64,000 nucleotides of DNA, from IMG/VR virus record IMGVR_UViG_2909739949_000002, positions 18,529 to 82,528 of that record, one strand, 5' to 3'. The DNA comes from a virus (taxonomy: Duplodnaviria > Heunggongvirae > Uroviricota > Caudoviricetes). Positions within the stretch are counted from its first letter, which is position 1, and every line of letters starts with the position of its first letter. The notes beneath the pieces were generated by a model, which was given only the letters and a program-made list of their open reading frames with translations, had not been told where the DNA came from and searched no databases. This document shows positions 1 through 64,000 of this stretch, one piece after another. Both the position numbers and the translations under genes were made by a program.

Positions 1-12
1 GATAAGAATGCC

Positions 13-3000
13 ATGAAGAGAATTGTTATTGGCGCTGGTGTTACAGCTCTATGCGTAGCAATGGACTTCGATCTAGATATATTCTCTACTATCTTGGACG
101 TTAAGAAACCAGGTAAAGTATTGAATAGAGGCTGGAACAAAATTGCGATCGCAGCAGAGCAAGGTTTAGATTTCCAAGACGGATACCAGCCTTATGAACA
201 AGCTGGTCTTGTGCTTAAACACATTAGCGAAGAAGGAGAAGAGACTGATATCGTAGTTAAGGGCGACAAAGCAATGACCCTAACTCACGATGGTAGATTC
301 CTAACAAATGGATCTGGTGTAGGTTTAACACGCAAGAAGTTTGCTTATAGTGCTCGCAAGACATTAAGAGCTACTTTCAACGCTGTCTCTCTGAAGAAAG
401 ATGAAAGCTTAGACTCAGTGAAAGCTGAGATAGAGAAAGAGTTAATGGCAATATTAGCGAGTGATAAAGTCATTACTCATAACTCGAAACACAAGGATAA
501 AGTCATCTTCAAATTCCGTGGTAAGGAGTTAATTAAATACCGTGGACTAAACCAAGACATAATCCTCAGTTCTAAGTATGGTTGTAGCTTCCAAGTGCGC
601 AAGCTAGCTACATCTAAATCTCTATCTATCCAATTAACCGTAGTATACTTTGCTAGCGACTACGAAATTAAGGGTCGCGGTATTGGCATCAAAGCTGTAC
701 TAAAGGATGGTAGAAAAGTTAGCATTTCCAGAAGAGATGGTAGTGATCTCAACTGGGAAGTAGCCCTAAACAGCGAGTGTTTAAAGGGTAACGCTGCTAG
801 GCTTCACCAATATTGCGAGTGGCTACTAGAACAAACTGGTAAGTCTTCTTATCTAGTAACAGATTATCAAACAAAGGAGTTTGAAAGACTGCATACACCT
901 TCATTGACTGAAGAAGGTGTATATGATGTACAAGACTTAGCTGATGAAACCTGTCACTTCTACAAGTGGTGGGAAGGCAGAAGCGAAAGTTATTTCATTC
1001 GCGACTATGTAGACTATGAGAACTATTTCCAAACTTTAGTTCTTGGTCATGCAAAGATGGGTAATAAAGGCGACTACTCTCTAGTAGAGAAAGCTTTATC
1101 TCATGAAGCTAATGCTGTTATTACCCTGATTAATCTCAAGACTGGTAAACCAACTAATAAAATCCAGGAGGCGTTAACAGAAGATGGACTAGTACTAATA
1201 GAAGAGAGAGTAACTGGTGTACTAGCTCCATACACCTTCCAAGTCGAAATGGCTACTACTAGAGAAACAACAGTAGCAGCACAATCACCAACGCTTCAAC
1301 AACTATGCTCCGCTTATGCAGCTTATCCTTCCTTAGGATATGCACTGCTAGAGAATGCACAAGAGACTGAAGATGCAATCATTGGGTGTGCAGCTATGGC
1401 ATTAAATGATCCAACTCTACTGGATCTAAACAATAGTGGAGAGTTGAGTGTAGAAGGTAAAGATTGGGAAGTAGGTAGTAAAGACATATCTGCAAAAGAA
1501 ATAGCAGAAAGTCTCAACCCTAGTATGTTCTCTATGGGATATGCAAATATCTATGGTGAGAGTGATGACCCATTCCTAGCTTTCAGCGAACCAGGAACAG
1601 ACAAGAAGTTCAAACCGTCCGTCTTAGTCAACCAAGTAGGCATCAATGCACCAATGGAAGGCGGTAAGGTAGACTTCAGCGTAAGAGATGTTATTGAAGG
1701 TACTGCGTGGAACTATCAAGTAAACGTGGGTTCTGGATATAATATGTCAAGCGTAATGGCCTGTGTAGCGGCTATGACTCGATATGAGTGGATCAAGGCT
1801 AGTAAGGCTAAAGACAAAGTAGCTTTTGCTAAAGCTATGGAGAAAATGAAGCTTGTAGCTAAGGTTCAAGGTATGTGTTGGCTAACAGGCTATGAAGATA
1901 GCTGGTTGTGTGGTTATAACCTAAAAGGCATGGAGTTGGCTAACAAACTTCACATGTTCCGAAAAGGTTATGTGGCTAAATCAAAAGATAATGAGGAGGT
2001 AAATTTCTCGGCGGTAATCGAACAGATTAAGGGTCAACTAGAGAAGATAGCTAATACTAAATTCTCTGATAATGAAGTAATTATGTTCTTATGGGCGTAT
2101 AGAATAGCTCGTGCTATCTCTGCTCTTGAGAAATATACTTCTGGGCCTGAAGGTGTTGCTAAAGCGTTTAACTTAACTGATGAAGGAGTAGAAGATAAAG
2201 AAGATTTAGATATGGTTGCATTATGCGGCGCGATGCGTAGATGTGACCAAGGAAGATTTGCAAACTTCCTAACACCAGAAGAAGAAGACAATTCTGAAGC
2301 TGGTGGTATTTCAGTTTGGATGTTCTTGAGAGAAAGATGGGTAGATGTACAAAACAAAGTACCTTACTTCCTCCGTAGGAAGATCTACAAATCTATGATT
2401 GTTCAAACAGAGTTTGCTGACTTGACTCGTAATATTAGTGCGGCTGGCGATGAAACTTCACTAAGAAAGAATGAGTCACCAAGAGTTAAACGGAAACCTA
2501 CTGCTAATGCAGGAGAAAGTAGAGTTCTAGTCACTTTACCTGATGCAGATATTGATCTTCCATTTATTCCATTGGAGTACAGTTCAGTAGACGAAGATAA
2601 CTATGGAACTGTAGTTAGCGGCTCGACAGAATTCTTAAAGTTTAAGCAACTAGGAGGTGCTTTTGAAGTAGTAAGAAGATTCTGTCCTATTGGTGAAGAT
2701 GGAAAGAGAGATACAAAGTATCGGAAAGCTGATGCTACCAAAGTACTAAAGTCAGTCTACAAAGTAACCGACTTCAATGGTACAGAATATCAGTTTGATG
2801 AAACATTGCATTTCTGGACTGAAGCCTTAAGCGCTGAGGAAACTCTGAAGATGGCACATAATCGTTATCCTAATGGATGCGTTATATGTTCCATCGATGG
2901 GAAGAATCCAGACAAAGAAACCGATCTGGAAGTGTACTTTAACTTTGGCGCTTTACTAAAGAGTGCTGCATTTATGGGAGGCGGTTCTTCTACTGGTATT

Positions 3001-3447
3001 GGTTTAAGCATTGTCGAATTGCTACATGGAATGGTAGATCGTTACGAGAATAGACCTAAGAACTGGACTACTAAAGCTAGAAATGCCCTAGCTGGTATCC
3101 AAGGTCAAATGAGAGAAATGTTAAAAGCAGGACTCTTACGTAGAATAGGCAGAACTGAACCATTTGCTCAAGGTGGTAAAGTAATGTCTAGCCATTCCTG
3201 TCCGAATGAGATTGTGACTCATGAAGGAGTAGAGTATTCTATTCCAGTAGTGAAGATGAATCCAAATGACGATATCGTCAAGGTAGGAGGTTACATAGAA
3301 GGATCTGTGGTGGCAGTTTATAGAACACCTCAGATTGCTAAACTCTATTGCATTGTAGTAATGGATGAGAACGTATCACTGGGTCACATTGAAGTTAATG
3401 CTCTACTATGGGCTAAATCCAATCGTGGTGATGGTGACGGTAAATAA
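13..3447 (+). CDS. large hypothetical protein (1144 aa), possibly virion-associated; no catalytic motif recognised
   Basis: uninterrupted 3.4-kb ORF; GC about 43%, higher than downstream genes; no P-loop or polymerase motifs seen. Confidence 0.55.
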   Translation: MKRIVIGAGVTALCVAMDFDLDIFSTILDVKKPGKVLNRGWNKIAIAAEQGLDFQDGYQPYEQAGLVLKHISEEGEETDIVVKGDKAMTLTHDGRFLTNGSGVGLTRKKFAYSARKTLRATFNAVSLKKDESLDSVKAEIEKELMAILASDKVITHNSKHKDKVIFKFRGKELIKYRGLNQDIILSSKYGCSFQVRKLATSKSLSIQLTVVYFASDYEIKGRGIGIKAVLKDGRKVSISRRDGSDLNWEVALNSECLKGNAARLHQYCEWLLEQTGKSSYLVTDYQTKEFERLHTPSLTEEGVYDVQDLADETCHFYKWWEGRSESYFIRDYVDYENYFQTLVLGHAKMGNKGDYSLVEKALSHEANAVITLINLKTGKPTNKIQEALTEDGLVLIEERVTGVLAPYTFQVEMATTRETTVAAQSPTLQQLCSAYAAYPSLGYALLENAQETEDAIIGCAAMALNDPTLLDLNNSGELSVEGKDWEVGSKDISAKEIAESLNPSMFSMGYANIYGESDDPFLAFSEPGTDKKFKPSVLVNQVGINAPMEGGKVDFSVRDVIEGTAWNYQVNVGSGYNMSSVMACVAAMTRYEWIKASKAKDKVAFAKAMEKMKLVAKVQGMCWLTGYEDSWLCGYNLKGMELANKLHMFRKGYVAKSKDNEEVNFSAVIEQIKGQLEKIANTKFSDNEVIMFLWAYRIARAISALEKYTSGPEGVAKAFNLTDEGVEDKEDLDMVALCGAMRRCDQGRFANFLTPEEEDNSEAGGISVWMFLRERWVDVQNKVPYFLRRKIYKSMIVQTEFADLTRNISAAGDETSLRKNESPRVKRKPTANAGESRVLVTLPDADIDLPFIPLEYSSVDEDNYGTVVSGSTEFLKFKQLGGAFEVVRRFCPIGEDGKRDTKYRKADATKVLKSVYKVTDFNGTEYQFDETLHFWTEALSAEETLKMAHNRYPNGCVICSIDGKNPDKETDLEVYFNFGALLKSAAFMGGGSSTGIGLSIVELLHGMVDRYENRPKNWTTKARNALAGIQGQMREMLKAGLLRRIGRTEPFAQGGKVMSSHSCPNEIVTHEGVEYSIPVVKMNPNDDIVKVGGYIEGSVVAVYRTPQIAKLYCIVVMDENVSLGHIEVNALLWAKSNRGDGDGK

Positions 3448-3751
3448 TATTGCCGCTTTGTAGAGTAATCTACATGGAAATAAGGGGAATTTCAGTTAAA
3501 GGTAGGGATACTCTAGACTGACACAACACTGATAGTTGAAATACTATTAAGAGGTGCAAACGACTGACAACCCAATCCACAATAAAGGGTTACTAATAAC
3601 ATAGTAATCGTATGGATTAATATACAGTCTGAGCTTTCTAATAATCCAACACTAACTAACATTAGGGTAATAAAAGAAAGAGGTAGGAGGAATAAAGTAA
3701 CGGCCTACCATTCACCTGATTCTGTTAATTAAACTTTCTGCATAATTAAAT

Positions 3752-4357
3752 GTGATGCAGAGAATGACTATATTAACAGAATATAATCTAAGTTTTGAAG
3801 AGAAGCAAAGATTTGATGGCAATATGTTGGGAGATAGTAGCATAGTCTATAAGAGCAAAGAAACAAATGCTCCTAGATATCTACATTATTCTAAGCATAA
3901 AGAATATCTAATCTGGCTTTCTACAAAAGTAAATTACTTTACTAATAGACCTATTTGGAATAAGTTTGTCTTTGATAAAAGAACAAGAAAGACCTACTAT
4001 TCTTATTACATAGGTACTAAAAGTAGTTTATTCTTCAAGAACCAAAGAAGTAGGTGGTATATAGGGAGTAAAAAGATACTGCCTAATGACCTGATAATAG
4101 ATAAACATCTATTACTTCATTGGTACTTAGATGATGGAAGCAAAGCTACAAAAGGAGGAATATACTTTGCTACTGATGGATTTAGCTTTGAAGAAGCTGA
4201 AGCATTGAGTAACAAAATAGCAAAGTATACTAATCTAAATACAAGCCTACATACAAATCAAGGAAACCCTAGAGTGTATATATTCAAGAAAAACACTAAA
4301 GAGTTCTTTGATATCATAGGTAAGTGTCCAATAAGTAGCTTTGAATACAAGTGGTGA
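3752..4357 (+). CDS. LAGLIDADG-family homing endonuclease (free-standing)
   Basis: two LAGLIDADG-like motifs (FDGNMLGDSSIVY and LLHWYLDDGSKATKGG); AT-rich ORF in GC-richer flanks; weak RBS. Confidence 0.7.
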   Translation: MMQRMTILTEYNLSFEEKQRFDGNMLGDSSIVYKSKETNAPRYLHYSKHKEYLIWLSTKVNYFTNRPIWNKFVFDKRTRKTYYSYYIGTKSSLFFKNQRSRWYIGSKKILPNDLIIDKHLLLHWYLDDGSKATKGGIYFATDGFSFEEAEALSNKIAKYTNLNTSLHTNQGNPRVYIFKKNTKEFFDIIGKCPISSFEYKW

Positions 4358-4462
4358 ATTAACAAAACTGGATCCTATTGCTATCGAATTGATTAAACGT
4401 TACTTAAGTGGAATGAAAAGACACGAAGTAACTGAGCAATAATCAAAGCTAGTTAAATAACT

Positions 4463-4490
4463 GAAGGGGGATATCCCCCTTCTTTCTTTT
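4463..4490 (+). terminator. rho-independent terminator after HEG
   Basis: GAAGGGGGATATCCCCCTTC perfect hairpin followed by TTTCTTTT. Confidence 0.6.
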
Positions 4491-4631
4491 AGTGTTCTGC
4501 TTGACACACAGAACATCTTCAGATAAATTGTTTATCTAGATAAACAAATTCTATGTAATTATTCTACGAAGGTTGTATGGCCTATGGCTATCCTGGAGTA
4601 GAGTAAATATTTAGAAGCCTAACAAACTGAA

Positions 4632-4724
4632 CGTTGATCGCTTGAAGAAAGAATGCCGGAATGTAAGTTAGGTAGCTATCACTCTAGAATCTATACCGTT
4701 GATCGCTTGAAGAAAGAATGCCGG
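4632..4724. repeat. tandem direct repeat, 2 x ~65 bp with identical 28-bp core CGTTGATCGCTTGAAGAAAGAATGCCGG
   Basis: core at 4632-4659 and 4697-4724; second sub-repeat TAGGTAGCTAT / GGGTAGCTAT in each unit. Confidence 0.85.
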
Positions 4725-5089
4725 GGAGGATAGGGTAGCTATAAGTTTAAATAGATAATCAGTGATATCTGGGGTACTCCCTAAGAGTACTTTTTGTAAG
4801 CTTTTTGTATGCTCTTTGTCCATGCACCGTTAGAGCTGTCTTAGTATGCTCTAAGTGTGCTGGTTGTGCGCCAGTTGACCATCACTAGATGGACTGGTGA
4901 AGTATGCTTATTGGAAGCTTATTAGTGTGCTGATTGTCGAGCCGCTTGTAAGCTAGCTGACCTTCACTAATAAGTCGAGAAGAGTTAGCTAGTAGCCATG
5001 CTAACATGTCTCGCTTCTTTGGTGCATGGTCTATTCGCTTCATTACCAGCACCAATAAGCCAATACTAGTATTCAAATGGAGGTTCCTC

Positions 5090-5848
5090 ATGGCTGGTTT
5101 ATATGGAAAGTTTTCTAACCGCTCTGCTGAAGACAAAGAAGCTATCAAGAAGTTGCAACAAGAGCTACACAAGAAGTTACAAGAAGAACGGGAGGCAGAG
5201 CTAGCTGCTCTTCAGACGGTTAATGAAGGCGAAATAAGATATACCTTAGTAGTTGCTGCATCTGGTACTAAAGGAGGATTCTTACGTGAATCTCATCCAG
5301 AGATTGCTTCTGGGGTAATCTATGCTAAGTGTACAAGCATGGAAGGCATTGCCTACACTACAGTTCCTTCTACCAAAGATAAGCTGGCATGGAATGACCC
5401 AAATCATCCAGAAGATACCATGCTTGAAAGCACTATTGCTATCAGTATGTCGCTGGAAGACATGGAAATCTTTGAGAGCAATTTCAATGCCCGTCCAGAA
5501 AGTAGTCAGAGAGGCAGAGCCGTAGAGTTCGATGTGATTACCAGTGATACATTCACCATGAATGTTAGCGGTATCTTCTTTGCAAATGGGCTAAAGTGGT
5601 TAGGAGACATGGTTGCCCCTAAAGGCACTCAACCTTCTACTGCCGAGGAGCAAAGAGAATTAGCACGGGCTAATCGGGCTACCTCTATTGAAATTCGTAA
5701 TAATCGCATTGAAGCAGGTCGGGCTGCTCGTCGCAATATGATGATGGGTAATACTATTGCTCAAACTTCGCAAACTACTCAACCTGACCTTCAGCCTTCT
5801 GAAGTAGCTGAGATTAGCGAAGAAGATCTCAGTAAAGTAGGCGTGTAG
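5090..5848 (+). CDS. hypothetical protein
   Basis: ORF with GGAGG SD 7 nt upstream of ATG (MAGLYGKF...); longer ORF from 5006 lacks RBS. Confidence 0.5.
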   Translation: MAGLYGKFSNRSAEDKEAIKKLQQELHKKLQEEREAELAALQTVNEGEIRYTLVVAASGTKGGFLRESHPEIASGVIYAKCTSMEGIAYTTVPSTKDKLAWNDPNHPEDTMLESTIAISMSLEDMEIFESNFNARPESSQRGRAVEFDVITSDTFTMNVSGIFFANGLKWLGDMVAPKGTQPSTAEEQRELARANRATSIEIRNNRIEAGRAARRNMMMGNTIAQTSQTTQPDLQPSEVAEISEEDLSKVGV

Positions 5849-5981
5849 CCTATCTAGTTAGGGGACTCCTAGTTCCCTAACTACCTAGACCATAAAGAAC
5901 AGCAACAAGTTGGGGATATGCAAACACAACACGCCTTGATAGAAACAGCCCTAAGACAATTGTTGATCGAACACGGAGAAA

Positions 5982-6392
5982 ATGCTATTACAATATCAGA
6001 GTCCGAGAGAATCAAACATGAACAATTTACGCGACTTACTAACTTACTTAGAAGTCAACAGCCCAAACATTCTACAAACTAGAGTTTTCCGTTTAACTGT
6101 TAGTCATCTAATCTTTGCCTCTTTATATGCTGACCCTAAAGAAGGTATCAGCATATACAGCCAGCTTAGAGTAGAGGCTGAGAAAGAAGGAATAACTTTT
6201 ACTAGTTACCTTTACGAGCTAGTAAGGGGAGAACAGACCTCTAATTTAGAAGTAGACTTTGGAAGTCTAGCTGCGTTGGTTACTTATCTCTTAGAAGGAA
6301 ACAATTCTCTAGAGACAAAAGTGATATCTCAAAAGCAGAGAAACAAAGCTATGGAAATAGTCAATGAATATATGTTGTCTCAGAATAATTAA
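5982..6392 (+). CDS. hypothetical protein
   Basis: 136-aa ORF, no motif. Confidence 0.4.
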   Translation: MLLQYQSPRESNMNNLRDLLTYLEVNSPNILQTRVFRLTVSHLIFASLYADPKEGISIYSQLRVEAEKEGITFTSYLYELVRGEQTSNLEVDFGSLAALVTYLLEGNNSLETKVISQKQRNKAMEIVNEYMLSQNN

Positions 6393-6513
6393 CCGAGGGA
6401 TGCAGATATTTCTCTATCTGCATTAAGGAACCCTTCTTGTGAAGAGGCTAGTCCCAAGTCTAGCAATAATTCCATAGTCATTTGTAAACCTTACACCATA
6501 AGGAGAAAAATGT

Positions 6514-6756
6514 ATGTCTGCATATATTACTAAATATAATGTTAAGTTTGACTGCTGGTACATAACTCGTAAGGAAGATGGCAAAGGGCCTTTTGCCATG
6601 TCTATCAGTAAGGATGTTCCCAAGAATATTCTAGAGATGTGTATTAGCTGGGAATCTAGAAATTTCTTAGATGCTCCAGTGGAAATCATCCAGGCGGTTC
6701 ATGCTTGGAATGAAAGGCACCCATCTAAGAGCCAAGCTTTTGTAAGCGGTCTTTAG
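6514..6756 (+). CDS. hypothetical small protein
   Basis: AAGGAG SD 8 nt upstream of ATG. Confidence 0.45.
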   Translation: MSAYITKYNVKFDCWYITRKEDGKGPFAMSISKDVPKNILEMCISWESRNFLDAPVEIIQAVHAWNERHPSKSQAFVSGL

Positions 6757-7521
6757 AGAGCTGGCAAAAGCTGGTCTAATCCGTTAATGTTTTAGGCGGC
6801 TTTAGTGGTAGAACTACCTGCCCACTTTCCATTAGGAAGATAATCACTATGTTACCTATAGTGGAAATGTTCTTATTAACTGATTAGTTAATAAGGTATG
6901 GTGGATTAGGTAATAGTTTTCTAGGAGTTATGAGGCAGCTTTTAGAAGATGAACAAGTTATAAGCCTCCCAAGTAACAGTTGATGAACTAATGATTAAGG
7001 GTAACTCAATAAGCCCCCTTGATTCTGATAGGTGCCTATTAGATGAAAAGGTGTCGAACTATCTTTCAAAAGTAGAGATAGGGAGATTAAGAAAAGATTG
7101 GGCTATTTCCTATCTAGAGGGAAGTAGATATTCTAGGAGATAGATTAACCACTATTGAATAGAATCTTAGGTTCATGTTCTCTAACCTATAAAGGACGGC
7201 TTGGTACCCCGTTCTTAAGTCCTACCAAAGGACGTAAAGAAATATAGATGAAGGGTGGTAGCTTCATCTATAAGAGAACCATGCTAACTAGGTAGTGTTA
7301 ATCTGCCTTTAAGTTAATAGGAGGCTGGTTACCTCCTATAACAATTAGCTGGTGGAACTGCTCCAAACTCTTATCTAGCAATAGATAGGAGACCGAATGA
7401 CTGGTAACAGGTATACGGAACTATTGAACTTGGGTGGCGATCTTGACCCATTTATCAGTAGGGGAGGTTCGATTCCTCTAACCTGTATTGTTAACTAATT
7501 TATTTAATTGGAGGTTGGGTC

Positions 7522-7932
7522 ATGGCTAAATTTAGAGATATTTCTGTTGGCGAATCTATTCAAATAGTAGATGTGGAGGAACTAGTCTACTTTGAGATGA
7601 AAGAGGTGTATGTCTCTCAAGTAGATGATGACGATGATGATGACTATATCACCTTTGAAGTGAAGATGATAATGACCGCCCTATTAAGAAATGGAGAAAC
7701 TATTAAGATACATAAATTAGAGAATATCTGTGAGGTAATGTCTGCCTTACATAAGGATTCAGTTAGCGAGAAACTGAAAACAATCTTCGTACAAAAGGTG
7801 AAGGAGTTTTATACTCTAACCCAAGCAGAAGGGAGTAATGATATCCTTCGTATCTCTCCTTTTGAAAGAGAGGTATTAAATCTAGCTGTAGAAGGAGAGA
7901 CGATAGTTAATAGCTGCGAGGTAACTGAGTAA
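7522..7932 (+). CDS. hypothetical protein with poly-Asp tract
   Basis: GGAGG SD; DDDDDDD run. Confidence 0.5.
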   Translation: MAKFRDISVGESIQIVDVEELVYFEMKEVYVSQVDDDDDDDYITFEVKMIMTALLRNGETIKIHKLENICEVMSALHKDSVSEKLKTIFVQKVKEFYTLTQAEGSNDILRISPFEREVLNLAVEGETIVNSCEVTE

Positions 7933-8213
7933 TGGAATCTAAACTATCTCCTTCTCAAGTAGCAGATGTCGCTGAGAGGGAATATCAGCGAGTGATAGAA
8001 GCGTGGAAGAAAGGAATGGCAGTCGTTAGCTATTCCTTCACTCCTAATGAATATCACTCTAATGCATTTGGGCATATGAGTAGCAGCCTTATAGTTACTC
8101 AAGGAGTGAAGAACATATCTATTGAAGCGCCTATCTGGTTTGGTCATACTGAAACGTATGTAGGAAAGGTGTGGTTTCCTGATAGTGAGTTCTATCAAGA
8201 CGTAAAAGTTTAG
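7932..8213 (+). CDS. hypothetical protein, paralog family A (YSF..NEYH motif)
   Basis: ATGA start/stop overlap with upstream gene; shares E..WK.G...YSF.PNEYH with 8360 and 9776 ORFs. Confidence 0.45.
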   Translation: MESKLSPSQVADVAEREYQRVIEAWKKGMAVVSYSFTPNEYHSNAFGHMSSSLIVTQGVKNISIEAPIWFGHTETYVGKVWFPDSEFYQDVKV

Positions 8214-8359
8214 GTTAGGGGCGGCATGTTTGAGGAAGATAACGATTATTTAGAATTGAAGTTAGCTAATATAGCTATCTCTGCATTCATTATATTCATG
8301 GTGGGTGTATTAGCTGGCATTGGTTGGACTAGATATCAAATATCTAAAGTGGAGCCTCC

Positions 8360-8638
8360 ATGTCCAATAGAACAATCCAAGTAACTATACCTCTCTACGA
8401 AAGGGCTGCTACTAGAGAGTTCAAAGAGATACTGGATGTATGGAGGCAGCCTAACTCTATACTCTGTACCTACTACCTTAGTGGGGCAGAGTATAATGAC
8501 TTGGCTTACGAACATTTATATAACCTTCTGATTACTCATTTCATAGGGATAGGTCAGAAGGTTACTATCTCTACTCCTACATGGGTAGGTGATAGAGGGC
8601 GCGGGTTCTGGAGTGGAGTGATATGGTTCCAGAGATAA
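8360..8638 (+). CDS. hypothetical protein, paralog family A
   Basis: GGAG SD; similar to 7932 ORF. Confidence 0.45.
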   Translation: MSNRTIQVTIPLYERAATREFKEILDVWRQPNSILCTYYLSGAEYNDLAYEHLYNLLITHFIGIGQKVTISTPTWVGDRGRGFWSGVIWFQR

Positions 8639-8850
8639 TGAGTGAAACCTTAGATCCTACTATAGGAATACTAAGGGGAACTAGGGCGGTGAATGAAGTG
8701 GAATGGGAAGGTGATATCCTTGTTCATCTAAAGAAGAAGGTTATATTCAGATACATTCCAGTTGATAGACCTATTAGGAAGAGGAAAAGAAGAAACTATG
8801 ATTACGTATCTTCTGGGAATCTTGACTACTCTAGTCTTACTATTGATTAG
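8623..8850 (+). CDS. hypothetical protein
   Basis: GGAGTGAT SD; overlaps neighbours. Confidence 0.3.
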   Translation: MVPEIMSETLDPTIGILRGTRAVNEVEWEGDILVHLKKKVIFRYIPVDRPIRKRKRRNYDYVSSGNLDYSSLTID

Positions 8851-9010
8851 TAAGTTAGAATTCACTAGAGGGAGTGTAGAATTGAATCTACATCCTCTAA
8901 AGTTAAGGTTCTATACCACAAGCTCTGAAGTAGAACCATATGGGGATCTATGGTTCATTTGGGAAGATAAGATAGTTTGGACTGCTAATGAGGGATTGCA
9001 GAAGAAATAA
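8798..9010 (+). CDS. hypothetical small membrane protein
   Basis: internal ATG with AGGAAGAGGA SD; hydrophobic N-terminus. Confidence 0.3.
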   Translation: MITYLLGILTTLVLLLISKLEFTRGSVELNLHPLKLRFYTTSSEVEPYGDLWFIWEDKIVWTANEGLQKK

Positions 9011-9062
9011 TTAATTTAGGGTGCATCTATAACTAGGGCAGTTGACAGAGCGGTATTGTTCT

Positions 9063-9135
9063 GGACGGTTAACTATCTGGAGATAGTAGCGGCCTCATAA
9101 GCCGCCATAGGTGAGTTCGATCCTCACACCGTCTA
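9063..9135 (+). tRNA. tRNA-Met (anticodon CAU)
   Basis: cloverleaf: acceptor GGACGGT/ACCGTCT, D-stem ACTA/TAGT, anticodon stem GCGGC/GCCGC with loop CTCATAA, T-arm GTGAG-TTCGATC-CTCAC, discriminator A. Confidence 0.8.
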
Positions 9136-9167
9136 TTTAACCAATTAATTTAACTGGAGGAATTACT

Positions 9168-9428
9168 ATGCTTTATGGATTAGAAGCTAAAGATAAATAT
9201 GCGTTAGTTATTATCACTGAAGAAGGTCATACCGTAGTTGACCATGTTGCTAACAATATAGATGATTCTGTCTATGTTGAAGATTGGGAAGTGTATGGGC
9301 TTCCTCAAAGTGAGTGGAGGAAGGCGCATCACTTAACTAAATGGGTCGTAGAGAATAGACCTAATTGGAAGTACTATTCAGCTATGTTTAGTATTGGAGA
9401 AGTGATGAAAGGATTGATTCCAGGTTAA
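9168..9428 (+). CDS. hypothetical protein
   Basis: GGAGG SD. Confidence 0.5.
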   Translation: MLYGLEAKDKYALVIITEEGHTVVDHVANNIDDSVYVEDWEVYGLPQSEWRKAHHLTKWVVENRPNWKYYSAMFSIGEVMKGLIPG

Positions 9429-9429
9429 T

Positions 9430-9496
9430 AGTACTAGGTAGATATATATGTTCCTAATGATTCATTAGAAGAATGTATTATCTATCTAGTACTAAG
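9430..9496. repeat. long hairpin ACTAGGTAGATA...TATCTATCTAGT (CATTAGAAG in loop), family B
   Basis: 16-bp stem; near-identical element at 11941. Confidence 0.5.
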
Positions 9497-9573
9497 GGCG
9501 GCGCATCTATCTAGTACTAATTAACCATAAGGATAACTAGCAACTATCCTTGTGGTTAATTGTTTATTGGAGA

Positions 9574-9735
9574 GGGTTCCATGAGAATCGTTGAAGTATT
9601 AACTAGTGTAGTGGTAGTTGGAACTTTAGGTAGCGCGATTATAGGTCTAAGCTTAGTGAATGCTAAGTATGACTTAAAACCTAGTCCAGTAACCACTCTC
9701 TTCAACAAAGGGGAAGTAGTTATCCCCTATCAATA
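9574..9735 (+). CDS. small membrane protein (53 aa)
   Basis: GGAGAGGG SD; hydrophobic core. Confidence 0.35.
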
Positions 9736-9748
9736 GTTTAGTAGTAGT

Positions 9749-9768
9749 GGCGGCATTCTAGCCGCCTA
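9749..9768 (+). terminator. GGCGGC-N6-GCCGCC hairpin (family A)
   Basis: GGCGGCATTCTAGCCGCC after ORF. Confidence 0.45.
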
Positions 9769-9775
9769 ATTAATT

Positions 9776-9991
9776 ATGGAAGCTTGGGAAAGAGAATTTA
9801 ATAAGGTTATGGAATCCTGTAAATCAGGAGAGAAGAAAGCTTCATACCATTTTAGCAGTAATGAATACCACGAAGGAGGGCATGAGAAGTTAGTGAGAGC
9901 CTTACTGGATGAATTCCTCAGTAAGGTTCATATATATTCGCCTGTTAGATTAGGCGATGGAAGTGGTTACGAAGGTGACATTTACTTTTAG
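9776..9991 (+). CDS. hypothetical protein, paralog family A
   Basis: SYHFSSNEYH motif shared with 7932/8360. Confidence 0.4.
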   Translation: MEAWEREFNKVMESCKSGEKKASYHFSSNEYHEGGHEKLVRALLDEFLSKVHIYSPVRLGDGSGYEGDIYF

Positions 9992-10000
9992 GAGGTAGAT

Positions 10001-10156
10001 ATGGATATTTCAATCAGAAGCGCACTATTACATGTAATCTTAATATGCCTAGTGGGGATACTAGGTATTCAAGGAATCTATAGCCTATTTGTAGTAGCTA
10101 CTACAGACTATAGCCGCGTTGAATATAAAGGTTACGGGGCGGGTCGTAATTGGTAG
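10001..10156 (+). CDS. small membrane protein (51 aa)
   Basis: AGGAGG SD; TM helix. Confidence 0.35.
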   Translation: MDISIRSALLHVILICLVGILGIQGIYSLFVVATTDYSRVEYKGYGAGRNW

Positions 10157-10210
10157 GTATACCTACCCATCAATCAACAATTGGTAAAAATATCTCCAGG
10201 AGAGAGTCAG

Positions 10211-10483
10211 ATGAGAAAGGTATTAGTGGTTGGGTTAGTAGTTGGTTTAGTAATTGGTAGTAATGTTCCTGTTAGTGCTAAAGAGGCGGCACCTAAATAT
10301 TGCAGTATGAAGGTACTAGGTAAGTGTCTGCAATGGAAGTCCTATAGATGGATTACTAAAAGTACCTATAAAACTGATGATGCATTAGAATGTGCATCAG
10401 GAAATGATAAGTTCCTTGGTGGTGGTCGTTATGTTGGCGGCTCTTGTATTGCTGGTTTGAAGAAAGGCTATTGGGGTAGATGA
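10211..10483 (+). CDS. secreted Cys-containing small protein
   Basis: GGAGAGAG SD; signal peptide MRKVLVVGLVVGLVIGSNVPVSA. Confidence 0.5.
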   Translation: MRKVLVVGLVVGLVIGSNVPVSAKEAAPKYCSMKVLGKCLQWKSYRWITKSTYKTDDALECASGNDKFLGGGRYVGGSCIAGLKKGYWGR

Positions 10484-10582
10484 GATATAGAAGGGGCTGG
10501 TAAATAGTCTAGATAGGTATAGTATGTTTCTATTGATTCAAAAGGAAATGTACTATACTTAACTAGATTAGGTTAATGGTGA

Positions 10583-10605
10583 TAGGCGGCGATACTAGCC
10601 GCCTA
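10583..10605 (+). terminator. GGCGGC-GATACTA-GCCGCC hairpin (family A)
   Basis: perfect 6-8 bp GC stem, 7-nt loop. Confidence 0.45.
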
Positions 10606-10642
10606 GTTAGGTTAAGTAGATTAGTTAGTGGAGGATGAGGAT

Positions 10643-10945
10643 ATGGCTTATTTCTTAAAGAAGACAAATAACAAGTTAACTACACGTAATATTAGTTATA
10701 TTCTGGTACCAGATTCGTTAAAGGATATTGAAGCTGTAGTAGAGTTCCTTGACCCGCACAATGTTTGTGATTTTGAAATGTGCGGGGATGAAGTGCTGAA
10801 GGAAGTGGGTAGCGAGAATGGTATTGTTAAGGCCCAACTAGATATCCTCTCTGCGGAAGGAGTAGAAAAGATTAAGGATATTGTAGCGAGGCGGCAAGAA
10901 GAAGAGATCCCCCTTCTACCTAAGACTGATATGGGAACCTGGTGA
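10643..10945 (+). CDS. hypothetical protein
   Basis: GGAGGATGAGG SD before ATG; track start at 10628 is GTG. Confidence 0.45.
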   Translation: MAYFLKKTNNKLTTRNISYILVPDSLKDIEAVVEFLDPHNVCDFEMCGDEVLKEVGSENGIVKAQLDILSAEGVEKIKDIVARRQEEEIPLLPKTDMGTW

Positions 10946-10950
10946 TAGTT

Positions 10951-11012
10951 AAATAGATACATTCTTCTATTAGAGATAGTATTACCTCATTAGAAGAATG
11001 TATCTATTTAAA
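10951..11012. repeat. 20-bp-stem hairpin AAATAGATACATTCTTCTAA...TTAGAAGAATGTATCTATTT (family B)
   Basis: perfect inverted repeat directly after stop codon. Confidence 0.55.
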
Positions 11013-11054
11013 TAGTATTATTAACAGTTCTATTTAAAGTTATTGGAGGATGAG

Positions 11055-11930
11055 ATGGTTACTGTTAAATTAGATGAGAGTTACGGTTTACCCATAGGTG
11101 CTAATTATGTAGATAGCTTATCTTTAATCTACGTATTAGATGGGGAGGTACATATTGTTTCTCCTGATAGAATCAATAATAGAGTTATTAAATTTCCTAG
11201 AAGTGCGGTACCTAATCTAAAAGAGAGAATAAGTGAGGCTACTCAAAGTGATGATAGTAACCTAGCACTAAAACTAGGAGAGGAGTTAGTTGAAGCTTTA
11301 ATAGGCGAAGAGAAAGCTTGTGAGTTAGCTGGTAGATTGATTAGCCTTCTAGAAGAACAGAATAGATTTCTGTTAAATGTTGAGTTTGAATCAACAGATG
11401 ATATTATTACCAAGATTAATAAGCTTAGAAATGCTAATCCCTCATTAGGTCTAAAGGAAGCTAGAGACTTAGCAGAGAATGGGGTATCTGCCTTAAAGGT
11501 ATATCTATTACCTGAATCATTTCCATATCCTAGTGAATATGGAGAAGGGCGGCTTGTTTGGGTTAATGGGTATGGTCTGGTGCCCCTAGAAATATGGCAC
11601 CAACAAAAACATATCCCCTACTCAGTAGAGGTTATATTGGATACTACTCCTACTCACTTTAATCTAAGTGACTATGGTATTCTAAACGCTTGGAATGAGA
11701 AGGTAGAATATACCTTTAGATTAAAGGAAGGGGTAGATAAACCAACCACCTTTACTGTACTAGAAGAAGGTGAGACCCCAACTGGTGAAATAGTATCTTC
11801 TTTAGTAGAAGCTTCTTCTATTGAAGAAGCTATTAAAGTATGGGAAGTGTATCAGAAAGGGCTTGATAAAGCTAATAGCTTATGGAGTGAACGGTTAGGA
11901 GAACTAGCTGAGAACTTCAAAGTTAAGTAA
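11055..11930 (+). CDS. hypothetical protein
   Basis: GGAGGATGAG SD; track start 11043 is TTG. Confidence 0.5.
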   Translation: MVTVKLDESYGLPIGANYVDSLSLIYVLDGEVHIVSPDRINNRVIKFPRSAVPNLKERISEATQSDDSNLALKLGEELVEALIGEEKACELAGRLISLLEEQNRFLLNVEFESTDDIITKINKLRNANPSLGLKEARDLAENGVSALKVYLLPESFPYPSEYGEGRLVWVNGYGLVPLEIWHQQKHIPYSVEVILDTTPTHFNLSDYGILNAWNEKVEYTFRLKEGVDKPTTFTVLEEGETPTGEIVSSLVEASSIEEAIKVWEVYQKGLDKANSLWSERLGELAENFKVK

Positions 11931-11940
11931 TTGGTTAATT

Positions 11941-11998
11941 ACTAGGTAGATATTATGTCTGTATTATCTTCATTAGAAAGATGTAATATCTATCTAGT
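11941..11998. repeat. long hairpin ACTAGGTAGATATTA...TAATATCTATCTAGT (family B)
   Basis: 15-bp stem, homolog of element at 9430. Confidence 0.5.
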
Positions 11999-12013
11999 AT
12001 TAGTTAAATAGAA

Positions 12014-12036
12014 TAGGCGGATATAAAGCCGCCTTC
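12014..12036 (+). terminator. GGCGG-ATATAAA-GCCGCC hairpin (family A)
   Basis: GC stem, AT loop. Confidence 0.4.
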
Positions 12037-12113
12037 ATTAGGAATGATTACTAGTTAAATATAGTATTCTTCCTATTGGATTTACAGTTACACATTAGTA
12101 AGGAGTTAGTGAG

Positions 12114-12506
12114 ATGAGTATTAATATCTATAACGGCACCCAACATACAATTAACATATTTTCTAAGGAAGATACTATAGCAGTACAAGGAGGGCGCAAG
12201 TTAATTCTTAAAGAAGAAGCAGTACCTATTAAAATAATACTAGCTGGTACTAACTTAAATGCTCAAACTGGTAATCTACCAGCCCCCTCATTAGATACTG
12301 ATATTCCCCTCTATGGTGGGGTCACTTTTACAAGTCATGACCCCTTACCTGAAGGATATGATATCTATATCGTATCTAATCTCTTTAGAAGTGCAGTAAA
12401 AGAATTAGGCGGGGATACTAGCCGCCTCGCTACTGTCTTCGGCACTGTCTATGCTAGTGAAGAAGATATGCGTCCATGTGGCTGTCTAGGTCTCTCAGTA
12501 GGTTAG
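12114..12506 (+). CDS. hypothetical protein
   Basis: AAGGAG SD; contains a family-A hairpin (GGCGGGGATACTAGCCGCC at 12408-12427) inside the ORF. Confidence 0.45.
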   Translation: MSINIYNGTQHTINIFSKEDTIAVQGGRKLILKEEAVPIKIILAGTNLNAQTGNLPAPSLDTDIPLYGGVTFTSHDPLPEGYDIYIVSNLFRSAVKELGGDTSRLATVFGTVYASEEDMRPCGCLGLSVG

Positions 12507-12644
12507 CTTATTCTCATTAGATAATAGTTATTAATTAAATAGACCCCTAACTAGACTAGTTAATAGAATAGAAAGGGGTCTATTTAATTAATCTATTAAA
12601 GTATAGAACTTCTTCTAATGAATCTAATTTAAGGAGACATTTAA

Positions 12645-12869
12645 TTGGCTAAGATAAAAGACCCTAATAGATGGGGATGGTTAACTACTATGTTAGGTTA
12701 TATAGTAGTTTGGGGTGGCGCATTTAGTATTGTAGGAGGGATAGTATTCTTCTTATGGAACAATATCCTTATTAAGACTGGACTAATGATAGTTCCCCTC
12801 AATCCAGTAGAAGCTTTCCTATTAGGAACATTAATAGTTTGCCTCCATCAATTATGGATGCATAGATAA
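12645..12869 (+). CDS. small membrane protein
   Basis: TTG start with AAGGAGA SD; two TM helices. Confidence 0.4.
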   Translation: MAKIKDPNRWGWLTTMLGYIVVWGGAFSIVGGIVFFLWNNILIKTGLMIVPLNPVEAFLLGTLIVCLHQLWMHR

Positions 12870-13020
12870 AACCTACCTGATGAGTCTCCTGACTAGAGAC
12901 GAAACTATCTAGTAACTTACTAGATAGTAGTAGGAAGTCATTCTTCCTATGGTTTGCATATTTCTTATATCCCTTAGTAGAAATACTAGGGGGTATTTCT
13001 TTTAATTTAATGGAGGGGAT

Positions 13021-13305
13021 ATGAAAGTAGTTTGGGAATATATTAAAGTACTATCTAAGTTTGGTCTATTAGGATTAGGTATATTAGCTATTATCTATTT
13101 AATATCATTGGGACTACCTAATGATGATAACTACCTAGAGGCTTTAGATAAAGCTGGTTATTCTAATGCTTCGTTAGTAGAAGGTTTTACAACCTGTGCT
13201 TATGGTGAATGGGGGAAGAATTTTACTGCTGTTGTTAATGAAAAACAGATAGAAGGTTCTATTTGTAAAGGTAGTGGCTTCAAAGGGTATACAGTAAGAT
13301 TCTAA
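13021..13305 (+). CDS. hypothetical protein with N-terminal TM/signal
   Basis: GGAGGGG SD. Confidence 0.5.
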   Translation: MKVVWEYIKVLSKFGLLGLGILAIIYLISLGLPNDDNYLEALDKAGYSNASLVEGFTTCAYGEWGKNFTAVVNEKQIEGSICKGSGFKGYTVRF

Positions 13306-13320
13306 AAGTAAATATGACAA

Positions 13321-13352
13321 TACTACCTATTAAGTAAATCTAATAGGTAGTA
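13321..13352. repeat. 12-bp perfect hairpin TACTACCTATTA-AGTAAAT-CTAATAGGTAGTA (family B)
   Basis: directly after stop of 13021 gene. Confidence 0.55.
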
Positions 13353-13797
13353 CACAACAATATCTCTAAAGAAATCAATAGAGATGGGTGAAGAGAGTAT
13401 TTAAAACAATATTTATAAGATACTCCTACTACGAGTAGAAGTTATAAAACAATAAAATATAATTTTATATTTATTCAACGATAAATATAAATGAAATGTT
13501 TATTAATGTTAGCTTTCTCGTCAGTCTACACCCCAGACCACTCATCTCCCGATCCCATTAACTCATCTATATGGTGTTTAGAAGGTTTATTTAATAATCT
13601 TATCTCTCTACTAGTTGAGGTCTTGCTCATTTCTCCAGGACTATTAATGTAGTAGATTATGGGCTCTAGGCCGAATATACACGCCTCATGGCTCACTAAC
13701 TTAGTTTGAGATGGATTATTTAATTAAGCTTTCTATATACCCTATATAACTATAGGGAAGGTTGAAGAAAGTGGGCATTTATTTAATAAGGAGGAAT

Positions 13798-13917
13798 ATG
13801 ATTTTATTCACAAGAGTAGCCATAGTAACAATCCTAGTTATAACTGTGGTTACCTACGGAGGTAAAGTAATCCCTAATACTAATAACTGTACACCTTCTC
13901 AAGAGGTTAGTAAGTAA
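13798..13917 (+). CDS. small membrane protein (39 aa), not in ORF track
   Basis: AAGGAGGAAT SD; MILFTRVAIVTILVITVVTYGG. Confidence 0.35.
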   Translation: MILFTRVAIVTILVITVVTYGGKVIPNTNNCTPSQEVSK

Positions 13918-14186
13918 TGACTACTATTGATAGGGTAGAAGTTAAGGTAGTTAATCTAAGAGCCTTTCTAGTAGAGAAAGTTCTTTCTATTAGGGAGATA
14001 GGTAATATCTCTAAAGAAGTATCGAAAAAAGGTTCTAGAGTAATGACTACTAAAAGTAGTAATGGGATTACTGTATTTACTTTAGGTAAGTGTAGTAATG
14101 TAGAGATTGCGTCTAGATGTGCCGTCGAATATCTTAATAAGGAGAATAATAATGAGTCACTTCCAACCAGTTCAAACAGATATTAA
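13917..14186 (+). CDS. hypothetical protein
   Basis: GAGG SD; overlaps next gene by 35 nt. Confidence 0.4.
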   Translation: MTTIDRVEVKVVNLRAFLVEKVLSIREIGNISKEVSKKGSRVMTTKSSNGITVFTLGKCSNVEIASRCAVEYLNKENNNESLPTSSNRY

Positions 14187-14535
14187 AGTGTCAGATAAAA
14201 GATTACTGATTCAAGCAATCAGTAACCAGCCTCAGATTAAAGAGGTGAAAGAGCGGCATCACATTAGAGGATATTACCAAAGTGTAGTATTGCCTGTGGA
14301 TATTGCGGGGCTTATGGAGGGTCAATATGATATCGGTTATATTGCTCAAGGAGATAAGTATATAATGACCGCCGATTTATCTATGGGTAACTGTGGAGGT
14401 AATGGAGAAGTTAGTAGTTCTTTGAGTGAACTAAATGCCGCCATTATTAAAGAGTATCTAAGACTATCTGCATTTGAGCTAGGTAGTAAAGGTAGAGCCC
14501 TAGAGGGTAGTCATATCTCAGTTAGTGTTAGTTAG
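14152..14535 (+). CDS. hypothetical protein, MSHF paralog (module copy 1)
   Basis: AAGGAG SD; N-terminus MSHFQPV similar to 16684 ORF MSHFHAV. Confidence 0.45.
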   Translation: MSHFQPVQTDIKVSDKRLLIQAISNQPQIKEVKERHHIRGYYQSVVLPVDIAGLMEGQYDIGYIAQGDKYIMTADLSMGNCGGNGEVSSSLSELNAAIIKEYLRLSAFELGSKGRALEGSHISVSVS

Positions 14536-14544
14536 ATTAATTAA

Positions 14545-14571
14545 TCCCTAGTAGGAATCTTCTATTAGGGA
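14545..14571. repeat. hairpin CCCTAGTAG-GAATCTT-CTATTAGGG (family B)
   Basis: 9-bp stem with one G.T. Confidence 0.45.
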
Positions 14572-14599
14572 TAAATTATTTATTTAAATGGAGGGGGAT

Positions 14600-15103
14600 A
14601 TGATTTGTAATGGATGTAAGTACTATAATCCTTCTGGTGAAGGTTACTGTGGTAAAGGTTATCTTCCAAAGGAGATGAAGAATGAGAAGGAGTGTCCTAG
14701 TAAAGAAGAAGGTAAGCCGCCCTCATTGACTATTCAGGCTGTCAATGTACGAGTTACTCAATGTAATCTCTATAGGAATGAAGGAAGACAATCTCAAATC
14801 CCCAAGGGGTGGAAAGAACTATATAGCATTATCCATTGGGAGATGAGTAAGAAGAAAATAGGGAGAGAGAGATTAGTAACTCTAATAGTAGAAACTGCTA
14901 GTTCTGCACCACTTATTAGTAAAGTAAGGGAAAGGTTTAATTTTCTAGACTCTAGGATAGAGGAAGAGATCTATCCACCCTTCAGAAGAATTACATTCAA
15001 GTGGAAGGAATCACCTACTGTTTCTTTTAGTAGGAGGAGAAAGAAGGTTAAGGGTTATCTACCTTATCCATTAGATAGTAAACCTATTCTAGTGAATAGA
15101 TAA
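14600..15103 (+). CDS. CxxC zinc-ribbon-like protein, paralog of 17079 ORF (module copy 1)
   Basis: GGAGGGGG SD; MICNGCKYYN and IPKGW motifs shared with 17079. Confidence 0.5.
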   Translation: MICNGCKYYNPSGEGYCGKGYLPKEMKNEKECPSKEEGKPPSLTIQAVNVRVTQCNLYRNEGRQSQIPKGWKELYSIIHWEMSKKKIGRERLVTLIVETASSAPLISKVRERFNFLDSRIEEEIYPPFRRITFKWKESPTVSFSRRRKKVKGYLPYPLDSKPILVNR

Positions 15104-15330
15104 ATCTTCTTTAGAGGGTAGTTACTAGTAATAGTATTACCTTCTAATGAGGAGGATTAACTCCTTAGTTATGCAGGTTCAAGTTACCTATTCCTGTTGA
15201 AACTAAAGCTCAGGTAGGAGTAGCTAACCTATCCTAAGTAGGTAGTTGGTAACTAGTCCTCTAATATAGGTTCCTCTAATATTTAGTCTAGTGGCTCTTC
15301 TATATAATCTATAGGGTATAGAACAAGTGC

Positions 15331-15354
15331 TAGGCGGGTATTAAAGCCGCCTAT
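15331..15354 (+). terminator. TAGGCGGG-TATTAAA-GCCGCCTA hairpin (family A)
   Basis: GC stem in 470-bp intergenic region. Confidence 0.4.
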
Positions 15355-15577
15355 ATGAACTCCTGTTAATAGCAAGGAGAGAGGTGAGTAGAGTATATAT
15401 TGCTATTGTCTGCCATGTGCAGAGTCGGCTTCTTAGTCTGTAAAGGCTAAGTTCAAAGAAATATATAAAAGAGAAGGGTATCGGCTATCAGCCCTTAATA
15501 TCCCTAGTAGATATACAGCTATTAGGGATTAAGATAGCCCCTATTGAATACCTTTGTTATGAACAAAGGAGTCTATT

Positions 15578-16252
15578 ATGCCTAGTTTATTTGGTCTTAA
15601 AGCCATGATTGATCTGAGATCAGAGATATCTCGATCAGTTATGGAACTAAGTTGGAGAGATAACAAAGAGCAGTTCATAGCTCTTACTTGTTATGCGGGG
15701 GATAAAAGATTTGTTGGCAGCAAGAATATATTCAGATCAATGTTCTGCTTCATAGCAGAAAGGGATCTAGAAGTAGCTAAAGCTATCATAAGAAAGATAC
15801 CTTACCTAATTAACTGGGGTGAGGTAGTTAAGTTAATTGATGAGATAGATAATGAAGAGTTAGCTATCTATGCAGCATTGTTCTATGCGACAGTTCTAAG
15901 AGTCAGGAAGGATAGGTTAGCTATTAAATGGGCCCCTAGAGAGGGTAAAAGATTTCAAAGGGCTAGAAAGCTAATTATGGCTCAATTAGGAATTACTAGA
16001 AATAGTGAGTATAGAAAGTTCTTAGCTGAGTTAAATAAGGAATATGATACTTCCCTAGAAACCCTTATGTGTGAAGGGAGATGGGAAGATATTAATTATA
16101 CTCTTATCAGTAAGAGAGCCTTTACCTTATATAAGAATGCGTTTATTAAACATGATGGTAGGAGGGTAAGACTCTATCATCATGAGGATAGTAATAGAAG
16201 GAACTTCTTACAAATGGAGATTCTAATAACTAAGGAGGGATACAAGATATGA
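15578..16252 (+). CDS. hypothetical protein
   Basis: AAGGAG SD. Confidence 0.5.
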   Translation: MPSLFGLKAMIDLRSEISRSVMELSWRDNKEQFIALTCYAGDKRFVGSKNIFRSMFCFIAERDLEVAKAIIRKIPYLINWGEVVKLIDEIDNEELAIYAALFYATVLRVRKDRLAIKWAPREGKRFQRARKLIMAQLGITRNSEYRKFLAELNKEYDTSLETLMCEGRWEDINYTLISKRAFTLYKNAFIKHDGRRVRLYHHEDSNRRNFLQMEILITKEGYKI

Positions 16253-16428
16253 AATCAGAAGATCAATATAATAGGGCACAAGAGAAACATCACCCTATTA
16301 GAAGCAATTTTGGAAATGTTTTAGCAGTAGGTATAGGTCTATTACTTATACTATTTCCCTTATGGGGATTACAAGAGGCTAATAGAAGAATGGAAAAACC
16401 TATTAAGATAGAGTTACCTAACAAGTAG
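16249..16428 (+). CDS. small membrane protein (59 aa), not in ORF track
   Basis: ATGA overlap with upstream stop; AAGGAGGGA SD; TM helix. Confidence 0.4.
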   Translation: MKSEDQYNRAQEKHHPIRSNFGNVLAVGIGLLLILFPLWGLQEANRRMEKPIKIELPNK

Positions 16429-16440
16429 AAATATAAAGTT

Positions 16441-16477
16441 TATCTATTAGGGTTTAGTACCTTTATCTAATAGATAT
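16441..16477. repeat. hairpin TATCTATTAG...CTAATAGATA (family B)
   Basis: 10-bp stem, 16-nt loop. Confidence 0.5.
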
Positions 16478-16564
16478 GTCAATCTCCTAGTGAATAAAGG
16501 TACTTTCTTGGTAGCTTTGCCTCATACTTCAACAAAGAATGGTAGCTTAGTTTAGTTAATAAAA

Positions 16565-16597
16565 CCTATTAGAGTTTTACGGGTGTTATCTAATAGA
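16565..16597. repeat. hairpin CTATTAGA...TCTAATAG (family B)
   Basis: 8-bp stem. Confidence 0.45.
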
Positions 16598-16683
16598 CAT
16601 AGGTGTAATTCCTATAGTTACCAAATGGTGTATGTGACCCAGCGATTACAGAACACCCCTTTCTTAAATATAGGTAGATTAAC

Positions 16684-17082
16684 ATGAGCCATTTCCATGC
16701 AGTTATTACTCAACTAAAGAATAAGGAAAGATTGATCAAGGCTTGTGAGAAGGTAGGGGCGGGCCCTGTTATCTCACAAGATGGGTTAATTAGAGGTTAC
16801 AATGGGCAGGTTAGACCTGCTGATATCGTTCTAAATATCGTAGATAGTATCTATGATATGGGATTCGATTGGGTTCCAGAGGAGGGAGTCTACCAAGTAG
16901 TTGGTGATTGGAGTGGGTTAGCAAATAGCTGTAGAGCATTATCTAATGGAGAGAGAGAAGGTAATTCTCTAGAGCAGATATTTAATCGTATCTGTCAGAT
17001 ATATGCCCAACTAGGAATAGAAGAAGCTACTGTAGGTGGCAAGGTTGGTAGTAGTGCTAATGTCTCTATTAATGTGGGATGA
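16684..17082 (+). CDS. hypothetical protein, MSHF paralog (module copy 2)
   Basis: paralog of 14152 ORF. Confidence 0.45.
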   Translation: MSHFHAVITQLKNKERLIKACEKVGAGPVISQDGLIRGYNGQVRPADIVLNIVDSIYDMGFDWVPEEGVYQVVGDWSGLANSCRALSNGEREGNSLEQIFNRICQIYAQLGIEEATVGGKVGSSANVSINVG

Positions 17083-17531
17083 GCATTTGTAATAAATGTA
17101 TCTATAATGCTGGTTACTTCTGTTCTTTAGGAATAAAGGAGAGAGGGGAGTTAAAGGAATGTTTGTTTAAAGATGAGAGACCAGTTAAGTTAATAGAGAA
17201 GCCTTATGGAAGTAGATATCTATTCATTAGGAAATATCCTAAAGAGCAGATACCTAAAGGCTTTCGGGATATTACTGTTCACTATGAAGTGAAGAGAACT
17301 AGGCTAAAAAGTAAATGGAGAAAGGTAGAGATTAACTGGGTAGTTAATTATGAAGATGATGGAAAGGGCTACTTTAAAGTTCTAGATTATCTTTCTATTA
17401 ATTACTTTAGATATAAGACTAGGAACTTTAAACATAGATGGAAAGTAGAACATATGAATAGGAGAAAATATTTAGAGATTAGATTCTCTGTTGAAATCCA
17501 TAAGTATGTTCCTAGTCTACCTGTAATCTAG
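17079..17531 (+). CDS. CxxC zinc-ribbon-like protein (module copy 2)
   Basis: ATGA overlap; MSICNKCIYN; paralog of 14600. Confidence 0.5.
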   Translation: MSICNKCIYNAGYFCSLGIKERGELKECLFKDERPVKLIEKPYGSRYLFIRKYPKEQIPKGFRDITVHYEVKRTRLKSKWRKVEINWVVNYEDDGKGYFKVLDYLSINYFRYKTRNFKHRWKVEHMNRRKYLEIRFSVEIHKYVPSLPVI

Positions 17532-18269
17532 GGCGGGCTTCATTAGACGTTCCCTAATGTATAACCTAGATAGGAGTATAAGAGCTGGCTTCTAGGTCTT
17601 CTCTAGTAACGATTCTTACCAGCGTCATGGTTAATCCTCAATCCAAATAAGAGTAATAATGAAGAATAAGACTAGCAATTGGAGGTGGATACCTATCCGC
17701 TCCTCTGACTCAATAAGAGGAAGTAAATATAAAGTAATGAGTCTATTCTCTATCGACCCATCTAGATAGAGAAGAACTAGATGGCAATTCCTATAAGGAG
17801 TATTCTTATATAATCTATTAGGAATGGGTAGATTATATAAGATAGGTAGTCGGTTTAAGGCCGCCTTCTATTCATTAATTATCCTATTAATATGGGCTAG
17901 CCTTTAGGGTGAATTAGGAGAAGTAAGTTCAACTCTTACTACTACCATTAATAATGATAGCTATATCCCAATAGAAGGATTTATTAACTATACTAGGACT
18001 CTTCCCTATTGATACCTAGTATTAGTAGCACTGTAATAGGCTTTTATAACTGGAAGTTAATGAGAAACTACCATACCATTACATGACTTCATCCTTTATA
18101 AGTAGTGGTCAAGTTCAAAGGGGTTGAGTTTTATAGGTTTTAGTGAGAAACCATCTTCTATCTAAGGTTGTTAATTAGTAGGATAGTCGGATAGGAATTA
18201 ACTGTGCCTTTATTAATACCTATTTAATAAAGGTGAGTAGAATCTAGGAAAGGTAACTATAAGTTACAT

Positions 18270-18347
18270 TCTTCTATTAGAGAAAGATAATTGAAGATGA
18301 GAAGGGAACTCATTAGAGATTAATGAATATCTAATAGAAGGATAATC
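18270..18347. repeat. long-range hairpin TTCTTCTATTAG...CTAATAGAAGGA (family B)
   Basis: 12-bp stem with nested CATTAGAG/CTAATAG. Confidence 0.45.
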
Positions 18348-18367
18348 TAATTAATTTAAGGAAGGTG

Positions 18368-18541
18368 ATGAAACTAATTAAGTTTGCCTTCTTTCCTCTA
18401 TTCCTAGTTATGTATCTAATATCTCCTAAGAGAAATATAAAGAAGGAGATAGAAAAAGAGGTATCTAGAAAGATAGAAGAAGGAGACCCACCCCCAGGTA
18501 TTATCTGGGAGTGGGAAATAGAAGATGGGGAAGATGAATAG
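18368..18541 (+). CDS. small membrane protein (57 aa), not in ORF track
   Basis: AAGGAAGGTG SD; TM N-terminus, acidic C-terminus. Confidence 0.4.
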   Translation: MKLIKFAFFPLFLVMYLISPKRNIKKEIEKEVSRKIEEGDPPPGIIWEWEIEDGEDE

Positions 18542-18602
18542 TAAATAGATAGTAGATTAGTTTAATATCAGGGTTAATATTAATTCCTTAAGGAAAGAAA
18601 CA

Positions 18603-18734
18603 ATGAGATATCTACTTTATATAGCTATTCCTCTAATAGTCTATTGGACTATTGGTAGTTCATTTACTAGTCTAGTTACTAGTAATACTAATTCCCTTAT
18701 AGAGAAAAGGGTGATGGTGAATATAGATGAGTAA
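18603..18734 (+). CDS. small membrane protein (43 aa)
   Basis: AAGGAAAG SD; TM helix. Confidence 0.35.
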   Translation: MRYLLYIAIPLIVYWTIGSSFTSLVTSNTNSLIEKRVMVNIDE

Positions 18735-18742
18735 GGAGAAGT

Positions 18743-19069
18743 ATGACTCAACAGAGAGTAGTAGTAGTTCCTAAACCTAAGAGTAGTGGTAGTAGAGAGG
18801 TTCCTTGGAAGCCTCTCATTTATTTTGGGGTGATATTTACATGCGGCAACTTATGGGTAGCTAATAGTAATATTAGTCTTCCTAGGGGACACGTAATGTA
18901 CCAACCTCTACAAATAAGTAGAGCCGTCTTTAGAGTTAAAGCTGGCAATAGACTAACTCACGGTGATTGTGCCCTAATTAAGTCTAGAGGTGAAAGAAGT
19001 AATGAATGTGATCTTCTCTTGCTAAGAGAAGAAAGAAGACGGAACCAACAGATGAGAGGAGATAAGTAG
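18743..19069 (+). CDS. hypothetical protein
   Basis: AAGGAGAAG SD. Confidence 0.5.
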   Translation: MTQQRVVVVPKPKSSGSREVPWKPLIYFGVIFTCGNLWVANSNISLPRGHVMYQPLQISRAVFRVKAGNRLTHGDCALIKSRGERSNECDLLLLREERRRNQQMRGDK

Positions 19070-19357
19070 ATGATTGAAGGTAAAGATATCGTTAAAGCTA
19101 TTACAGAACCTAGCCCTCAAGAAAAGAAACTACATCCCTATATCATTGGCATTCTAGGTATAGCTATTGCTGTTGTAGTAGTTAAGGGCCCTATAGATAA
19201 GAATGCAAAGAAGGTAGAACCTATGCCTGTATTATCTCAAGAATGCGTCACAGAAGTAATTCAACAGAAAAGTATTCCAATGAGTGATGAATGTAAGAAG
19301 CAGAATGAAGCTCTTACTAAATGGAATAGAACCTTAGGAGGTACTGTCAATGAATAA
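19070..19357 (+). CDS. hypothetical membrane protein
   Basis: coupled start; TM helix. Confidence 0.45.
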   Translation: MIEGKDIVKAITEPSPQEKKLHPYIIGILGIAIAVVVVKGPIDKNAKKVEPMPVLSQECVTEVIQQKSIPMSDECKKQNEALTKWNRTLGGTVNE

Positions 19358-19532
19358 ACTCACCCCCCAACAAATAGCTTACATAAAGAAAATACAAAGG
19401 AATAGAGACGGGGTTAATAGAGTATTCCTTACTATGTTCTTAATACTAGCTCTAGTAGGAGTATATAACTGGGTTAAATGGGGCACTCCAGTTCCTCAAC
19501 ATAGGATAGAGAATGGAAAGATTCTTAGATAA
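19350..19532 (+). CDS. small membrane protein
   Basis: overlapping start; TM helix. Confidence 0.4.
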   Translation: MNKLTPQQIAYIKKIQRNRDGVNRVFLTMFLILALVGVYNWVKWGTPVPQHRIENGKILR

Positions 19533-19746
19533 TATTCTTACCCACGTAGTAAATGGGATATTAACTATAGTGGGTCTATGGTTCCTATTAGGTATATATA
19601 ATCTCCATAAGAGAAGAACTATACCTAATAGTAAGAAGGTAGCTAATAAGATAGCCGCCTTATCACAAGATATTGAACTACCAGGAGATATAGAACATGG
19701 ATGCGACAGAATGGAAAGAGACTCTGATGCAGGAGATATTCTCTAG
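19513..19746 (+). CDS. small membrane protein
   Basis: TM helix. Confidence 0.4.
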   Translation: MERFLDNILTHVVNGILTIVGLWFLLGIYNLHKRRTIPNSKKVANKIAALSQDIELPGDIEHGCDRMERDSDAGDIL

Positions 19747-20038
19747 CGAATTATGGGAAGATATTGCTGCGGCTACTAGACTTCTAGTAAGAGTCCTATT
19801 AGCTGTAATACTAGTAGGGATATTAATTACATCTTTTGCTAAAGACGTATATCTGCAAGTGAAGGGAAAGTTAGATGAGACAACTAAGCGAGGAACAGTT
19901 CCTTCAACTACAGAAGGAGACGGAGGAAGCATATCAGCTAACTCAGCAGTCCAGTCAGAAGTATTGGAAGAAGAAGAAACAAGTACCGCTAACGAGGGTA
20001 GGGATATTAGATTCCCTATTGGGATTAATACTAGGTGA
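19697..20038 (+). CDS. hypothetical membrane protein
   Basis: GGAG SD; TM helix. Confidence 0.4.
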   Translation: MDATEWKETLMQEIFSSELWEDIAAATRLLVRVLLAVILVGILITSFAKDVYLQVKGKLDETTKRGTVPSTTEGDGGSISANSAVQSEVLEEEETSTANEGRDIRFPIGINTR

Positions 20039-20047
20039 TTAATAAGT

Positions 20048-20275
20048 ATGGAACCTGGAAAGATAGAGAAGGCTATAGATGAAGCTACTCTAAAGATGAA
20101 GGATGCCGGGTTCCATATTTGGGATGCCATAGATCATATAAATGAAGTCTCTAAAGAGATACTTAATAGAGATGATTTATCTATTGATGATATGGCTGGC
20201 ATTATTGAATATAAAGGTGAAGAAGTAGTAGTCCTTTATGAAGAATTAGAAGATTGGTCTAAAGGTTTACCTTAA
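20048..20275 (+). CDS. hypothetical protein
   Basis: AGGTGA SD. Confidence 0.45.
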   Translation: MEPGKIEKAIDEATLKMKDAGFHIWDAIDHINEVSKEILNRDDLSIDDMAGIIEYKGEEVVVLYEELEDWSKGLP

Positions 20276-20524
20276 CTTGCCTTAATCTAGTATCTAGATT
20301 AGAAGTGAGGGGTTGGCAACTCTCCTATTCACCTTCTAAGGTGAGCAGTATCCCCAACCACGCAACCCATGTATCTAATCTCTTAGTAATCTACGGTTAA
20401 TAGGTCGGGATTTAGTAGTTTAAGCAAGGGCACCATACTACATAATCCCGATTGATTTAATGTAGATTATATAAAAAGAGATTAGATACTTTTCTTAGTA
20501 ACTATAAACAAGGAGAAAGATAAC

Positions 20525-21187
20525 ATGTCTAACTATAAAAGCCGCCCTTTAAATGCTTCATTCAAGATTAACTTAATAAAGAATAATGAGAAGGATACTA
20601 GTACCTTTGGTATTGGTGCTGTGAAGATGAAGAATGCAGAAGGGCAAGAAGAAGATATATATACCATTACTGGTGAACTCTCTCAAGTTAATGAAGAGGT
20701 AGAAGTAAGAGGTGTAAATAGAATGAATATTGGCAGCAGCTTCTATGGACTAAGAGCAGTAGTACGTATGCCTAAGACTCTTAAGGAAAGAATAGAAAAG
20801 GAAGCTAGAGAGTGGTATCAGACCGCCAGAAATGATGGTGACTATAATCCATTAATCGGTATTGAGTTTAAGGTGCCATTTATTCCTAACCCTACTAAGA
20901 TGGAATCTATCAATCCTAGTGATAGTATGGCTAGTAAGAATGTTATCTTTCTTGTAGGAGAGGATAACTATGTAGGTATTACCTATGGTGATATTATTCG
21001 TACTGCTGAATCCCTTAAGGAGGAAACAGATAGAGCATTTGAATTAACTAAGAAAGCTAAGGATAATTATTGGGCTAATATCTGGCCTGTAAGAATGGCT
21101 AATAGAATTAGTCAGTTGGCTAATACTGATATTGGTGAATTAACTAGTGCCGCCCTAGGTAAGAAGAAGAAAGAGAAAACTAAATAG
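20525..21187 (+). CDS. hypothetical protein
   Basis: AAGGAG SD. Confidence 0.5.
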   Translation: MSNYKSRPLNASFKINLIKNNEKDTSTFGIGAVKMKNAEGQEEDIYTITGELSQVNEEVEVRGVNRMNIGSSFYGLRAVVRMPKTLKERIEKEAREWYQTARNDGDYNPLIGIEFKVPFIPNPTKMESINPSDSMASKNVIFLVGEDNYVGITYGDIIRTAESLKEETDRAFELTKKAKDNYWANIWPVRMANRISQLANTDIGELTSAALGKKKKEKTK

Positions 21188-21193
21188 ATAATA

Positions 21194-21232
21194 ATTATCC
21201 CTATTAGAACTCTCCTCTAATAGGGATAATAG
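21194..21232. repeat. 14-bp perfect hairpin ATTATCCCTATTAG-N10-CTAATAGGGATAAT (family B)
   Basis: immediately after stop codon. Confidence 0.55.
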
Positions 21233-21270
21233 ATACTTAATTTAAAGATAAAGTAAATGGAGAGATAGCT

Positions 21271-21657
21271 ATGCAATTAGCTAATGCCTTAAGACAGTTA
21301 ACAGTTCAACAAGTAGGAAATAAGTTAGAGATATATAGAAGGTTTTATATCTTTCCACTCCTATGGAGAATAAGAAGTGGAAATGATATAGCAGCTAAAG
21401 AATCATTTCAAGTTATCTTAGATGAGTCTAATATAAGAGATATTAATTATTATGATCTAATAGCTTCAAGTCTAGAAGGTAAATATACTCTACCTGAATT
21501 CATTAATGACAATATAGATGAATGGATGGAATGTATTAAGTTTCTAGCTTATGGTAATAGTGAAATAGAAAGAACTCTGCCTGATTGGTTATATAACAAT
21601 GCTAATAAGGTAGCTCTTGATGCTATTAGAGAAGAATTATTAGTCTACTGTATGTAA
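21271..21657 (+). CDS. hypothetical protein
   Basis: GGAGAG SD. Confidence 0.5.
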   Translation: MQLANALRQLTVQQVGNKLEIYRRFYIFPLLWRIRSGNDIAAKESFQVILDESNIRDINYYDLIASSLEGKYTLPEFINDNIDEWMECIKFLAYGNSEIERTLPDWLYNNANKVALDAIREELLVYCM

Positions 21658-21686
21658 GTTATTATTTAAATTGACATAGTCAATAG

Positions 21687-21730
21687 GAGACCGCTTTATA
21701 TAAACAAGGCGGTCTCTTTCTCTTTTCTCT
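21687..21730 (+). terminator. rho-independent terminator
   Basis: GAGACCGC...GCGGTCTC stem followed by TTTCTCTTTTCTC. Confidence 0.65.
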
Positions 21731-21750
21731 ATCCTATAAGGAGCAATAGA

Positions 21751-22473
21751 ATGCTATTAAAGAACGGTCTAGGTAAAGTAGATTCTCTTAAGAAAGTAAT
21801 ACTACCTAATCAAGAAGAAGTATCAGTGCCATCTACTGATAAAAATAATCTACATCTACTAAGAAAGGTACTAGAACAACAAAAAGCCACCCTTAATAAT
21901 CAATTGGATACTAATGATATCCTTACTCAAATAGTAGATAGCTGGTTATCTAATAAGGCGCTTGCATCTTCGACACAAGTTGAAGAGGATAGTCCAGCCG
22001 CCAAGTCTAGTAATGGAATAGATAATAGTACTAGTAATGATAGAACTGTCTCTAATGAGAATACAGTTAAAAAACAAAAACCTAATTGGGTCTGGGGTGA
22101 ACAAGAGTATAAAGGAAGGATTATAAATATAATCGAACCTGTAACTTTTAAAGACTTTCAAGGTTTACATAAAGTTAACTACAAGGCTAAAAGAATGATT
22201 AGCCCTGAAGGAGTAGCATACTTCATTCCCTGTGTATCTACCTTCTGTGAAAAGTTTAATTTAGTAAAAGAAGATCCTAAAAGTAACAGTAAGAAATCTA
22301 AAGAAAAATGGGTTAAAGATGAGAGACCAAGCCATTATAATAGCTGGCTAAACTACTATAGTTATGCTGTTAAACACCCAAAAATAAAGGTAATTAAGTG
22401 CAACTGGACTATGGCACCTGGGCTATTTCCAGAGTTAGAGCCATATATTGAGACTTTCAAGAATCTCTTTTAA
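21751..22473 (+). CDS. hypothetical protein
   Basis: AAGGAG SD. Confidence 0.5.
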   Translation: MLLKNGLGKVDSLKKVILPNQEEVSVPSTDKNNLHLLRKVLEQQKATLNNQLDTNDILTQIVDSWLSNKALASSTQVEEDSPAAKSSNGIDNSTSNDRTVSNENTVKKQKPNWVWGEQEYKGRIINIIEPVTFKDFQGLHKVNYKAKRMISPEGVAYFIPCVSTFCEKFNLVKEDPKSNSKKSKEKWVKDERPSHYNSWLNYYSYAVKHPKIKVIKCNWTMAPGLFPELEPYIETFKNLF

Positions 22474-22483
22474 TTTAAAGATA

Positions 22484-22531
22484 AAACTATTAGTTAGTTA
22501 TCTATTCTCTATTAGAAGAGCTAACTAATAG
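22484..22531. repeat. hairpin ACTATTAGTTAG...CTAACTAATAGT (family B)
   Basis: 12-bp perfect stem. Confidence 0.5.
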
Positions 22532-22559
22532 TAAATATATACATCTACCTGAGGTACTT

Positions 22560-23078
22560 ATGCTCATTAGAGGAAAAGTTCTAACTAATATACATTGCAA
22601 GCATGAACAAGAGCTAAATAAAAGAGATAAACCTAGATATGGAAGTATATGGTTTGCAATAGACGTAATTAAATTAAGTGGCAGTTGGTATTGTCCTAAC
22701 TTCTCTATAGGAAGAGATATTGATAAAGGAATAGATAAAGTAAGACCTATTCTAGAAATCAGTTATAGGGTAGAAAAGGAAGACTATTGGTTAGTTAGTG
22801 ACATGAGTATAGGTAAAAGGTATGAGATTAGTTTGATAGGCGGCCTCTATACCTCACCTAAACATATCAGAAGTATTGATACTACTAGACGGGTATTAAG
22901 CCTATATATTAAAGTATTAGGTCACAAAGATAATATAAGTCTAGTACAAGAGATTAAATCTACCAATATACCTAAAGGTGTTACTCCTAATAATATTGGT
23001 AGTGGTTCTCTTATCACTCTTATGATGGACAACAGTTTAAATGTCAAAGAAGAAACTATTTCCTGTAATAGTATCTAG
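22560..23078 (+). CDS. hypothetical protein
   Basis: GAGG SD. Confidence 0.45.
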   Translation: MLIRGKVLTNIHCKHEQELNKRDKPRYGSIWFAIDVIKLSGSWYCPNFSIGRDIDKGIDKVRPILEISYRVEKEDYWLVSDMSIGKRYEISLIGGLYTSPKHIRSIDTTRRVLSLYIKVLGHKDNISLVQEIKSTNIPKGVTPNNIGSGSLITLMMDNSLNVKEETISCNSI

Positions 23079-23664
23079 TATACTATTAGCCTTTATATTG
23101 CCGTTCTTATCTAGTAAAAGTAATGAACCAATTAAGAAAATAAATGTTAATTTATGCAGTGAGAAACCTCAAGAGGGGTTAATTAAAGGAGTAGTTACCA
23201 ATGTAGATGAAAGTATAGGCGGCTCCAGAAGAATTACTTTAAATGGGTCTGGTAATTGCCCAGCCTATATTGACACCCATATATCTGTTACTGAAGGTAT
23301 CCTTACTAAAGTAGGTAATCCTGTTAAATTCTATGGTGTGTTAAGTAATGGGCGCGTTTCTAGAATTAGAAATGTTGAATATAGTTGGGATGCTACTGAT
23401 AATAGTGGTAGAATTAGCCCGCTATTAGAAGTTAATGTTACCTTATCCTACAAACCTTTATGGGAACACCCTAATGACAAGTTCGTTAGAGTAAACCTAT
23501 ATACAAAAGTAAAAGATAAAGCTAATAAGAGTAACATTAATAATGAGCCCCAATATATCTCTATCTATTTCAATAGAGATATGTATTCAAAGATTTCTAT
23601 TGGTAAAAACTACACATTTCTTATAGAGAGATATAGTAATGAAGTAGTGCAAGTAATAGAGTAA
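23041..23664 (+). CDS. secreted hypothetical protein
   Basis: signal-peptide-like N-terminus; overlaps previous ORF end. Confidence 0.45.
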   Translation: MSKKKLFPVIVSSILLAFILPFLSSKSNEPIKKINVNLCSEKPQEGLIKGVVTNVDESIGGSRRITLNGSGNCPAYIDTHISVTEGILTKVGNPVKFYGVLSNGRVSRIRNVEYSWDATDNSGRISPLLEVNVTLSYKPLWEHPNDKFVRVNLYTKVKDKANKSNINNEPQYISIYFNRDMYSKISIGKNYTFLIERYSNEVVQVIE

Positions 23665-23667
23665 ATT

Positions 23668-23702
23668 ATGTGCCTGCTATTTAACTAGCAGGTACATAAA
23701 AA
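23668..23702. other. 13-bp hairpin TATGTGCCTGCTA/TAGCAGGTACATA
   Basis: stem-loop after gene; followed by an A-run rather than a T-run. Confidence 0.4.
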
Positions 23703-23729
23703 GAATAATAAATAAAAGGATGAGAAAAG

Positions 23730-24755
23730 ATGAGTGAAGTTATATGGGGAATAGTAAGTGGTATATTAATAAGTCTTCTAATAAGAAGAATGAAAGGAAT
23801 AAGCGGCTTATTAATGTGGATTAGCTATGGTGGAGGAATAGGAGATGTAGTGAGATTAATAATAATAGAAGGAATTACTAGTAGTAATAGATTTAGTTAT
23901 GTATTTAATAAAGGAATAGTATTAGGGGCGGGCTTATTAGTTATATGTGGAGATCTAGGTAATAATCTTAAATTACCTAGAGAAGGACAATATATAGGTA
24001 TATTATTAAGTATGTATATATGGGGAAAGTTAATCAATAATAGTGGTATTAAGTTAGGTGGTTGGATTGGATGTGGAGCGTCTATTCTAATTACTCAAAT
24101 CTTTATGAAAGTAGAGATAAATAGTAATATAACGCCTATATTGCCTCTGTTAATCTGTATGTTAGGTATAGGAAGGATTCTAGAAGAAATAAAAGGAAAT
24201 AAAGATGAAGATGATGTAGATGATGAGATAAAAGATGATGATAGTATTGCTAAAAAGGGATATGTAGTAGGAATAATAAGTGCATTATTCTGGGGACTTC
24301 CTACTAAAGCACTAAATAAAGTAATAAGAGATACTAAAGATAAGCATTACATAAGTGTTCTAAATAATAGTAGTGAAGGTATCAGTAGCGGGCTTAGTTT
24401 AATAATGGTGCTAAGTAATGCAGGGGCGCGTAGCAATGTTAGTAGTATGATAGATAGCTATGTAGATGAGTTTAGTATCTATCAGAAGATAGGATTAATA
24501 ATTCTTAGTATAGTAATAAGTGTAATGACTTATTATTTAGTTAAGGATAAAGAATATGTGCCGCCCAAGAAAAGTTATTTATGGTTTAGTCTATTCATAT
24601 TAGTATGTTCTGTTATATATATCTGTGGTATATATATAGGAATACTAATGATAATTAGCGGCTTGTTAGTTAAAAGAATACTAAAATCTAGTAAAGCTCC
24701 TAGTGAATTAGCTATATGTGGAATAGCTAGCATACCTTTACTAAATTTAGTTTAA
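23730..24755 (+). CDS. polytopic membrane protein (341 aa)
   Basis: AAAGGATGAG SD; multiple TM segments; acidic loop KDEDDVDDE. Confidence 0.55.
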   Translation: MSEVIWGIVSGILISLLIRRMKGISGLLMWISYGGGIGDVVRLIIIEGITSSNRFSYVFNKGIVLGAGLLVICGDLGNNLKLPREGQYIGILLSMYIWGKLINNSGIKLGGWIGCGASILITQIFMKVEINSNITPILPLLICMLGIGRILEEIKGNKDEDDVDDEIKDDDSIAKKGYVVGIISALFWGLPTKALNKVIRDTKDKHYISVLNNSSEGISSGLSLIMVLSNAGARSNVSSMIDSYVDEFSIYQKIGLIILSIVISVMTYYLVKDKEYVPPKKSYLWFSLFILVCSVIYICGIYIGILMIISGLLVKRILKSSKAPSELAICGIASIPLLNLV

Positions 24756-24869
24756 GTTTAATATACACGGGCAAGTATCTCCTCTCCCTTCTAAGGAGTA
24801 GAAAGAGTAACTGGAAACATGAAGGTTCGATCCCTTTCTTGCTCACTACAAATAAATAAAAACCTAAAT

Positions 24870-24925
24870 AAAATAGAGTTATTTATAGTTAACATATTTA
24901 GTTTAACTATAAATAACTCTATTTT
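24870..24925. repeat. 23-bp perfect inverted repeat AAAATAGAGTTATTTATAGTTAA-N10-TTAACTATAAATAACTCTATTTT
   Basis: in 280-bp AT-rich intergenic region; nearby direct repeat GACAGCAA(A/G)AAAAC. Confidence 0.85.
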
Positions 24926-25036
24926 ATTTAATTTACTAAATAATAGTTAAATTTTAAGGTTTTAAATAAACTGACAGCAAAACAAACAATAAAGCTATAC
25001 AAATTTGTTTATTTTTACATAGACAGCAAGAAAACT

Positions 25037-25426
25037 ATGGAAGATAGAGAAAAGCTAAGAAATTTAGATTTCGATATTAGAAACAGAAGTAATAGACATA
25101 GAGATAATATTGTCTATATGAATAAAGCTTCTCTTAAAGAAAGAAAGGAAAAGATTAGGTTTCTATTAGAGATAGATAAGGAATATAAAGAGCAAGGAAG
25201 ATTAATAATAGAAACAGTAGAGAATTGGGATTATACAGTAGAAAAGAGTAATAAAAAGAAGATAAAAGAGGTTAGAAATAATATATTAAAAGGGGGAATA
25301 GTAGGAGGAATAGTAGGTATTGGATTAATAAGTAGTTTATGGATTATTGAGTATATAGGAGATAGGGAGAATATTAGAAGGGGCGCGATTTATCAAGAGA
25401 GGATAGAAATTAGATATGGAAAGTAA
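25037..25426 (+). CDS. hypothetical protein with C-terminal TM
   Basis: ORF 129 aa. Confidence 0.45.
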   Translation: MEDREKLRNLDFDIRNRSNRHRDNIVYMNKASLKERKEKIRFLLEIDKEYKEQGRLIIETVENWDYTVEKSNKKKIKEVRNNILKGGIVGGIVGIGLISSLWIIEYIGDRENIRRGAIYQERIEIRYGK

Positions 25427-25604
25427 CTTTCTAATTGAAGGAAAGTATTATCTCTATAAGAGAAAAAAGGAAGTTAAATATATTAAGGAGAGTTACTTAA
25501 ATAATATTAGAGGAAAGGCTTCTTATATATTTAAAGGTAGTAGAGGCGGCGAAATTAAGTTAAGTAATGAGAGTGTTAGAGAGCATATACAAGAAATGGA
25601 ATAA
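25416..25604 (+). CDS. hypothetical small protein
   Basis: overlapping start. Confidence 0.35.
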   Translation: MESNFLIEGKYYLYKRKKEVKYIKESYLNNIRGKASYIFKGSRGGEIKLSNESVREHIQEME

Positions 25605-25626
25605 ATAAGTAAGGAGTATAAGGTAA

Positions 25627-26109
25627 ATGAGTACTAATATTGAAAGATTAAATAGCTATTTAAAAGAGCAAGAATTAAGAGTAGCTAGAGCCTTAGGAGA
25701 GATTTACAATACTAATGAATATAAAAGGTATCTACAAGAAGTAGATATTCTAGAAGATATAAAAGCTAGTATTAAGAGAGAGGAGACGGCGCAGTTAGAG
25801 ATAAATAAAGAAAAGTTAATTAAACTAGGTTTCGAGTGTAGAACTGGGCATGAGATTGGGAGTACCAATGATGAGACTAGTATTGATGGTAGTGATTACA
25901 GATATGTGATAGTACATTCTAGTAAAAAGAGAATACTATCCATACTTAAGAGAACGTACAGTATTAGTGTTCAGTGGGAAGGAATAGAAGAAAGAAATGG
26001 TGGGTGGGGCTGGATATTAGGGGCTGGTGCGAGTGAAAAAGAGGCATGGATTACTGCCCTGTATAATGCAGAGGATAAGGGTGTATTAGAAGCTGCTATT
26101 AACGGGTAG
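25627..26109 (+). CDS. hypothetical protein
   Basis: AAGGAG SD. Confidence 0.5.
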   Translation: MSTNIERLNSYLKEQELRVARALGEIYNTNEYKRYLQEVDILEDIKASIKREETAQLEINKEKLIKLGFECRTGHEIGSTNDETSIDGSDYRYVIVHSSKKRILSILKRTYSISVQWEGIEERNGGWGWILGAGASEKEAWITALYNAEDKGVLEAAING

Positions 26110-26130
26110 ATAAAATATGCGATCGCAATA

Positions 26131-26160
26131 ATAGGCGGTTAGTTAAGCCGCCTATTATAT
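26131..26160 (+). terminator. ATAGGCGG-TTAGTTAA-GCCGCCTAT hairpin (family A)
   Basis: extended stem; flanked by a HIP1 site at 26119. Confidence 0.5.
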
Positions 26161-26183
26161 ATATAAATTATATTAAGTAATAT

Positions 26184-26675
26184 ATGGTAAATACTAAACC
26201 TAAAGTTGTAATAGATCATGTATATCTAGCAGAAGCAGAAGGATATCATGGTATATTAAGTCCTTTTCTTAAGAGATGTAAGATAGGAGTATCAGGTAAT
26301 GTAGACAAGAGAATGGCATCGTTAAATAAGAGTCAGCCACCTTGTAATATTCTAGAACTACATTCTATATATCATCCTGATGCTTATAAGATAGAGAAAT
26401 ATTTACATAATAAATATAATTATTGTCGAGTGAATCTATTAAATAGTGAAGAGTGGTTTGACTTGAACCCTATTGATTATCTAAGAGTTCATAGAGACCT
26501 TTATATAAAAGAAGGTAAAGAGTGGAATTATAGAAAGGATAAAGGAAAGGGGCCTTTAATTAAAACATTAATAGTATTGGTTACTAGTCTTATCCCTATA
26601 GCAATTATTTCTAATAAAGTTATTGAAGATTGTACTTATAATAAAGAACCTATTCCAATTATTAATAATAAATAG
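26184..26675 (+). CDS. GIY-YIG-like / T5orf172-like domain protein (tentative)
   Basis: VYLAE ... KIGVSGNVDKRMASLN resembles GIY...YIG-N-R motif arrangement. Confidence 0.35.
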   Translation: MVNTKPKVVIDHVYLAEAEGYHGILSPFLKRCKIGVSGNVDKRMASLNKSQPPCNILELHSIYHPDAYKIEKYLHNKYNYCRVNLLNSEEWFDLNPIDYLRVHRDLYIKEGKEWNYRKDKGKGPLIKTLIVLVTSLIPIAIISNKVIEDCTYNKEPIPIINNK

Positions 26676-26684
26676 ATTAGATTG

Positions 26685-26712
26685 GGCGGCTTAACTAGCC
26701 GCCTTATTTATT
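26685..26712 (+). terminator. GGCGGC-TTAACTA-GCCGCC hairpin + T-rich
   Basis: followed by TTATTTATTT. Confidence 0.55.
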
Positions 26713-26714
26713 TA

Positions 26715-27332
26715 ATGAGGACAGCAAAGATGGTCAGAGGATGGGGTAAAAGAAATAATAGTCCTAGTGATAATCCAGAAGATGAGAGATATGAGATACC
26801 TAAAAGAGATGATAATGAGATATATGAGGAGGTAGTTAGAGAATATAGAGAGTCTCTAAAGAATGCAGATTATAGTGATGGGGATGGTAGAAGAATACAT
26901 TGGGGCTGGATGATAACATGTATTGTTCTAATGGGTATAAGTATATGGTCTACTACAAGAGTAAATATAAAGAGTGGTAGAGATAATGAGAATTACAGAA
27001 AGGCTAAAGACAGTGTAAATAAAGTTCTCAGGGGAGAATCTGCAATTAGTCAATTGACATTAGGACATTATGCTACATATTGTATGCTTGGGGAAACAAG
27101 TAAAGAGTTTCTAAGTAAATCCCCAGACAGAGATAAGATAGTGGGAGAAATAGAAGAGGAGTATAATGACTTATCTAGGATTAATAAGAAAACAAACGAA
27201 CAAGAAAGAAGATGGGCAGAGTTGAAGGCTTTAATCAAAACTTTTAAGGAAAACGAAAGTAAGAAAAGAGATATGAAAGGAAAGATAATATGCAGAGGGA
27301 TTAAGATGTTTCCAAACATACGTATTAAATAG
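26715..27332 (+). CDS. hypothetical protein with TM segment
   Basis: track ORF start overlaps terminator; internal ATGs at 26715/26730 (GAGGA SD). Confidence 0.45.
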   Translation: MRTAKMVRGWGKRNNSPSDNPEDERYEIPKRDDNEIYEEVVREYRESLKNADYSDGDGRRIHWGWMITCIVLMGISIWSTTRVNIKSGRDNENYRKAKDSVNKVLRGESAISQLTLGHYATYCMLGETSKEFLSKSPDRDKIVGEIEEEYNDLSRINKKTNEQERRWAELKALIKTFKENESKKRDMKGKIICRGIKMFPNIRIK

Positions 27333-27338
27333 GAGACT

Positions 27339-27734
27339 ATGATGAAGAATGTATTTTATTTCTTTGCCTTAGTTACTTGTGTATTTCTTTTATATAAGAA
27401 TACTGAAAAGCAAAGACAAAAGAAAACTAATCATCTGTATCTCATAAAAGTAGAAACAGAAATAGAAGATAGAGAAGAAGATGAAGTATATGAATTAGGT
27501 AAAGAGGAAGCTAAAAGAGTTCACACCTCTTTTAGAGGAGAGCCAAACAAAGAAGTAGATGAAACCATAGATAGGATTAAATTATTTCCTATTTATAAAG
27601 GAGATGTAGACCAAGTAAGAGATATAACTGATTTCCTTAATGGAAAGGCAAAAGGGTCTGGTTTTGTTTGGATAGATACAGATTATATGACAGATGTGTA
27701 TCCACCTGAAGAAGAGAATGACTTAGAAGATTGA
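27339..27734 (+). CDS. 131-aa membrane-anchored acidic protein, paralog family C
   Basis: GGAG SD; N-terminal TM + YLIKVETE; tandem paralog of 27751 and similar to 46338. Confidence 0.5.
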   Translation: MMKNVFYFFALVTCVFLLYKNTEKQRQKKTNHLYLIKVETEIEDREEDEVYELGKEEAKRVHTSFRGEPNKEVDETIDRIKLFPIYKGDVDQVRDITDFLNGKAKGSGFVWIDTDYMTDVYPPEEENDLED

Positions 27735-27750
27735 TAAATAAGAACACAAT

Positions 27751-28146
27751 ATGAAGAATACTTTCTATTATCTAGCAATAATAACGTGCGGCATAACTCT
27801 TTACAAAGGAACCCAGAAAGAAAGTAATCAGAAAATTAACCATATCCATTTGATAAAGATAGAAACAGAACTAGAGAATGCCGGAGCAGAGAAGTGCTGC
27901 AATACAGCAGAAGAAGAAGCAAGACGAGTATGGGAAGAAAGTAGAGAAAGTTTCAAAGAAGAGATAGATGAAAAGATAGAAAGAATCTATGTTAGTCCTC
28001 TTCATGAAGGGGGTATTCTAAATGAAATAACAGATATCAAGAAGTTTCTTAGTGGAGAATCTGATCTTTCAGATCTATGGATAGATACAGATTTTATGTC
28101 TGATATATATCCATCTAATAGTGAAGATGAAGAATTAGAAGATTAA
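27751..28146 (+). CDS. 131-aa membrane-anchored acidic protein, paralog family C
   Basis: same length and motifs (HLIKIETE, WIDTDFMSD) as 27339. Confidence 0.5.
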   Translation: MKNTFYYLAIITCGITLYKGTQKESNQKINHIHLIKIETELENAGAEKCCNTAEEEARRVWEESRESFKEEIDEKIERIYVSPLHEGGILNEITDIKKFLSGESDLSDLWIDTDFMSDIYPSNSEDEELED

Positions 28147-28150
28147 TAAT

Positions 28151-28176
28151 ATAGGCGGCTAGTTAGGCCGCCTATA
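28151..28176 (+). terminator. ATAGGCGGC-TAGTTAG-GCCGCCTAT hairpin (family A)
   Basis: 9-bp stem after stop. Confidence 0.5.
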
Positions 28177-28446
28177 TTAACTAATTCCATGAGGAGGTAG
28201 TATTATAGCTGCCCTACTTAAATACTATCTCCTCATGGGTTTAGTAATAGGAATATATTATGTTAACAACAATACTAGGAGGAGTAATTAGCTTCTCCTT
28301 AAGTTTCTTAGTAGGTTATCTACTACAAGTAGATAATCAATTAAAGAATACAGAAGATCCAGATGATTAAATATTTTTTACTCAGAGAAAAATAACTTAA
28401 TCTGGAAAAGTTAGCGGCGGTAATTTTTTGAATTAGGAGTTTAGTA

Positions 28447-28581
28447 ATGCTGACAGCAGTAGTAGGAATTGTAGGGATAGCTAGTTGTTTATATCTATAT
28501 TCTATTCTTCTATCTATTAGAGAAAAAATAGAAGAAGAAATGATGACTAGTAATAGTAGTGATTTAGGAGAAGAAGAATGA
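28447..28581 (+). CDS. small membrane protein (44 aa), not in ORF track
   Basis: AGGAG SD; TM helix. Confidence 0.35.
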   Translation: MLTAVVGIVGIASCLYLYSILLSIREKIEEEMMTSNSSDLGEEE

Positions 28582-28724
28582 TAGTAGAGATAAGTGCAGC
28601 TTCAATAATAGCTACAGCAATAATAGCTACTATATTTCCATTGTATTTCCACTGGTTAAGACCTGATAAATGGTATCCAGATTTAGAAGAAGAGAATATA
28701 GAGGAGAGTGAAGAAAGTAATTAG
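28578..28724 (+). CDS. small membrane protein (48 aa), not in ORF track
   Basis: ATGA coupling; GGAGAAGAAGA SD; TM helix. Confidence 0.35.
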   Translation: MIVEISAASIIATAIIATIFPLYFHWLRPDKWYPDLEEENIEESEESN

Positions 28725-29115
28725 AGATGGTAAAGTAGCCGTCTTATATTCACCAGAATATGGGGCGGGCTGGTATAGTTGGCATAAGAAAGAAGAACTA
28801 TTATTTCTACCTGAGTTAGTAGAGATATTAGAGAGTTCAATTATTGGTTACAAGAAACTTTCTGAAAGTAGAAAGAAAGAAATAATAGGTACTACTTTAA
28901 TAAATACAGGAAGATATACATACTATCGCTATGAGAATGAAAGTGATAGTAAGTTTGTCTATGTAGATGAAGTAGATATAGATAATTCAATATATCTAGG
29001 AGGGTGTGTAGATTTAACTATTGAATGGATACCTAAAGGATTACCCTTTAGAGTAAGAGAATATGATGGCTTTGAGACCATAGACTATGGTGAGACAGGG
29101 TGGATTATATCCTAA
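28708..29115 (+). CDS. hypothetical protein
   Basis: GTG start; ORF 135 aa. Confidence 0.45.
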   Translation: MKKVIRDGKVAVLYSPEYGAGWYSWHKKEELLFLPELVEILESSIIGYKKLSESRKKEIIGTTLINTGRYTYYRYENESDSKFVYVDEVDIDNSIYLGGCVDLTIEWIPKGLPFRVREYDGFETIDYGETGWIIS

Positions 29116-29123
29116 GGTAGAAG

Positions 29124-29366
29124 ATGATTAAGAGAACGATAATCAGTTTGGTATCAGTAATTGATAGTGCCTTATCTATCTTCTCTATAACTAAGACTAA
29201 TAATTCAAATAGAGATCTAAGTAAAGCACTATCAGAAAGTGAAGCTATTCCTATAGGAAAGGGGAAATATGTAGTGTTTGATGGAAAAGGTGAGCCGCAA
29301 GAATTCTATTTAGAAGAAATGGAAATAGAAGTAGAACCATTTGATAATCAAGGATATCTGCCATGA
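29124..29366 (+). CDS. hypothetical small protein
   Basis: AAGGTAG SD. Confidence 0.45.
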   Translation: MIKRTIISLVSVIDSALSIFSITKTNNSNRDLSKALSESEAIPIGKGKYVVFDGKGEPQEFYLEEMEIEVEPFDNQGYLP

Positions 29367-30013
29367 ACTGGAATCAAGAACTGTTTGATAAATGGATTAA
29401 AGAGTTAAGAGAAGGAGGCCATAAGCAAATAAATGATATTTTAGGAGAAGAGGAAGAAGATGCTTATTGCTGTTTAGGTATCTTATGTATAGTTGCTTCT
29501 AATATAGAGAGACTATCTAATGCCTTAGAAAAAGATGAATATAGTAGTCTATGCTTCCCTCCAAAAGAAATAGCTGAAGAGCTAAGTTTAGATAGTCATA
29601 TTCAGCTATGGATGAGGGACTGTGAATATAAAGACATCCTTAAAGAAGATGTTTATCTACACAGCTATACAGTAGCTAACTACTTAGCCTATTTAAATGA
29701 CAATGAGAAGTGGGACTTTAATCAGATAGCTGATTGGCTGTTAACTCATTACTGCATATATCTAGAGAGAAGAGATAGGTTAGCTTCTGTTCAGCATGAT
29801 ATCTGGAGCCATTGGATGAATTATATGTGGACTAAGTGCTCTATTAATCCAGATGGTAGTAGAACTATTCCAGAAGAGTTAGTAGAAAGATGGACTAGGC
29901 AGATGAATAGTTCTTATAAAGAACTACCTATTGAAGAGAGAGATAGTGATATTAGACAGGCGGCTAAGATGATGAATGAATTAAATGTGATTTACGAGAT
30001 AGTAATGGAGTAA
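29363..30013 (+). CDS. hypothetical protein
   Basis: ATGA coupling. Confidence 0.5.
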   Translation: MNWNQELFDKWIKELREGGHKQINDILGEEEEDAYCCLGILCIVASNIERLSNALEKDEYSSLCFPPKEIAEELSLDSHIQLWMRDCEYKDILKEDVYLHSYTVANYLAYLNDNEKWDFNQIADWLLTHYCIYLERRDRLASVQHDIWSHWMNYMWTKCSINPDGSRTIPEELVERWTRQMNSSYKELPIEERDSDIRQAAKMMNELNVIYEIVME

Positions 30014-30016
30014 TAT

Positions 30017-30421
30017 ATGTCACTAGCATTTGCTTTATCTAAAGATGGTGATCTTGTATCCTTCATAGAAGGTTGTATTCCCTCTATTGAAAGGATAGAA
30101 GAGCGGTTAGTAATAGTTACTTATGAAGGTGACTGGGCTGACGAGATTACAGTAACAGGTACTAGATTATTCACTGTACCAGAATGGGATGAGCTAATTA
30201 GAAGAGTAGAAGAATACTTTTCTAATGGTGGGGAATTAAGCAAGTATATAGGCTCTAATCAGACTATATACTATAACTCCTTTAAAGAATGGAGATATTG
30301 CTATAAAGAAATGCCAGTTCATCCAGAATATGCAGACATGGTTAAAGTGCTATATAGCAATAGCATATTTAATAATGCTCAGTCTAAACATTTCTATTAT
30401 CCAGAACTAGAGGATGAATAA
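30017..30421 (+). CDS. hypothetical protein
   Basis: GGAG SD. Confidence 0.5.
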   Translation: MSLAFALSKDGDLVSFIEGCIPSIERIEERLVIVTYEGDWADEITVTGTRLFTVPEWDELIRRVEEYFSNGGELSKYIGSNQTIYYNSFKEWRYCYKEMPVHPEYADMVKVLYSNSIFNNAQSKHFYYPELEDE

Positions 30422-30552
30422 TGCCAGACTTTTATTCTTTTGTAATAGGAGCAGTAGTAGCTAGCTTAGTTATAGGAATAGTAAAAGGCAGAAAGAGAGC
30501 CAAAGAAAACTTAGTTGTAAAAGGAAGCAAAGGAAGAGCCAGTGGTAGATAG
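30421..30552 (+). CDS. small membrane protein (43 aa), not in ORF track
   Basis: TAATG coupling; TM helix then basic tail. Confidence 0.35.
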   Translation: MPDFYSFVIGAVVASLVIGIVKGRKRAKENLVVKGSKGRASGR

Positions 30553-30684
30553 GTTTATTAGATTGTTACTAAGTCCTTTATTAATAATGAAAAGGACTTT
30601 TAAATCAAATACTTTACCTCATGATTATCCTGAGTATTTAGAAGGAGATGATTGGGGTTTTCCTATTGATATAGAAGGAGACTA

Positions 30685-30927
30685 ATGGGTGACTGGTATT
30701 TAGTATTTGGATATGATTTTTACTATCCTAGAGGAGGTCTAAATGACCTTAAGTTTGAGGGTAGTAAGTATGATATAGAACAAAGAGTTCTTAAAAGAAG
30801 TGAGTACTCTGATAGATATTCAATAGATGGTAATGAATGGGATGTAGTAAAGGTTTACAAGAAAGGAGACCTAGAAGAGGTTCCCTTAAGTGAATTCAAT
30901 TTAAAAGAGGACGGAAACAGATGGTAA
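30685..30927 (+). CDS. hypothetical small protein
   Basis: AAGGAG SD. Confidence 0.45.
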   Translation: MGDWYLVFGYDFYYPRGGLNDLKFEGSKYDIEQRVLKRSEYSDRYSIDGNEWDVVKVYKKGDLEEVPLSEFNLKEDGNRW

Positions 30928-31118
30928 AAACAGCAATAATCCTTACTGGTTTTATGTTGCAAGGATTATTAAGTGTATGGGGAATACATAGTTGTGTGGC
31001 TATAATCAATAGCGCAAGCAGCTTCTATATGTGGGGTTACTTTGGGATCGTAGTAATAATTGCTTGCAATGTAGCTACTGTTTATTTCTGGATAAATAAG
31101 GCAACTTATGAAGACTAA
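30921..31118 (+). CDS. small membrane protein
   Basis: two TM helices. Confidence 0.4.
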   Translation: MVKTAIILTGFMLQGLLSVWGIHSCVAIINSASSFYMWGYFGIVVIIACNVATVYFWINKATYED

Positions 31119-31563
31119 TTTTAAACCCTTAACTAAAGCAAAAAGAAGACTAATACTAAACACCCGCCCTAGAAATCTTCTAGTAGGTGCAGTTATTCCA
31201 AATGAGAAAGGAAAGATATTACTTCTCAAAAGAAGTGAAGAAGTATGTCTACCTGGAAAATGGGAAGTACCTAGTGGAGTAGTAGACCCTAATCTAGACA
31301 TTTCTATAGCTCTTAAGGAGATATTGAATATAAGTACTGGCTTAGAAATCAATAAGATTGAAAGTCGGTTAGGAGATACAAAGGAGGTATCAATAAGAGG
31401 GTTTAATAAGATCCAGTACAATTATCTCGTTTATTGCAAGGATAGTGAAGTGGTCTTAGATAAATCTATCTACTCAGACTATAGTTGGGTTACTATATCT
31501 CATTTAGATAAGTACTTAACTACAACAGAGGCTTTAATTTTCTCAAGTGGTTTAATTGATTAA
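31108..31563 (+). CDS. Nudix-fold protein (degenerate Nudix box)
   Basis: GKWEVPSGVVDPNLDISIALKEILNISTGLE resembles Gx5Ex7REUxEExGU but lacks the REx2EE acidic residues. Confidence 0.4.
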   Translation: MKTNFKPLTKAKRRLILNTRPRNLLVGAVIPNEKGKILLLKRSEEVCLPGKWEVPSGVVDPNLDISIALKEILNISTGLEINKIESRLGDTKEVSIRGFNKIQYNYLVYCKDSEVVLDKSIYSDYSWVTISHLDKYLTTTEALIFSSGLID

Positions 31564-31573
31564 GGAAAAGAAA

Positions 31574-32449
31574 ATGGATTTACGTAAAGTATTGCTTGGT
31601 AGTTTAGTACTTTCTCTAGTTGGTTGTGGAACTATTATTAACCCTGGAGAGAAAGCATATAAAGTCTATTTAAGTGGAGAGAGTAGAGGCTTTGATAAAG
31701 CAGTAGAGATTACTGATGGCAGAGCACATGAAGGTATTGGAGAAAAGGTATACTTTATCTCTACTGCTTTGAAGAATGTAGTGTACTCAGCTAAAGCTAC
31801 TGAAGGTGGTACTGCTGACCAATCCATTAAGTTCAATGCTAAAGGTGGGGTCAAAGCTACAGGTAATGTAGCCGTCTCATACCAGATTGCAGATAAGGTA
31901 ACTATTGATGGTCAAGAGAAAGATGGAGGTAAGTTATTCTTAGCTGCTTATAAAGTAGATGATGATAACTTTGCTCAAGGAGCTCTCTTTGAAGCAGTAA
32001 GAAAGACTATTAATGAGGTAGCAGTAAAATACACTATTGATAGTATGATGGGAGCAGACCCATCAGGTAAATCCTTAGCTGACTTTCAAGGGGAAATAGA
32101 AAAAGTTCTTAATGAAAGACTCATTACTAAAGGGGTACAGATTCTATCTGTTACTTTTACTGATGGTGTAGATCCTATATCAGATAGCATTAGGAAGAGT
32201 ATTGAGAATAAACAGCAGGCTGCCCTTGAAGCTGAACAGACTGAAGCTAGGAAGAAGAAAGCTAAAGGTGAATTAGAGATTGAGCAAATAGAAGCTCAAA
32301 AGAATAAAGTTAAGTCTGGTTCCTTAACTCCTAATCTCTTAAGAGATAAGGAGTTAGACATTATTGATAAGAAGTGGGATGGGCGGTTACCAGATGGTGG
32401 TAATGGATTAACAATCCTTAAACAGCAACCAGCCCCCAAACAACAATAA
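31574..32449 (+). CDS. SPFH (band-7/prohibitin-like) domain lipoprotein
   Basis: AAGGAAAAG SD; signal peptide + lipobox LVGC; SPFH-like core followed by coiled-coil EAEQTEARKKKAKGELEIEQIEAQ. Confidence 0.5.
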   Translation: MDLRKVLLGSLVLSLVGCGTIINPGEKAYKVYLSGESRGFDKAVEITDGRAHEGIGEKVYFISTALKNVVYSAKATEGGTADQSIKFNAKGGVKATGNVAVSYQIADKVTIDGQEKDGGKLFLAAYKVDDDNFAQGALFEAVRKTINEVAVKYTIDSMMGADPSGKSLADFQGEIEKVLNERLITKGVQILSVTFTDGVDPISDSIRKSIENKQQAALEAEQTEARKKKAKGELEIEQIEAQKNKVKSGSLTPNLLRDKELDIIDKKWDGRLPDGGNGLTILKQQPAPKQQ

Positions 32450-32450
32450 C

Positions 32451-33560
32451 TTATTTCTTCTTCTCTCTTCTAGCTTCATAGAGCTGAAGTATCTCATCCC
32501 ACATATCTTCAGGGATAGGTAAAAGAATATGCCCCTCCAACTCTTCAGTTATTTCTACAAACCCCTCCATAGCTGGGAGGGGTTTAAGATCTATTAATTT
32601 CTTAAGGGCATTTACTTTTAGACCAGTTTTAGGTTTAGCTCTAGGTGGTGGAGAAGGTGAAGAAGTAGTTTGTTCATTAGGTAGCTGAGGTTTAACTATA
32701 ACTTCAGTTACCTCAGTAGGTGGCAGAGTTAAGGAAGGGGGTTCTTTAAGAGTATGAAAGTATTCTTTAATATATCTTTCACTAGCTTTAACATAACCTT
32801 CCCCCTTAGCTTGCTCTACTGCCTGAATAATACCAGCAGCAAACTGAGCTGATGTCCACTCTAATCTCTTAGATTCTGCGATCGCATTTCTGAGAGTAGT
32901 TACAGCTATATCTCCCTTAATCAAAAGGTTTTGAACATTTGATGGTTGACCTGCAACCATCATTAAGGTGTCATATTCATTAGAAGTAATACCTACAGCT
33001 TCCATGAATTGTTCTTTAGAATAACCTCGATTAATAAACCGTTGTATTAATGAAGACTTCTCTACTGGGTTAAGATTCTTTTTACCATCACCCCACATGT
33101 CAAGTTCTTCTGTTTCCCAAGAAGTTCCATGACCAATAGTAGTAATGATTGTAGGAATAGTAAGTATATTACAGCCTTCTTGATTGAGCTGCCATACACT
33201 TAGATGTCTTCTATGTCCATCTTTAGGAGCTAAATAATTTCCATCAAGAATTGCCTTGATAGGTTCAGTTACTCCTCCTCTAGCTCTTATCTTAAGTTTC
33301 AGATCTTCTAATTCACCTGATTCAATACCATAGTCTTTCCTAACATTCCAGGAATGTTTCTCTAATAAAGATAAGACTTCTGGGGTATAAGCTAGTGGAG
33401 CCCCTTCAGAACCTTCTACTCTATGTAATTTATTATCTACACCTACATAAAGTTTTGGGCCTATGAAATCCCCATTGATAAGTCTCAAAGAAAATAAATC
33501 AATAGGTACCTGTATTATCTCTCCAGAGATTTTACCAGCAACTCTACCTGCCCTAGACAC
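32451..33560 (-). CDS. ParB-like nuclease domain protein (tentative)
   Basis: minus-strand ORF 369 aa; ILDGNYLAPKDGHRRHLS resembles ParB/Srx DGHHR motif; Pro/Ser-rich linker. Confidence 0.35.
   Translation of the reverse strand: MSRAGRVAGKISGEIIQVPIDLFSLRLINGDFIGPKLYVGVDNKLHRVEGSEGAPLAYTPEVLSLLEKHSWNVRKDYGIESGELEDLKLKIRARGGVTEPIKAILDGNYLAPKDGHRRHLSVWQLNQEGCNILTIPTIITTIGHGTSWETEELDMWGDGKKNLNPVEKSSLIQRFINRGYSKEQFMEAVGITSNEYDTLMMVAGQPSNVQNLLIKGDIAVTTLRNAIAESKRLEWTSAQFAAGIIQAVEQAKGEGYVKASERYIKEYFHTLKEPPSLTLPPTEVTEVIVKPQLPNEQTTSSPSPPPRAKPKTGLKVNALKKLIDLKPLPAMEGFVEITEELEGHILLPIPEDMWDEILQLYEARREKKK
32878..32885. repeat. HIP1 octamer GCGATCGC
   Basis: exact palindrome; 5 copies in window (145, 26119, 32878, 50005, 61091). 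Confidence 0.9.
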
Positions 33561-33817
33561 ATGCGTACTCCTTGACTAATAACGGCGTACTACTCAGTCT
33601 ACATAGAGCAGGTAACAGGTCTAGTAATTGTAATAAAACTTAAGGAAAGGTAAATGAAAAGTATCAAGAAGATATTTAGGAATGAATTGTACTGGTTTGC
33701 TATCTCTGTCTGCTTTTTATTAATAGGCACATTTACTTCAGTGGATAAAGTAGCAGCAGGTATAGGATTTGCAATTAGTTATTCAATAGGTTTAGTAATT
33801 GGATTTAGGAAAAAGAA

Positions 33818-34027
33818 ATGAGAAAACAAGCAAGTTTATTAGAAATAGTAGTTAGAAGTCTGTCTAAAAGAATAGAGAAACCTATTATGGGGCTAATAGA
33901 TTTAATGCTTCTACTATATTTCACTAAAGAATATGGAGTTGAGATTACTATTAGCTTATGGCTTTTGATTAATGTATTAAGTTGGACATGGAATTATTAC
34001 TATCCAGAAGACTTTGGAGATAAATAA
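33818..34027 (+). CDS. small membrane protein
   Basis: TM helices. Confidence 0.4.
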   Translation: MRKQASLLEIVVRSLSKRIEKPIMGLIDLMLLLYFTKEYGVEITISLWLLINVLSWTWNYYYPEDFGDK

Positions 34028-35184
34028 TGCTTTCAATTAGAGATTGGGAATTAATCCATTGTAATAATGGATTTGCAAACATTAGATGTGATGATTATCC
34101 TATCAAATGGTGGGAAGATAGAGATGGTAATGTCTACAGATATGCAGTAGACATTAGACTAATTAATTGGTGGATAGAAACTAGTAAAGAGAGCGCTCTT
34201 AAAGCAATTCTAGAAGAGAATGGTGAGAATGAATTCTCTAGAAACTTATATCTATTTACTAGTAAGGCAATAGAAACAAACTATTATTTGCTAGCTAAAG
34301 AAGTATGTGGTAGAGATAATCCTAATCTAAGTTTTATTAATCTTATTAGAGATAATCAAGAGTGGTATAGCTTAGAAGATTGGGAGAAGTTTCAGAAGGT
34401 AATAGGTTCATTCCCGTTAAGAGTTATGACTAGTGCCATCTTATTGTGTGAGAAGATATTCTACTCATGGAATAAAGATAAGGTATATCATGCTTTTGAA
34501 TATAAGGAGAAAGGGGGACTTAGTTTCTATTGGAGATATAGTCAATGGTTCTGGGATAATCATCTTAGGATTAGTATGGCGGCTCCTAAGAAACTTACCT
34601 TTGATAACTTCCAATTAGGTACTGAGTTATCTATAGGAGGAATGGAAGAGTCTATTGGTATAGGTATTTATCTGTGGATAGTTAATATATATCTAACTCT
34701 AGAGTTAAATAAGTTCTTTAAGAATGAAGAGTTATATCTAACTGGATTCCAATTCTTCTCTGAACTATTCTGGATTAAGTTATGGCATCCAGATAGTCAG
34801 TATGGTAAAAGAATGTGGACTATTAGATGGTTAGATATTCTTCTAGGAAATTTAGTATTCCAGAGAAGTAAGGTATTTGATACTGCTATAGCAATAAACT
34901 TACCTGAGAGTAACTATAATGCTCGTCTTCTAGTAGAAAAGAATACTAGATATAGAAGATGGGGACTCTTTAAGGAAGAATATCTTACCTATGATGTAGA
35001 AATAAAAGAACCAGGTGGCATTCCTATGCCTGGTGATAGTGACTCTGATTACTATGATGGGGACGATGCGATTTATAGAAGAGGAGGAAGATTAGAAAGT
35101 ACTATTAGTGAGGCGCTAGAAGAAATAGTTAGTGACATTATGACTAAGAGAAACAAAGCGGGCTGGTATAATGACGTACTCTAA
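34027..35184 (+). CDS. hypothetical protein (385 aa), Trp-rich
   Basis: GGAG SD; ATAATG coupling. Confidence 0.5.
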   Translation: MLSIRDWELIHCNNGFANIRCDDYPIKWWEDRDGNVYRYAVDIRLINWWIETSKESALKAILEENGENEFSRNLYLFTSKAIETNYYLLAKEVCGRDNPNLSFINLIRDNQEWYSLEDWEKFQKVIGSFPLRVMTSAILLCEKIFYSWNKDKVYHAFEYKEKGGLSFYWRYSQWFWDNHLRISMAAPKKLTFDNFQLGTELSIGGMEESIGIGIYLWIVNIYLTLELNKFFKNEELYLTGFQFFSELFWIKLWHPDSQYGKRMWTIRWLDILLGNLVFQRSKVFDTAIAINLPESNYNARLLVEKNTRYRRWGLFKEEYLTYDVEIKEPGGIPMPGDSDSDYYDGDDAIYRRGGRLESTISEALEEIVSDIMTKRNKAGWYNDVL

Positions 35185-35464
35185 TTGGAATCCTAATGTA
35201 TCTACTAGAGATATAGTTAACTCTCTACAGAAGACTATAGAAGATTTAGAAATCAATGGGCCTATTCCCATAGCAGTGGGAATTGAAGAAGATAAATTCA
35301 ATGAGCTTACTTCTTATTTCCAGAAGGTAAACGGTAATTATCCTTCTTACTATGGAGTAAGAGCCTATCCTATGAGGGGATTAGATATTCCCTTTAAGAG
35401 TTACTACAACGAAGAGGATCTGAAATTAGATTTAAGTATTTACGGAGTAGATAATGAAAAGTAG
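35171..35464 (+). CDS. hypothetical small protein
   Basis: overlapping start. Confidence 0.4.
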   Translation: MTYSNWNPNVSTRDIVNSLQKTIEDLEINGPIPIAVGIEEDKFNELTSYFQKVNGNYPSYYGVRAYPMRGLDIPFKSYYNEEDLKLDLSIYGVDNEK

Positions 35465-35963
35465 TCGGATAGTTGCATTAATAGTTGGACTAACTAGTAT
35501 AAGTGCTATTAATATTAGCTCTATTCTAGTAACTAATGTGGTGATAGATAGTCAGTATAAGAAGCCGCTTAGTTATGCTGTAGGTAGTACATATCCTCAA
35601 GATACAATAGATGGACTTCAACAAGTAAAGAAATGGTTTGAAGATAACTATATAACTCAAGGGAGTACATGTATCTATATAGATAATCCCTATTGTGATT
35701 TAAGTAAGTTCTATCATACTAGAATAGTAAAATCTATTGAGCTGCTTGAAGAAATAAAAGAAAAGAATGATCCATTAGCTACAAGTAATCTACTTCTCCA
35801 AATAAAAGATAGCTTCCATAATAAAGGAGAACTGATAGAACCAGAGAATCTTAATCTACGTCTTAGATGGGGTGGATATTCTATAGTTGGATGGTGGATA
35901 GATTTACTTAGCTATGTAATATTAATAGCAGGTGCGACTTTAGTAATATCCCTACTAAGATAG
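35454..35963 (+). CDS. hypothetical protein with N- and C-terminal TM
   Basis: coupled start. Confidence 0.45.
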   Translation: MKSSRIVALIVGLTSISAINISSILVTNVVIDSQYKKPLSYAVGSTYPQDTIDGLQQVKKWFEDNYITQGSTCIYIDNPYCDLSKFYHTRIVKSIELLEEIKEKNDPLATSNLLLQIKDSFHNKGELIEPENLNLRLRWGGYSIVGWWIDLLSYVILIAGATLVISLLR

Positions 35964-35966
35964 AAC

Positions 35967-36404
35967 ATGTTATTAGATCAATGGATTCAATATAGTCCTC
36001 AGTATATCTACTTGAAAGGTTATACTGAGGACTTTTTTCCTTTTACTTATTTAGATTGGGATGAAGTAAAGGATGCTGAAAGTGAAGATGAGAATATAAC
36101 TTTCTTAGGGGTTAAGATGTTAGGGAATCATACAGATAAAGAATTCCCTAATTATTCTTATCATCTAGTGTTAAGAAATAGTAGGTTAATAGCTAAGGGG
36201 TATGGACAGAATAGAAGAAATATAGCACCTCAGTTACCAGGAACTATATTAGTAATCGATAGCTGGAAGTATCATCATGTTACTTGGGATAAGAGATTAA
36301 AGAGTAAAGAGGATCCCTTATGGATCTCTGCTTGTTTTGATAGTAATGAGTTAATAAGTAGGGACAGAATAATAGAAGTATTTAATAACTTCTTGGAGAA
36401 TTAG
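35967..36404 (+). CDS. hypothetical protein
   Basis: ORF 145 aa. Confidence 0.45.
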   Translation: MLLDQWIQYSPQYIYLKGYTEDFFPFTYLDWDEVKDAESEDENITFLGVKMLGNHTDKEFPNYSYHLVLRNSRLIAKGYGQNRRNIAPQLPGTILVIDSWKYHHVTWDKRLKSKEDPLWISACFDSNELISRDRIIEVFNNFLEN

Positions 36405-36406
36405 AA

Positions 36407-37186
36407 ATGAAAGACGCATTGGGAGATAGAATGAAGGAATTCTATGAGAATGTTTATAGAATTCATTTAACTAGAAGAACTCCTGTAATTCTAAGACTAG
36501 ATGGTAAGTCCTTCCATACTTACTGTAAATCTCTGAAGGATAGGTTTAATAAAGGATTCATGAGATGTATGGATCTAACTGCTATTAGATTAATGGGGGA
36601 GATACAGGGAGCCCAGCTTGCTTTTGTGCAGAGTGATGAGATTAGTATTCTTCTACATGATTATAAGAAACTAACATCTGAAGCATGGATGAAGAATAAT
36701 ATTCAGAAGATGGTTAGTATTAGTGCAGCTATAGCTTCAGTAGAGTTTACTAAGAATAGTCCTATCATTTGGGGATTTAAAGAACTAGATGACGGCTCCT
36801 CTATACCTATAACCAAAGAAGCATACTTTGATAGTAGAGTATTTACTATCCCAGAAGCGGAAGTATGTAATTACTTTATCTGGAGACAGAATGATGCAAC
36901 TAGAAACTCTATTCTTTCTTTAGGTCAAAGTCTCTTTTCACACAAACAGTTACAAGGATTGAACTGTTCTATAATTCAAGATATATGTCATGATAAAGGA
37001 CATAACTGGAATGATTTACCTACTAGTCATAAGAGAGGTAGATGCATAGTTAAAAAGTACCACAACTTTGTATCAGAAGGTGGAGTAGAGACTATAAGAA
37101 GTAAATGGGTAGTAGACGAAGAAATACCTATCTTTACTCAAGATAGAAACTATATAAATAAGTATTTGGCGGTTGATAATAGTTAA
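36407..37186 (+). CDS. Thg1-like protein (tRNA-His guanylyltransferase family; 3'-5' nucleotidyltransferase)
   Basis: GGAG SD; VILRLDGKSFHTY, AFVQSDEISILL, FDSRVFTIP, YFIWRQNDATRNS match Thg1 motifs including the catalytic Asp positions. Confidence 0.8.
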   Translation: MKDALGDRMKEFYENVYRIHLTRRTPVILRLDGKSFHTYCKSLKDRFNKGFMRCMDLTAIRLMGEIQGAQLAFVQSDEISILLHDYKKLTSEAWMKNNIQKMVSISAAIASVEFTKNSPIIWGFKELDDGSSIPITKEAYFDSRVFTIPEAEVCNYFIWRQNDATRNSILSLGQSLFSHKQLQGLNCSIIQDICHDKGHNWNDLPTSHKRGRCIVKKYHNFVSEGGVETIRSKWVVDEEIPIFTQDRNYINKYLAVDNS

Positions 37187-37191
37187 CTTTT

Positions 37192-37240
37192 CATATATCT
37201 ATTAGATAATAGGAAATAACCTTTAACTAATAGATATATG
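37192..37240. repeat. 14-bp perfect hairpin CATATATCTATTAG...CTAATAGATATATG (family B)
   Basis: immediately after Thg1-like stop. Confidence 0.55.
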
Positions 37241-37927
37241 GAATACCCAACATTTGTCAGTAGAATATATGACTGCTTAGGAATTGAAGAGAAAGATATA
37301 AATAATAACTATAAAGATTATATCCATATTAATAGTGAAACTTTATCTAAAGAAGATTATAGAAACTTTATAGATAAATGGTTCTCTATTTATAAAGAGG
37401 ATTCTATACTTTATGAAACTATGATGAATAGAAAGAATCTTCTTATAAAAAGAATAGAGGGCGGTTATAGAATAAGTAATTCTATAATAAATGATTTTTT
37501 TATACTAGCTGTATCTTGTTATTACATAGAGAATATAGCTAGCACTTCAGAATATGGTAATAAAAGTCATAGAGCTATGGTTATATACCACGCAGATAGG
37601 TATAAGATGAATTTACCTATAAGTGAATTAAGGTTTTATAATCATGTTCTAAAGAGGATATATAAGAAGAATCGTAGAATTTATATAAACATAAAAACTT
37701 TAGAGAAGTGCTATAAAGACTGGATAGATATAAAAGGACAGGTATCTAAAGAAATAACTAAGAGAATGATTGATAATGGAATATTAATTGTCACACATGG
37801 AGGTACTAAAGTTACTTATAGTAGTTTAAAGATAGCTAGGGTGATAAGACATCTTAGAGAAAAAGATCTACTATTAAATGAACAGAAGAATTTATTAAAT
37901 GAATTATACAGAAGAAGATATTTATAA
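37238..37927 (+). CDS. hypothetical protein
   Basis: ORF 229 aa. Confidence 0.45.
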   Translation: MEYPTFVSRIYDCLGIEEKDINNNYKDYIHINSETLSKEDYRNFIDKWFSIYKEDSILYETMMNRKNLLIKRIEGGYRISNSIINDFFILAVSCYYIENIASTSEYGNKSHRAMVIYHADRYKMNLPISELRFYNHVLKRIYKKNRRIYINIKTLEKCYKDWIDIKGQVSKEITKRMIDNGILIVTHGGTKVTYSSLKIARVIRHLREKDLLLNEQKNLLNELYRRRYL

Positions 37928-38468
37928 TCTACCTATTAGAAAAGTAATAACTAAAGAACAAGTCCTTTTACTGTTAATAAACAATACTACTAACTATTTA
38001 GAAGAGTTAGGTAATTGGACAGTAGTTAATGTTAACTCCCTAATAGAATTTCAGAGACAAGATAAAGTAGTAGTTAACATTCTATTTAATAGAACACATA
38101 ATAGCTTTCAGAGATCTCAGTCAGTAGATCAATGGGTATTAGCTAGTGTGTACTATGATGAGCAGCCTGTAATGATTATCAGGAATATAGTATGGAGGGA
38201 AGATGGATGCCCGCTTAAATTTATTACTGATATAGATAAATATAAGTTAATGATTAAATATCTATTCTCATTTATTAGAAAAGAAGGTACAGGAATAGAT
38301 ACTCCCAGAGATGGAATAGATGCAGATATAGTAGAAGGATTATATAAGTTTGCTGGAGCTGGTGTTCTGGAATGGATACAAGAGATAGATAGACCCAACT
38401 ATAGTCCAGAACAATTTAGTAAGGCTATGAAGAGAGTGTTAGATATTAATAAAGTATGGGGTATGTGA
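37899..38468 (+). CDS. hypothetical protein
   Basis: overlapping start. Confidence 0.45.
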   Translation: MNYTEEDIYNLPIRKVITKEQVLLLLINNTTNYLEELGNWTVVNVNSLIEFQRQDKVVVNILFNRTHNSFQRSQSVDQWVLASVYYDEQPVMIIRNIVWREDGCPLKFITDIDKYKLMIKYLFSFIRKEGTGIDTPRDGIDADIVEGLYKFAGAGVLEWIQEIDRPNYSPEQFSKAMKRVLDINKVWGM

Positions 38469-38469
38469 T

Positions 38470-38655
38470 ATGGAAGGAAAAAATAGAAGATTAATAAATT
38501 GTAGATGGGAAGGTTTAGTACCTAGACCTGAGGAATATCTAGAAGAGAAAGTAGAACAAGGAATAATATCTAAGCAAGAAGCAGAACAGATAGAGAAACT
38601 AAGTTCTATTATTCTTGAGCTAGAAGAGTTGAAAGATAAGAATAAACCAGAGTAG
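38470..38655 (+). CDS. hypothetical small protein
   Basis: coupled. Confidence 0.4.
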   Translation: MEGKNRRLINCRWEGLVPRPEEYLEEKVEQGIISKQEAEQIEKLSSIILELEELKDKNKPE

Positions 38656-38660
38656 TAAAA

Positions 38661-38690
38661 TGAGGCGGCTATTTATGCCGCCTCATTAAT
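38661..38690 (+). terminator. TGAGGCGGC-TATTTAT-GCCGCCTCA hairpin + AT-rich tail
   Basis: 9-bp stem after stop. Confidence 0.5.
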
Positions 38691-38711
38691 TTAAAGGACA
38701 TGTAAGAAGAG

Positions 38712-39323
38712 ATGAGTGATATAAGACCACCACATAGAAAAGGAAGATGGAGCCAAAAGAGTTCTGATTATGATTACGAATATGATCCTAATGAAAGTAG
38801 CTGGACTACTTGTAGCTACGATAAAGATGGAAAGTTAGTAGAACATACTACTTATTATAGTAATGATGAGGATTATAACAAACGTAGTGCTTCTTTATTC
38901 ATAAGAATAGTTAGATATGTCTTCGGGTTTGGAATTAGCTATAAGAATATTACTTATGAATATAGTACTGCCGGAGAAGGAGAAGAGGCTTGTTTAGAAT
39001 ATCTAGATGTCCCCTTAAGTGAGAAACCATCTTCAGAAGAGATAGTACAGAAGAAGAAAGATAGAATATTTAAAAGAAAGTGGTGGGACTGGGCATTACA
39101 AACCTTTGGTAAGAATTCCCCAATAGAAGGGGATGCACTAGATTACTACGATATTATTTCAGATGGAGGAGAAATAGAAGATGACCCCAACACTTACGAG
39201 CTAGTAGAGAAAATATTAAATGGTGAATCAATTGCAGAGTATATAGAGGATACTGATTTCCCTGAAGAATATTTCTACGACTCTAGTGAGTATCAAGAGG
39301 AGGATATATATGACGATTACTAA
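38712..39323 (+). CDS. hypothetical acidic protein
   Basis: ORF 203 aa. Confidence 0.45.
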   Translation: MSDIRPPHRKGRWSQKSSDYDYEYDPNESSWTTCSYDKDGKLVEHTTYYSNDEDYNKRSASLFIRIVRYVFGFGISYKNITYEYSTAGEGEEACLEYLDVPLSEKPSSEEIVQKKKDRIFKRKWWDWALQTFGKNSPIEGDALDYYDIISDGGEIEDDPNTYELVEKILNGESIAEYIEDTDFPEEYFYDSSEYQEEDIYDDY

Positions 39324-40092
39324 ACAAGAATTATTAGAAGCAATAAATACTATTGCATTCAATATGGAATCATTTCTTTCTTCTAATAAAGATAGCTATA
39401 AGATAACAGAGAAGATTAATTTAATCAGATCATATCAACTAGATTCAGTAGTCTATGATAGTCAACCTAAATGTGAGCAGATAGCTTATGTAGATGAAGA
39501 TTTCATCTCTTTAGGGGGAAAGAAAATTATAAAGTTATTGGCTAATAGATTTACTATAGATGAGTATATTTTAAGAGTAGAACCAGGTACTAATAAGTTT
39601 TTATTAGTAGAAGAAGATAACTTTTCTGGTGTACTTCCTACATTTATAGAATCTAGATTAGTTAGATACTTATGGGGCGAGTTAATTCCTAAACCTCTTA
39701 TAGAGAATAAAGAACGAGAAGAATTTCTGAAGTTAGTTAGTGACTATATAAATGATAGTAAGTTACTGTTTAAATTAGAACTTCCTAATCTTATATCAGA
39801 AAGAGAGTTAGATAAAAGACCAGAATATTCTTTATTAATAAAAGGGGAGAATATATATTCTTTTCTAGAGGAGAAAAAAGAATATAATGAAACATATTTA
39901 AATAGGAAAGAGAGTTTAGTAACCAGTAGAAAGATAGTAACTAAATGGTTTGAGAAAATCTACTCTAATATATTCATCTTAGAGTGGTATGGAACTAAGT
40001 ATGGTCAAAAGAAAGGACAATTAGTATTTAATCTAGAGAACTTTACATACAATCAAGTGAGGATAGCTTTTAATAGTAATCCTCCTAGTTAA
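39286..40092 (+). CDS. hypothetical protein
   Basis: ORF 268 aa. Confidence 0.45.
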   Translation: MSIKRRIYMTITKQELLEAINTIAFNMESFLSSNKDSYKITEKINLIRSYQLDSVVYDSQPKCEQIAYVDEDFISLGGKKIIKLLANRFTIDEYILRVEPGTNKFLLVEEDNFSGVLPTFIESRLVRYLWGELIPKPLIENKEREEFLKLVSDYINDSKLLFKLELPNLISERELDKRPEYSLLIKGENIYSFLEEKKEYNETYLNRKESLVTSRKIVTKWFEKIYSNIFILEWYGTKYGQKKGQLVFNLENFTYNQVRIAFNSNPPS

Positions 40093-40101
40093 CAATCTAG
40101 A

Positions 40102-40134
40102 AATAGGCGGCATTATTAGCCGCCTATTTTATTA
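40102..40134 (+). terminator. AATAGGCGGC-ATTATTA-GCCGCCTATT + TTTT terminator
   Basis: 10-bp stem, T-run. Confidence 0.65.
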
Positions 40135-40143
40135 AGGAGATAT

Positions 40144-40383
40144 ATGAGTAATACAAAGATAAGATGTTTAAAAGCAACACCACTTCTTAATGAATGTGAT
40201 GAGTACTGGCAAGTAGAAATACATTATCTAGAAGATGGAAGAGTATTAACAGTTAAATGTCCCTTCCAAGCTAAGTATGATTTCTATTTAGGTATTACTA
40301 ATGTTCCTATAGAGTGGGAAGTTATTGATCAAAGAGAAATGACATTGAAGGAGAAAAGAGAATTCAATTTACATTATGATTAA
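40144..40383 (+). CDS. hypothetical small protein
   Basis: AAGGAG SD. Confidence 0.5.
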   Translation: MSNTKIRCLKATPLLNECDEYWQVEIHYLEDGRVLTVKCPFQAKYDFYLGITNVPIEWEVIDQREMTLKEKREFNLHYD

Positions 40384-40408
40384 TTCACTTAGCCATTTCA
40401 TTTTCTTC

Positions 40409-41269
40409 TTATATAATATCCACGCCCTTCTTAGCCCAAGCTCTATTCAAGGCAGCTCGTCTATAACGCTTACTAGATAAGGCTAGTTGAGGATAATAGA
40501 TACTAGGTCTCTTAACTACTACAGCAGCAGAATCATATAGAAGAGTAGTAGTGAAGAATTTACTAGAAGTATTAGTCCAGTTCTCCTCATCATTAAATAA
40601 TGCTTCTCTAAGAAAGAATCTATTATCTGGGGAGTATTGAGCTACTCTAATTTTCTGAGCCCTTCTTAGTCTAGAGTTAACTGTTCTAATAGAGACTCCC
40701 AATCTATTAGCTACAGTTAATTGGGAGCCTCCAAAAGAAGACCATTTATCATTAACAAATAAAACTCCACTTCTTAATAATATTATCCCCGTGGATATGT
40801 CAGAGATAGGATTAGTCCCATTATTAAAAAGTGAAGCTATATCTTTATCTGATAAAGGTTTATTCCTATTAGAATTCTTAGTTAAAGACTTGTTAGCTAA
40901 ATATCTAGATTGTCCTTGGAGAGATAATTGAGTAGCCAAAGTAGAGTAATATTTTAAATCTTTAATATCTTCTATTTCTATCTCACATGAAGCGCCCCAA
41001 TTATCTACTTCATTCTCTAGACAAATTCTAACTAGACTTTTGTAGTAAAAAGTATATAACTCACCTCTTCTAATTATCTTAAAGAATAAATTAGATTTGG
41101 TATATCTCCATAAAGTAGTTTTACTTATATCTAATGTCTTTTGAATATATTTAGAGTCTAAAATAGATTTACCTGAACCATTCTTATCCATAGCTCTAAC
41201 TAGGTACCACAATTTAAGAGGTGCCCCAATCTTTTCAATTAAATAGCTATGAATAAAAGTAGAAGACAT
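40409..41269 (-). CDS. HTH DNA-binding protein (sigma-region-4-like / regulator)
   Basis: lone minus-strand gene; C-terminal GGSQLTVANRLGVSIRTVNSRLRRAQKI helix-turn-helix. Confidence 0.45.
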   Translation of the reverse strand: MSSTFIHSYLIEKIGAPLKLWYLVRAMDKNGSGKSILDSKYIQKTLDISKTTLWRYTKSNLFFKIIRRGELYTFYYKSLVRICLENEVDNWGASCEIEIEDIKDLKYYSTLATQLSLQGQSRYLANKSLTKNSNRNKPLSDKDIASLFNNGTNPISDISTGIILLRSGVLFVNDKWSSFGGSQLTVANRLGVSIRTVNSRLRRAQKIRVAQYSPDNRFFLREALFNDEENWTNTSSKFFTTTLLYDSAAVVVKRPSIYYPQLALSSKRYRRAALNRAWAKKGVDII

Positions 41270-41325
41270 TAATTATAGGTACAAGTATATATAATATAAA
41301 TTATATATTATAGAAAGGTATTAAT

Positions 41326-41583
41326 ATGCAAGATTTTAAACCTTTACCAGAGTCATATTTACTTGAATATGACACTACAAGAAAATGTATTGATGGAAGT
41401 ATAGAAATAATAAATCCTATAAGAAGTTTAGAGAAAAGGGTATTAGGGGGAACTGATAATAAATTCTGGCTAGCCTACTTAGAGATAAGAGGTAAGAGTA
41501 AGGCTAGAGTACACCCTTCTATACAAGAGATTATTAAATATAAACGCATCAATAATAACTACTGGAAATCTCAAGAGGAATGA
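41326..41583 (+). CDS. hypothetical small protein
   Basis: AAAGG SD. Confidence 0.45.
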   Translation: MQDFKPLPESYLLEYDTTRKCIDGSIEIINPIRSLEKRVLGGTDNKFWLAYLEIRGKSKARVHPSIQEIIKYKRINNNYWKSQEE

Positions 41584-41699
41584 TTAATTTAATTGCTCAA
41601 GTGCCGCCCTATCAACTACCTACTTTTCATTGGGTAGTATTATTAGTAGCTTTAACAATACTAATAGAAAAGATAATTAATGTATTAAGATAGTAAACT

Positions 41700-42044
41700 A
41701 TGGGATATTATTCAGATTATGTTCTAAGAATAGAACCAGAAGATAAGACGACTTTTCTTTTAGAAGCCCTCAAATGTATTACAGATAATATAGATTGGCT
41801 TTCTTATAAATCACCTATAGATTCAGAGTATATCTACATAGAAGAATCTATTAAATGGTATGAACATGAAGAAGACCTTATCAAAATATCTAGTCTAATA
41901 GATTTAAAAGATTGTCTTATAACATGTTCTATTAAAGGAGAAGATGGAGAGGAGTCAAAAGTATATGCTAGAAATGGTAAGGTGGATATTGTATATCCAG
42001 AGATAATATGGAGGGCTCCTTCAGAAGAATTAATGAGGAGCTAA
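41700..42044 (+). CDS. hypothetical protein
   Basis: ORF 114 aa. Confidence 0.4.
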   Translation: MGYYSDYVLRIEPEDKTTFLLEALKCITDNIDWLSYKSPIDSEYIYIEESIKWYEHEEDLIKISSLIDLKDCLITCSIKGEDGEESKVYARNGKVDIVYPEIIWRAPSEELMRS

Positions 42045-42424
42045 TTCTTAATTTAACTGATTATCTTAGAGAGCTAGTAATGTTAATGAGTTGGATTATG
42101 ATGCTGAATCATATATATATAAAAGCATCTGAGTTTATTAAGGGTTTAAAGAGGAAGAAAGAAGAACACCTTAGTACAGAAATTCTCTTAGTGCTAGAAA
42201 AGGAAGAAGGTATATCTATTAGTGGGCTTCAGAATAAATTAAATGGAATAGATATATTTACTTTGATTAGTAAACTGAAAAGTCTAGAGAGAGAAGGATA
42301 CATTAACTCAGAGATGATATATGAGAATAACCAACTCTTTATAAGAGGCGGCTCTCTTAAAAAGAGATATTTAATTAGTAGGAAGGGTTCACTATTTATT
42401 AAGACAGGGTTGAGGGCAGTATGA
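42008..42424 (+). CDS. winged-helix DNA-binding protein (tentative)
   Basis: LLVLEKEEGISISGLQNKLNGIDIFTLISKLKSLEREGYI resembles MarR/PadR wHTH. Confidence 0.35.
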   Translation: MEGSFRRINEELILNLTDYLRELVMLMSWIMMLNHIYIKASEFIKGLKRKKEEHLSTEILLVLEKEEGISISGLQNKLNGIDIFTLISKLKSLEREGYINSEMIYENNQLFIRGGSLKKRYLISRKGSLFIKTGLRAV

Positions 42425-42587
42425 AGAAGTTTAATTGGGATTCATATCTATTATGGTTAGGAATGTTTACTTTGCTAGATGCAGTATTTAGATGGCCTAA
42501 TGGAAAAGTAGAGGAGATAGTTGTTGGTATGTTGTTTAATTTAGTACTTGCATACATAGTGCAATTATTTAATAAGGGAGATTATTA

Positions 42588-42851
42588 ATGGTTTGTGAAA
42601 CATGCCCGGTATGTGAAGTAGTTATAGAAGATGACGCTGTAGTTAGATTCTCTTACGGGAAACCTGGAAATAAAGAAAGACTACTTCATAGAGTATGTAA
42701 ATATTCTAGTAAACCAGGATGTATTAACTCTCTCTATAAATTAAATGAAAAGTATCCTCCTAGTGAAGAGGGATATTCTTCAGCTTTATCAGAGGAAGTA
42801 TACAAACATTATCTAAAGATAATAGAAGACAAAGGTAGCCTAGCTAGCTAA
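42588..42851 (+). CDS. zinc-ribbon small protein
   Basis: AGGGAG SD; CETCPVCE ... CKYSSKPGC. Confidence 0.45.
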   Translation: MVCETCPVCEVVIEDDAVVRFSYGKPGNKERLLHRVCKYSSKPGCINSLYKLNEKYPPSEEGYSSALSEEVYKHYLKIIEDKGSLAS

Positions 42852-42874
42852 AAATCTAATTAAGTTAACTAATA

Positions 42875-42910
42875 GACAAGGATAAGTAATTTATCCTTGT
42901 CTATTCTTTT
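42875..42910 (+). terminator. rho-independent terminator
   Basis: AGACAAGGATAA-GTAAT-TTATCCTTGTCT + ATTCTTTT. Confidence 0.65.
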
Positions 42911-42927
42911 GTAAGGAGGAGTAATAA

Positions 42928-43110
42928 ATGACAAAGGATAGAGCAGGGGGTTATTCCCTAAGAAAACAAATGATGGAGATGGATAGCAAGGATCTATTAA
43001 ATCTAATAATAGATATTGCTGAGGAGAAAGAGGGACTGTTAATAGAGTTAACAGAAGGTTTAGTAGAAGAAGTAGAAAGAGATAGAGAAAAGGAAATGGA
43101 GGCAGCTTAA
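42928..43110 (+). CDS. hypothetical small protein
   Basis: AAGGAGG SD. Confidence 0.45.
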   Translation: MTKDRAGGYSLRKQMMEMDSKDLLNLIIDIAEEKEGLLIELTEGLVEEVERDREKEMEAA

Positions 43111-43111
43111 G

Positions 43112-43441
43112 ATGAGAAATTACAGATTTTATGAAAGACGTAATAAGTTAATAGGGATAGGTTTAGTTATTGTCTGTTTTGTAGGAGGATCAGCATACTT
43201 AAATAGTAGGGCTCCTGAGATAAGTGAGAGTGCTAGTAATAATGCAAAGAGATTAGTTTCTTCTATTAGTACAGAAGAGAATAAATGGTCAGTAGTATCT
43301 TGTTCTGGAAGAGATAGTGATGGTGATGACTATGTTCGCTGTACTATTAAAAGTAGTAACGGGGAGATAAAAGCATTAGAGTGCCCATATTATCCTTGGG
43401 GAAATCAAGAATGTGTTTTACCAAAGATAAATAATTACTAG
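43112..43441 (+). CDS. membrane-anchored Cys-containing protein
   Basis: coupled start; N-terminal TM. Confidence 0.45.
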   Translation: MRNYRFYERRNKLIGIGLVIVCFVGGSAYLNSRAPEISESASNNAKRLVSSISTEENKWSVVSCSGRDSDGDDYVRCTIKSSNGEIKALECPYYPWGNQECVLPKINNY

Positions 43442-43446
43442 ATAGT

Positions 43447-43472
43447 TAGGCGGCATGTTTAGCCGCCTATGT
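43447..43472 (+). terminator. TAGGCGGC-ATGTTTA-GCCGCCTA hairpin (family A)
   Basis: 8-bp stem after stop. Confidence 0.5.
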
Positions 43473-43494
43473 TATTTAATTAGGAGATTAATAG

Positions 43495-43773
43495 ATGAGA
43501 ATGGCTAATTGGATAGCTCATATAGCTAATGGGTTATGGTACTTTTTCAAGTGGAGGTCTTATCTAGACCCAGCAGGACAAGCTAGCGAGCCTAAAGAAA
43601 TTGATGAAACAAAAGAAGAATGGGAAGAATATATGATAGAAGACGATGAACATTATGCGTCTAAATTATATCCTTATTCAAAGGACTCTTATGAAGAGTA
43701 TGTTCTTAGAACATACGAAGAAGATTTACAGTTAGGAAGTAATAAAGATGGACATCAAGAAGATTGCGATTGA
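43495..43773 (+). CDS. hypothetical small protein
   Basis: AGGAG SD within leader TTTAGGAGATTAATAGATGAG duplicated at 44238. Confidence 0.45.
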   Translation: MRMANWIAHIANGLWYFFKWRSYLDPAGQASEPKEIDETKEEWEEYMIEDDEHYASKLYPYSKDSYEEYVLRTYEEDLQLGSNKDGHQEDCD

Positions 43774-44188
43774 CCCTATGGATAGCTATAGAAGAGACTA
43801 TAAAGCTATAGCTAATCTTCTATTAGATAGAGGCTATCTAGATACAATTATCTTTACTATTAAAAGAGATAATGAGGAACTAATAGAGGCTCTAAAGGAA
43901 GTAAAAGGAAGAGAAGAAAGCTATACACATTCAGCCTATATAAACGATAGTGAAATTAATTGTACTAGATGGTATTTCATTACTGAATACCTTAATAGTG
44001 TAGGTAAGATATTTGTAATCTCTTATAGACAACCACTTTCAGAAGATATTAAAGTAACAGATGAAATAAATGTAAGTCTTGTAAGAAATACTGAAGGGTT
44101 TGTAGGTAAGGCTATTGTATTATCTAAGATGGAATTTCAGGAAGAAGATAGATATATAGGACAGCTAATAGTAAAGATGCTTAATTAA
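43748..44188 (+). CDS. hypothetical protein
   Basis: overlapping start. Confidence 0.45.
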   Translation: MDIKKIAIDPMDSYRRDYKAIANLLLDRGYLDTIIFTIKRDNEELIEALKEVKGREESYTHSAYINDSEINCTRWYFITEYLNSVGKIFVISYRQPLSEDIKVTDEINVSLVRNTEGFVGKAIVLSKMEFQEEDRYIGQLIVKMLN

Positions 44189-44237
44189 GTAGATGGGCGG
44201 CTTAACTAACTGCTCATTTTATTTAGGAGATTAATAG

Positions 44238-44474
44238 ATGAGTAATAATGAATCAAATAAGAGTGAGAATAATAAAGATATAGAACAGGAAGAAGATATA
44301 GATTGGATACTGAATCAGCCTATAGATATGAGGATTATTCCTATATCAAATACAGAAGGTAATGATGATTCTCCAAGAAGATCTATTAATCTAGATAGTT
44401 TAGAAAGGAATGTATCTATTGACACTCCCCTGCCTAAAGGCGAGGGGATTCTACATTCACAGACTCGCCGTTAG
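44238..44474 (+). CDS. hypothetical small protein; 3' end runs into IS right end (possibly truncated)
   Basis: AGGAG SD; last ~15 codons lie in GC-rich IS-derived sequence. Confidence 0.4.
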   Translation: MSNNESNKSENNKDIEQEEDIDWILNQPIDMRIIPISNTEGNDDSPRRSINLDSLERNVSIDTPLPKGEGILHSQTRR

Positions 44475-45795
44475 ACAGCAGGCTTGCGCCAACTGCCCAA
44501 GAGGGCAAATCTCCTGTAGCGTAAGTTCCCGTGTGCCCCACGGTACTGAGTCCTAATCTCAAAATGTTGATTGCTGCGTTGATGTCCCTATCTTCGGTAT
44601 ATCCGCAATGAGGGCAGATATGAGTCCTGCTGGACAGAGATTTTTTCACCTTCAAGCCACAGTTAGAGCAATTTTGACTTGTGTTATGGGGCGGAACTGC
44701 AACAGTCACTTTCCCATATTTATGACCAAAATACTCTAACCAACTACGGAAAGTGTACCAACCAGCATCAGATATTGATTTAGCTAAATGTCGATTTCGT
44801 ACCAGCCCTTTGACATTTAAATCTTCATAGGCTACCAAATCGTGAGATTGGATAACGGAGTACGCTAGTCTCTTGCAGTACTCTTTTCGTTGCCTACTTA
44901 CTTTTAAATGTTTACGGGCATATCTATTTCTAGCCTTGTGGTAATTGATTGATTGTCGCTGCTTGGCTTTTTTCCTCTGTTGACTGAATTTCTTAGACTT
45001 CTTGCGGTTGGCTCGGTTTAGCTGTTTTTCCGATTTACGGTAGAACTGGGGTGAAGGTTCAACATTACCTTTGTTGTCAGCGATGAAGTACTTCAATCCC
45101 AGATCAATACCCACTATTTGATTAGTCGGTTGAGTTTCTATCCTGACATCAATATCAATTGCAAATTGGGCATAATACCCATCTGCACGACGCACTAAAC
45201 GCACTCGTTTAATTTGCTTGATGCCGTAGTAATTGAGGTCGTAGGTTCCTTTTAGCTTCAGGGTTCCAATACCTTTTTTATCGGAGAAAGTTATCGCCTT
45301 TCTAGTTTCTGAAAGCTTCCACCCAGTTGATTTGTACTCAACCGAACGGCAGTTTTTCTTAAACTTTGGAAAACCCTTTTTACCCTTGACTTTTTTCTTG
45401 CAGTTATCGTAAAACCGAGCTATTGCGCTCCAAGAACGTTCAGCCGCAGATTGTCTAGCCATTGAGTTGAGTTCATCGGCAAAGGGAAACTCAGCAGCTA
45501 ATACCGCGCAGTATTTATTAAGGTCGTACCTACCAACATCTTTGTTATCCATCCAATAGCGCAAGCATTTGTTTTGGATGAATTGTGATGTGCGGATAGC
45601 CTCATCTATTGCTTGATATTGCTTATCTTTCCCCTTGACTTTAAACTCGTAAACAATCATGGGTATCGACCAATTAACCACATCTTTATGTTACCATAAA
45701 ACACATAAACATACCAAGGAAACAAAGGAATACTGAGGCGTAAACGCCTTAAATCGTTTTCATCCCTTGCCTAAAGGCTAAGGGTTTTCAACGGT
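44425..45795 (-). mobile_element. IS200/IS605-family (IS1341-type, tnpB-only) insertion sequence
   Basis: GC about 45-50% vs about 30% flanks; subterminal hairpins CCCCTGCCTAAAGGCGAGGGG (44432-44453) and CCCTTGCCTAAAGGCTAAGGG (45764-45788); no terminal IRs. Confidence 0.75.
44434..45681 (-). CDS. tnpB: TnpB (OrfB) RNA-guided endonuclease / IS605 accessory protein
   Basis: 415 aa; N-terminal MIVYEFKVK...; RuvC-like + C-terminal zinc finger CSNCG...CPHCG...DRDINAAINI. Confidence 0.85.
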   Translation of the reverse strand: MVNWSIPMIVYEFKVKGKDKQYQAIDEAIRTSQFIQNKCLRYWMDNKDVGRYDLNKYCAVLAAEFPFADELNSMARQSAAERSWSAIARFYDNCKKKVKGKKGFPKFKKNCRSVEYKSTGWKLSETRKAITFSDKKGIGTLKLKGTYDLNYYGIKQIKRVRLVRRADGYYAQFAIDIDVRIETQPTNQIVGIDLGLKYFIADNKGNVEPSPQFYRKSEKQLNRANRKKSKKFSQQRKKAKQRQSINYHKARNRYARKHLKVSRQRKEYCKRLAYSVIQSHDLVAYEDLNVKGLVRNRHLAKSISDAGWYTFRSWLEYFGHKYGKVTVAVPPHNTSQNCSNCGLKVKKSLSSRTHICPHCGYTEDRDINAAINILRLGLSTVGHTGTYATGDLPSWAVGASLLSNGESVNVESPRL

Positions 45796-45852
45796 TTCTT
45801 TTATAAAGGAAGATTTAAATGGTTAGCTATTCTTCTGGTAGGTTTAGTTACA

Positions 45853-46341
45853 GTGGGTACTGTAACTAAGATAAGAGAGACAGTAGAAGAGAGTGCTGAC
45901 TTCTTTATTGGTACTAGTGACATCAATCAGATTAGATCAATAGCTAATAACTGTGTAAGAGAAGGCAACTGTGATAGAAAGATAAATCTTAGGATGTTGT
46001 CTACTTTATGTATCAAAGGAAAAGATAGGAGCTTTTCTATTCAAAAGGAATTCTGGGATTATAGTTTAAAGATAGCTCGTGAGAGATATCTAAGAGGTGA
46101 CTTTGAGGAGGATGAGCTATATACAGGTAGAAGACAGAAAGAGTTTACAGAAAAGGAACTCAAGGAAAAGCGAAATAAGAAGTGGGATGATCTTAAGAAA
46201 GCGTTGAAAGAGAGTAAGAAAACTGAGAACAGATTAAAGGACAATTGGGATTTATGTAGCGCTTTAATAAATTATGTAACAGGCAAAGTTAATAAGCCTA
46301 CAGAGAAAAAGGTTGAAGAAAAGAAAGAGGATGAGAAATGA
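45853..46341 (+). CDS. lysine-rich hypothetical protein; start unclear (GTG), reading frame open back into IS left end
   Basis: no in-frame ATG or SD; possibly 5'-disrupted by the IS insertion. Confidence 0.4.
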   Translation: MGTVTKIRETVEESADFFIGTSDINQIRSIANNCVREGNCDRKINLRMLSTLCIKGKDRSFSIQKEFWDYSLKIARERYLRGDFEEDELYTGRRQKEFTEKELKEKRNKKWDDLKKALKESKKTENRLKDNWDLCSALINYVTGKVNKPTEKKVEEKKEDEK

Positions 46342-46733
46342 AATATATCCATGTATATCTAATAGTACTAACTATAGTAGCTATATGGAAAGTAAAAGAT
46401 GAGTCAGATAAAAGAAAGGCAAAGTTTAAAAGAGCTTACTTAGTAAAGGTTGAATCAGAAGAAGAATGTACAGTAGATGATTGGATATATGATGAGGCAA
46501 AAAGAAAAGCAGAAGAGAAGTTTATAAAGAATAATGAACAAGAGAAGAAGGAAACTATAGAGAAGTATGGAGAAGAAATATGGTATGAAACAGTAGGATA
46601 CAAAGAAACAGACTATCAAATTATAAAGAAGGATAGCTTTAGGGTATTTCCTTTAGAGATAGAAAATTATCTTAATGATGAAGATGAGATTATCCTAGAT
46701 TTAGGAGAGACAGAAGAAGGAGATGAAATTTAG
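46338..46733 (+). CDS. 131-aa membrane-anchored acidic protein, paralog family C
   Basis: ATGA coupling; same length and YLVKVESE motif as 27339/27751. Confidence 0.5.
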   Translation: MKYIHVYLIVLTIVAIWKVKDESDKRKAKFKRAYLVKVESEEECTVDDWIYDEAKRKAEEKFIKNNEQEKKETIEKYGEEIWYETVGYKETDYQIIKKDSFRVFPLEIENYLNDEDEIILDLGETEEGDEI

Positions 46734-46947
46734 TTATATATTTCTAGTAGTGATAACAGTAGGAATGAATTGGAAGGTAAAAACTAGTGAAGGCTCTTCA
46801 TTTAGAGCAAGGATATCCTAGAGGAAGGGAGATAACAAATGATCAAAGCCAATAGATTCATAAGTCATATCAAATCATCCTATTGATTACTACATCTAAT
46901 CTATTATCCCTGTAGAAAAGTTGTAAGTAATCGATAGGAGTTTAATA

Positions 46948-47193
46948 ATGTCTTGTAGACGTAGAAATGATGGATGGTCTTGTCATTCTGGTGAATGGAT
47001 GAAGATGGATATTATATATCTACCTAATGGAAAAGCTATTAAGGTAAGAAGATATCTATTACATTTCGTAGCTGTCTTAATATTAATAGGTGGCTTTAGT
47101 GCTATTTCTAACGCTGTATCTAAGACAGGCAGCAATATTCTAGAAGCGCATCCAGACCTACAAGAAAGTTGTAGTTTTGTAAAGAATATCTAA
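46948..47193 (+). CDS. small membrane protein
   Basis: AGGAG SD; TM helix. Confidence 0.45.
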   Translation: MSCRRRNDGWSCHSGEWMKMDIIYLPNGKAIKVRRYLLHFVAVLILIGGFSAISNAVSKTGSNILEAHPDLQESCSFVKNI

Positions 47194-47199
47194 ACAAGA

Positions 47200-47224
47200 T
47201 AGGCGGCATAACTAGCCGCCTAAT
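47200..47224 (+). terminator. TAGGCGGC-ATAACTA-GCCGCCTA hairpin (family A)
   Basis: 8-bp stem after stop. Confidence 0.5.
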
Positions 47225-47371
47225 CTATTATCATAGATGAGTATTTAGATAGTAAGGTTTATATAAGCAATCTTATAGAAGTTTTTATAGGAAAGAAATG
47301 AAGATACTAGTGCATATATTTTGATGAATTAGATTACTATAGTGATTTAATGACTAATTACTATTACTACT

Positions 47372-48070
47372 ATGGATCGTCTAACTGACAATTATGTTCC
47401 AGGCAATGGAGATCTGGGGCATAGTAAAATCCTATATGGATTGCCGCCTATTCTTAAGAGTGACCCAGCATGTGAGATACAAGGGTCTATTGAAAGAGTA
47501 CGTAATTCAATAGAGAAATTATTAAGCACTAGTGAATTACTACAACCAGAATTAAATTACTTATTAGGATATCTAAACAGAAATATATTCTCTCTAGCTT
47601 CTTTCTGTTATATGAAAGGGGATAGTAGTAGACATCTAATGAGTACTGACATTATCTATTTCATGGATAAAGAGATAGAAAAATTAAAGAAAGAGTTAGG
47701 AAGTGTACCTGACTTTATTTATCAGACTCATGTGACATTAGCATATCTAGATGCTATTAGAATTGAGGTTAGGGCGTTAGAAAGAGATTATGTAGCTTGG
47801 TGGTATAGTAGTAAGATTAGTAGATTTCTAATGGAGAGAGAAGATTTAATTAAAGGAGTAAGAATATATGCTGCTATATTAAATAGATTAAGTGCTTATC
47901 TATTTGAAGCAACTAGAAAAGAAGCAGCTATTATGAGAGATAAAGGTATTCCTCTAGTAGAAAAGTATTGGCAGGCTTCTATGGAAGAATGGAATCCACC
48001 AGTAGAAGAAGATAGTAAAGTAGTTAGTATTAGTAAGTTAGTCTCGCCGCCAGAATTATTGATTGCTTAA
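47372..48070 (+). CDS. PduO-type ATP:cob(I)alamin adenosyltransferase-like protein
   Basis: GNGDLGHSKILYGLPPILKSDPACEIQGSIERV aligns to PduO N-terminal [31 protein letters not shown] pattern. Confidence 0.5.
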   Translation: MDRLTDNYVPGNGDLGHSKILYGLPPILKSDPACEIQGSIERVRNSIEKLLSTSELLQPELNYLLGYLNRNIFSLASFCYMKGDSSRHLMSTDIIYFMDKEIEKLKKELGSVPDFIYQTHVTLAYLDAIRIEVRALERDYVAWWYSSKISRFLMEREDLIKGVRIYAAILNRLSAYLFEATRKEAAIMRDKGIPLVEKYWQASMEEWNPPVEEDSKVVSISKLVSPPELLIA

Positions 48071-48156
48071 TTTAATTATTATATTTAATTACCTAATAAC
48101 CTAGTCTGTTTCTAGACTAGGTTTTAATTGTCAACCCTATTATTATTGTTAATTCT

Positions 48157-50370
48157 ATGTCTAAATTAGATCAGTACTTGGATCTATTACAGCCTCAGTA
48201 TCTTAGTAGAGAATTCATTAAGAGTTATGAGAATAAGAAGCCACCCTTTGGTCAATTAGGTGCAGTTATATATATCAGAACTTATAGTAGGTTTATTGAA
48301 GAGTTACGTAGAAGAGAGAGATGGATTGAGACCATCAGTAGAGTAATAGAATATTCTCTAAGCTTAGATACAGTAACACCTTTTGAAGAGAAGCAAGAAG
48401 AGGCTAAAGAACTATTCGAGATGATGTTCTATCTTAAGGGATTACCTTCAGGTAGATCTTTATGGACTGCTGGCTCTGCACAAAGTAGAAGAGATTCTAG
48501 TTCTAATTGGAACTGTACCTTTAGGGTAATGGATTCTCTATCATCTTTTAGTGAAATTTATTATTGGTTATTAATTGGGGCGGGCACTGGATTTTCAGTA
48601 GAAGAGAAATACATTACTAAACTACCTAAGTTCTATAACAATAAGCAAATAGACCATGAGGAATATAATTGTCTATATCCTTATGTGAAGTCAGATGATT
48701 TATCTATTATTAGTGCTGATAAAGAAATAAGACTAGGTAAAGAATATCTCTATCTAAACGACGAAGAGTTTAGAGATAAGTTATCTGGTTTAGGTAGTGT
48801 AGTTCATATAGATATTGGAGATTCTAAAGAAGCGTGGTGTTTAACTCTTAGAACTCTACTAACTATATTTACTATTGAGTCTATTAGAAGGATTACATTT
48901 AACTATGATTTAATTAGACCAGAAGGTACTAGAATTAGAACCTTTGGTGGTAGAAGTAGTGGGCCTCGTGCTTTAAAAGAACTTATAGATAATATATTAA
49001 AGATATTTAACAGGTTTACTGAAGGTAGTGAGTTACTAGAGTTTGTTCTAGATTCAGTAGGTGTATTAGATATATTGAATGCAGTAGGGTTAAATGTTAA
49101 GAGTGGAGGTACTAGAAGAACAGCAGAGATAGGTCTAGGTAGTAGATTAGATAAAGCTTTTATTACTGCTAAAGAGAATCTATGGTCTGATCCTAAGAAA
49201 GAAGAATGGAAAGTTATTAGGACTATGTCTAATAATTCTATTCTTTATTATGAGAATCCAGGAGTAGAAGAGATTAGAAGAAACCTAGACTATACCCAGA
49301 ATGGAGATCCTGGTGTTTGGATTATAGGTAATAGTTTAAAGCTGGCTGAGAGTCCTGTAGCTGGAACAAATCCATGTGCGGAAGCAGCACTAGATGATAA
49401 ACAGTCTTGTAACTTGACAACTCAAGTTGTAGTGAATCATGTGTATCATGATTGGCTAATAGATAGTTATCAGTATGACTACGAAGCTAGCGAGAGAACT
49501 ATAGAGTTAATTACTCGTATTGGTTGTAGACAAACTCTAGCTAATCAATGGCATCCTGAATGGGATAAGACTCAGAAAAGAGATAGATTATTAGGTGTAT
49601 CCATGACTGGGATTATGGATGCGGCTGATATATTAGGTTGGGGTCTTAAGGAGCTTGAGGAATTCTTCAAGTGGGCTAAGAAAGTATCTATTGAAGAAGC
49701 TAATAGATATCACGATTATCTAGGTATTAATAGAAGTACTAGAGTAACATTACTTAAACCAGAAGGAACCTTATCTCTATTACCTACAGTAAGTAGTGGT
49801 ATTCATAGAGCATATGCACCTTATTTCTATAGAAGAGTTAGATTTAGTAAGACTGACCCATTAACTAAAGTACTCCTAGATGTAGGAATGGTACCAGTTC
49901 CAGAGAATGGACAGGGTGATGATCTCTATGCAGAAGAATGTAATACTTGGATATTTACATTCCCTATGAAGACTAATGCTTCTATTAGAGCTATTGATGA
50001 AAGTGCGATCGCACAATTAGAGAGATATAAAGTAGCTCAGAAGTATTATGCTGATCGGGGACATAACATTTCTATTACAGTAACCATTGAACCTAGAGAA
50101 TATGATGAAGTAGCTCAATGGTTATATGATAATTGGGATGATGTAATTGGTATAGCTTTCCTCAGTAGATTTGATCCTAGAGAAGGGGGTCAAGCAGCTT
50201 ATCCTAACATGCCTAATGAACCTTGTACTGAAGAAGAATATTTAGAGCTTAAGAGTAAGACACCAGAGTTAGATGAGTTAGAGTTGTTAGATTTACTTAC
50301 CAAGTATGAGACTGATTATGAAGACTACGAGTTAGATAGTGATTGTCTACAAGGATGTCCAGTTAAATAA
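48157..50370 (+). CDS. nrdJ: ribonucleotide reductase, class II (adenosylcobalamin-dependent, monomeric NrdJ-like)
   Basis: 737 aa; active-site N-P-C-A-E with second Cys 11 residues downstream (SCN), matching the Cys408/Cys419 spacing of class II RNR; LGVSMTGIMD loop; C-terminal CLQGC pair. Confidence 0.7.
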   Translation: MSKLDQYLDLLQPQYLSREFIKSYENKKPPFGQLGAVIYIRTYSRFIEELRRRERWIETISRVIEYSLSLDTVTPFEEKQEEAKELFEMMFYLKGLPSGRSLWTAGSAQSRRDSSSNWNCTFRVMDSLSSFSEIYYWLLIGAGTGFSVEEKYITKLPKFYNNKQIDHEEYNCLYPYVKSDDLSIISADKEIRLGKEYLYLNDEEFRDKLSGLGSVVHIDIGDSKEAWCLTLRTLLTIFTIESIRRITFNYDLIRPEGTRIRTFGGRSSGPRALKELIDNILKIFNRFTEGSELLEFVLDSVGVLDILNAVGLNVKSGGTRRTAEIGLGSRLDKAFITAKENLWSDPKKEEWKVIRTMSNNSILYYENPGVEEIRRNLDYTQNGDPGVWIIGNSLKLAESPVAGTNPCAEAALDDKQSCNLTTQVVVNHVYHDWLIDSYQYDYEASERTIELITRIGCRQTLANQWHPEWDKTQKRDRLLGVSMTGIMDAADILGWGLKELEEFFKWAKKVSIEEANRYHDYLGINRSTRVTLLKPEGTLSLLPTVSSGIHRAYAPYFYRRVRFSKTDPLTKVLLDVGMVPVPENGQGDDLYAEECNTWIFTFPMKTNASIRAIDESAIAQLERYKVAQKYYADRGHNISITVTIEPREYDEVAQWLYDNWDDVIGIAFLSRFDPREGGQAAYPNMPNEPCTEEEYLELKSKTPELDELELLDLLTKYETDYEDYELDSDCLQGCPVK

Positions 50371-50377
50371 GTAGAAT

Positions 50378-50402
50378 AAGGCGGCCTAACTAGCCGCCTT
50401 AC
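50378..50402 (+). terminator. AAGGCGGC-CTAACTA-GCCGCCTT hairpin (family A)
   Basis: after nrdJ stop, followed by ACTTATT. Confidence 0.5.
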
Positions 50403-50422
50403 TTATTAAAAGAGGTATTTAA

Positions 50423-50719
50423 ATGAGAGGTTTAAGAAATCTATTTCTATTAGCTAGCTATCTTAATCCAGTAAGATATATATTCTTCTTTTGGAATCAT
50501 CCTACTAAAGATAAAGAAGGAGAAAGAAGCGAGCTATTTGATTATCCTGATGAATGTATTGATGCTGCTCAGGAGTGGTTAGATAAAGGCAAATATAATA
50601 GAGTATCTAAGATGTATGAATATAGAGAATATGATAATAAAGATGATATATGTCATCAAGAATATATTCATATGTCTTATGAAGAATGGAAAGAAATCTA
50701 TGAAGAGGAAGAAAAATAA
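50423..50719 (+). CDS. hypothetical acidic protein
   Basis: AGAGG SD. Confidence 0.45.
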   Translation: MRGLRNLFLLASYLNPVRYIFFFWNHPTKDKEGERSELFDYPDECIDAAQEWLDKGKYNRVSKMYEYREYDNKDDICHQEYIHMSYEEWKEIYEEEEK

Positions 50720-51195
50720 TGAATAAAGATTACCCAGAACAAGTTCCTTTAAGTATAGGTAAGTCGCCTTCAGTAGAGAAATATAAACAGCTATTGCATA
50801 GGAAGTTACAAGACCCTTTACTTCCTCCAGAAGAAAAGAATAGATTAATTTCCTCTTTATCTGAAATAGAAAAGAGGAAGTCATTATTATATCGTTTGAT
50901 AGATAGTATCTTTTATAGAAGAAAGATAGGCGGCAAAGAAGGTAAAGGGAGAATAAATGAGGGGGAGTTTAGTTACTATAGCTTCTCTTACTCTAATAGA
51001 AATAAAGAGATAACAGTTATATACTATAAACCTCTTATCTTAGAGTTAAGGTTAGGTATGGAAGTAAAACTAGACTTAACTAACTCTAAAGGAAAAGCTA
51101 TAAGTTTGATATGTAAAGTGATATCAACTGATAGAGCAGAAGAGAATGAAAAGATAGGTAAGTTTAGAGTAAAGATAGTTGAGGCAGTTAGTTAA
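50719..51195 (+). CDS. hypothetical protein
   Basis: ATAATG coupling. Confidence 0.45.
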   Translation: MNKDYPEQVPLSIGKSPSVEKYKQLLHRKLQDPLLPPEEKNRLISSLSEIEKRKSLLYRLIDSIFYRRKIGGKEGKGRINEGEFSYYSFSYSNRNKEITVIYYKPLILELRLGMEVKLDLTNSKGKAISLICKVISTDRAEENEKIGKFRVKIVEAVS

Positions 51196-51661
51196 GCCGC
51201 TTAATCTATTAAATAGAAGAAATAGCATGAACTATATAGAGAAACTTAAATTAGCAGAGAAATCTCTAGAGGAAGATAAGAAAAGATATGACCAAGAAAT
51301 GGAAGAGTTTCACGCTAAGTTAAATAGTGATCCTGAGTTTGCTCAGAAGGTTAAGACTTGGAGTGACAGTAATGAAAGTAGTGACTATCCTTCTTTTAGA
51401 AGAAATCCCTTCCTTCCTAGAGAAATCATAAATATAGACAAAGAAAGATTATTAGCTAGGACAGAAGAACTATGTAATAAATACTCTGTAGGTTTAGAAG
51501 TATCAGAAAGTAATTTAATAGCTACTTTAAGTTTTCCTAATAATTTAATTATTTACTATGCACTAACCACAAATAAATGGAGAGTTAAAGGAGATAAAAA
51601 ATGGGTAAAGAGTAAAAATTTACATAGTATATTACTTAAATATAAAAGTAACTTGATTTAG
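51179..51661 (+). CDS. hypothetical protein
   Basis: overlapping start. Confidence 0.4.
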   Translation: MRQLVKPLNLLNRRNSMNYIEKLKLAEKSLEEDKKRYDQEMEEFHAKLNSDPEFAQKVKTWSDSNESSDYPSFRRNPFLPREIINIDKERLLARTEELCNKYSVGLEVSESNLIATLSFPNNLIIYYALTTNKWRVKGDKKWVKSKNLHSILLKYKSNLI

Positions 51662-51682
51662 GCGGCCTAACTAGCCGCCCTT
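51661..51682 (+). terminator. GGCGGC-CTAACTA-GCCGCC hairpin (family A)
   Basis: starts in stop codon of previous ORF. Confidence 0.5.
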
Positions 51683-51705
51683 CTAATTCTAAATACAAAT
51701 AAACT

Positions 51706-51960
51706 ATGCTGCAAATAGAAACAATAGACGAATTAGTAGACAGCATTAATAAACTATCATCTCATATATCTATTCAACAAGAGAAAGATGAATGGGTATG
51801 GAAAGTCTATGATGATGAGAAGTTTATTAAAGCTAGGAGTGAGGACTATGCTTTAGATACATTAGAGACTAAGGCGGCGGCACTACTAGATTTAGTATTC
51901 TATCTAGAGAGTCAATTAGATACTAGATCTGGTACTAAAGTAAATGATTGTATTATTTAG
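51706..51960 (+). CDS. hypothetical small protein
   Basis: ORF 84 aa. Confidence 0.4.
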   Translation: MLQIETIDELVDSINKLSSHISIQQEKDEWVWKVYDDEKFIKARSEDYALDTLETKAAALLDLVFYLESQLDTRSGTKVNDCII

Positions 51961-51973
51961 GTAATAGCAGATT

Positions 51974-52252
51974 ATGTCAGAACTAAAGACTTACGAGATT
52001 AATATTTGCTATGAAGATACTAATGGGAGATTAGTATTAACTCCCTATAAGGAATTCCTAGCCGCTAATTCAGAAGAAGCTTTATCACATGCTCATAACT
52101 ATTTCTACAACAAATATAGTTATGTTGATAAAGAGAGGATTATGTTCTCTAAAGCAATAGAGATAAAGAGTACTAGCCAATCAAGTAAATACAATATTAA
52201 TTTAGGTAGTGTTAGTAATATTAGAATTGGTGATGATTTTAATTTTATGTAA
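51974..52252 (+). CDS. hypothetical small protein
   Basis: ORF 92 aa. Confidence 0.4.
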   Translation: MSELKTYEINICYEDTNGRLVLTPYKEFLAANSEEALSHAHNYFYNKYSYVDKERIMFSKAIEIKSTSQSSKYNINLGSVSNIRIGDDFNFM

Positions 52253-52263
52253 GGAGTAGATAA

Positions 52264-52494
52264 ATGTTGGAATTAATAGCCGCGTGTTTAATAGGAATAT
52301 ACTTTGGTATATTAATGAGCGGTAAAAGTTCTTCTAGAAGAATTAATGCAATTCCCAATGAGAAAAGAACTGCTCTAAAGAATGGCTTACCTATTACTAT
52401 CAAGTCAGAGATAAGTGAGACTGGTTATTACCGAGTCTATGATGAGATGAATGATGAAGAAATCTACGTTAAGAGAGAGGATATTGCTGAATGA
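52264..52494 (+). CDS. small membrane protein
   Basis: AAGGAG SD; TM helix. Confidence 0.45.
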   Translation: MLELIAACLIGIYFGILMSGKSSSRRINAIPNEKRTALKNGLPITIKSEISETGYYRVYDEMNDEEIYVKREDIAE

Positions 52495-53036
52495 ACCAAG
52501 AGTATTTAGACCTAATTAAATCAGTAGGGATTGAAGATACCTTTCTCCTAATAGAAACATTTACTACTGATAACAATACTGTTCTAAGAGATCTATATAT
52601 AGATGCAATTAAGTCTATTAGAGATCCTCAGTATAAAGTATTTAGTTATCCTTCTGCTAAAAGAGAGATGATGATTAGTGTACTTAAACAAAGTGGTACT
52701 TTAGAGAACACTATCAAGCTAATAGATATTCTACGTAGTGATAAGAAAGATGAGTTGGTAGATATTTATAGAGAATTAACTAAAGCCGATGAAGAAGAGA
52801 AGTTTGAGTTACTGGTAGATGGTATTCCTATAGTTCCTATATCTAAATGGGACTATAGAGATAGTAAGGTGTATGTATCTCTATTAGAAGAAACAATGTT
52901 TCCTGCTAAGTTATTTATGAATAGCAAAGAGAAATATCATCTAACTCTAATAGAGAATGGAATGGTGCGGCATCAATTGAAAGGTACTAAACCTAGATTA
53001 GAAGAGAAAAATTCATTCTTAGTAATGGAAGTGTAG
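52491..53036 (+). CDS. hypothetical protein
   Basis: ATGA coupling. Confidence 0.45.
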   Translation: MNQEYLDLIKSVGIEDTFLLIETFTTDNNTVLRDLYIDAIKSIRDPQYKVFSYPSAKREMMISVLKQSGTLENTIKLIDILRSDKKDELVDIYRELTKADEEEKFELLVDGIPIVPISKWDYRDSKVYVSLLEETMFPAKLFMNSKEKYHLTLIENGMVRHQLKGTKPRLEEKNSFLVMEV

Positions 53037-53546
53037 ATGGAAGAACTTATATTCCCTGTAATAAATTCTCAAGAGATAAGAAAAAGAATAAATAAGTTGG
53101 GCTTTGTTCTAACTGAAGGTATATCTGTAAGAAAGATATATTATTCTTTAGAAAATAAGAAGATAGTACTAGCTAATTACTATGGTCATCATACTTATAT
53201 CCTTCTTTCTTATGATGAGAATTTAGATAAGAGAAAAGAAGTTATATATCTAGAAAGTTTTGAGGATGGAAAGAAGTTTTTAGAAGCGTTAGGGTGTGAG
53301 AGTAGGGGAGAAGTAGTAATAGAGAATAGAGATATATACGAGCATCCAAGCTACATTAACATAGAGAATTTATATCTAGATAATGTAAAAGATGCGGGCT
53401 GGTTTCTAGTTATCTATGGAAACTTGTACTCAAATAAATTAGAAGACTATTTTCATTTAGATTTAGTAAAGGATTTATTAGTATCTAATGGTGATAGCGC
53501 GTTAACTTCTTACAAACAATTCATGAAAAGAGATGGAAGAGAATAA
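53037..53546 (+). CDS. hypothetical protein
   Basis: coupled. Confidence 0.45.
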   Translation: MEELIFPVINSQEIRKRINKLGFVLTEGISVRKIYYSLENKKIVLANYYGHHTYILLSYDENLDKRKEVIYLESFEDGKKFLEALGCESRGEVVIENRDIYEHPSYINIENLYLDNVKDAGWFLVIYGNLYSNKLEDYFHLDLVKDLLVSNGDSALTSYKQFMKRDGRE

Positions 53547-53817
53547 TAATGTACTAGTAGAAGTATATGATCTACAAGGTAATCGAATAGGTCTATTAGA
53601 AGTATCTAGATTACCTTGTGTAGGAGAGATAGTTAGTATTGAAGAATGTAGTTACTTAACTCCTTCAGATTTAATAAGTGCTTATGGATGCTTACCTACT
53701 ATTAAATATGTGTTTCATAAATTAAGAGAAACTCATCACGGTAATATTGTTGGCAAGATAGTAGTAGAGGATTGCCATATAAAAGATTCAGTTCTGATTG
53801 CCTTAGATGAAGATTAA
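53533..53817 (+). CDS. hypothetical small protein
   Basis: overlapping start. Confidence 0.4.
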   Translation: MEENNNVLVEVYDLQGNRIGLLEVSRLPCVGEIVSIEECSYLTPSDLISAYGCLPTIKYVFHKLRETHHGNIVGKIVVEDCHIKDSVLIALDED

Positions 53818-54064
53818 GAACCTGATGCATTAAGCAAACCCAGAGTAAGACCAACCAGACTAGCTCCTATTGCTCTTCTTAAGGGGACATTATCTCCTAC
53901 AGAATCCACAATAATAATACCCACAACCCAGATAACAAGAATAAAAAATAAAGTCAGCCAAAGAGGCAGCTTCTCTCCAGAAGGTGAAGACATAGCAATC
54001 AATAAGAAACTACTTGATTCTTTGATAACCTAAATCGAGTGCTAATGATAACAGTGTAAATACT

Positions 54065-54096
54065 TAGGCGGCTAGTTAAGCCGCCTATTTTATTTA
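54065..54096 (+). terminator. TTAGGCGGC-TAGTTAA-GCCGCCTATTTTATTT terminator (family A)
   Basis: stem + T-run. Confidence 0.6.
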
Positions 54097-54110
54097 GGGG
54101 GAATATAAAC

Positions 54111-54638
54111 ATGGTAAAGAAATCACAGATAACATTTGAACTAGAGAATACAGAAGTAGGAGATTTAAGAAGCCATATTAGTAAAATGGGTTTCTCAGGT
54201 AGATTTGTTAGAGACAATAGAGAATATTATTATCTACCTACTTATACAGATAGTATAGATACTCGACTGATTATTAGAGAGGACAATAATCAAGGTAGGT
54301 TAATACAACAATCTCTACCAGAGAATTATGAGTTTGAAGAGAATAGTATCTCTATTGATCATGTAGCTACAGCTAGAAAGATATTTGAGAATATAGGTTG
54401 GCGACTAGATGTAGAAGTAATTAAGTTTACTGAAGTATATCAATCTGATTTCTATCTAGGATGTGAGATAGGTATAGTGTGTCTATTAAGTAGTGCATGG
54501 TTTCTAGAGATTAAAGCGCCTTATATAGAAACAGCTTGGAATATAGCTGAGAAATTGAATATGCAGGATAGGAAATTAATAGACAAGACTTATAAGATGT
54601 ATGCAGAAGAATCTAAGAAAGTAAGAGAGGTAGTATAG
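54111..54638 (+). CDS. hypothetical protein
   Basis: GGGGG SD. Confidence 0.5.
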   Translation: MVKKSQITFELENTEVGDLRSHISKMGFSGRFVRDNREYYYLPTYTDSIDTRLIIREDNNQGRLIQQSLPENYEFEENSISIDHVATARKIFENIGWRLDVEVIKFTEVYQSDFYLGCEIGIVCLLSSAWFLEIKAPYIETAWNIAEKLNMQDRKLIDKTYKMYAEESKKVREVV

Positions 54639-54949
54639 TGGAAAATTTAATTAGATTTCTAATAGATGAAGGTGTAATATCAGAAGTCAATCAATTAAAA
54701 GCAGAAGCCGCCCTACATAGATATGTAATTACACATGGCTTCTGTTGCTATTGGACAGGTAATGATGTATTGACTAGGGCTAATAGCATGGGTGTAAGTT
54801 TAACTAAAGAGGAAGCAGCTAAGATTATTCTAGATATAGGTGAAGATCATGATGGGTATAAGCCTATTACTTGGGAGACTATTGAGGTGGCTATTAATAA
54901 TTATCTAAAAGGAATTTCTTTTCTTCCTCCTAATGAAACTGAGTACTAA
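54638..54949 (+). CDS. hypothetical protein
   Basis: GTG start, GAGG SD. Confidence 0.4.
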   Translation: MENLIRFLIDEGVISEVNQLKAEAALHRYVITHGFCCYWTGNDVLTRANSMGVSLTKEEAAKIILDIGEDHDGYKPITWETIEVAINNYLKGISFLPPNETEY

Positions 54950-54985
54950 TTTCTTTAATGGGTACTATATTAGTTAGATAAAACT

Positions 54986-55204
54986 ATGAGAAATAATATG
55001 GCACCTATAGAATTATCTCTAGAGCAACAGTTTAGTATTCGTTCCTTTGCTACTCAAGTAGAAGGAATGTCACATGAACAAGCTAAGGATTTCTTAGTGG
55101 ACTTATATAGACAAATGATAGTTAGAGAAGCCACCTATCAAGAGCTATTAAAACATCAATGGGGGCTGGATAATCCTCCTACCCTTAAGGATCAATTAGG
55201 ATAA
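54986..55204 (+). CDS. hypothetical small protein
   Basis: ORF 72 aa. Confidence 0.4.
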   Translation: MRNNMAPIELSLEQQFSIRSFATQVEGMSHEQAKDFLVDLYRQMIVREATYQELLKHQWGLDNPPTLKDQLG

Positions 55205-55209
55205 ATTAG

Positions 55210-55238
55210 TTGACAAATATCAACTAATACCCTACTGT
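55210..55238 (+). promoter_or_regulatory. sigma70-like promoter TTGACA-17-TACTGT immediately upstream of RNA array
   Basis: perfect -35 hexamer, 17-bp spacer, -10 with T1/A2/T6; predicted start about 7-10 nt before first array unit. Confidence 0.4.
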
Positions 55239-55249
55239 GATTTATATAA

Positions 55250-55368
55250 GGTACTGCTCCCTCTTCTGTCGAAGAATGAGATAGAAGCCATAGATAGTTA
55301 CTTCGGTTAAATCAAGGTTCAACTCCTTAAACTCTCATTGAGAGTATGTACTATCTAGTCCACCGTCC
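55250..55368 (+). ncRNA. Y-RNA-like structured RNA unit a (with tRNA-like module)
   Basis: 5' GGTACTGCT ... TAGATAGT-TTACTTC ... T-arm AAGG-TTCAACT-CCTT, closed acceptor AAACTCTC-ATT-GAGAGTAT ... ACTATCTA ... CCACCGTCC. Confidence 0.5.
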
Positions 55369-55396
55369 TTATATAAATAAGCATTTAAATATAGAT

Positions 55397-55465
55397 GGGT
55401 GCTGCTAATTAAGAGTTACTTCTTTTAGGGTAAAGACACAGTAAGACTCTAATGCTCACTGCCCC
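55397..55465 (+). ncRNA. Y-RNA-like structured RNA unit b (short form)
   Basis: GGGTGCTGCT-AATTAAGAG-TTACTTC ... ACTCTAAT ... CACTGCCCC; internal helix ATTA(A)GAGT/ACTCTAAT. Confidence 0.5.
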
Positions 55466-55483
55466 ATTTTTAATCTTCTCAAT

Positions 55484-55672
55484 ATGGAATGGAATAAGGA
55501 GATAGATTTACTCTTTGATAAATGGATAGAGATATCAATAGAGAAAGGTGAATGGTTTTACTTTTCAATAAAAGAAATCTATGATGTAGATCCTAAGTAT
55601 CAAGGAGTATTAGGTAAAACTGATTCAAGACCTGTATTTGAATTAGGATTTAGATTACCTTTTAAGATCTAA
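55484..55672 (+). CDS. questionable small ORF (62 aa) inside the RNA array
   Basis: no SD; lies between units b and c. Confidence 0.25.
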   Translation: MEWNKEIDLLFDKWIEISIEKGEWFYFSIKEIYDVDPKYQGVLGKTDSRPVFELGFRLPFKI

Positions 55673-55682
55673 ATAAATTAGA

Positions 55683-55809
55683 GGTGCTGCTCTAGATAGT
55701 TACTTCAGTAAAATCGTTCGGTTGTTAGTTCAAGTCTAACTATTACCCAAGGGTAATATAGCTCAATGGTAGAGCAAATGAAAAGATAAAACTATCTAAC
55801 CCACTGCCC
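55683..55809 (+). ncRNA. Y-RNA-like structured RNA unit c (with tRNA-like module 55724-55776)
   Basis: GGTGCTGCT-CTAGATAG-TTACTTC; T-arm GTTAG-TTCAAGT-CTAAC; acceptor TATTACCC-AA-GGGTAATA; D-arm GCTC-AATGGTA-GAGC; helix TAGATAGTT/AACTATCTA; 3' CCACTGCCC. Confidence 0.6.
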
Positions 55810-55820
55810 TCTTAGGAAAT

Positions 55821-55891
55821 GGGTACTGCTAGTTAAGGTTACTTCTATTAAAGCCAACAAACAGAGACAATACCTTAACGCTTACCGTCCC
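55821..55891 (+). ncRNA. Y-RNA-like structured RNA unit d (short form)
   Basis: GGGTACTGCT-AGTTAAGG-TTACTTC ... ACCTTAAC ... TTACCGTCCC; helix GTTAAGGT/ACCTTAAC. Confidence 0.5.
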
Positions 55892-55898
55892 ATTTAAT

Positions 55899-55970
55899 CC
55901 AGTCTTAGTTCATCGGTAGAATAGGCCTTTTGGGAAGGTCGGGTAACTGGTTCAATTCCAGTAGACTGGA
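55899..55970 (+). tRNA. tRNA-Pro (anticodon UGG)
   Basis: acceptor CCAGTCT/AGACTGG, D-stem GTTC/GAAT, anticodon stem GGCCT/AGGTC loop TTTGGGA, T-arm ACTGG-TTCAATT-CCAGT, discriminator A. Confidence 0.75.
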
Positions 55971-56046
55971 TTTAACTAACTAGTACTAAAGTGATGTAAT
56001 CATGTAGATTACTTCTCTTTAGCTTATAAGGGTTAGTTAGAATAGA

Positions 56047-56198
56047 AGTGCTGATAAGTAGAGATACATCAATAAATTAGATGTCCGTAGGTTCAAATCC
56101 TACTATTATTAGGTAACTAGTAATATGGCTGAGTGGCTAAAAGCATCTATTCTTAAAGAGTAGAGACATCACATACCATTTCTCTACTGACTACTGCC
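56047..56198 (+). ncRNA. Y-RNA-like structured RNA unit e (with tRNA-like module 56087-56144); preceded by degenerate partial unit at ~55990
   Basis: AGTGCTGAT-AAGTAGAGA-TACATC; T-arm GTAGG-TTCAAAT-CCTAC; acceptor TATTATT-A-GGTAACT-AGTAATA; D-arm GCT-GAGTGGCTAAA-AGC; helix AGTAGAGA/TCTCTACT; 3' CTACTGCC. Confidence 0.5.
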
Positions 56199-56212
56199 TT
56201 CTAGATATGAAA

Positions 56213-56287
56213 GGTACTGAATAGATAGAGATACTTCTACCGCAAATGGAAACATGGTAAACAAACCCTCTCTATCATCTACTGTCC
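56213..56287 (+). ncRNA. Y-RNA-like structured RNA unit f (short form)
   Basis: GGTACTGAA-TAGATAGAG-ATACTTC ... CTCTCTATC ... CTACTGTCC; helix GATAGAGA/TCTCTATC. Confidence 0.5.
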
Positions 56288-56295
56288 TTTTAGTA

Positions 56296-64000: not shown

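Follow-up and report, generated by a model that had tools for sequence, protein, structure and literature searches.

Does the open reading frame at positions 36407 to 37186 of a 64,000-nucleotide (nt) stretch of DNA (hereafter, the window) encode an active Thg1-like protein (TLP), and, if so, which RNAs would such an enzyme act upon? A reading of the letters alone (hereafter, the sequence-only reading) had assigned the frame to the Thg1-like family and had proposed that its product may repair tRNAs damaged by host nucleases or may mature RNAs of the phage itself. The gene and its putative translation signal are as follows:

36407..37186, + strand: TLP gene (ATG-to-stop open reading frame, 259 aa, stop codon included)
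36395..36398, + strand: GGAG Shine-Dalgarno-like element, 8 nt upstream of the TLP ATG, read directly from the sequence

The gene, deposited as H6G33_10005 of Calothrix sp. FACHB-1219, has a GC content of 33.8%, compared with 34.3% for the window. It abuts an upstream open reading frame that stops with TAG at 36402-36404, and the GGAG element lies within the end of that frame, so translational coupling of the TLP to its upstream neighbor is likely. Its GC content, the GGAG element, and the abutting frame give the gene the look of a native, expressed one. Scans for promoters and terminators in its surroundings were uninformative, with promoter-like sites being fewer than in shuffled sequences.

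The sequence-only reading had named the Pfam Thg1 profile as a check on its family call. Our search with the TLP frame returned that profile (PF04446; E = 1.9e-23, 83.3 bits versus a cutoff of 29.2), with residues 7-149 aligned to profile positions 2-130 of 130, and the gathering score of the Thg1/TLP superfamily was exceeded. Likewise, full-length matches were obtained to PHROG 4717, "tRNA-His guanylyltransferase" (E = 1.2e-80; residues 1-255 against profile positions 1-240 of 250), and to the Bacillus thuringiensis TLP (BtTLP) crystal structure, PDB 4kgk (E = 2e-61, versus 1e-9 to 8e-6 for eukaryotic Thg1s). A search of NCBIfam with the protein found no matching model, and PADLOC defence models gave no match at E ≤ 0.01 to the TLP or to seven neighboring frames. 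Given these profile matches, the complete set of catalytic residues and the fold prediction described below, and an identity of 45% to a biochemically characterized TLP, we regard membership of the frame in the Thg1/TLP family as virtually certain.

To locate the catalytic residues, the protein was aligned to BtTLP (4kgk), for which the roles of individual residues in catalysis and NTP binding have been defined (PMC3701042), and conservation was scored over 24 aligned homologs. The segments concerned, which include all four motifs listed by the sequence-only reading, are the following:

36494..36517, + strand: RLDGKSFH, residues 30-37
36533..36547, + strand: LKDRF segment, residues 43-47 (BtTLP counterpart, CAKPF)
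36629..36646, + strand: QSDEIS, residues 75-80
36827..36853, + strand: FDSRVFTIP, residues 141-149
36881..36910, + strand: WRQNDATRNS, residues 159-168, the TLP-type version of this segment

In the first motif, R30 corresponds to BtTLP R28, which contacts the phosphates of the incoming NTP, D32 to the metal-binding carboxylate D30, and F36/H37 to F34/H35; R30 is invariant and D32 is conserved in at least 90% of the homologs. QSDEIS supplies S76 (BtTLP S74, which acts in the activation step), the metal-binding carboxylate D77 (D75), and the third carboxylate E78 (E76), all three being invariant, as are F141, D142, S143, and R144 of FDSRVFTIP (R144 equates to BtTLP R131, a gamma-phosphate contact of the incoming NTP) and R160, D163, N167, and S168 of WRQNDATRNS (R160 equates to BtTLP R147). 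The three conserved carboxylates of the family (D30, D75, and E76 in BtTLP; D29, D76, and E77 in the human enzyme) are therefore present as D32, D77, and E78, and the aspartates whose absence was to count against the earlier call, D32 and D77, are both in place. Moreover, the basic residues around the NTP triphosphate (BtTLP R28, K99, R131, and R16') and the E12 salt bridge are matched by R30, K101, R144, R18, and E14, each invariant among the homologs. In total, E14, R18, R30, D32, F36/H37, S76, D77, E78, K101, R144, and R160 are retained from the residues defined in BtTLP, and we consider the enzyme very probably competent for catalysis.

One position of the active site differs. The column of the ATP-positioning lysine of BtTLP, K43, holds D45 when the alignment is kept in register, with K44 and R46 on either side. 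The LKDRF variant is shared by the closest relatives (P0002, P0003, P0005, P0010, and P0031), and LKNKF is found in P0009 and P0067. In BtTLP, the K43A substitution lowers ATP-dependent activation approximately 10-fold and leaves GTP-dependent activation unchanged (PMC3701042). As this lysine is out of register in the clade of the window TLP, GTP may be preferred for activation; going by the alignment, the aspartate may thus change nucleotide use in this step.

By sequence, the protein is a bacterial-type TLP rather than a eukaryotic Thg1. In alignment with Candida albicans Thg1, the segment WRQVDCHINNLYN is paired with WRQNDATRNSI followed by a gap, such that CHINNLYN faces ATRNSI plus the gap; the eukaryotic HINNLYN segment is absent from the window protein. 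Accordingly, the marks of a bona fide eukaryotic tRNA-His guanylyltransferase (i.e., HINNLYN and close resemblance to Thg1-clade proteins) were not found. An AlphaFold2 model of the protein (pLDDT 90.7, pTM 0.87) is predicted to have the polymerase-like palm fold common to solved Thg1/TLP structures: a Foldseek search with it yielded 32 matches at E ≤ 1e-3, all of them Thg1 or TLP, and the best PDB match was 4kgm_A (E = 1e-26; TM-score of 0.89 on the target).

We then asked whether the gene belongs to a phage or to a cell. It lies on a 359-kb contig (JACJQF010000002.1) of the Calothrix sp. FACHB-1219 assembly, i.e., of a cyanobacterial isolate. The sequence-only reading had taken the carrier to be a phage, and the gene content of the element is indeed phage-like: 96 of the 104 frames in the window lie on one strand, and the genes include those for NblA, MazG-like proteins, a class II ribonucleotide reductase, LAGLIDADG and T5orf172 proteins, and a T4 Y07C-family protein, with an R2K gene just downstream of the window in the contig (L085). 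Genes of the NblA and MazG-like kinds are among the classic auxiliary genes of cyanophages. The contig could instead be a Calothrix plasmid or chromosomal island on which the TLP serves the cyanobacterium. Its origin from an isolate assembly fits this, as do the lack of nucleotide similarity between the window and GenBank phages, the absence of capsid, terminase, and tail genes from the approximately 78 kb inspected (the window, about 10 kb downstream, and 5 kb upstream), and a ParB-like gene and TnpB in the element, which would also suit a plasmid; chromosomal TLPs have precedent in some bacteria, such as Paenibacillus. A giant 2,031-aa frame has no phage homolog. However, the organization and content of the element, including genes typical of cyanophages, argue for a phage, the nearest TLP relatives lie on phage-type metagenomic contigs, and no cyanobacterial genome occurs among the 80 best cellular TLP carriers. 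We therefore hold cellular ownership to be unlikely and are largely confident that the TLP is carried on a phage; the carrier looks like a giant phage with a filamentous cyanobacterium as its host.

TLP genes are a regular feature of large phages, and the window gene is another case of a known kind: our counts gave 164 phage records in GenBank and at least 586 contigs in IMG/VR with such a gene. Since annotation of these genes in large phages is routine, the finding is less unusual than the sequence-only reading had implied. Thg1 has been listed among jumbo-phage RNA-repair enzymes (Iyer et al. 2021, PMC7824862), a 2019 review of TLPs makes no mention of phages (PMC6471195), and in the searchable literature we found no measured activity for any phage TLP. 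The window protein is 27-50% identical to its GenBank phage homologs, none exceeding 50%, and its best metagenomic relative reaches 61%; the closest relatives (58-61% identity) lie on phage-type contigs of 119 kb and 262 kb, one of which carries T4 rIIB. As far as the searched collections show, it is the first TLP in a cyanobacterium-associated element.

Two tRNA genes in the window, both foreseen by the sequence-only reading, are candidate substrates:

9063..9135, + strand: tRNA-Met-type gene, anticodon CAU (RF00005, cloverleaf fold)
55899..55970, + strand: tRNA-Pro(UGG) (ARAGORN; Rfam, 53.4 bits)

The tRNA-Met was missed by ARAGORN at default settings and by both whole-window Rfam scans, and was recovered in a focused scan (RF00005, 47.4 bits versus a gathering score of 29; E = 1.5e-9); its D-loop is short, its acceptor stem opens with G1·U72, position 73 is A, and its CCA is not encoded. 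The tRNA-Pro, embedded in an array of Y-RNA-like modules, has a perfect 7-bp acceptor stem and A73, again with no encoded CCA. Two T-arm-bearing elements (7407-7488 and 17845-17947) were not supported as tRNAs. No tRNA lies within 10 kb of the TLP gene in the window or at the four closest loci. Among 80 viral TLP loci, 10 had any tRNA within that distance and 70 had none, and the TLP gene sat inside or beside a tRNA array in four. These four loci speak for a link to tRNA, as does the jumbo-phage listing cited above; tight genomic linkage of TLP and tRNA genes was rejected. Nor did we find a conserved partner gene, with only loose synteny to one 262-kb relative, and no function was assigned to the TLP neighbors by PHROG, Pfam, or PADLOC.

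The family name invites the reading that the enzyme is a literal tRNA-His guanylyltransferase, adding G-1 opposite C73 of phage or host tRNA-His for charging by HisRS. Databases give the TLP family this name. In vitro, bacterial and archaeal TLPs are able to place G-1 opposite C73, and a yeast thg1 deletion can be complemented by BtTLP (PMC6471195). A search for tRNA-His in the window and its flanks, which covered approximately 78 kb of the 359-kb contig and so leaves room for one elsewhere, found none. However, bacterial tRNA-His genes normally encode G-1, and the one phage tRNA-His that turned up next to a TLP gene (L051) itself encodes G at -1 opposite C73. Furthermore, Caulobacter or Brevundimonas is the host in at least 20 of the 164 phage records with a TLP; both genera belong to the RRCH alphaproteobacterial clade, in which tRNA-His has A73 and no G-1 (PMC3937112), so the TLPs of their phages cannot serve G-1 identity. 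As the window protein also lacks HINNLYN, a role in supplying G-1 to tRNA-His is not supported, and we rejected it and consider it rather unlikely for this enzyme.

The same tRNAs bear on editing of the mitochondrial style, in which mismatched 5' acceptor nucleotides of phage tRNAs would be removed and rewritten by the TLP. Such editing, by DdiTLP3, is the only role of a TLP that has been proven physiologically (PMC6471195), and the first pair of the window tRNA-Met is a G1·U72 wobble. Yet G·U is a legitimate pair and the window tRNA-Pro is perfectly paired. More broadly, we took 62 phage tRNAs encoded no more than 10 kb from a TLP gene and checked the pairing of their acceptor stems, with the stem register anchored on the T-loop, since a U at -1 pairing with N73 shifts the ARAGORN register. 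Perfect 7-bp stems were present in 58, and only two had any irregularity in pairs 1-3, one of these being a tRNA-His register artefact. These stems largely refute editing of this kind, which is not supported and scarcely credible here.

A further class of potential substrates is suggested by a TROVE/Ro60 gene in the window (44 bits versus a cutoff of 23). Directly upstream of it stands a real repeated array of seven Y-RNA-like modules, compared with 0.65 expected, in agreement with the tRNA-like Y RNAs of the sequence-only reading; three of the seven have tRNA-like T- and D-arm domains, and the YrlA covariance model detects one module only, at 35.7 bits, below its gathering score of 69. The TLP might accordingly complete or remodel the 5' ends of the phage's own noncoding RNAs, among them the modules bound by Ro60 and other tRNA-like elements; a tRNA-like RNA at 24769-24845 is a further candidate. 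Apart from the shared window, this is favored by the action of DdiTLP4 on non-tRNA substrates (PMC6471195) and by the occurrence of TLP and TROVE together in approximately 13 phage records versus about 0.2 expected under independence. However, all of these records are from jumbo phages (>270 kb), and 11 of the 13 belong to one lineage (seven Brevundimonas and four Caulobacter phages), so genome size and shared ancestry can explain the co-occurrence. Ro60 is absent from most phages with a TLP, and a TLP from most phages with Ro60: 46 Bacillus TLP phage records have no TROVE, and 20 Bacteroides (crAss001-type) TROVE records have no TLP. In the window itself, the two genes are 19 kb apart and the Y-like modules fold with terminal helices that are already fully paired. 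The earlier proposal that the TLP matures these RNAs consequently finds no comparative support, and we judge action on the phage's own noncoding RNAs to be very unlikely; an obligate link between TLP and Ro60 was rejected as unsupported.

The reading we prefer, and think fairly probable as a whole, is that the window encodes a catalytically competent bacterial-type TLP, carried and expressed by a large cyanophage-like element, with repair of tRNA 5' ends as its most likely role; for this role in vivo, we put the chances at about even. Membership of the family, the intact active site, the predicted fold, and carriage on a phage-like element rest on direct observation, whereas enzymatic activity, tRNA as the substrate, and damage repair as the purpose are inferred. 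By homology to BtTLP, the enzyme would activate the 5'-monophosphate of an RNA with a recessed 5' strand, using ATP or GTP, and would then add Watson-Crick-templated nucleotides in the 3'-to-5' direction with two metal ions coordinated by D32 and D77, copying the 3' acceptor strand until all 7 bp of the stem have re-formed. In this way, host or phage-encoded tRNAs that had lost 5' nucleotides during infection could be maintained or repaired. To our knowledge, no nuclease is known to shorten tRNAs from the 5' end in phage-infected cells, which makes the damage itself hypothetical. Anticodon-nuclease damage, invoked in the sequence-only reading, is chemically implausible as a target, since a TLP lengthens a 5' end with the 3' acceptor strand as its template and has no means of rejoining a broken anticodon loop; a search of the window for an RNA ligase, Pnkp, or RtcB also found none. 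More generally, no RtcB, Rnl, Pnkp, or CCA-adding enzyme was detected in the window at E ≤ 1e-5, and the lack of any other RNA-repair enzyme there speaks against a repair role.

Two bolder versions, both of which we hold to be improbable, are that the TLP is one arm of a phage noncoding-RNA toolkit with Ro60 and the seven Y-RNA modules, in which it might restore the 5' ends of tRNAs, or of RNAs mimicking them, that a Ro60/Y-RNA particle has captured, or that it counters an undiscovered host immunity that clips tRNA 5' ends. Either, if true, would be the first physiological role for bacterial-type TLPs. Taken alone, the window TLP does not change existing knowledge; it is a divergent addition from a cyanobacterium-associated element, no more than 61% identical to any other, in a genome that also encodes tRNAs and a Ro60/Y-RNA locus. 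For the clade, its abundance on large phage genomes, the closeness of BtTLP to enzymes of lytic Bacillus phages, and the presence of TLPs in phages whose hosts use no G-1 on tRNA-His together suggest that the natural function should be sought in the maintenance of tRNA 5' ends at the time of infection.

Among known systems, BtTLP (PDB 4KGK/4KGM; Hyde et al. 2013, PMC3701042) is the closest, at 45% identity over 253 columns, with the same fold, all three carboxylates, all of the triphosphate-contacting arginines and lysines, and the WRQxDAxxNS segment. The window TLP differs from it in a variable insertion, longer by 13 residues, after the helix ending near residue 118, in LKDRF in place of CAKPF, and in S171 in place of M158. 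The primary activity of BtTLP is 5'-end repair (PMC3701042), and TLP action is independent of the anticodon (PMC6471195). As BtTLP is 75-77% identical to the TLPs of lytic B. cereus-group myophages, its known biochemistry describes this phage-associated clade. The Methanosarcina acetivorans TLP (PDB 5AXK-5AXN; Kimura et al. 2016, PMC4820378) shares the superfamily and fold (Foldseek E ~1e-14, TM-score of 0.72-0.81), but belongs to the archaeal branch and is only weakly related in sequence (phmmer E = 4.6e-7). Eukaryotic Thg1 (human 3OTB, C. albicans 3WBZ, and yeast 5XOX) has the palm-like catalytic core, the carboxylates, and two-metal chemistry in common with the window TLP, but is 17-22% identical to it in structural alignment and carries HINNLYN. 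The eukaryotic enzyme adds G-1 opposite A73 in a non-templated manner, guided by the GUG anticodon. Physiological roles have been assigned or suspected only for Dictyostelium TLP3 and TLP4, which act in tRNA 5' editing and on non-tRNA substrates, respectively (PMC5041481, PMC6471195); they offer conceptual models for the phage TLP, but are eukaryotic organellar or cytosolic enzymes. Finally, the phage TLPs of PHROG 4717 include those of Bacillus phages Bcp1, Bc431v3, BSP38, and G, Xanthomonas phage XacN1, and phiCbK-like Caulobacter phages, which, like the window element, are large carriers that encode tRNAs as well.

The assignment of the following gene to the Thg1-like proteins (TLPs), which a sequence-only reading of the window had proposed, was confirmed far beyond chance.

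36407-37186, + strand: TLP gene, an ATG-initiated open reading frame (ORF) of 259 aa

All four motifs on which that reading relied are present in the product, i.e., RLDGKSFH (residues 30-37), QSDEIS (75-80), FDSRVFTIP (141-149), and WRQNDATRNS (159-168). The Pfam check that it called for returned a match to Thg1 (PF04446) at 83.3 bits (curated cutoff, 29.2), and both a family match and the catalytic Asp residues were found. In addition, a profile search matched the protein over its full length to PHROG 4717, "tRNA-His guanylyltransferase" (E=1.2e-80), and the sequence of crystal structure 4kgk ("Thg1-like uncharacterized protein") matched at E=2e-61; no NCBIfam model did so. Identity to the characterized Bacillus thuringiensis enzyme (BtTLP) is 45%, eukaryotic Thg1 sequences match at E=1e-9 to 8e-6 only, and the Thg1-specific stretch CHINNLYN of C. 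albicans Thg1 aligns opposite ATRNSI and a gap. Judged from these comparisons, the window TLP is a bacterial-type TLP and not a bona fide tRNA-His guanylyltransferase, whatever databases call it.

The active site is intact. Residue numbering and roles were taken from the BtTLP structural paper (PMC3701042) and transferred by residue-by-residue alignments, and all tabulated catalytic and NTP-binding residues proved to be kept in the window TLP, most of them being invariant in an alignment of 24 TLP homologs.

Residues of BtTLP, their equivalents in the window TLP, and their roles
BtTLP D30, D75; window D32, D77: metal-binding carboxylates
BtTLP E76; window E78: third carboxylate
BtTLP R28, K99, R131, R16'; window R30, K101, R144, R18: triphosphate contacts
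BtTLP E12; window E14: salt bridge
BtTLP S74; window S76: activation step
BtTLP F34/H35; window F36/H37: activating-nucleotide contacts (F34 main-chain amide; H35 bond to 3'-OH)
BtTLP R147; window R160: conserved arginine

The one deviation concerns the ATP-positioning lysine, where BtTLP has CAKPF and the window TLP has LKDRF, placing Asp45 in the K43 column with K44 and R46 flanking it; variants of the LKDRF type are common to its closest relatives in the alignment. Since the K43A substitution in BtTLP reduced ATP-dependent activation ~10-fold and left GTP-dependent activation unchanged (PMC3701042), Asp45 may reflect a shift toward GTP use rather than a loss of function. An AlphaFold2 model built from the same alignment (mean pLDDT 90.7, pTM 0.87) had 32 significant Foldseek matches in the PDB, all 32 being Thg1/TLP structures, and the top match was BtTLP (4kgm_A; E=1e-26; TM 0.89 normalised on target). 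We infer enzymatic activity on tRNA substrates, with repair during infection as its purpose: by homology, the enzyme would activate a tRNA with a recessed 5' strand at its 5'-monophosphate and extend it 3'→5' by Watson-Crick-templated nucleotides, with the 3' acceptor strand as template and two metals, held by D32 and D77, serving nucleotide addition. Such templated addition would restore the acceptor stem.

A tRNA gene lies within 10 kb of the TLP gene in 10 of 80 viral loci, the TLP gene being inside or beside a tRNA array in 4 of those 10, and none lies that close in the window or in the loci of its closest relatives. Mitochondrial-style 5' editing, which would act on encoded 5' mismatches, was rejected because acceptor stems are perfect in 58 of the 62 phage tRNAs within 10 kb of TLP genes. 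Position -1 is T in 48 of these 62 tRNA genes (L046, L051, L053, L077, and other viral loci), and in 46 the -1 base is able to pair with the discriminator, which causes ARAGORN to place the register one base off; the tRNA-Pro of the window shows this shift (55898-55971 by ARAGORN versus 55899-55970 by Rfam). Addition of the extra 5' guanosine (G-1) to tRNA-His was ruled out as a general TLP role, because the sole captured phage tRNA-His near a TLP gene encodes G-1 opposite C73, and because the hosts in at least 20 records of TLP phages are Caulobacter or Brevundimonas, which belong to the RRCH clade, whose tRNA-His carries A73 and lacks G-1 (PMC3937112). Repair of anticodon-nuclease damage, also entertained in the sequence-only reading, is implausible for the TLP alone, since a TLP cannot reseal anticodon-loop cuts and the window holds no RNA ligase, Pnkp, or RtcB; nor does it hold a CCA-adding enzyme.

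An obligate coupling between TLP and Ro60 was considered as well. A concatenated TLP+TROVE query returned 232 places in 217 phage records, and genus arithmetic with separate searches gave ~13 true co-occurrences, all in jumbo phages, i.e., 7 Brevundimonas and 4 Caulobacter records plus two inferred carriers (Ralstonia RsoM2USA and one 635-kb uncultured phage). TROVE is absent from the 46 Bacillus TLP phage records and TLP from the 20 Bacteroides (crAss001-type) TROVE phage records, so obligate coupling was rejected.

Both tRNAs named in the initial reading were recovered. The tRNA-Pro(UGG) at 55899-55970 is unambiguous (ARAGORN, Rfam), and the tRNA-Met (CAU) at 9063-9135 (+) scored 47.4 bits against the Rfam tRNA model (gathering score, 29) in a focused scan only, after ARAGORN (default settings) and Rfam cmscan of the whole window, at both thresholds, had failed to report it. 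Its anticodon loop is CUCAUAA, its D-stem of 6 bp carries a short (4-nt) D-loop, its first pair is G1·U72, and CCA is not encoded. More non-canonical tRNAs on the contig may escape default scans in the same way. A scan of the window for T-arm hairpins (5-bp stem and TTCRANN loop) yielded seven, every one of them on the + strand and in a non-coding gap; the - strand has none.

7463, 9111, 17923, 24821, 55724, 55946, 56087, + strand: T-arm-like hairpins

The T-arm-bearing segments 7407-7488 and 17845-17947 did not score as tRNAs; both lie within long gene-free stretches (0.8-1.2 kb) that are relatively structured. In a tRNA-like element at 24769-24845 (+), which reached 28.0 bits (Rfam tRNA threshold, 29), the 7-bp acceptor stem is perfect and the T-arm good, a D-arm is missing, and an anticodon-type loop, CUUCUAA, occurs along with a long extra region; a long AT-rich inverted repeat comes next (24866-24935).

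The proposed Y-RNA-like modules are real as repeats, with the signature GT[AG]CTG...AC[CT]G[CT]C occurring seven times in 55251-56362 (+) against 0.65 expected window-wide, and with a common closing helix, GGTRCTG...ACYGYCC. Three long modules (55251-55367, 55684-55808, 56048-56198) contain permuted tRNA-like T-arm and D-arm cores and the remaining four are short hairpins; only module 3 matches Rfam YrlA, below threshold (35.7 bits versus 69; E=8e-6 in a focused scan). Within the array, modules 4 and 5 enclose the tRNA-Pro, and the array stops 70 nt upstream of the TROVE/Ro60 gene (56432-58039, +; 535 aa), the product of which shares 45% identity with the TROVE protein of crAss001. The array is closely preceded by NblA (54986-55201). 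A second, shorter Ro-like ORF (15578-16252, +; 224 aa), with non-coding gaps of 430-470 nt on either side and no module signature nearby, matches the phage TROVE family (phrog_850, 2e-15) over its N-terminal half alone and Pfam DUF2828 weakly. Compared with the TLP, the Ro60/Y-RNA array and the non-canonical tRNA-like elements of the window are the more unusual features.

The TLP gene looks native to a phage-like setting, its GC content (33.8%) equaling that of the window (34.3%); the + strand carries 96 of the 104 window ORFs (≥60 aa). The ATG of the TLP gene is preceded by a GGAG, 8 nt upstream, and by a 145-aa ORF that stops 2 nt before it, which suggests that translation of the two ORFs is coupled. 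Promoter and terminator scans around the gene were uninformative, and the flanking ORFs have no assignment in PHROG, Pfam, or PADLOC.

An identical protein is encoded on JACJQF010000002.1 (359,493-bp contig, assembly GCA_014696495.1), deposited as "hypothetical protein H6G33_10005 [Calothrix sp. FACHB-1219]" and named tRNA(His) guanylyltransferase in UniRef. We consider it quite likely that the element is a jumbo cyanophage. Window genes counted for a phage encode NblA, two MazG-like NTP pyrophosphohydrolases, a LAGLIDADG homing endonuclease, and class II ribonucleotide reductase. They further include genes for T5orf172/MUG113 and T4 Y07C-family proteins, an exonuclease subunit of DNA polymerase, proteins resembling spore photoproduct lyase and ParB, and TnpB; R2K ATP-grasp genes come soon after the downstream end of the window. 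The TLPs closest to that of the window (61% and 58% identity) are encoded on 119-kb and 262-kb metagenomic contigs of similar small-ORF style, one of which carries T4 rIIB, and the 262-kb contig has three further genes in common with the window. Also in favor of a phage, the 80 best cellular carriers of this TLP clade include no cyanobacterial genome. Against a phage, no virion genes were seen in the ~78 kb of contig inspected, and the window has no DNA-level match to GenBank phages.

44434-45681, - strand (the minority strand): TnpB gene (OrfB_IS605 and Cas12f-like TNB domain)

This gene may represent an IS200/IS605-type insertion or a domesticated RNA-guided nuclease. Window positions 1-3447 (+) hold the C-terminal part of a 2,031-aa ORF starting upstream (contig 100,980-107,075), likewise counted for a phage, for which Pfam gave no match, tblastn none in 50,697 phage records, and PHROG only a weak one, to unannotated phrog_30979. 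The LAGLIDADG ORF (3752-4357) follows directly, and the 650-nt gap after it contains a perfect 28-nt direct repeat (4632-4659 and 4697-4724). The class II (B12-dependent) reductase is at 48157-50370, and the window also has a cobalamin adenosyltransferase-family (Cob_adeno_trans) gene, as does the 119-kb relative (L002), ~10 kb from its TLP gene.

TLP homologs are found in 164 of 50,697 GenBank phage records, nearly all annotated "tRNA-His guanylyltransferase," and in at least 586 IMG/VR contigs, mostly of 100-480 kb; at least 7,948 proteins match the window TLP at E≤1e-10. With at most 61% identity to anything else, the window TLP is a fairly divergent new member, and apparently the first TLP linked with a cyanobacterial host. 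In an earlier comparison of jumbo phages, Thg1 already figures as a 5'-end restoration enzyme of sporadic occurrence and TROVE as found in a small subset (PMC7824862), and our literature search found no experimental study of a phage TLP. BtTLP, the field's model "bacterial" TLP, shares 75-77% identity with the TLPs of lytic myophages of the B. cereus group (Hobo, BM15, Bcp1, and others), for example:

MH638309.1, 114209-114919: phage TLP close to BtTLP
KJ451625.1, 115192-115902: phage TLP close to BtTLP

Thus, the characterized "bacterial" enzyme is a member of a phage-associated clade, a kinship on which a review of the Thg1 field, being silent on phages, does not touch (PMC6471195). Set beside these relatives, the window TLP is a correctly identified member of a well-known enzyme family already routinely annotated in large phages, and the genome around it includes a Ro60/Y-RNA locus of interest.

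Follow-up and report, generated by a model that had tools for sequence, protein, structure and literature searches.

A complete TnpB-only insertion sequence of the IS200/IS605 family in phage-like DNA from a Calothrix assembly

A GC-rich block carrying a tnpB gene stands out in the low-GC DNA of the window (the whole 64,000-nucleotide stretch analyzed here) and raises the question of whether it is a mobile element, where it begins and ends, and what it may have interrupted. The preliminary description took it for a recent IS200/IS605-type insertion into phage genes. Taking identity, likely history, and activity jointly, we consider it highly probable that positions 44419 to 45802 on the minus strand are a complete, intact, nonautonomous TnpB-only (IS1341-type) insertion sequence (IS) of the IS200/IS605 family, of a kind abundant in Nostocales and common among filamentous cyanobacteria. 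Of this explanation, the results below demonstrate how the element is built, the family to which it belongs, its boundaries and host-like composition, the conservation of its RNA structure, and the in-frame reconstruction. The features are listed in Table 1.

The single open reading frame (ORF) in the element is tnpB, and the RuvC-like domain and zinc finger previously read from its translation were both found. Matches were obtained to the Pfam families OrfB_IS605 (6.8e-18) and Cas12f1-like_TNB zinc ribbon (2e-24). The RuvC triad D186/E279/D359 was intact and aligned with D191/E278/D361 of the homologous ISDra2 TnpB, to which the protein was matched in the PDB (8exa/8h1j, E=1e-37), and the CxxC...CxxC zinc finger consisted of C331/C334/C349/C352. 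Compared with chromosomal copies, dN/dS was 0.04 to 0.06, indicating strongly purifying selection on TnpB. Judged by its residues, the protein appears catalytically competent, and nuclease activity is predicted.

The boundaries were set by blastn and by alignment to 80 Nostocales copies. Similarity to the other copies broke off at 44419 (right end) and around 45802 to 45809 (left end); the element proposed at 44425 to 45795 was thus borne out, with its ends shifted to 44419 and 45802. At least 478 relatives were present in genome contigs, nearly all from Nostocales. In 59 of the 80 fetched Nostocales copies, the terminus ...GGAGTGTCAA| was followed by unrelated flanks, which is evidence of mobility. 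The IS1341-type assignment within the IS200/IS605 family was also supported: dozens of copies scattered over unrelated Nostocales loci shared the termini, the ends had the IS608 layout, and tnpA was missing. Motif scans and tblastn covering the whole 64-kb window, the element included, and the 3-kb surroundings of each of the 80 related copies detected no tnpA or Y1 transposase. No second copy or MITE derivative was present in the 64-kb window. A scan of the region for promoters and terminators returned zero promoter-like sites and one terminator-like hairpin, which was not above shuffled sequences.

Two other candidate identities were considered and rejected. For an IStron, which would have a group I intron ribozyme at the 5' end, no Rfam match was obtained at E≤1 on either strand of 44200 to 46000, and the left end is just 142 nt long. 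For TldR, a nuclease-dead TnpB-like repressor, both transposon ends were present, and the TnpB is not of the TldR type because its catalytic triad is intact.

Table 1. Coordinates of the element, its parts, and the interrupted reading frame in the window
Feature	Position	Strand	Description
tnpB CDS	44434..45660	-	408 aa + stop; Pfam PF01385, PF07282
Insertion sequence	44419..45802	-	1384 bp, 42.1% GC; blastn and alignment versus 80 Nostocales copies
Left end	45661..45802	-	142 nt; alignment, flank listing, repeat search, terminator-like scan
Right-end terminus	44419..44448	-	Hairpin 44426-44448, then GTGTCAA (44419-44425, minus strand)
TTAT target tetranucleotide	45803..45806	-	ATAA on + strand; outside the IS, abuts left end
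ωRNA (reRNA) scaffold, predicted	44419..44543	-	Structured core of ~125 nt minimum; 5' limit may reach ~44580
Guide-encoding flank	44399..44418	-	5'-TAGATACATTCCTTTCTAAA-3'; directly 3' of right end
5' fragment of interrupted gene	44238..44418	+	60 codons + 1 nt; AGGAG 8 nt upstream of ATG
3' fragment of interrupted gene	45803..46341	+	2 nt + 178 codons + stop

Subterminal hairpins without terminal inverted repeats had been proposed to bound the element, and both hairpins were located. The motif GCCTAAAGGC occurred exactly at two sites in the 64 kb, one in each hairpin (44426 to 44448 and 45764 to 45784), in direct orientation. The two hairpins form a 25-nt direct repeat with 84% identity, and no inverted pair linked the two ends. 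The left-end hairpin is imperfect (CCCTTGCC-TAAA-GGCtAAGGG on the plus strand), and the left end also contains a second hairpin at 45734 to 45751 and a conserved TTGAAAA 5' of the hairpin foot. Both hairpins retain their pairing through compensatory changes across copies, which affect seven of the nine pairs in the right-end hairpin.

This layout closely follows IS608 and ISDra2, which likewise have subterminal imperfect hairpins at both ends and neither terminal inverted repeats nor target duplication; here, the flank past the right end reads TAGA... and does not repeat the left flank. In IS608, the cleavage site CL lies 19 nt 5' of the hairpin, outside the IS (PMC3201880). The corresponding distance from TTAT to the left hairpin foot is 18 nt in the present element, and TTAT directly preceded the left end in all 10 alignable copies, with unrelated sequence further upstream. 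Insertion 3' of an AT-rich tetranucleotide outside the element is common to both (TTAC in IS608, TTAT here). TTAT is predicted to serve both as the left cleavage/target site of TnpA and as the TAM of TnpB, a predicted TAM that differs from the TTGAT or TTAC of ISDra2 and IS608. At the other end, the IS closes with the cleavage-site tetranucleotide TCAA, exactly as IS608 does, although the right cleavage site is 7 nt from the hairpin foot rather than 10 nt. A short conserved motif also occurs 5' of each hairpin foot, where the guide tetranucleotides of IS608 sit. Upon excision, the predicted right-end/left-end circle junction is ...GGAGTGTCAA|AAAAGAAACCG. Unlike IS608 and ISDra2, the present element has no tnpA, and its tnpB leaves only 15 nt before the right-end boundary.

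As in those two systems, the predicted ωRNA is encoded by the 3' end of tnpB together with the right end, an overlap that the preliminary description had anticipated and that covariation supports. RNAalifold analysis of 60 copies yielded 34 pairs, with 97.6% of cells paired and 17 pairs changed on both sides. None of the 500 shuffles reached this signal, and slid controls gave 31 to 48%. In the window copy, all 34 consensus pairs were intact, and the single-sequence minimum free energy of the region was -61.9 kcal/mol (z = -4.2). Because the tnpB ORF stops so close to the element end, nearly the whole scaffold, except for its last 15 nt, is also coding. Neither an Rfam ωRNA family nor any other known RNA was matched. 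According to TnpB biology, the guide originates from the flank 3' of the right end (PMC13565253). The first 16 nt of this flank (TAGATACATTCCTTTC) would most likely serve as the ωRNA guide, and the exact 16-mer was unique in the window.

The flanking reading frames were as the preliminary description had read them. The upstream plus-strand ORF (44238 to 44474) takes its final 18 codons and stop codon from the IS, and the downstream ORF (45853 to 46341) has no in-frame ATG and remains open back to 45775 inside the IS. Exact removal of 44419 to 45802 joined the two fragments in frame, giving a 720-nt open frame of 239 aa with the predicted empty-site junction AATGTATCTA|ATAAAGGAAGA. This fusion required the boundary of the IS608 rule, with TTAT outside the IS; when TTAT was counted as part of the IS, a stop appeared within 7 codons. 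The 3' fragment starts just before a predicted membrane helix (WLAILLVGLVTVGTV), and its stop codon shares bases with the start codon (ATG) of the following ORF at 46338. The IS probably split one 239-aa gene for a predicted single-pass membrane protein. Since no insertion-free relative is known, we infer the split from frame continuity rather than observe it directly. Insertion into a phage gene or operon had been suggested, and the reconstruction favors one interrupted gene and not several. Among 5.8 billion clusters and 1.84 billion representatives, the only homologue of the 239-aa protein was the annotated 162-aa fragment itself; neither fragment matched Pfam or PHROGs. An exact 22-mer across the predicted empty site was absent from IMG/VR and JGI metagenome contigs, and related phages without the insertion were absent from all collections searched.

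The composition of the IS is host-like and unlike that of the phage-like flanks. In a 200-nt profile, GC rose from about 0.29 to 0.41 to 0.50 at 44300 to 44600 and then stayed at 0.375 to 0.445 up to about 45900. The GC step reported earlier was therefore real, although the value of 45 to 50% applied just to the right-end/ωRNA part: the whole element has 42.1% GC, versus 32.2% in the flanks. GC3 was 0.43 in the IS and 0.39 ± 0.04 in its relatives, versus 0.24 in the flanking ORFs.

The window derives from a 359-kb contig (JACJQF010000002.1) of the Calothrix sp. FACHB-1219 assembly, and the closest TnpB (94% amino acid and 87.4% nucleotide identity), also named for Calothrix sp. FACHB-1219, lies on a chromosomal-type contig of 40.5% GC in assembly GCA_014696565.1. 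Both observations agree with the cyanobacterial host proposed earlier. The carrier itself had no nucleotide similarity to any GenBank phage: distant-mode blastn of both 4-kb flanks against 50,697 GenBank phage records gave no match. A nearby RNR gene had its best IMG/VR relative at just 28%. No capsid or terminase gene was present in the window, and the phage label rests on gene content rather than on a hallmark structural gene.

Whether the insertion is recent can be answered in part. Its composition shows no drift toward the flanks, in keeping with the earlier claim, but the nearest known copy is 12.6% apart in nucleotide sequence, with a dS of about 0.6, which leaves the insertion without a sequenced donor. 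An exact match to the TnpB protein was obtained on the source contig only, and hence no identical donor copy is on record. The chromosomal copies of Nostocales, including those of Calothrix brevissima NIES-22, Calothrix anomala FACHB-343, Chlorogloeopsis fritschii PCC 6912, and other FACHB-1219-named contigs, resemble the element in TnpB (88 to 95% amino acid identity) and DNA (79 to 87%) and have the same termini, ωRNA structure, and TTAT target. However, they sit in a chromosome of 40% GC rather than in phage-like DNA of 32% GC, and in some of them the loop of the right-end hairpin is enlarged by an insert of about 30 nt, which is absent from the present element.

Several other explanations of the locus need to be weighed. 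The IS might separate two small genes that were always distinct, or sit in a gene already decaying, so that no functional gene was disrupted and the frame continuity is coincidental. Open in-frame fusions were obtained at 72 of 224 arbitrary junctions near the ends (about 32%), neither fragment has any homologue, and PGAP calls two proteins of 78 and 162 aa. Nevertheless, the IS-free sequence has no stop codon from 44238 to 46341, the fusion works only at the boundary that the IS608 rule dictates, the 5' piece has a good AGGAG and no stop codon of its own, and the 3' piece, beginning where it does relative to the membrane helix, has neither an ATG nor a clear ribosome-binding site. We regard this alternative as quite improbable. 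An assembly artefact, in which a multicopy chromosomal IS created a false join and the IS is not truly within phage-like DNA, is scarcely credible. IS copies are frequent points of breakage or misjoining in short-read assemblies, and at least five further paralogues in a protein search bore the name Calothrix sp. FACHB-1219. The window copy, however, is unique, being the sole member of its 90%-identity protein cluster with its nearest paralogue at 87% nucleotide identity, so confusion with another copy during assembly is not possible. Moreover, both flanks are low-GC and phage-like, lie on the same strand, and rebuild one reading frame, and the identical protein has two NCBI accession numbers, labelled MULTISPECIES, unclassified Calothrix.

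It is also very unlikely, more so than the absence of a disrupted gene, that tnpB is a domesticated, nonmobile phage gene, for example, an RNA-guided nuclease or repressor directed against hosts or rival phages. TnpB genes do recur in isolated cyanophages, namely A-1(L), Nodularia phages, Microcystis MaMV, and Pseudanabaena PA-SR01; in A-1(L), infection strongly induces the gene (bioRxiv 10.64898/2026.02.14.705889), and the purifying selection on TnpB is strong. Against this, both ends are intact in a layout identical to that of chromosomal copies at unrelated loci, the composition is of the host type and not the phage type, and tnpB is antisense to every neighboring gene and interrupts an ORF. 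The intact triad, in turn, leaves no room for a nuclease-dead repressor of the TldR type. A still-mobile IS can benefit its carrier, and in this respect domestication overlaps with the main explanation.

For the complete and intact IS, a plausible history can be proposed. A Y1 (HUH) TnpA would have been supplied in trans in a Calothrix-like host, and the element would have moved as single-stranded DNA into a phage-like replicon of low GC, entering its minus strand 3' of a TTAT. The 5' part of the gene would thereby have become a stub that runs out within the IS, and the 3' part would have lost its start codon. The ωRNA would extend about 16 nt into the flank. Acting as TnpB proteins are known to do, the nuclease would be directed by this RNA to cleave the allele that lacks the IS, at TTAT followed by TAGATACATTCC..., and the break would be mended with an IS-bearing genome copy as template. 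Such a cycle would keep the IS in place and let it multiply wherever several copies of the phage-like genome replicate together. Within this scenario, we infer the supply of TnpA in trans, expression, cleavage by TnpB, and any homing. A stronger version, in which the locus is an active RNA-guided gene drive in a large phage or episome of Calothrix that had not been described before, with the ωRNA aimed at the uninterrupted ORFan membrane-protein allele, is unlikely, though less so than the rival explanations above. If it were true, IS-free siblings co-infecting the same filament would be cut and then converted or eliminated, and the IS-bearing phage lineage would gain an advantage like that of a homing endonuclease.

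As reported previously, TnpB IS elements are present in cyanophages and Nostocales genomes, and the present locus is a clean but ordinary case that leaves the known picture unchanged. Its value lies in its resolution: the ends are exact, the TAM (TTAT) and the guide are predicted, the ωRNA fold is backed by covariation, and the target gene has been reconstructed. It links an otherwise unplaceable phage-like replicon of 32% GC to a Nostocales (Calothrix) host, and it makes one more compact nuclease available for testing, a TnpB of 408 aa with a candidate TAM and a defined ωRNA. The allele pair of IS-bearing and predicted empty sites would suit tests of TnpB-driven retention in a phage background.

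Among the TnpB IS elements of isolated cyanophages [Anabaena phage A-1(L), Nodularia vB_NspS-kac65/kac68, vB_NpeS-2AV2, Microcystis MaMV, and Pseudanabaena PA-SR01], DNA identity to the element was 66 to 69% over most of tnpB. The copies of Microcystis phage MaMV-DH01 and Nodularia phage kac65v151 share its right-end terminus, GGGAGTGTCAA. The kac65v151 copy adjoins an annotated 134-aa IS200/IS605 transposase, whereas the present element has no adjacent tnpA. For A-1(L), the uptake of host IS copies by a cyanophage has been documented, and the phage copy is identical to host copies, in contrast to the divergence of the present element from its nearest known copy. The A-1(L) tnpB also has a 347-aa reverse-strand ORF (bioRxiv 10.64898/2026.02.14.705889), whereas reverse-strand ORFs in the present tnpB reach at most 48 aa.

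The GC-rich tnpB insertion noted in the preliminary description was confirmed, and its interpretation as an IS200/IS605-type element in phage-like DNA was supported, with coordinates corrected to 44419-45802 and GC content to 42%. In 200-nt windows, GC rose from ~0.29 to 0.41-0.50 at 44300-44600, stayed at 0.375-0.445 up to ~45900, and then fell back to ~0.33. When the element was compared with related loci by blastn, similarity ended at window 44419 on one side and, for the copies closest to it at the left end, at ~45793-45809 on the other. In the orientation of the element, alignments and a terminus listing showed that GGAGTGTCAA was the right-end terminus of 59 of the 80 best-matching copies, and sequence past this terminus differed and was unrelated between copies; in most of the others, an insertion in the hairpin loop shifted the projected right end. 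TTAT immediately preceded the left end in all 10 alignable copies, with unrelated sequence upstream of it. The element was therefore delimited by shared termini with unrelated flanks and by the TTAT abutting its left end. It measured 1384 bp, with 42.1% GC against 32.2% in the flanks. The copy alignments moved the exact ends from those first proposed (44425-45795), and the figure of 45-50% GC applied only to the right-end/ωRNA part.

Both ends carried subterminal hairpins, which were direct repeats of each other, and no inverted repeat joining the two ends was found, as originally described. The exact 10-mer GCCTAAAGGC was absent elsewhere in the 64 kb. In IS608, the tetranucleotide used for left cleavage and targeting is located ~19 nt 5' of the hairpin foot and does not belong to the element; the right cleavage site is internal, with TCAA a few nucleotides 3' of the hairpin at a distance of 10 nt (PMC3201880). 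The layout here matched this model: TTAT was likewise outside, 18 nt from the foot, and TCAA formed the last 4 nt, although the element ended 7 nt past the foot rather than 10 nt. Each hairpin foot was preceded on its 5' side by a short conserved motif (TTGAAAA and AGAAT); these motifs occupied places corresponding to the IS608 guide tetranucleotides and may act as TnpA guide sequences.

Features of the window and of related loci (window positions unless a locus is named)
Feature	Position	Strand	Details
LAGLIDADG homing endonuclease match	3752-4357	+	phrog_11023, 1.2e-20
TROVE/Ro60-like proteins (two)	15578-16252; 56432-58039	+	phrog_850
ParB-like protein	32451-33560	minus	phrog_1033, 1e-12
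Thg1-type tRNA-His guanylyltransferase	36407-37186	+	phrog_4717, 1.2e-80
ORF	40409-41269	minus	weak, below-cutoff HTH and excisionase-like matches
Direct repeats, 25 nt	44426-44450; 45763-45787		84% identity; each an imperfect hairpin around GCCTAAAGGC
tnpB ORF	44434-45660	minus	408 aa; surrounding genes otherwise on plus strand
Cobalamin adenosyltransferase	within 47372-50370, directly upstream of ribonucleotide reductase	+	PF01923
Class II (B12-dependent) ribonucleotide reductase	within 47372-50370	+	phrog_367, 1e-150; single 737-aa ORF
tRNA-Pro (UGG)	55898-55971		only tRNA gene
Annotated IS200/IS605 transposase of Nodularia phage vB_NspS-kac65v151	L086 1674-2078 (MK605242.1)		134 aa; DHVHLF HUH motif; divergent from adjoining tnpB
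Loop-insertion copies	L015, L019, L020, L053, L055, L056, L060-L062, L067, L074; ~4217-4260 in most		
Loop-insertion copy	L084 ~3361-3408		

The encoded protein matched the Pfam families OrfB_IS605 (6.8e-18) and Cas12f1-like TNB zinc ribbon (2e-24), as well as the ISDra2 TnpB structures 8exa and 8h1j (E=1e-37). D186, E279, and D359 aligned with D191, E278, and D361 of ISDra2, and two CxxC pairs (C331/C334 and C349/C352) formed the zinc finger, in agreement with the typical RuvC-like and zinc finger TnpB first read from the minus strand. Against four chromosomal copies, dN/dS was 0.04-0.06 (dS, 0.6-0.9), and therefore TnpB has been under strong purifying selection along the compared lineages. 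A nuclease-dead TnpB-like repressor (TldR) was rejected because the catalytic triad was intact, and an IStron was rejected because an Rfam search found no group I intron. The element had no space for a tnpA, and none was detected in the window or within 3 kb on either side of the 80 copies, either by a Y1 HUH motif search or by tblastn using TnpA from a related copy carried by a phage. The family is TnpB-only, and we infer that it requires mobilization in trans. In Nodularia phage vB_NspS-kac65v151, a more distant relative had the same right-end terminus, GGGAGTGTCAA, and the transposase annotated next to it is a candidate for the TnpA type that mobilizes the TnpB-only copies.

A joint fold of the aligned last 240 nt from 60 copies was used to examine the predicted guide RNA (ωRNA). 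It comprised six helices, 34 pairs in total, spanning window 44543-44426; 97.6% of alignment cells were paired, and 17 pairs had changed on both sides. The covariation values were matched by none of 500 column shuffles, and pairing fell to 31-48% when partners were slid by 1-3 columns. Compensatory switches included CCGUG/CACGG to CGGUA/UACCG, GGC/GCC to GGU/ACC or GGG/CCC, and, over a long range, CUACA/UGUAG to CUUGG/CCAAG. All 34 consensus pairs were kept in the window copy, which gave the same fold on its own (-61.9 kcal/mol, z = -4.2). This covariation supports the earlier expectation of an ωRNA overlapping the tnpB 3' end near 44.43 kb, for which no matching Rfam family was found. The scaffold is almost wholly coding too, because tnpB extends into the right-end hairpin, where its stop codon comes just 15 nt before the element ends. 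Many chromosomal copies contained an extra insertion of ~30 nt in the right-end hairpin loop, which could itself form a hairpin, and one copy (locus L011) had a 45-nt insertion within the ωRNA region; the window copy had neither.

By the established TnpB mechanism (PMC13565253), the ωRNA transcript would run on for ~16 nt beyond the element. The predicted guide would be TAGATACATTCCTTTC and the predicted target-adjacent motif (TAM) TTAT. This 16-mer occurred once in the window. The two arms of a perfect 16-nt inverted repeat, TAGATACATTCTTCTA, were located at 10954-10969 (+) and 10991-11006 (-), just upstream of an ORF starting at 11043. The repeat was like the predicted guide at 13 of 16 positions, probably by coincidence.

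The upstream ORF (44238-44474) terminated inside the GC-rich block, and the frame of the downstream ORF (45853-46341), a 3' piece without an ATG, was open back to 45775; both had been read as signs of an interrupted gene. Exact removal of the element joined 44238-44418 to 45803-46341 into an open frame of 720 nt encoding 239 aa, with AGGAG 8 nt before the ATG of the 5' piece. In the predicted protein, the N-terminal 60 aa are acidic and are followed by a hydrophobic helix (WLAILLVGLVTVGTV) and a 150-aa C-terminal part. When TTAT was counted as part of the element, the frame was lost within 7 codons, and therefore the reconstruction holds only with the IS608-rule boundary. Exact excision thus favors the proposed insertion into a phage gene, with frame continuity a weak test alone, as an open fusion also arose at 72 of 224 junctions placed arbitrarily nearby. 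No homologue of the protein was found in 5.8 billion clusters or 1.84 billion representatives, the empty-site 22-mer was not found in IMG/VR or metagenome contigs, and IMG/VR held no genome closely related to the carrier.

When one genome per species was scanned, at least 478 TnpB relatives were found, the best 80 of which were nearly all from Nostocales, consistent with the abundance in cyanobacteria claimed at first. The closest TnpB (94% aa identity) was named for Calothrix sp. FACHB-1219, as were at least five further paralogues. The closest copy fetched was on a contig of assembly GCA_014696565.1 (40.5% GC), beside ordinary cyanobacterial genes (YggT and UPRTase), with 87.4% DNA identity to the window element. 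The window tnpB, with a GC of 0.424 and a GC3 of 0.428, fell within or exceeded the range seen in 55 chromosomal relatives (GC3, 0.389 ± 0.042) and differed greatly from the flanking ORFs (0.237). This lack of drift toward the carrier fits the evolutionarily recent arrival suggested initially, a "recent" without a date because no sequenced donor copy is known.

TnpB elements have already been annotated in isolated cyanophages of Nostoc/Anabaena, Nodularia, Microcystis, and Pseudanabaena. In phage A-1(L), the copy is identical to five host copies and is induced during infection (bioRxiv 10.64898/2026.02.14.705889). The window element is thus ordinary in kind, another cyanophage-type TnpB element, and well resolved in detail. 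What is particular to it is that a TnpB-only copy probably splits an ORFan gene of unknown function in an otherwise undescribed carrier.

An exact protein match placed the window on NCBI contig JACJQF010000002.1 (359,493 bp; assembly GCA_014696495.1). The proteins are named for Calothrix sp. FACHB-1219, which, together with the closest TnpB being in Calothrix, supports the proposed cyanobacterial host. GC was 34% in the window against ~40.5% in the Calothrix chromosomal contig. No capsid or terminase gene was present in the window, and the flanks of the element had no nucleotide similarity to GenBank phages among 50,697 records; "phage-like" is therefore the safe description. Candidate identities for the carrier are a very large phage, a prophage, and an episome. 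Its gene content was virus-like, with ribonucleotide reductase, Thg1-type, two TROVE/Ro-like, LAGLIDADG, ParB-like, and tRNA-Pro genes. The closest phage relatives of the reductase were in Nodularia phages (42% aa identity), where it is annotated with an intein, and its sole relative in IMG/VR was 28% identical; those of the Thg1-type protein were in Bacillus phages (~49% aa identity). The larger TROVE/Ro60-like gene was ~460 nt downstream of tRNA-Pro, and no Y-RNA-like family was found by Rfam at gathering thresholds. The LAGLIDADG ORF, in a stretch of locally higher GC, follows shortly after a 1144-aa ORF (13-3447); it would add a second selfish element to the window and might point to an intron or be a free-standing homing endonuclease gene. 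Besides tnpB, the only minus-strand ORFs of at least 200 aa were the ParB-like ORF and that at 40409-41269, which may have regulatory or partition roles or may represent additional inserted cassettes.

Follow-up and report, generated by a model that had tools for sequence, protein, structure and literature searches.

Two adjacent genes from a cyanophage-like region probably make up a nucleotide-supply module of the phage, in which a ribonucleotide reductase (RNR) is encoded together with an adenosyltransferase (ATR) predicted to activate its cofactor. The RNR belongs to the monomeric class II ribonucleoside-triphosphate reductases (RTPR type), and its companion should be a divergent PduO-type adenosyltransferase, judging from the modelled fold and the retained catalytic residues. 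Both genes lie in a stretch of 64,000 nucleotides (64 kb), here called the window, in which an ORF scan placed each of them on the + strand at exactly the coordinates given in the initial annotation (Table 1). The ATR gene is the upstream one, and 86 nt separate the two.

Table 1. Features of the two-gene module and its borders, with positions in the window.
Feature	Position	Strand	Description
AGGCGGC-N7-GCCGCCT hairpin, GC-rich	47201..47221	+	5' boundary of the two-gene module; flagged by the terminator scan
ATR gene	47372..48070	+	232 aa; PduO-like, PF01923
Spacer hairpin	48098..48123	+	11-bp stem, AACCTAGTCTG-TTTC-TAGACTAGGTT then TTTAATTG; in the ATR-RNR spacer; terminator-like in the scan
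RNR gene	48157..50370	+	737 aa; monomeric class II, RTPR/NrdJm type
Second AGGCGGC-N7-GCCGCCT hairpin	50379..50399	+	9 nt past the RNR stop codon; 3' boundary of the module

The upstream ORF had been likened to PduO in the initial annotation, and this was borne out by the domain match, the fold and the catalytic residues of the family. The Pfam model PF01923 (Cob_adeno_trans) matched residues 12-182 over profile positions 5-169 of 171, with a score of 46.3 bits (E=6.4e-12) against a gathering cutoff of 24. On the NCBIfam model TIGR00636 (PduO_Nterm) the protein scored 35.9 bits, under the equivalog cutoff of 108.45, which accounts for its NCBI name of 'hypothetical protein H6G33_10110'. A phmmer search of the PDB with the single ATR sequence gave chance-level matches only, and a family profile was needed to reach 1NOG (E=4.7e-10) and the LrPduO structure 3CI1 (E=2e-4). 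Comparison with canonical PduO by hhalign gave a probability of 99.1% (E=1.7e-18).

An AlphaFold2 (AF2) model of the ATR monomer (pLDDT 79.5, pTM 0.75) was compared with the PDB using Foldseek. Every one of the best 50 matches (probability 1.0) was a PduO-type ATR, another PduO-family protein or an engineered design on such a scaffold, with TM-scores normalised to the target of 0.39-0.83. On this scale natural ATRs reached 0.65-0.82, and the range for LrPduO and the B. cereus, human and M. tuberculosis ATRs was 0.71-0.83. The adenosyltransferase fold, whose absence the initial annotation had named as refuting, was thus recovered in the model. Among the viral structures of BFVD, only three were found to have this fold, and these come from a Nodularia phage, Mimivirus LCMiAC02 and virus NIOZ-UU159.

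The key residues of ATR are G13-D14-x-G16-x-S18, K29, F115, R130, R134, E137, R138, N171-R172-L173-S174, R182 and W200. The first of these motifs, G13-D14-L-G16-H-S18 (GDLGHS), and K29 align to the TGDxGxT motif and the Lys of canonical PduO, while F115 aligns to the Phe of FILPGG. Within 108 representatives of the ATR clade, conservation is nearly complete for K29 (104), F115 (107), R134 (107), E137 (105), N171 (106), S174 (104) and W200 (105), and each of these seven residues is common to all 10 canonical PduO sequences aligned. ATR thus resembles canonical PduO in its helical-bundle fold, GDxGxT/S ATP motif, conserved Lys, lower-ligand-displacing Phe, R-x3-R-x2-E-R helix, NRLS motif and C-terminal Trp. 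It is longer (232 against ~185 aa), the PGG after the Phe is missing, NRLSD is without its Asp, and in the RR pair the second Arg, a trimer-core residue (human R191), is replaced by Ala. From MAFFT and hhalign alignments to canonical PduO sequences, we take the conserved residues to correspond, in human MMAB numbering, to R186/R190/E193/R194/S217 and, by the same mapping, F115 to LrPduO F112 and human F170. In human MMAB, R186, R190, E193, R194 and S217 coordinate ATP and AdoCbl (PMC9262797), and F112 of LrPduO displaces the lower ligand (PMC6257451). Since the residues for ATP binding and for formation of the Co-C bond are all retained, loss of catalysis is not indicated. The missing PGG, RR Arg and NRLSD Asp may nevertheless reflect an altered oligomerisation or function.

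The clade to which this ATR belongs is small: a cutoff of E<=1e-3 gave 178 representatives out of 1.84 billion, and a second homologue search with a diverse alignment added three more proteins only. Canonical-looking PduO proteins (~180-190 aa, with FILPGG and NRLSD) enter the match list at E ~4e-6 and weaker. Members of the clade carry 40-50 extra residues and have conserved positions of their own, W143 and H88 for example, and Cys34 and Cys79 are conserved in the immediate ATR subfamily. Three conserved Cys residues of ATR were considered as a catalytic or metal site and rejected; they are kept by only 61, 55 and 28 of the 108 clade members, and cannot be a clade-wide requirement.

A clade ATR gene and an RTPR gene were found no more than ~1.1 kb apart in 10 dereplicated lineages: the window, L003/L018, L020, L006, L007, L008/L023/L024, L021/L022, L025, L027 and the Nodularia phages (L001). 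The linkage occurs in both gene orders, with ATR identities of 25-57% across the linked lineages, and it persists despite the insertion of inteins or homing endonucleases in the RNR of some of them. Adjacency conserved in either order and down to 25% identity argues for functional coupling, and the 'coherent metabolic module' of the initial annotation is supported by this synteny. In five other lineages (L004/L009/L019, L005, L002, L016 and L030) no RNR was detected in the fetched flanks of ATR. The first of these is a small integrated prophage of Calothrix anomala, in which ATR lies beside an antirepressor-like gene, and L030 is a short 3-kb contig. In L015 the only RNR-like match lies ~6.5 kb from ATR and has 28% identity over a partial stretch. 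Where no RNR is nearby, ATR may act with a partner whose gene lies elsewhere, or have another role.

It is possible, if unlikely, that ATR acts mainly as a cofactor chaperone or repair factor, loading adenosyl-cobamide on RTPR or stripping inactive cob(II)amide. Human MMAB both makes AdoCbl and releases it, sensitised by its client mutase (PMC9262797); a tight adjacency to RTPR, repeatedly re-formed in both orders, fits a physical partnership; and the extra residues of the clade, with W143 and H88, could form a partner interface. The retention of the whole set of ATP-binding and Co-C bond residues nonetheless speaks for catalysis, and catalysis and chaperoning are not mutually exclusive.

Very unlikely is a function of ATR that has nothing to do with RNR, such as another role in binding ATP or a tetrapyrrole or a part in host takeover, with the adjacency explained by a shared neighbourhood of early or middle genes. 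The five lineages without a detected RNR in the fetched flanks, the Calothrix prophage among them, could be read in this way, as could the score under the NCBIfam equivalog cutoff and the altered PGG, RR and NRLSD motifs. Against this stand the linkage to RTPR across 10 dereplicated lineages (25-57% ATR identity), maintained through inversions and insertions, and the near invariance of catalytic residues specific to corrinoid adenosylation. Cyanobacterial hosts have also been reported to encode NrdJ themselves (bioRxiv 10.1101/2024.04.01.587587), so that an ATR carried without a phage RNR could still serve the host reductase.

The class II assignment of the reductase in the initial annotation is well founded. 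The RTPR model TIGR02505 matched residues 27-736 over profile positions 4-723 of 724, with a score of 302.3 bits (E=6.3e-90); this lies 38 bits below the equivalog cutoff of 340.05, a near miss of the kind typical of divergent phage homologues. Among the NCBIfam models the RTPR score of 302 bits compares with 55 for dimeric NrdJ and 14 for class I NrdA/E, the highest score outside class II, and the HMM classification suggested in the initial annotation returned neither class I nor class III. The RTPR-specific N-terminal alpha domain PF17975 was matched over its whole profile (1-101 of 101) with 91.9 bits against a cutoff of 26.4 (E=4e-26). The protein also matches PF02867 and phrog_367 (E=1e-150). 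The B12-dependent RNR insertion domain PF21995 scored 26.1 bits (E=1e-5), 0.9 bit under its gathering cutoff of 27, in a region that falls inside the TIGR02505 match. No family of beta subunits (NrdB/F) or of NrdG was present in the Pfam inventory of the 92 ORFs scanned in the window.

In a phmmer search, RNR matched the Lactobacillus leichmannii RTPR (PDB 1L1L) in three separate stretches with an E-value of 1.3e-47, which indicates that their shared motifs reflect homology and not chance. The N-x-C-x-E motif is N405-P-C407-A-E409, the next Cys (C418) follows 11 residues past C407, and the protein ends in ...DSDC730LQGC734PVK. In the alignment, GTNPCAEAAL..SCNL of RNR stands opposite GTNPCGEISL..PCNL of 1L1L, NCTF (with C120) opposite NCWF, and DCLQG-CPVK opposite DCEGGACPIK, and C120/N405/C407/E409/C418/C730/C734 correspond to L. 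leichmannii C119/N406/C408/E410/C419/C731/C736. The Cys408/Cys419-like spacing and the C-terminal Cys pair noted in the initial annotation were thereby both recovered in alignment with a known enzyme. The two proteins are alike in being single chains (737 and 739 aa) with an N-terminal RNR_Alpha domain, a full catalytic set and a C-terminal redox Cys pair. The window RNR differs in being strongly divergent, in its C-terminal CxxxC in place of CxxxxC and in being encoded in a phage-like region. The monomeric NrdJ of Anabaena PCC 7120 is of the same type as the L. leichmannii enzyme. The window RNR has no intein, in contrast to several of its close relatives in phages and to the Anabaena host NrdJ, in which Gleason and Olszewski reportedly described one in 2002.

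That this RNR is independent of B12, being a misassigned class I-like alpha subunit such as the 'Cyano SP' RNRs of cyanophages, which were first annotated as class II and later found to be misassigned (PMC6370689), is scarcely credible and was rejected: beyond that precedent, the scores of 302 against 340 bits on TIGR02505 and just under the gathering cutoff on PF21995 would favour it, but the match to the biochemically defined AdoCbl enzyme of L. leichmannii runs end to end and takes in PF17975 and the CxxxC tail, the class I model gives 14 bits, the 64 kb hold no beta subunit family, YY 630-631 aligns to the YW of L. leichmannii and not to a class I radical-transfer dyad, and the conserved neighbour is a B12-activating enzyme.

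For the two-gene module, the following course of events is proposed. By analogy with LrPduO and human MMAB, ATR, presumably as a trimer, would bind MgATP through GDLGHS, K29, R130/R134/E137/R138 and N171/S174, and would hold a cob(II)amide of the host base-off and four-coordinate over F115. With one electron given by a host reductant, Co(I) would attack C5' of ATP to yield adenosyl-cobamide, again by analogy. In a cyanobacterial host the product would presumably be adenosyl-pseudocobalamin, and pseudocobalamin is a plausible cofactor in this system. The product may be handed over directly to RNR, where the 5'-deoxyadenosyl-cobamide would generate a thiyl radical on C407. NTPs would be reduced to dNTPs through the C120/C418 pair with the assistance of N405 and E409, and the enzyme would be re-reduced through its C-terminal C730/C734 tail. 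In this way the phage could secure or regenerate the active cofactor that its own reductase needs while it replicates. As a more tentative and rather doubtful extension, the largely cyanophage-borne ATR clade may be a dedicated partner of RTPR, which docks with the reductase, charges it directly with adenosyl-pseudocobalamin and re-adenosylates cofactor that has been lost. Such loss may result from side reactions or from photolysis in illuminated host cells, and the clade extensions, with W143, H88 and the subfamily residues Cys34 and Cys79, may form a partner or redox interface.

The borders of the module are marked by a repeated hairpin. AGGCGGC-N7-GCCGCCT occurs in eight copies in the window against none expected by chance, and all eight lie no more than ~65 nt downstream of the end of a + strand ORF, most of them at 6-12 nt; several copies have a T-rich tail. 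Two consecutive copies enclose the ATR-RNR pair, and the upstream one is likely to be a terminator or RNA-end hairpin closing the preceding unit. The separate hairpin in the spacer could be an attenuator or a processing site; no Rfam family was assigned to it, the best match (OmrA-B, 23 bits against a cutoff of 40) being at chance level. No cobalamin riboswitch was detected in the window, including the leader and spacer regions. Sigma-70-like promoters were not enriched in the window, with 10 found where 18.4 were expected, and the 150-nt leader of the ATR gene contains none.

The module is situated at ~151 kb of a 359-kb contig (JACJQF010000002.1) from the assembly of Calothrix sp. FACHB-1219. 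In the window, 105 of 115 ORFs are on one strand, and the gene content includes NblA, Thg1, MazG/NUDIX proteins, homing endonucleases and PHROG matches; relatives sit on IMG/VR viral contigs of 130-250 kb. The locus probably belongs to a large cyanophage or phage-derived element, and its context is cyanophage-like. The cyanobacterial host suggested in the initial annotation agrees with NblA, the strand bias, the PHROG matches and the Calothrix origin of the assembly. No phage structural genes were identified inside the window, and neither a cob(II)alamin reductase nor any further cobalamin gene was detected in its Pfam inventory. At the start of the window, an ORF of 1144 aa is absent from the records and without a phage match, and so does not place the phage boundary.

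The nearest annotated counterparts are the Nodularia phages vB_NpeS-2AV2 and vB_NspS-kac65v151/kac68v161 (Ravarandavirus), which infect heterocystous cyanobacteria and whose GenBank records name both a 'ribonucleotide reductase' and a 'cobalamin adenosyltransferase'. The pair in the window is accordingly a member of an already annotated module and not a new pairing. The Nodularia RNR is of the RTPR type and 42% identical to that of the window, the ATR is of the same clade and 28% identical, and the two genes share a strand and are separated by ~1 kb. Just upstream of the module, the Nodularia phages and the window alike have a transposase gene. Unlike the window, the Nodularia phages have RNR before ATR, two small ORFs between them and an intein in RNR. 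Their sequences are only distant relatives of the window, and a megablast query with the 3-kb region matched none of 50,697 phage records. In the open-access literature, no paper was found that discusses the Nodularia RNR and ATR pair, and no relevant report on a phage or cyanophage adenosyltransferase accompanying an RNR or acting as an AMG. The RTPR phages of marine virioplankton encode a monomeric RTPR with an activity dependent on host-derived B12 (ISME Commun 2023, PMC10547690). An adenosyltransferase is unmentioned in that study (0 occurrences), whereas the element in the window carries one. When canonical PduO was searched against the phage collection, 15 records were matched, most of them short (2-34 kb). 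These were mostly unannotated Listeria, Enterococcus, Salmonella or faecal 'phage' records, and two were 254-kb contigs of Acinetobacter phage MD-2021a annotated as yvqK.

A putative function is hereby given to a protein listed by NCBI as 'hypothetical' in the genome of origin, and a small PduO subclade is defined whose members are missed by the current equivalog models. Class II RNRs reportedly occur widely among aquatic phages, and through their need for B12 they are considered to couple replication of the phage to the cobamide supply of its host (PMC10547690). Some cyanobacterial phages also carry an enzyme predicted to produce the active adenosyl form, and the predicted ATR suggests that activation of the cofactor, besides the reductase, may limit infection. 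The pair also offers a compact two-protein system for asking whether cyanobacterial NrdJ-type reductases use adenosyl-pseudocobalamin.

Both ORFs of the module were recovered at exactly the coordinates claimed in the initial annotation, and its proposal of a class II ribonucleotide reductase (RNR), based on an N-x-C-x-E motif and a cysteine 11 residues further on, was borne out by HMM classification. The NCBIfam equivalog model TIGR02505 (adenosylcobalamin-dependent ribonucleoside-triphosphate reductase, RTPR) matched residues 27-736 over profile positions 4-723 of 724 (E=6.3e-90), scoring 302 bits against a cutoff of 340, compared with 55 bits for the dimeric NrdJ model and 14 bits for class I NrdA/E. 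Pfam recognized the RTPR-type N-terminal domain (PF17975, E=4e-26), the RNR barrel (PF02867) and, at 26.1 bits against a cutoff of 27, the B12-RNR insertion domain (PF21995), while phrog_367 (ribonucleotide reductase) matched at E=1e-150. A phmmer search against the PDB found the Lactobacillus leichmannii RTPR (1L1L, E=1.3e-47), whose C119, N406/C408/E410 and C419 align with C120, N405-P-C407-A-E409 and C418 (11 residues past C407) of the window RNR. The C-terminal cysteine pair already noted in the protein (...DC730LQGC734PVK) aligns with C731/C736 of the same enzyme. Since class II annotations of certain cyanophage RNRs had earlier turned out to be wrong (PMC6370689), signs of class I were sought. 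A misassigned class I enzyme is very unlikely: a Pfam scan of 92 window ORFs gave no beta-subunit family, and the sole YY near the C-terminal barrel strand (residues 630-631) aligns with the YW of the L. leichmannii RTPR, a bona fide B12 enzyme. We conclude that the RNR is a monomeric class II enzyme, divergent enough to score below the equivalog cutoff.

The upstream ORF (ATR), which NCBI lists for Calothrix sp. FACHB-1219 as a hypothetical protein, matches the PduO adenosyltransferase type in profile and predicted fold, as had been proposed. PF01923 covers its full length (46.3 bits, cutoff 24) and TIGR00636 scores 35.9 bits (cutoff 108.45). No PDB match was obtained with the ATR as single query; a profile of the ATR and 13 homologues recovered Thermoplasma acidophilum TA0546 (1NOG, E=4.7e-10) and Lactobacillus reuteri PduO (E=2e-4), and hhalign aligned the ATR and canonical PduO alignments with 99.1% probability (E=1.7e-18). 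The best 50 PDB matches of an AlphaFold2 model (pLDDT 79.5, pTM 0.75) were all PduO-type adenosyltransferases, PduO-family proteins or engineered derivatives (probability 1.0), including the L. reuteri, Bacillus cereus, human, Mycobacterium tuberculosis and Burkholderia thailandensis enzymes.

Judged by sequence, the ATR belongs to a small, divergent PduO clade. Run exhaustively with HMMER over 1.84 billion representative proteins, the 14-sequence profile gave 178 matches at E<=1e-3 (95 at E<=1e-10, 30 at E<=1e-30), and canonical-looking PduO sequences of ~180-190 aa entered the list only from E ~4e-6 and weaker. The catalytic positions are almost invariant over 108 clade representatives. Residue equivalences come from aligning the ATR with canonical PduO sequences in MAFFT and hhalign, and the human and L. 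reuteri positions named below are those that we take to correspond. The ATR carries G13-D14-L-G16-H-S18 for canonical TGDxGxT, K29 (kept in 104/108) for the conserved Lys, F115 (107/108) for the Phe of FILPGG, R130, R134 (107/108), E137 (105/108) and R138 for R-x3-R-R-x-E-R, N171-R-L-S174 (N171 106/108, S174 104/108) for NRLS(D), and W200 (105/108) for the C-terminal Trp. In human MMAB, R186, R190, E193 and R194 coordinate ATP and AdoCbl with S217 supporting, and R191 is part of the trimer core (PMC9262797); in L. reuteri PduO, the lower ligand is displaced by F112, which leaves cob(II)alamin four-coordinate (PMC6257451). On this mapping the mappable ATP- and corrinoid-contacting positions are kept in the ATR. 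It lacks three canonical traits, having no P-G-G behind the Phe, Ala135 in place of the trimer-core Arg and no Asp at the end of its NRLS motif. At the residue level, the ATR is predicted to be catalytically competent. Cys34 and Cys79 are invariant in the immediate subfamily, at least 90% of whose sequences have another Cys at alignment position 112 (Val in the window ATR); a disulfide, metal or redox role is conceivable. These cysteines, lacking in canonical PduO, are found in 61, 55 and 28 of the 108 clade members, respectively, and mark a subclade only.

Linkage was scored by tblastn on fetched loci and from gene tables of the encoding contigs. In ten lineages, after dereplication, a clade ATR and an RTPR gene lie no more than ~1.1 kb apart, and in nine of them the two are directly adjacent or one small ORF apart. 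Both gene orders occur, and the conserved linkage supports the suggestion of an enzyme and its cofactor activator forming a coherent module. The ATR is upstream in the window, in L003/L018 (JGI/IMG-VR contig, 190-220 kb), L020, L006 (136 kb), L007 (195 kb), L021/L022 and L008/L023/L024 (with one 72-aa ORF in between). The RNR is upstream in L025 (ATR 25% identical to that of the window; dUTPase and NblA nearby), in L027 (26%), where the ATR starts 39 nt past the RNR C-terminus (...CTVGGACPLR), and in the Nodularia phages. L015 has a partial RNR-like match ~6.5 kb from its ATR. No RNR was found around the ATR in the fetched sequence of L004/L009/L019, L005, L002 (a partial Microcoleus phage genome), L016 or L030 (a 3-kb contig). 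L004/L009/L019 is an integrated Calothrix anomala prophage; in strain FACHB-343 (contig57) it is small, adjoins the host 6-phosphogluconate dehydrogenase gene and encodes an integrase, an ANT antirepressor-like protein, an SU10-type capsid, a tail sheath and an OrfB_IS605 protein. Its ATR (52% identity) has no RNR nearby, which suggests that B12 enzymes encoded by the host can be served as well.

The RTPR genes of L003/L018, L020, L021/L022, L023/L024 and the Nodularia phages have been invaded repeatedly. Some versions reach 1059 or 1244 aa with intein and LAGLIDADG signatures, and in one gene a free-standing LAGLIDADG_2 endonuclease ORF separates ORFs of 496 and 361 aa, the break falling within or beside the catalytic NPC motif (query residues 407/408). 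The window RNR is uninterrupted. That the pairing outlasts order inversion, deep divergence and such invasion argues more strongly than any other evidence here that ATR and RTPR are functionally coupled.

A hairpin, AGGCGGC-N7-GCCGCCT, occurs eight times in the window (none expected by chance), always within ~65 nt downstream of a plus-strand ORF end and on several occasions with a T-rich tail. These are probably intrinsic terminators or RNA-stabilising hairpins of the element and could serve for mapping transcription units. The ATR-RNR pair is bracketed by consecutive copies (47201 and 50379), which suggests a discrete transcription unit. The spacer holds a different hairpin, and no cobalamin riboswitch was found in the window.

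Features of the module and its surroundings
Feature	Sequence	Position	Strand	Details
AGGCGGC hairpin copies	window	10584, 28153, 38663, 40105, 43448, 47201, 50379, 54066		21 nt each
Thg1-like tRNA-His guanylyltransferase	window	36407-37186	+	phrog_4717 E=1e-80
TnpB / IS605 OrfB-type protein	window	44434-45681	-	415 aa; PF01385, PF07282 (Cas12f1-like TNB)
ATR	window	47372-48070	+	232 aa
ATR Cys34 codon	window	47471-47473	+
ATR Cys79 codon	window	47606-47608	+
Spacer hairpin	window	48098-48123
RNR	window	48157-50370	+	737 aa; 86 nt from ATR ORF
NblA, phycobilisome degradation protein	window	54986-55204	+	72 aa; PF04485 E=1.3e-25
tRNA-Pro(TGG)	window	55898-55971	+	~460 nt upstream of TROVE gene
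TROVE/Ro60-like RNA-binding protein	window	56432-58039	+	535 aa; PF05731, phrog_850
Spore-photoproduct-lyase-like protein	window	60817-61755	+	PF20903
'Transposase', Nodularia phage	L001	2507-3691		directly upstream of RNR
Integrated prophage, C. anomala	L019	4792-20645
R2K-type ATP-grasp protein	L026	16062-16919		few kb past window end

Each of the two proteins shows its family's fold and catalytic residues, and their genes are linked. Following the established PduO/MMAB and RTPR mechanisms, the ATR would bind MgATP and keep cob(II)amide from the host in base-off form over F115; Co(I), produced by a host reductant, would attack the ATP C5' to yield an adenosyl-cobamide, with which the RNR would generate its thiyl radical at C407 and reduce NTPs. 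CobO enzymes are of the CobA-type family, not the PduO type, and L. reuteri itself makes pseudo-B12. Cyanobacteria make pseudocobalamin and have CobO as their own adenosyltransferase, and their NrdJ is expected to use Ado-pseudocobalamin (bioRxiv 10.1101/2024.04.01.587587). Base-off corrinoid binding by PduO enzymes is compatible with a pseudocobalamin substrate. Speculatively, a phage might need its own ATR to meet increased demand, to regenerate cofactor inactivated on the reductase or to replace cofactor photolysed in illuminated cells.

A phage-like, ORFan-rich, single-strand gene array fills all 64 kb of the window and runs on for at least 12.7 kb past its end (105 of 115 window ORFs on the plus strand; GC ~0.29-0.41; GC skew positive throughout). 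Most window ORFs lack a family assignment; those assigned include NblA, the Thg1-like protein (large Bacillus phages have homologues with ~49% identity), MazG/NUDIX, LAGLIDADG and T5orf172 endonucleases, the TROVE/Ro-like protein, an SPL-like radical SAM protein, possibly for UV-damage repair, and several PHROGs. PHROG-850 has a second match elsewhere in the window, and no Y-RNA-like Rfam family was found between the tRNA-Pro(TGG) and TROVE genes. The TnpB gene lies 1.7 kb upstream of the ATR gene on the opposite strand, at a local GC bump of 0.387. NblA, also present in the distant relative L025, agrees with the cyanobacterial host originally envisaged, as does an identical ATR protein at 151.0 kb on the Calothrix sp. 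FACHB-1219 contig JACJQF010000002.1 (359,493 bp; listed as seen in 8 samples). No phage structural gene was identified inside the window, and the examined part of the window and this contig yielded neither a capsid nor a terminase or integrase gene. That the window is a large cyanophage or phage-derived element, free or integrated, is well supported; the contig may represent the genome of a jumbo cyanophage that was assembled together with the Calothrix culture.

Among annotated relatives, the Nodularia phages (Ravarandavirus) come closest; their GenBank/UniProt records already have products called 'ribonucleotide reductase' and 'cobalamin adenosyltransferase' (42% and 28% identity, respectively) encoded ~1 kb apart. 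Viral PduO-fold proteins are otherwise rare, with three in BFVD. The window ATR matched only Nodularia and Microcoleus records in the phage collection, and a canonical PduO query matched 15, mostly short and unannotated, two being 254-kb Acinetobacter phage contigs annotated yvqK. No open-access paper analysing the pairing was found, and a study of RTPR in virioplankton (PMC10547690) does not mention an adenosyltransferase; the module is therefore a distant new case of an annotated, uncharacterised pair. New here are the residue-level case for ATR competence, the delimitation of its clade as small and divergent, and the finding that the linkage is conserved. The functional assignment of the module is made with considerable confidence. 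Specialists would not be surprised by such a module, which is coherent and lends itself to tests of how class II RNRs use cobamides in cyanobacterial systems.

Follow-up and report, generated by a model that had tools for sequence, protein, structure and literature searches.

Y RNAs that mimic tRNA are already known from bacteria and phages, and it has been proposed that the YrlA RNAs of bacteria were derived from dimeric tRNA transcripts. Rearranged orders of tRNA parts are also found in circularly permuted tRNA genes of Cyanidioschyzon merolae, and in permuted two-piece tmRNA genes of alpha-proteobacteria and some cyanobacteria. YrlA RNAs are bound by Rsr/Ro60 and are substrates of the modifying enzymes TruB and DusA (RF02553; Chen et al., 2014), and have been described as a mimic that "lacks the anticodon loop" (bioRxiv 10.1101/312249). 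In M. smegmatis, RNase P cuts YrlA in vivo and CCA is attached to it, and upstream units are processed to become stable Rsr-bound RNAs (PMC4201824). Yrl1 and Yrl2 of phage phiLo lie upstream of the phage Ro60 gene and are complexed with host PNPase (PMC12135203). Yrn1 of Deinococcus radiodurans has its T and D arms in a different orientation, while metazoan Y RNAs carry no tRNA-like domain (PMC4201824). How does a new locus with tRNA-like modules beside a Ro60-like gene compare with these systems?

The locus lies in a 64-kb stretch of DNA, called the window here. On its (+) strand, positions 55246-56366 hold seven paralogous Y-RNA-like units (a to g) in tandem plus one real tRNA, and 65 nt separate the array end at 56366 from the start of a Ro60-like gene at 56432, also (+). 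With a probability of roughly 0.82, we read the region as a polycistronic array of Ro60-associated Y RNA genes in a phage-like element of a Calothrix genome. In its computed structures, covariation, synteny and family relationship, the array is a divergent and expanded relative of the tRNA mimics known as YrlA in bacteria and does not represent a novel type of gene; the comparison is based on Rfam RF02553, on Chen et al. (2014; PMC4201824) and on the structure in bioRxiv 10.1101/312249. The features are as follows, with scores of models R1 and R2 where available.

55210-55238, (+): candidate sigma-70 promoter, TTGACA (55210-15), 17-nt spacer, TACTGT (55233-38); putative, read directly
55246-55372, (+): unit a; R1 47.7 bits; fold
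55395-55467, (+): unit b, short Y-like, YrlB-like, without tRNA-like part; R1 68.1 bits; covariation
55680-55812, (+): unit c, YrlA-like; R1 72.6 bits; Rfam YrlA 35.7; R2 48.6
55819-55893, (+): unit d, short Y-like; R1 83 bits
55898-55971, (+): genuine tRNA-Pro(UGG), 4 nt past unit d; ARAGORN; Rfam tRNA 53.4 bits
55975-56038, (+): hairpin x, degenerate Y 5′ motif AGUACUA...GAUUACUUC; fold -18.8 kcal/mol
56044-56202, (+): unit e; R1 59.2 bits; R2 30.8 bits; ARAGORN when un-permuted
56210-56290, (+): unit f, short Y-like; R1 63.1 bits
56293-56366, (+): unit g, short Y-like; R1 70.5 bits
56370-56397, (+): 12-bp hairpin after the last unit, without clean U tract; fold -17.3 kcal/mol
56432-58039, (+): Ro60-like protein with TROVE and vWA domains and a DVSGS MIDAS motif; Pfam, PHROG and PDB match

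Thus different heads sit on a common stem: four units (b, d, f, g) are short, c and e are tRNA-like, and a is partial. Several RNAs per locus, beside rsr and on its strand, are also the arrangement of YrlA/YrlB in Salmonella Typhimurium and M. smegmatis, and the array keeps within the distance of YrlA genes from TROVE/Ro60 genes (at most about 4 kb, same strand). The YrlB companion RNA, which is short or has a T arm only, resembles b, d, f, g and a. By the canonical test for tRNA (RF00005, 29 bits, native order), only tRNA-Pro at 55898-55971 passes in the region, with 53.4 bits. Hairpin x, overlapped by a weak Rfam tRNA match (55990-56111, 22.4 bits), is of uncertain status and may be a unit that has eroded, or what is left of an upstream tRNA copy; the spacer between b and c likewise resembles an eroded unit.

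Unit a begins 8 nt 3′ of the candidate promoter. The same geometry is found at loci L165 and L193, where TTGACA-17-TATAAC precedes the first unit. Promoter and terminator of the array are weak matches: the candidate falls under the threshold of a simple promoter scan, and the promoter/terminator scan gave nothing above background; the terminator scan did not call the hairpin at 56370-56397, a possible terminator/attenuator or processing site ahead of rsr.

The presumed partner of the array RNAs is the Ro60-like protein encoded at 56432-58039. Ro60/Rsr proteins combine a TROVE HEAT-repeat ring with a MIDAS-bearing vWA domain. The window protein matches Pfam TROVE with E 2e-11 (44 bits against a cut-off of 23) and PHROG 850 with E 2e-28, and its nearest solved structure is Ro60 of Thermus phage phiLo (9KOP/9L5Y), a remote match with E 2e-6 over about 150 residues. 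phiLo resembles the window in its phage-borne Ro60 with Y-like RNAs directly 5′ (PMC12135203), although it was a CGAA motif in a large internal bulge by which the phiLo RNAs were recognised, and their description includes no tRNA-like domain. The window protein is identical to one of Calothrix sp. FACHB-1219 and the next best is 52%; there is therefore no orthologous array for comparison. A single-protein scan of viral contigs with the window Ro60 found no relative, and megablast of 54900-58100 against 50,697 phage records gave no match.

What unites the units is their stem. The 5′ and 3′ ends of each unit pair into one conserved bulged helix, as in Y RNAs in the broad sense, and this runs from a closing stem through a bulged U, 2 bp, a 2-nt bulge, 2 bp and an internal loop to an 8-bp stem. 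Both bulges, the single U and the 2-nt one, are conserved among the units, and UUACUUC after the 8-bp stem is invariant in all of them, a difference from YrlA; a YUAY element 17 nt after the 5′ motif is shared with YrlA. Folding z-scores of single units are modest (-0.6 to -3.6), so that covariation is needed as evidence. In the seven units, the shared stem is 96.6% paired and 11 of its 17 pairs have changed on both sides, which none of 500 shuffles reached, and slid controls are 35-51% paired. When units from viral contigs are added to those of the window (17 distinct units), 95.1% is paired and 16 of 17 pairs have changed on both sides. Model R1 gives in the window only the seven units at 47.7 bits or more, the next best being 19.9; its matches at 49676-49757(-), antisense within an RNR gene, and at 10953-11033(+), about 20 bits each, were taken as chance.

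This helix is presumed to be the docking site for the downstream Ro60-like protein. Yrn1 and metazoan Y RNAs also conserve both strands of a bulged terminal helix, their Ro60 site, with a different sequence of GGUCCGA type. The 5′ motif in all units of the window is GGURCUG, with a conserved partner strand, in place of the GNCGAAN0-1G of YrlA. A regular-expression search of 55240-56400 for the latter found none in units b-g; its sole match, against a rough chance expectation of about 0.26, is GTCGAAG at 55268-74 in an extra 5′ hairpin of unit a. As six of the seven units lack the published Ro-binding motif, the predicted contact of Ro60 with the GGURCUG helix is drawn from position and conservation only.

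On this common stem, units c and e carry a T arm, a loop-closed acceptor hairpin of 7-9 bp, a 2-nt linker and a D arm in exact tRNA geometry, together with G18G19, U54U55C56, A58, U8 and A14. Covariance model R2, built from 14 modules of other genomes without window sequence on an alignment (A4) that is 98.6% paired, finds only c (48.6 bits, E 5e-11) and e (30.8 bits, E 2e-6) in the 64-kb window (128 kb of searched sequence). Over 20 modules, all 100 T-stem cells are paired, and so are 97 of 100 cells in the five basal pairs of the acceptor hairpin (slid, 37-46), and the 15-48 Levitt pair, A15-U48 in c and G15-C48 in e, covaries in 20 of 20. Judged from sequence, this covariation, which is also seen in YrlA, favours an L-shaped fold. 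Repeats of a CRISPR or MITE type and tRNA fragments from prophage att sites were rejected as readings, because unit sequences differ with pairing kept, and because a T arm is followed by the complementary acceptor 5′ strand and D arm.

Unit c is an orthodox tRNA mimic of the YrlA type. It consists of a V hairpin (55712-23), a T arm GUUAG-UUCAAGU-CUAAC (55724-40), a loop-closed acceptor hairpin of 7 bp, UAUUACC-CAAG-GGUAAUA (55741-58), a linker UA and a D arm GCUC-AAUGGUA-GAGC (55761-75), and its MFE fold displays all the arms. It has no anticodon arm; the equivalent of the anticodon stem continues into the Ro60 module. The basal Ro60 stem with an apical mimic in the order V-T-closed acceptor-D is shared by c and e with YrlA, and c further shares the UA linker, the GCUC/GAGC D stem and, with M. 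smegmatis YrlA, an acceptor of 7 bp. The Rfam YrlA model matches c with 35.7 bits (E 9e-6), far under its gathering score of 69, and a or e not at all at E<=10. A false positive of this model on a dimeric tRNA was rejected for c, as no halves of two intact tRNAs flank it.

Unit e contains, besides the Y-like stem, every arm of a tRNA. A variable-arm hairpin (56066-84) precedes the T arm GUAGG-UUCAAAU-CCUAC (56087-103), which is followed by the acceptor hairpin UAUUAUUAG-GUAA-CUAGUAAUA (56104-25; 9 bp including one G-U, with a GNRA loop), a linker UG, the D arm GCU-GAGUGGCUAAA-AGC (56128-44) and directly after it an anticodon-like arm of 5-8 bp with the loop C-U-UAA-A-G (56146-64); its MFE fold likewise has the T arm, closed acceptor and D arm, with z = -3.6. 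Retention of the anticodon-like arm and of a class-II variable arm and D arm sets e apart from YrlA. Unit a, in contrast with c and e, has a T arm with a 4-bp stem, AAGG-UUCAACU-CCUU (55314-28), and a hairpin ACUCUC-AUU-GAGAGU (55331-45) of 6 bp followed by an A-A mismatch. It has no D arm, so the tRNA elbow cannot form, and neither R2, Rfam YrlA (E<=10) nor ARAGORN matches it; it is a partial module only, of T arm and hairpin.

A preliminary description of this DNA had placed tRNA-like modules in units a, c and e, and the strings that it quoted from them are all present in place, as are the T arms of all three and the D arms of c and e. The modules themselves hold for c and e, the two that R2 finds, and in part for a. 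Its perfectly complementary acceptor hairpins exist in all three units, but the one in a runs into the mismatch after 6 bp and so is not perfectly complementary, the one in c, given as 8 bp with a 2-nt loop, must for steric reasons have 7 bp and a 4-nt loop, and the one in e is longer than the 7 bp described. The anticodon stem opened into a Ro-type stem is right for c and wrong for e, which keeps an anticodon-like arm and a variable-arm hairpin, both absent from that description. The topology had been called exactly that of YrlA. This is borne out in c and e by the order of V, T, acceptor hairpin and D, by the downstream TROVE gene, by recurrence and by the Levitt pair, but "exactly" goes too far in view of the sub-threshold Rfam score, the missing GNCGAAN0-1G, the anticodon-like arm of e and unit a without D arm.

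Could c, and especially e, then be circularly permuted or split tRNA genes, with e giving rise to a molecule like tRNA-Leu(UAA) that can be aminoacylated? The acceptor loop would be the site of RNase P and 3′ processing, CCA would be added, and the pieces would be held or ligated through the Y stem. Given e in un-permuted form, ARAGORN calls a tRNA-Leu(UAA), also when the natural flanks are left on, and it calls none of 1000 shuffles; in native order there is no ARAGORN call, and Rfam tRNA gives two half matches of 18.6 and 13.5 bits, below 29. As seen from its sequence, e is a Y-like unit into which a whole cloverleaf of the class-II tRNA-Leu(UAA) kind is built in circularly permuted order: all five arms of a class-II tRNA are present, the anticodon loop has the canonical 7 nt, and the acceptor 3′ strand is followed by an A. 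A complete cloverleaf with the 3′ half before the 5′ half is found in e only. Like permuted tRNAs of C. merolae and two-piece tmRNAs, c and e encode the T arm and acceptor 3′ strand before the acceptor 5′ strand and D arm, and in e the 5′ half also includes the anticodon arm. The same element encodes a Thg1-like tRNA 5′-end repair enzyme, and cutting by RNase P and attachment of CCA do occur on M. smegmatis YrlA (PMC4201824). Against permuted genes, the Y stem occurs also in four units without tRNA parts and in c without anticodon arm, the acceptor hairpin of relatives can be as short as about 5 bp or as long as roughly 18 bp, a spread that a conserved acceptor function would not allow, and the 9-bp acceptor helix of e under its GNRA loop is a poor substrate for RNase P/Z. 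The terminal helix has a 1-nt bulge, a 2-nt bulge and an internal loop, not the 3-4-3 bulge-helix-bulge of C. merolae, which the splicing endonuclease cuts on the way to a circular intermediate and a mature charged tRNA, and unit ends differ from those of permuted genes in forming a conserved helix of a protein-binding type, common to units without tRNA parts. The break in e lies between anticodon stem and variable arm, unlike in the permuted genes of C. merolae and the two-piece tmRNA genes, no CCA is encoded, and no e-like module was found in any relative examined. The blastn search of un-permuted e against phages gave no match, so no donor tRNA was identified. The preliminary description had held permuted tRNA genes to be unknown in bacteria and phages; permuted genes for the tRNA-like tmRNA are known in bacteria. 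We know of no bacterial pathway for joining such permuted tRNA ends, which also counts against permuted tRNA genes here, and we regard this reading as highly improbable.

The reading as Y RNA genes is supported by other genomes. In many loci of phage-like character, RNAs of this class are found with the TROVE clade, as a rule with 2-4 units, as compared with seven and a tRNA in the window; 27 matches were obtained over 21 of 80 genome loci, all 27 on the TROVE strand. Like units stand beside TROVE genes in viral contigs (L067, L162, L165, L158, L197) and in the three closest relatives (L301, L302, L304), and true tRNA genes are interleaved with units in relatives too. DNA-motif scans of viral contigs gave mostly chance matches: 6 of 219 pattern-matched loci were real after filtering with R1 and tblastn. 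On relatives of this TROVE clade, Rfam YrlA reaches only 32-50 bits.

Position relative to the TROVE gene bears on whether the units are separate small RNAs or make up a structured leader at the 5′ end of the rsr mRNA, with Ro60 sites for autoregulation as one example. The array is indeed directly 5′ of rsr, on the same strand and with no canonical terminator between; yet units are 3′ of the TROVE gene in L227, L231, L233, L234 and crAss001, the real tRNA within the array must be excised, and the upstream units of M. smegmatis become stable Rsr-bound RNAs (PMC4201824). A leader therefore has little to recommend it, and Y RNA genes remain the preferred reading.

The Bacteroides phage crAss001 (L001) has a TROVE protein 45% identical to that of the window, and tRNA-shaped RNAs 3′ of its gene, unannotated in NC_049977.1. 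Like the window units, they show the ...AGAGUUACUUC motif, and at L001 5447-5587 also the same bulged helix, GGG-U-AG-UG / UG-UU-CU-CCC, and a T arm. Unlike c and e, the crAss001 RNAs have the native tRNA order with an open acceptor stem at the RNA ends, and the Y-type helix occupies the position of the anticodon arm, closed by a GAAG loop. Thus the crAss001 RNAs are the opposite circular permutation from c and e, which suggests that a chimera of tRNA and Ro stem is viable in either permutation.

Might such resemblance to tRNA be historical only, the units being decaying tandem tRNA remnants or repeats that are now functionless? In favour of this, unit a is no more than a partial module, erosion is suggested by hairpin x and the b-c spacer, and the array has no orthologue. 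Decay is hard to reconcile with the compensatory changes that keep every helix, among paralogues and across phyla of very different GC, with the Levitt pair covarying in all 20 modules, and with the strict linkage to TROVE genes and the TROVE strand, and we give it almost no credence.

How might an array of Y RNA genes work? By analogy with D. radiodurans, Salmonella, M. smegmatis and phiLo, it would be transcribed from the candidate promoter ending about 8 nt before unit a, and tRNA-processing enzymes would cut the transcript into single RNAs at the embedded tRNA-Pro, possibly also at the 7-bp acceptor of c. The unit stems would bind Ro60, and the tRNA-like heads may bring in an effector that binds tRNA, or PNPase, or may shield the RNA, with the outcome that host RNA decay or repair is re-targeted during infection. 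Expression, processing, Ro60 binding and function of the array RNAs are in this way predicted from their relatives, among which phiLo offers a model of host PNPase hijacking.

All these observations may be joined in one picture, which we put forward as speculative and rather doubtful: an undescribed Y RNA subfamily of the phage-associated TROVE clade, with the GGURCUG/UUACUUC helix, below the Rfam YrlA threshold and existing in both circular permutations, of which unit e would be a living intermediate with an entire tRNA-Leu(UAA) cloverleaf. If so, e would directly support a tRNA origin of Y RNAs, and it might mature into a chargeable or decoy tRNA, such as a bait for anticodon nucleases during infection. 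With every arm of tRNA-Leu, e bears in any case on the proposed origin of YrlA from dimeric tRNA transcripts. The Rfam YrlA model misses a widespread phage-linked branch with a different Ro60-type helix, and the array described here, the largest in the sample, with seven units and a tRNA in one putative transcript, presents different heads on a single shared stem as a ready-made series. Should RNPs of phage Ro60 and Y RNA manipulate the host's RNA decay or a tRNA-directed defence, the RNAs of the array would be their specificity elements.

The array of seven tandem Y-RNA-like units (a to g) lies within an intergenic stretch between a NblA gene and an ORF for a Ro60-like protein with a TROVE domain. 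Each unit begins with GGURCUG...(G/A)(U/A)UAC(U/A)UC and ends with YAC(U/C)G(U/C)CC, and a true tRNA gene is included among them.

Features of the array and its neighbourhood
54986-55204, NblA gene (phycobilisome degradation), Pfam E 1e-25
55246-56366 (+), array of units a to g
55898-55971, true tRNA-Pro(UGG), between units d and e
56432-58039 (+), Ro60-like ORF (rsr), 535 aa, Pfam TROVE 44 bits, PHROG 850 'RNA-binding protein' E 2e-28

When the unit ends were aligned with MAFFT, they aligned cleanly and gave a common stem which comprises, from its base to its top, a closing stem of 4-6 bp with a bulged U above it, two pairs (RC/GY), a bulge of 2 nt in the 3′ strand, two further pairs (UG/YA), an internal loop and finally a stem of 8 bp that leads into UUACUUC. 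In the seven units, 96.6% of the cells of this stem are paired, and changes on both sides are found at 11 of 17 pairs; none of 500 shuffles matched this pairing, and slid controls reached 35-51%. A compensatory switch is also seen, UACUG occurring with ...GUCC in units a, d and f, and UGCUG with ...GCCC in units b, c, e and g. A covariance model of the common stem (R1), run on the 64-kb window, picks out the seven units and no others (47.7-83 bits); the next best match scores 19.9. By these computations, the units belong to a structured RNA family whose bulged terminal helix is conserved and whose heads vary.

Hardly any variation is seen in (G)UUACUUC, which lies directly 3′ of the 5′ strand of the second stem (e.g. 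55414-55421, 55698-55705 and 55837-55844). All seven units have it, those with no tRNA-like head among them (unit e has the version GAUACAUC), and so do distant high-GC relatives and crAss001; it overlaps the YUAY of YrlA. The sole match to GNCGAA(N)G in the array is GUCGAAG at 55268-55274, within a 31-nt extra hairpin unique to unit a; as such a match is expected by chance about 0.26 times on a rough estimate, it may be meaningless, or else unit a may have both kinds of Ro-binding motif.

A putative promoter, TTGACA-17-TACTGT, ends 8 nt upstream of unit a, with a like geometry before the first unit in loci L165/L193, and the NblA gene ends 6 nt upstream of it. The gap between units b and c (212 nt; 55475-55680) holds an ORF of 62 aa (55484-55672), for which no match was found in Pfam or PHROG and no Shine-Dalgarno sequence is obvious. 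Its start region and the 5′ half of unit f are alike (71%, repeat family D2), and the ORF may be a decayed unit and not a gene. Between tRNA-Pro and unit e, hairpin x (55975-56038) carries a degenerate Y 5′ motif (AGUACUA...GAUUACUUC), and a weak Rfam tRNA match (22.4 bits, 55990-56111) pairs AGUGAUG (55990-96) with the acceptor 3′ strand of unit e. Either an eroded unit or an upstream copy of a tRNA may have left this region behind; AGAAG (56044-48) could pair with CUUCU (56012-16) in place of 56197-201.

What do the heads look like? The preliminary description had read units a, c and e as tRNA-like modules with joined acceptor ends, as in YrlA. All sequence strings quoted there are found in the window, and the YrlA-type reading was right in kind, since the topology of the modules is that of YrlA; it holds for units c and e and only partly for unit a, which has a T stem of 4 bp and a hairpin of 6 bp leading directly into the Y stem, without a D arm. 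Unit c keeps exact tRNA spacing: a V hairpin is followed by a T arm (5 bp, loop UUCAAGU), an abutting 7-bp hairpin UAUUACC-CAAG-GGUAAUA, then UA and a D arm GCUC-AAUGGUA-GAGC. Unit e resembles it, with a hairpin of 9 bp under a GNRA cap and a D arm of class-II type (3-bp stem, long loop). All arms were recovered in MFE folds. Statistical support was obtained in three independent ways. The Rfam YrlA model matches unit c from end to end (35.7 bits, E 9e-6, 1.4 kb searched), while units a and e, each searched alone at E<=10, gave no match. A second covariance model (R2) was made from 14 T-acceptor-D modules of other genomes, with the window sequence excluded (98.6% paired; double changes at 12 of 15 pairs). 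Over the whole window it finds only units c (48.6 bits, E 5e-11) and e (30.8 bits, E 2e-6), and matches neither tRNA-Pro nor unit a. At the base of the closed acceptor hairpin, five pairs were compared over 20 modules: 97 of 100 cells are paired (slid, 37-46), and each position shows 4-6 pair types. The Levitt pair (15-48) is a tertiary contact in the L-shape of tRNA. In the same modules, position 15 of the D loop and the nucleotide just 5′ of the T stem covary without exception (A15-U48, n=8; G15-C48, n=12), the pair being A-U in unit c and G-C in unit e. Such covariation was noted for YrlA too (Chen et al., PMC4201824). Computationally, units c and e bear both secondary and tertiary signatures of tRNA.

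Unit e goes further. One nucleotide past its D arm there is an extra stem-loop (56146-56164), whose loop C-U-UAA-A-G is that of a canonical anticodon arm, and before its T arm a 5-bp hairpin (56066-84) at the position of a long variable arm, both absent from the preliminary description. If unit e is rearranged into the order of acceptor 5′ strand, D arm and anticodon arm, then V, T and acceptor 3′ strand, ARAGORN calls a class-II tRNA-Leu(UAA), even with the unit's own flanking bases; it makes no call on the un-rearranged unit, and 0 of 1000 shuffles were called. In the un-rearranged unit, Rfam sees two half-tRNAs (18.6 and 13.5 bits). From these tests, unit e is a complete, circularly permuted tRNA cloverleaf, broken between the anticodon stem and the variable arm, and both ends are extended into the Y stem. 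It thereby departs from the YrlA family, since published YrlA 'lacks the anticodon loop' (10.1101/312249). Is it then a functional permuted or split tRNA? The idea is attractive for unit e but unlikely, because heads without any tRNA parts sit on the same Y stem, the acceptor hairpin measures anything from ~5 bp to ~18 bp among relatives, the BHB motif is absent, and no e-like module was seen in any examined relative. Nor do we know of any pathway for joining such ends.

Relatives of the array are found beside other TROVE genes. The three closest TROVE relatives (51-52% identity), in phage-like contexts with e.g. integrase and HNH genes, have 2-3 units each, with one T-acceptor-D module apiece (R2 56-57 bits) in a pre-gene gap of 330-420 nt. 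A viral contig of 57% GC (L067), reached via the 5′ motif, has about four units upstream of its TROVE ORF: one matches YrlA (41.2 bits), one is short, one has only T arm and hairpin like unit a, and one more is tRNA-like; L162, L165/L193, L158 and L197 are similar loci. In 80 genome loci of the TROVE clade, from many phyla, R1 gave 27 matches, spread over 21 loci; every match is on the TROVE strand, and most directly flank the TROVE gene. By computation, the RNA family is strictly linked to a Ro60-like gene. Several relatives have their units downstream of the TROVE gene, which, together with the tRNA embedded in the array, contradicts the view that the units are a structured leader of rsr; covariation maintained across phyla likewise contradicts the view that they are decayed tRNA repeats. 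None of the 20 scanned loci with R1 matches reaches the Rfam gathering score for YrlA, and sub-threshold matches of 32-50 bits are common among them. True tRNA genes are often interspersed with the units on the TROVE strand (L223, L233, L234, L239, L240), as is tRNA-Pro in the window, which suggests that the units are released by tRNA-processing enzymes. Arrays of relatives have 2-4 units, and that of the window, seven plus a tRNA, is the largest within the sample.

Two of the loci hold other RNA-like segments. In a Bacteroidales MAG contig (L241), 84 nt (2296-2379) resemble bacterial 23S rRNA 1077-1160, the L11/GTPase-associated-centre region (59.9 bits), and adjoin a Y-like unit (2133-2247) upstream of the TROVE gene; this may be an rRNA-fragment mimic. 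L231 has a tmRNA-like match (1396-1920, 52 bits) 1 kb upstream of its TROVE gene and two Y-like units that directly follow the gene. Binning assigned this contig to a Nitrososphaerota archaeon; its probable origin is a phage, or else a bacterium whose contig was mis-binned.

Calothrix sp. FACHB-1219 encodes, on a 359-kb contig, a protein identical to the Ro60-like product of the window; the next relative shares only 52% identity, and the nearest solved structure is Ro60 of Thermus phage phiLo. The Ro60-like protein is ~65 aa longer than its homologues (460-470 aa), mainly because a lysine-rich stretch with internal repeats (VLWDKD/VLWRKD; DIRYKKG/EVRYKKG) is inserted (residues ~135-190) between two conserved blocks, YW.D and SKQV. 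Almost every ORF of the window is on one strand, and the gene content includes class II RNR, SPFH, ParB-like, LAGLIDADG endonuclease, TnpB, Thg1-like and NblA genes, besides a cobalamin adenosyltransferase and a spore-photoproduct-lyase-like gene. Among the ORFs tested, none was recognised as a structural gene, and the window looks like a phage-like element, phage or prophage. The Thg1-family protein (tRNA-His guanylyltransferase-like 3′-5′ polymerase; 36407-37186, Pfam E 2e-23) is a second tRNA/RNA-repair-type function of the element besides Ro60. An ORF of 224 aa (15578-16252) aligns with the N-terminal portion of the profile PHROG 850 (E 2e-15) and has a weak match to DUF2828; it shows no direct similarity to the 535-aa protein (BLASTP E 0.11) and may be a second TROVE-type gene, truncated or divergent. 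A weak R1 match lies at 10953-11033.

Beyond the shared topology with YrlA, M. smegmatis has the same set-up: upstream of rsr lie multiple Y RNAs, one of them YrlB-like, and their processing is tied to the tRNA machinery. Ro60 carried by phages with Y-like RNAs is already known in mycobacteriophages and phiLo. Compared with YrlA, however, six of the seven units lack the GNCGAAN0-1G motif, both strands of another bulged helix are conserved, UUACUUC is nearly invariant, scores are below the Rfam gathering threshold, the array is larger, and unit e has a full cloverleaf. Because of these tested differences, we class it as functionally akin to YrlA/YrlB but as a variant outside the curated YrlA family, of moderate novelty.

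How might such an array work? Transcription would start from TTGACA-17-TACTGT and give a single precursor, because the spacers are only 2-22 nt where nothing else lies between units. RNase P and 3′ processing would release units at tRNA-Pro, and perhaps also at the 7-bp acceptor of unit c. In M. smegmatis, one precursor yields YrlA and YrlB, and RNase P cleaves the 7-bp acceptor, which also receives CCA (PMC4201824). The bulged helix would be the docking site of Ro60, and the tRNA-like head may recruit an effector or stabilise the RNA; Ro60-Y RNA-PNPase complexes are described for Deinococcus, Salmonella and the Ro60 of phage phiLo (PMC4201824, PMC12135203).

The crAss001 genome (L001, NC_049977.1), whose TROVE protein is 45% identical to that of the window, has four unannotated copies of a related Y-like motif (...AGAGUUACUUCAA) downstream of the TROVE gene (4920-5825). 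Two of them are inside tRNA-shaped RNAs with open acceptor stems: one at 5193-5336 (Rfam tRNA 46.6 bits, with an insert of 82 nt) and one at 5447-5587, where a hairpin capped by a GAAG loop at the anticodon-arm position shares the bulged helix of the window's units (GGG-U-AG-UG facing UG-UU-CU-CCC). Judged by folding and inspection, these RNAs would be made of the same parts as units c and e in the opposite circular permutation. The homologous TROVE gene of crAss001 is an early gene (PMC8375218), and its early expression fits a role in the takeover of host RNA metabolism.
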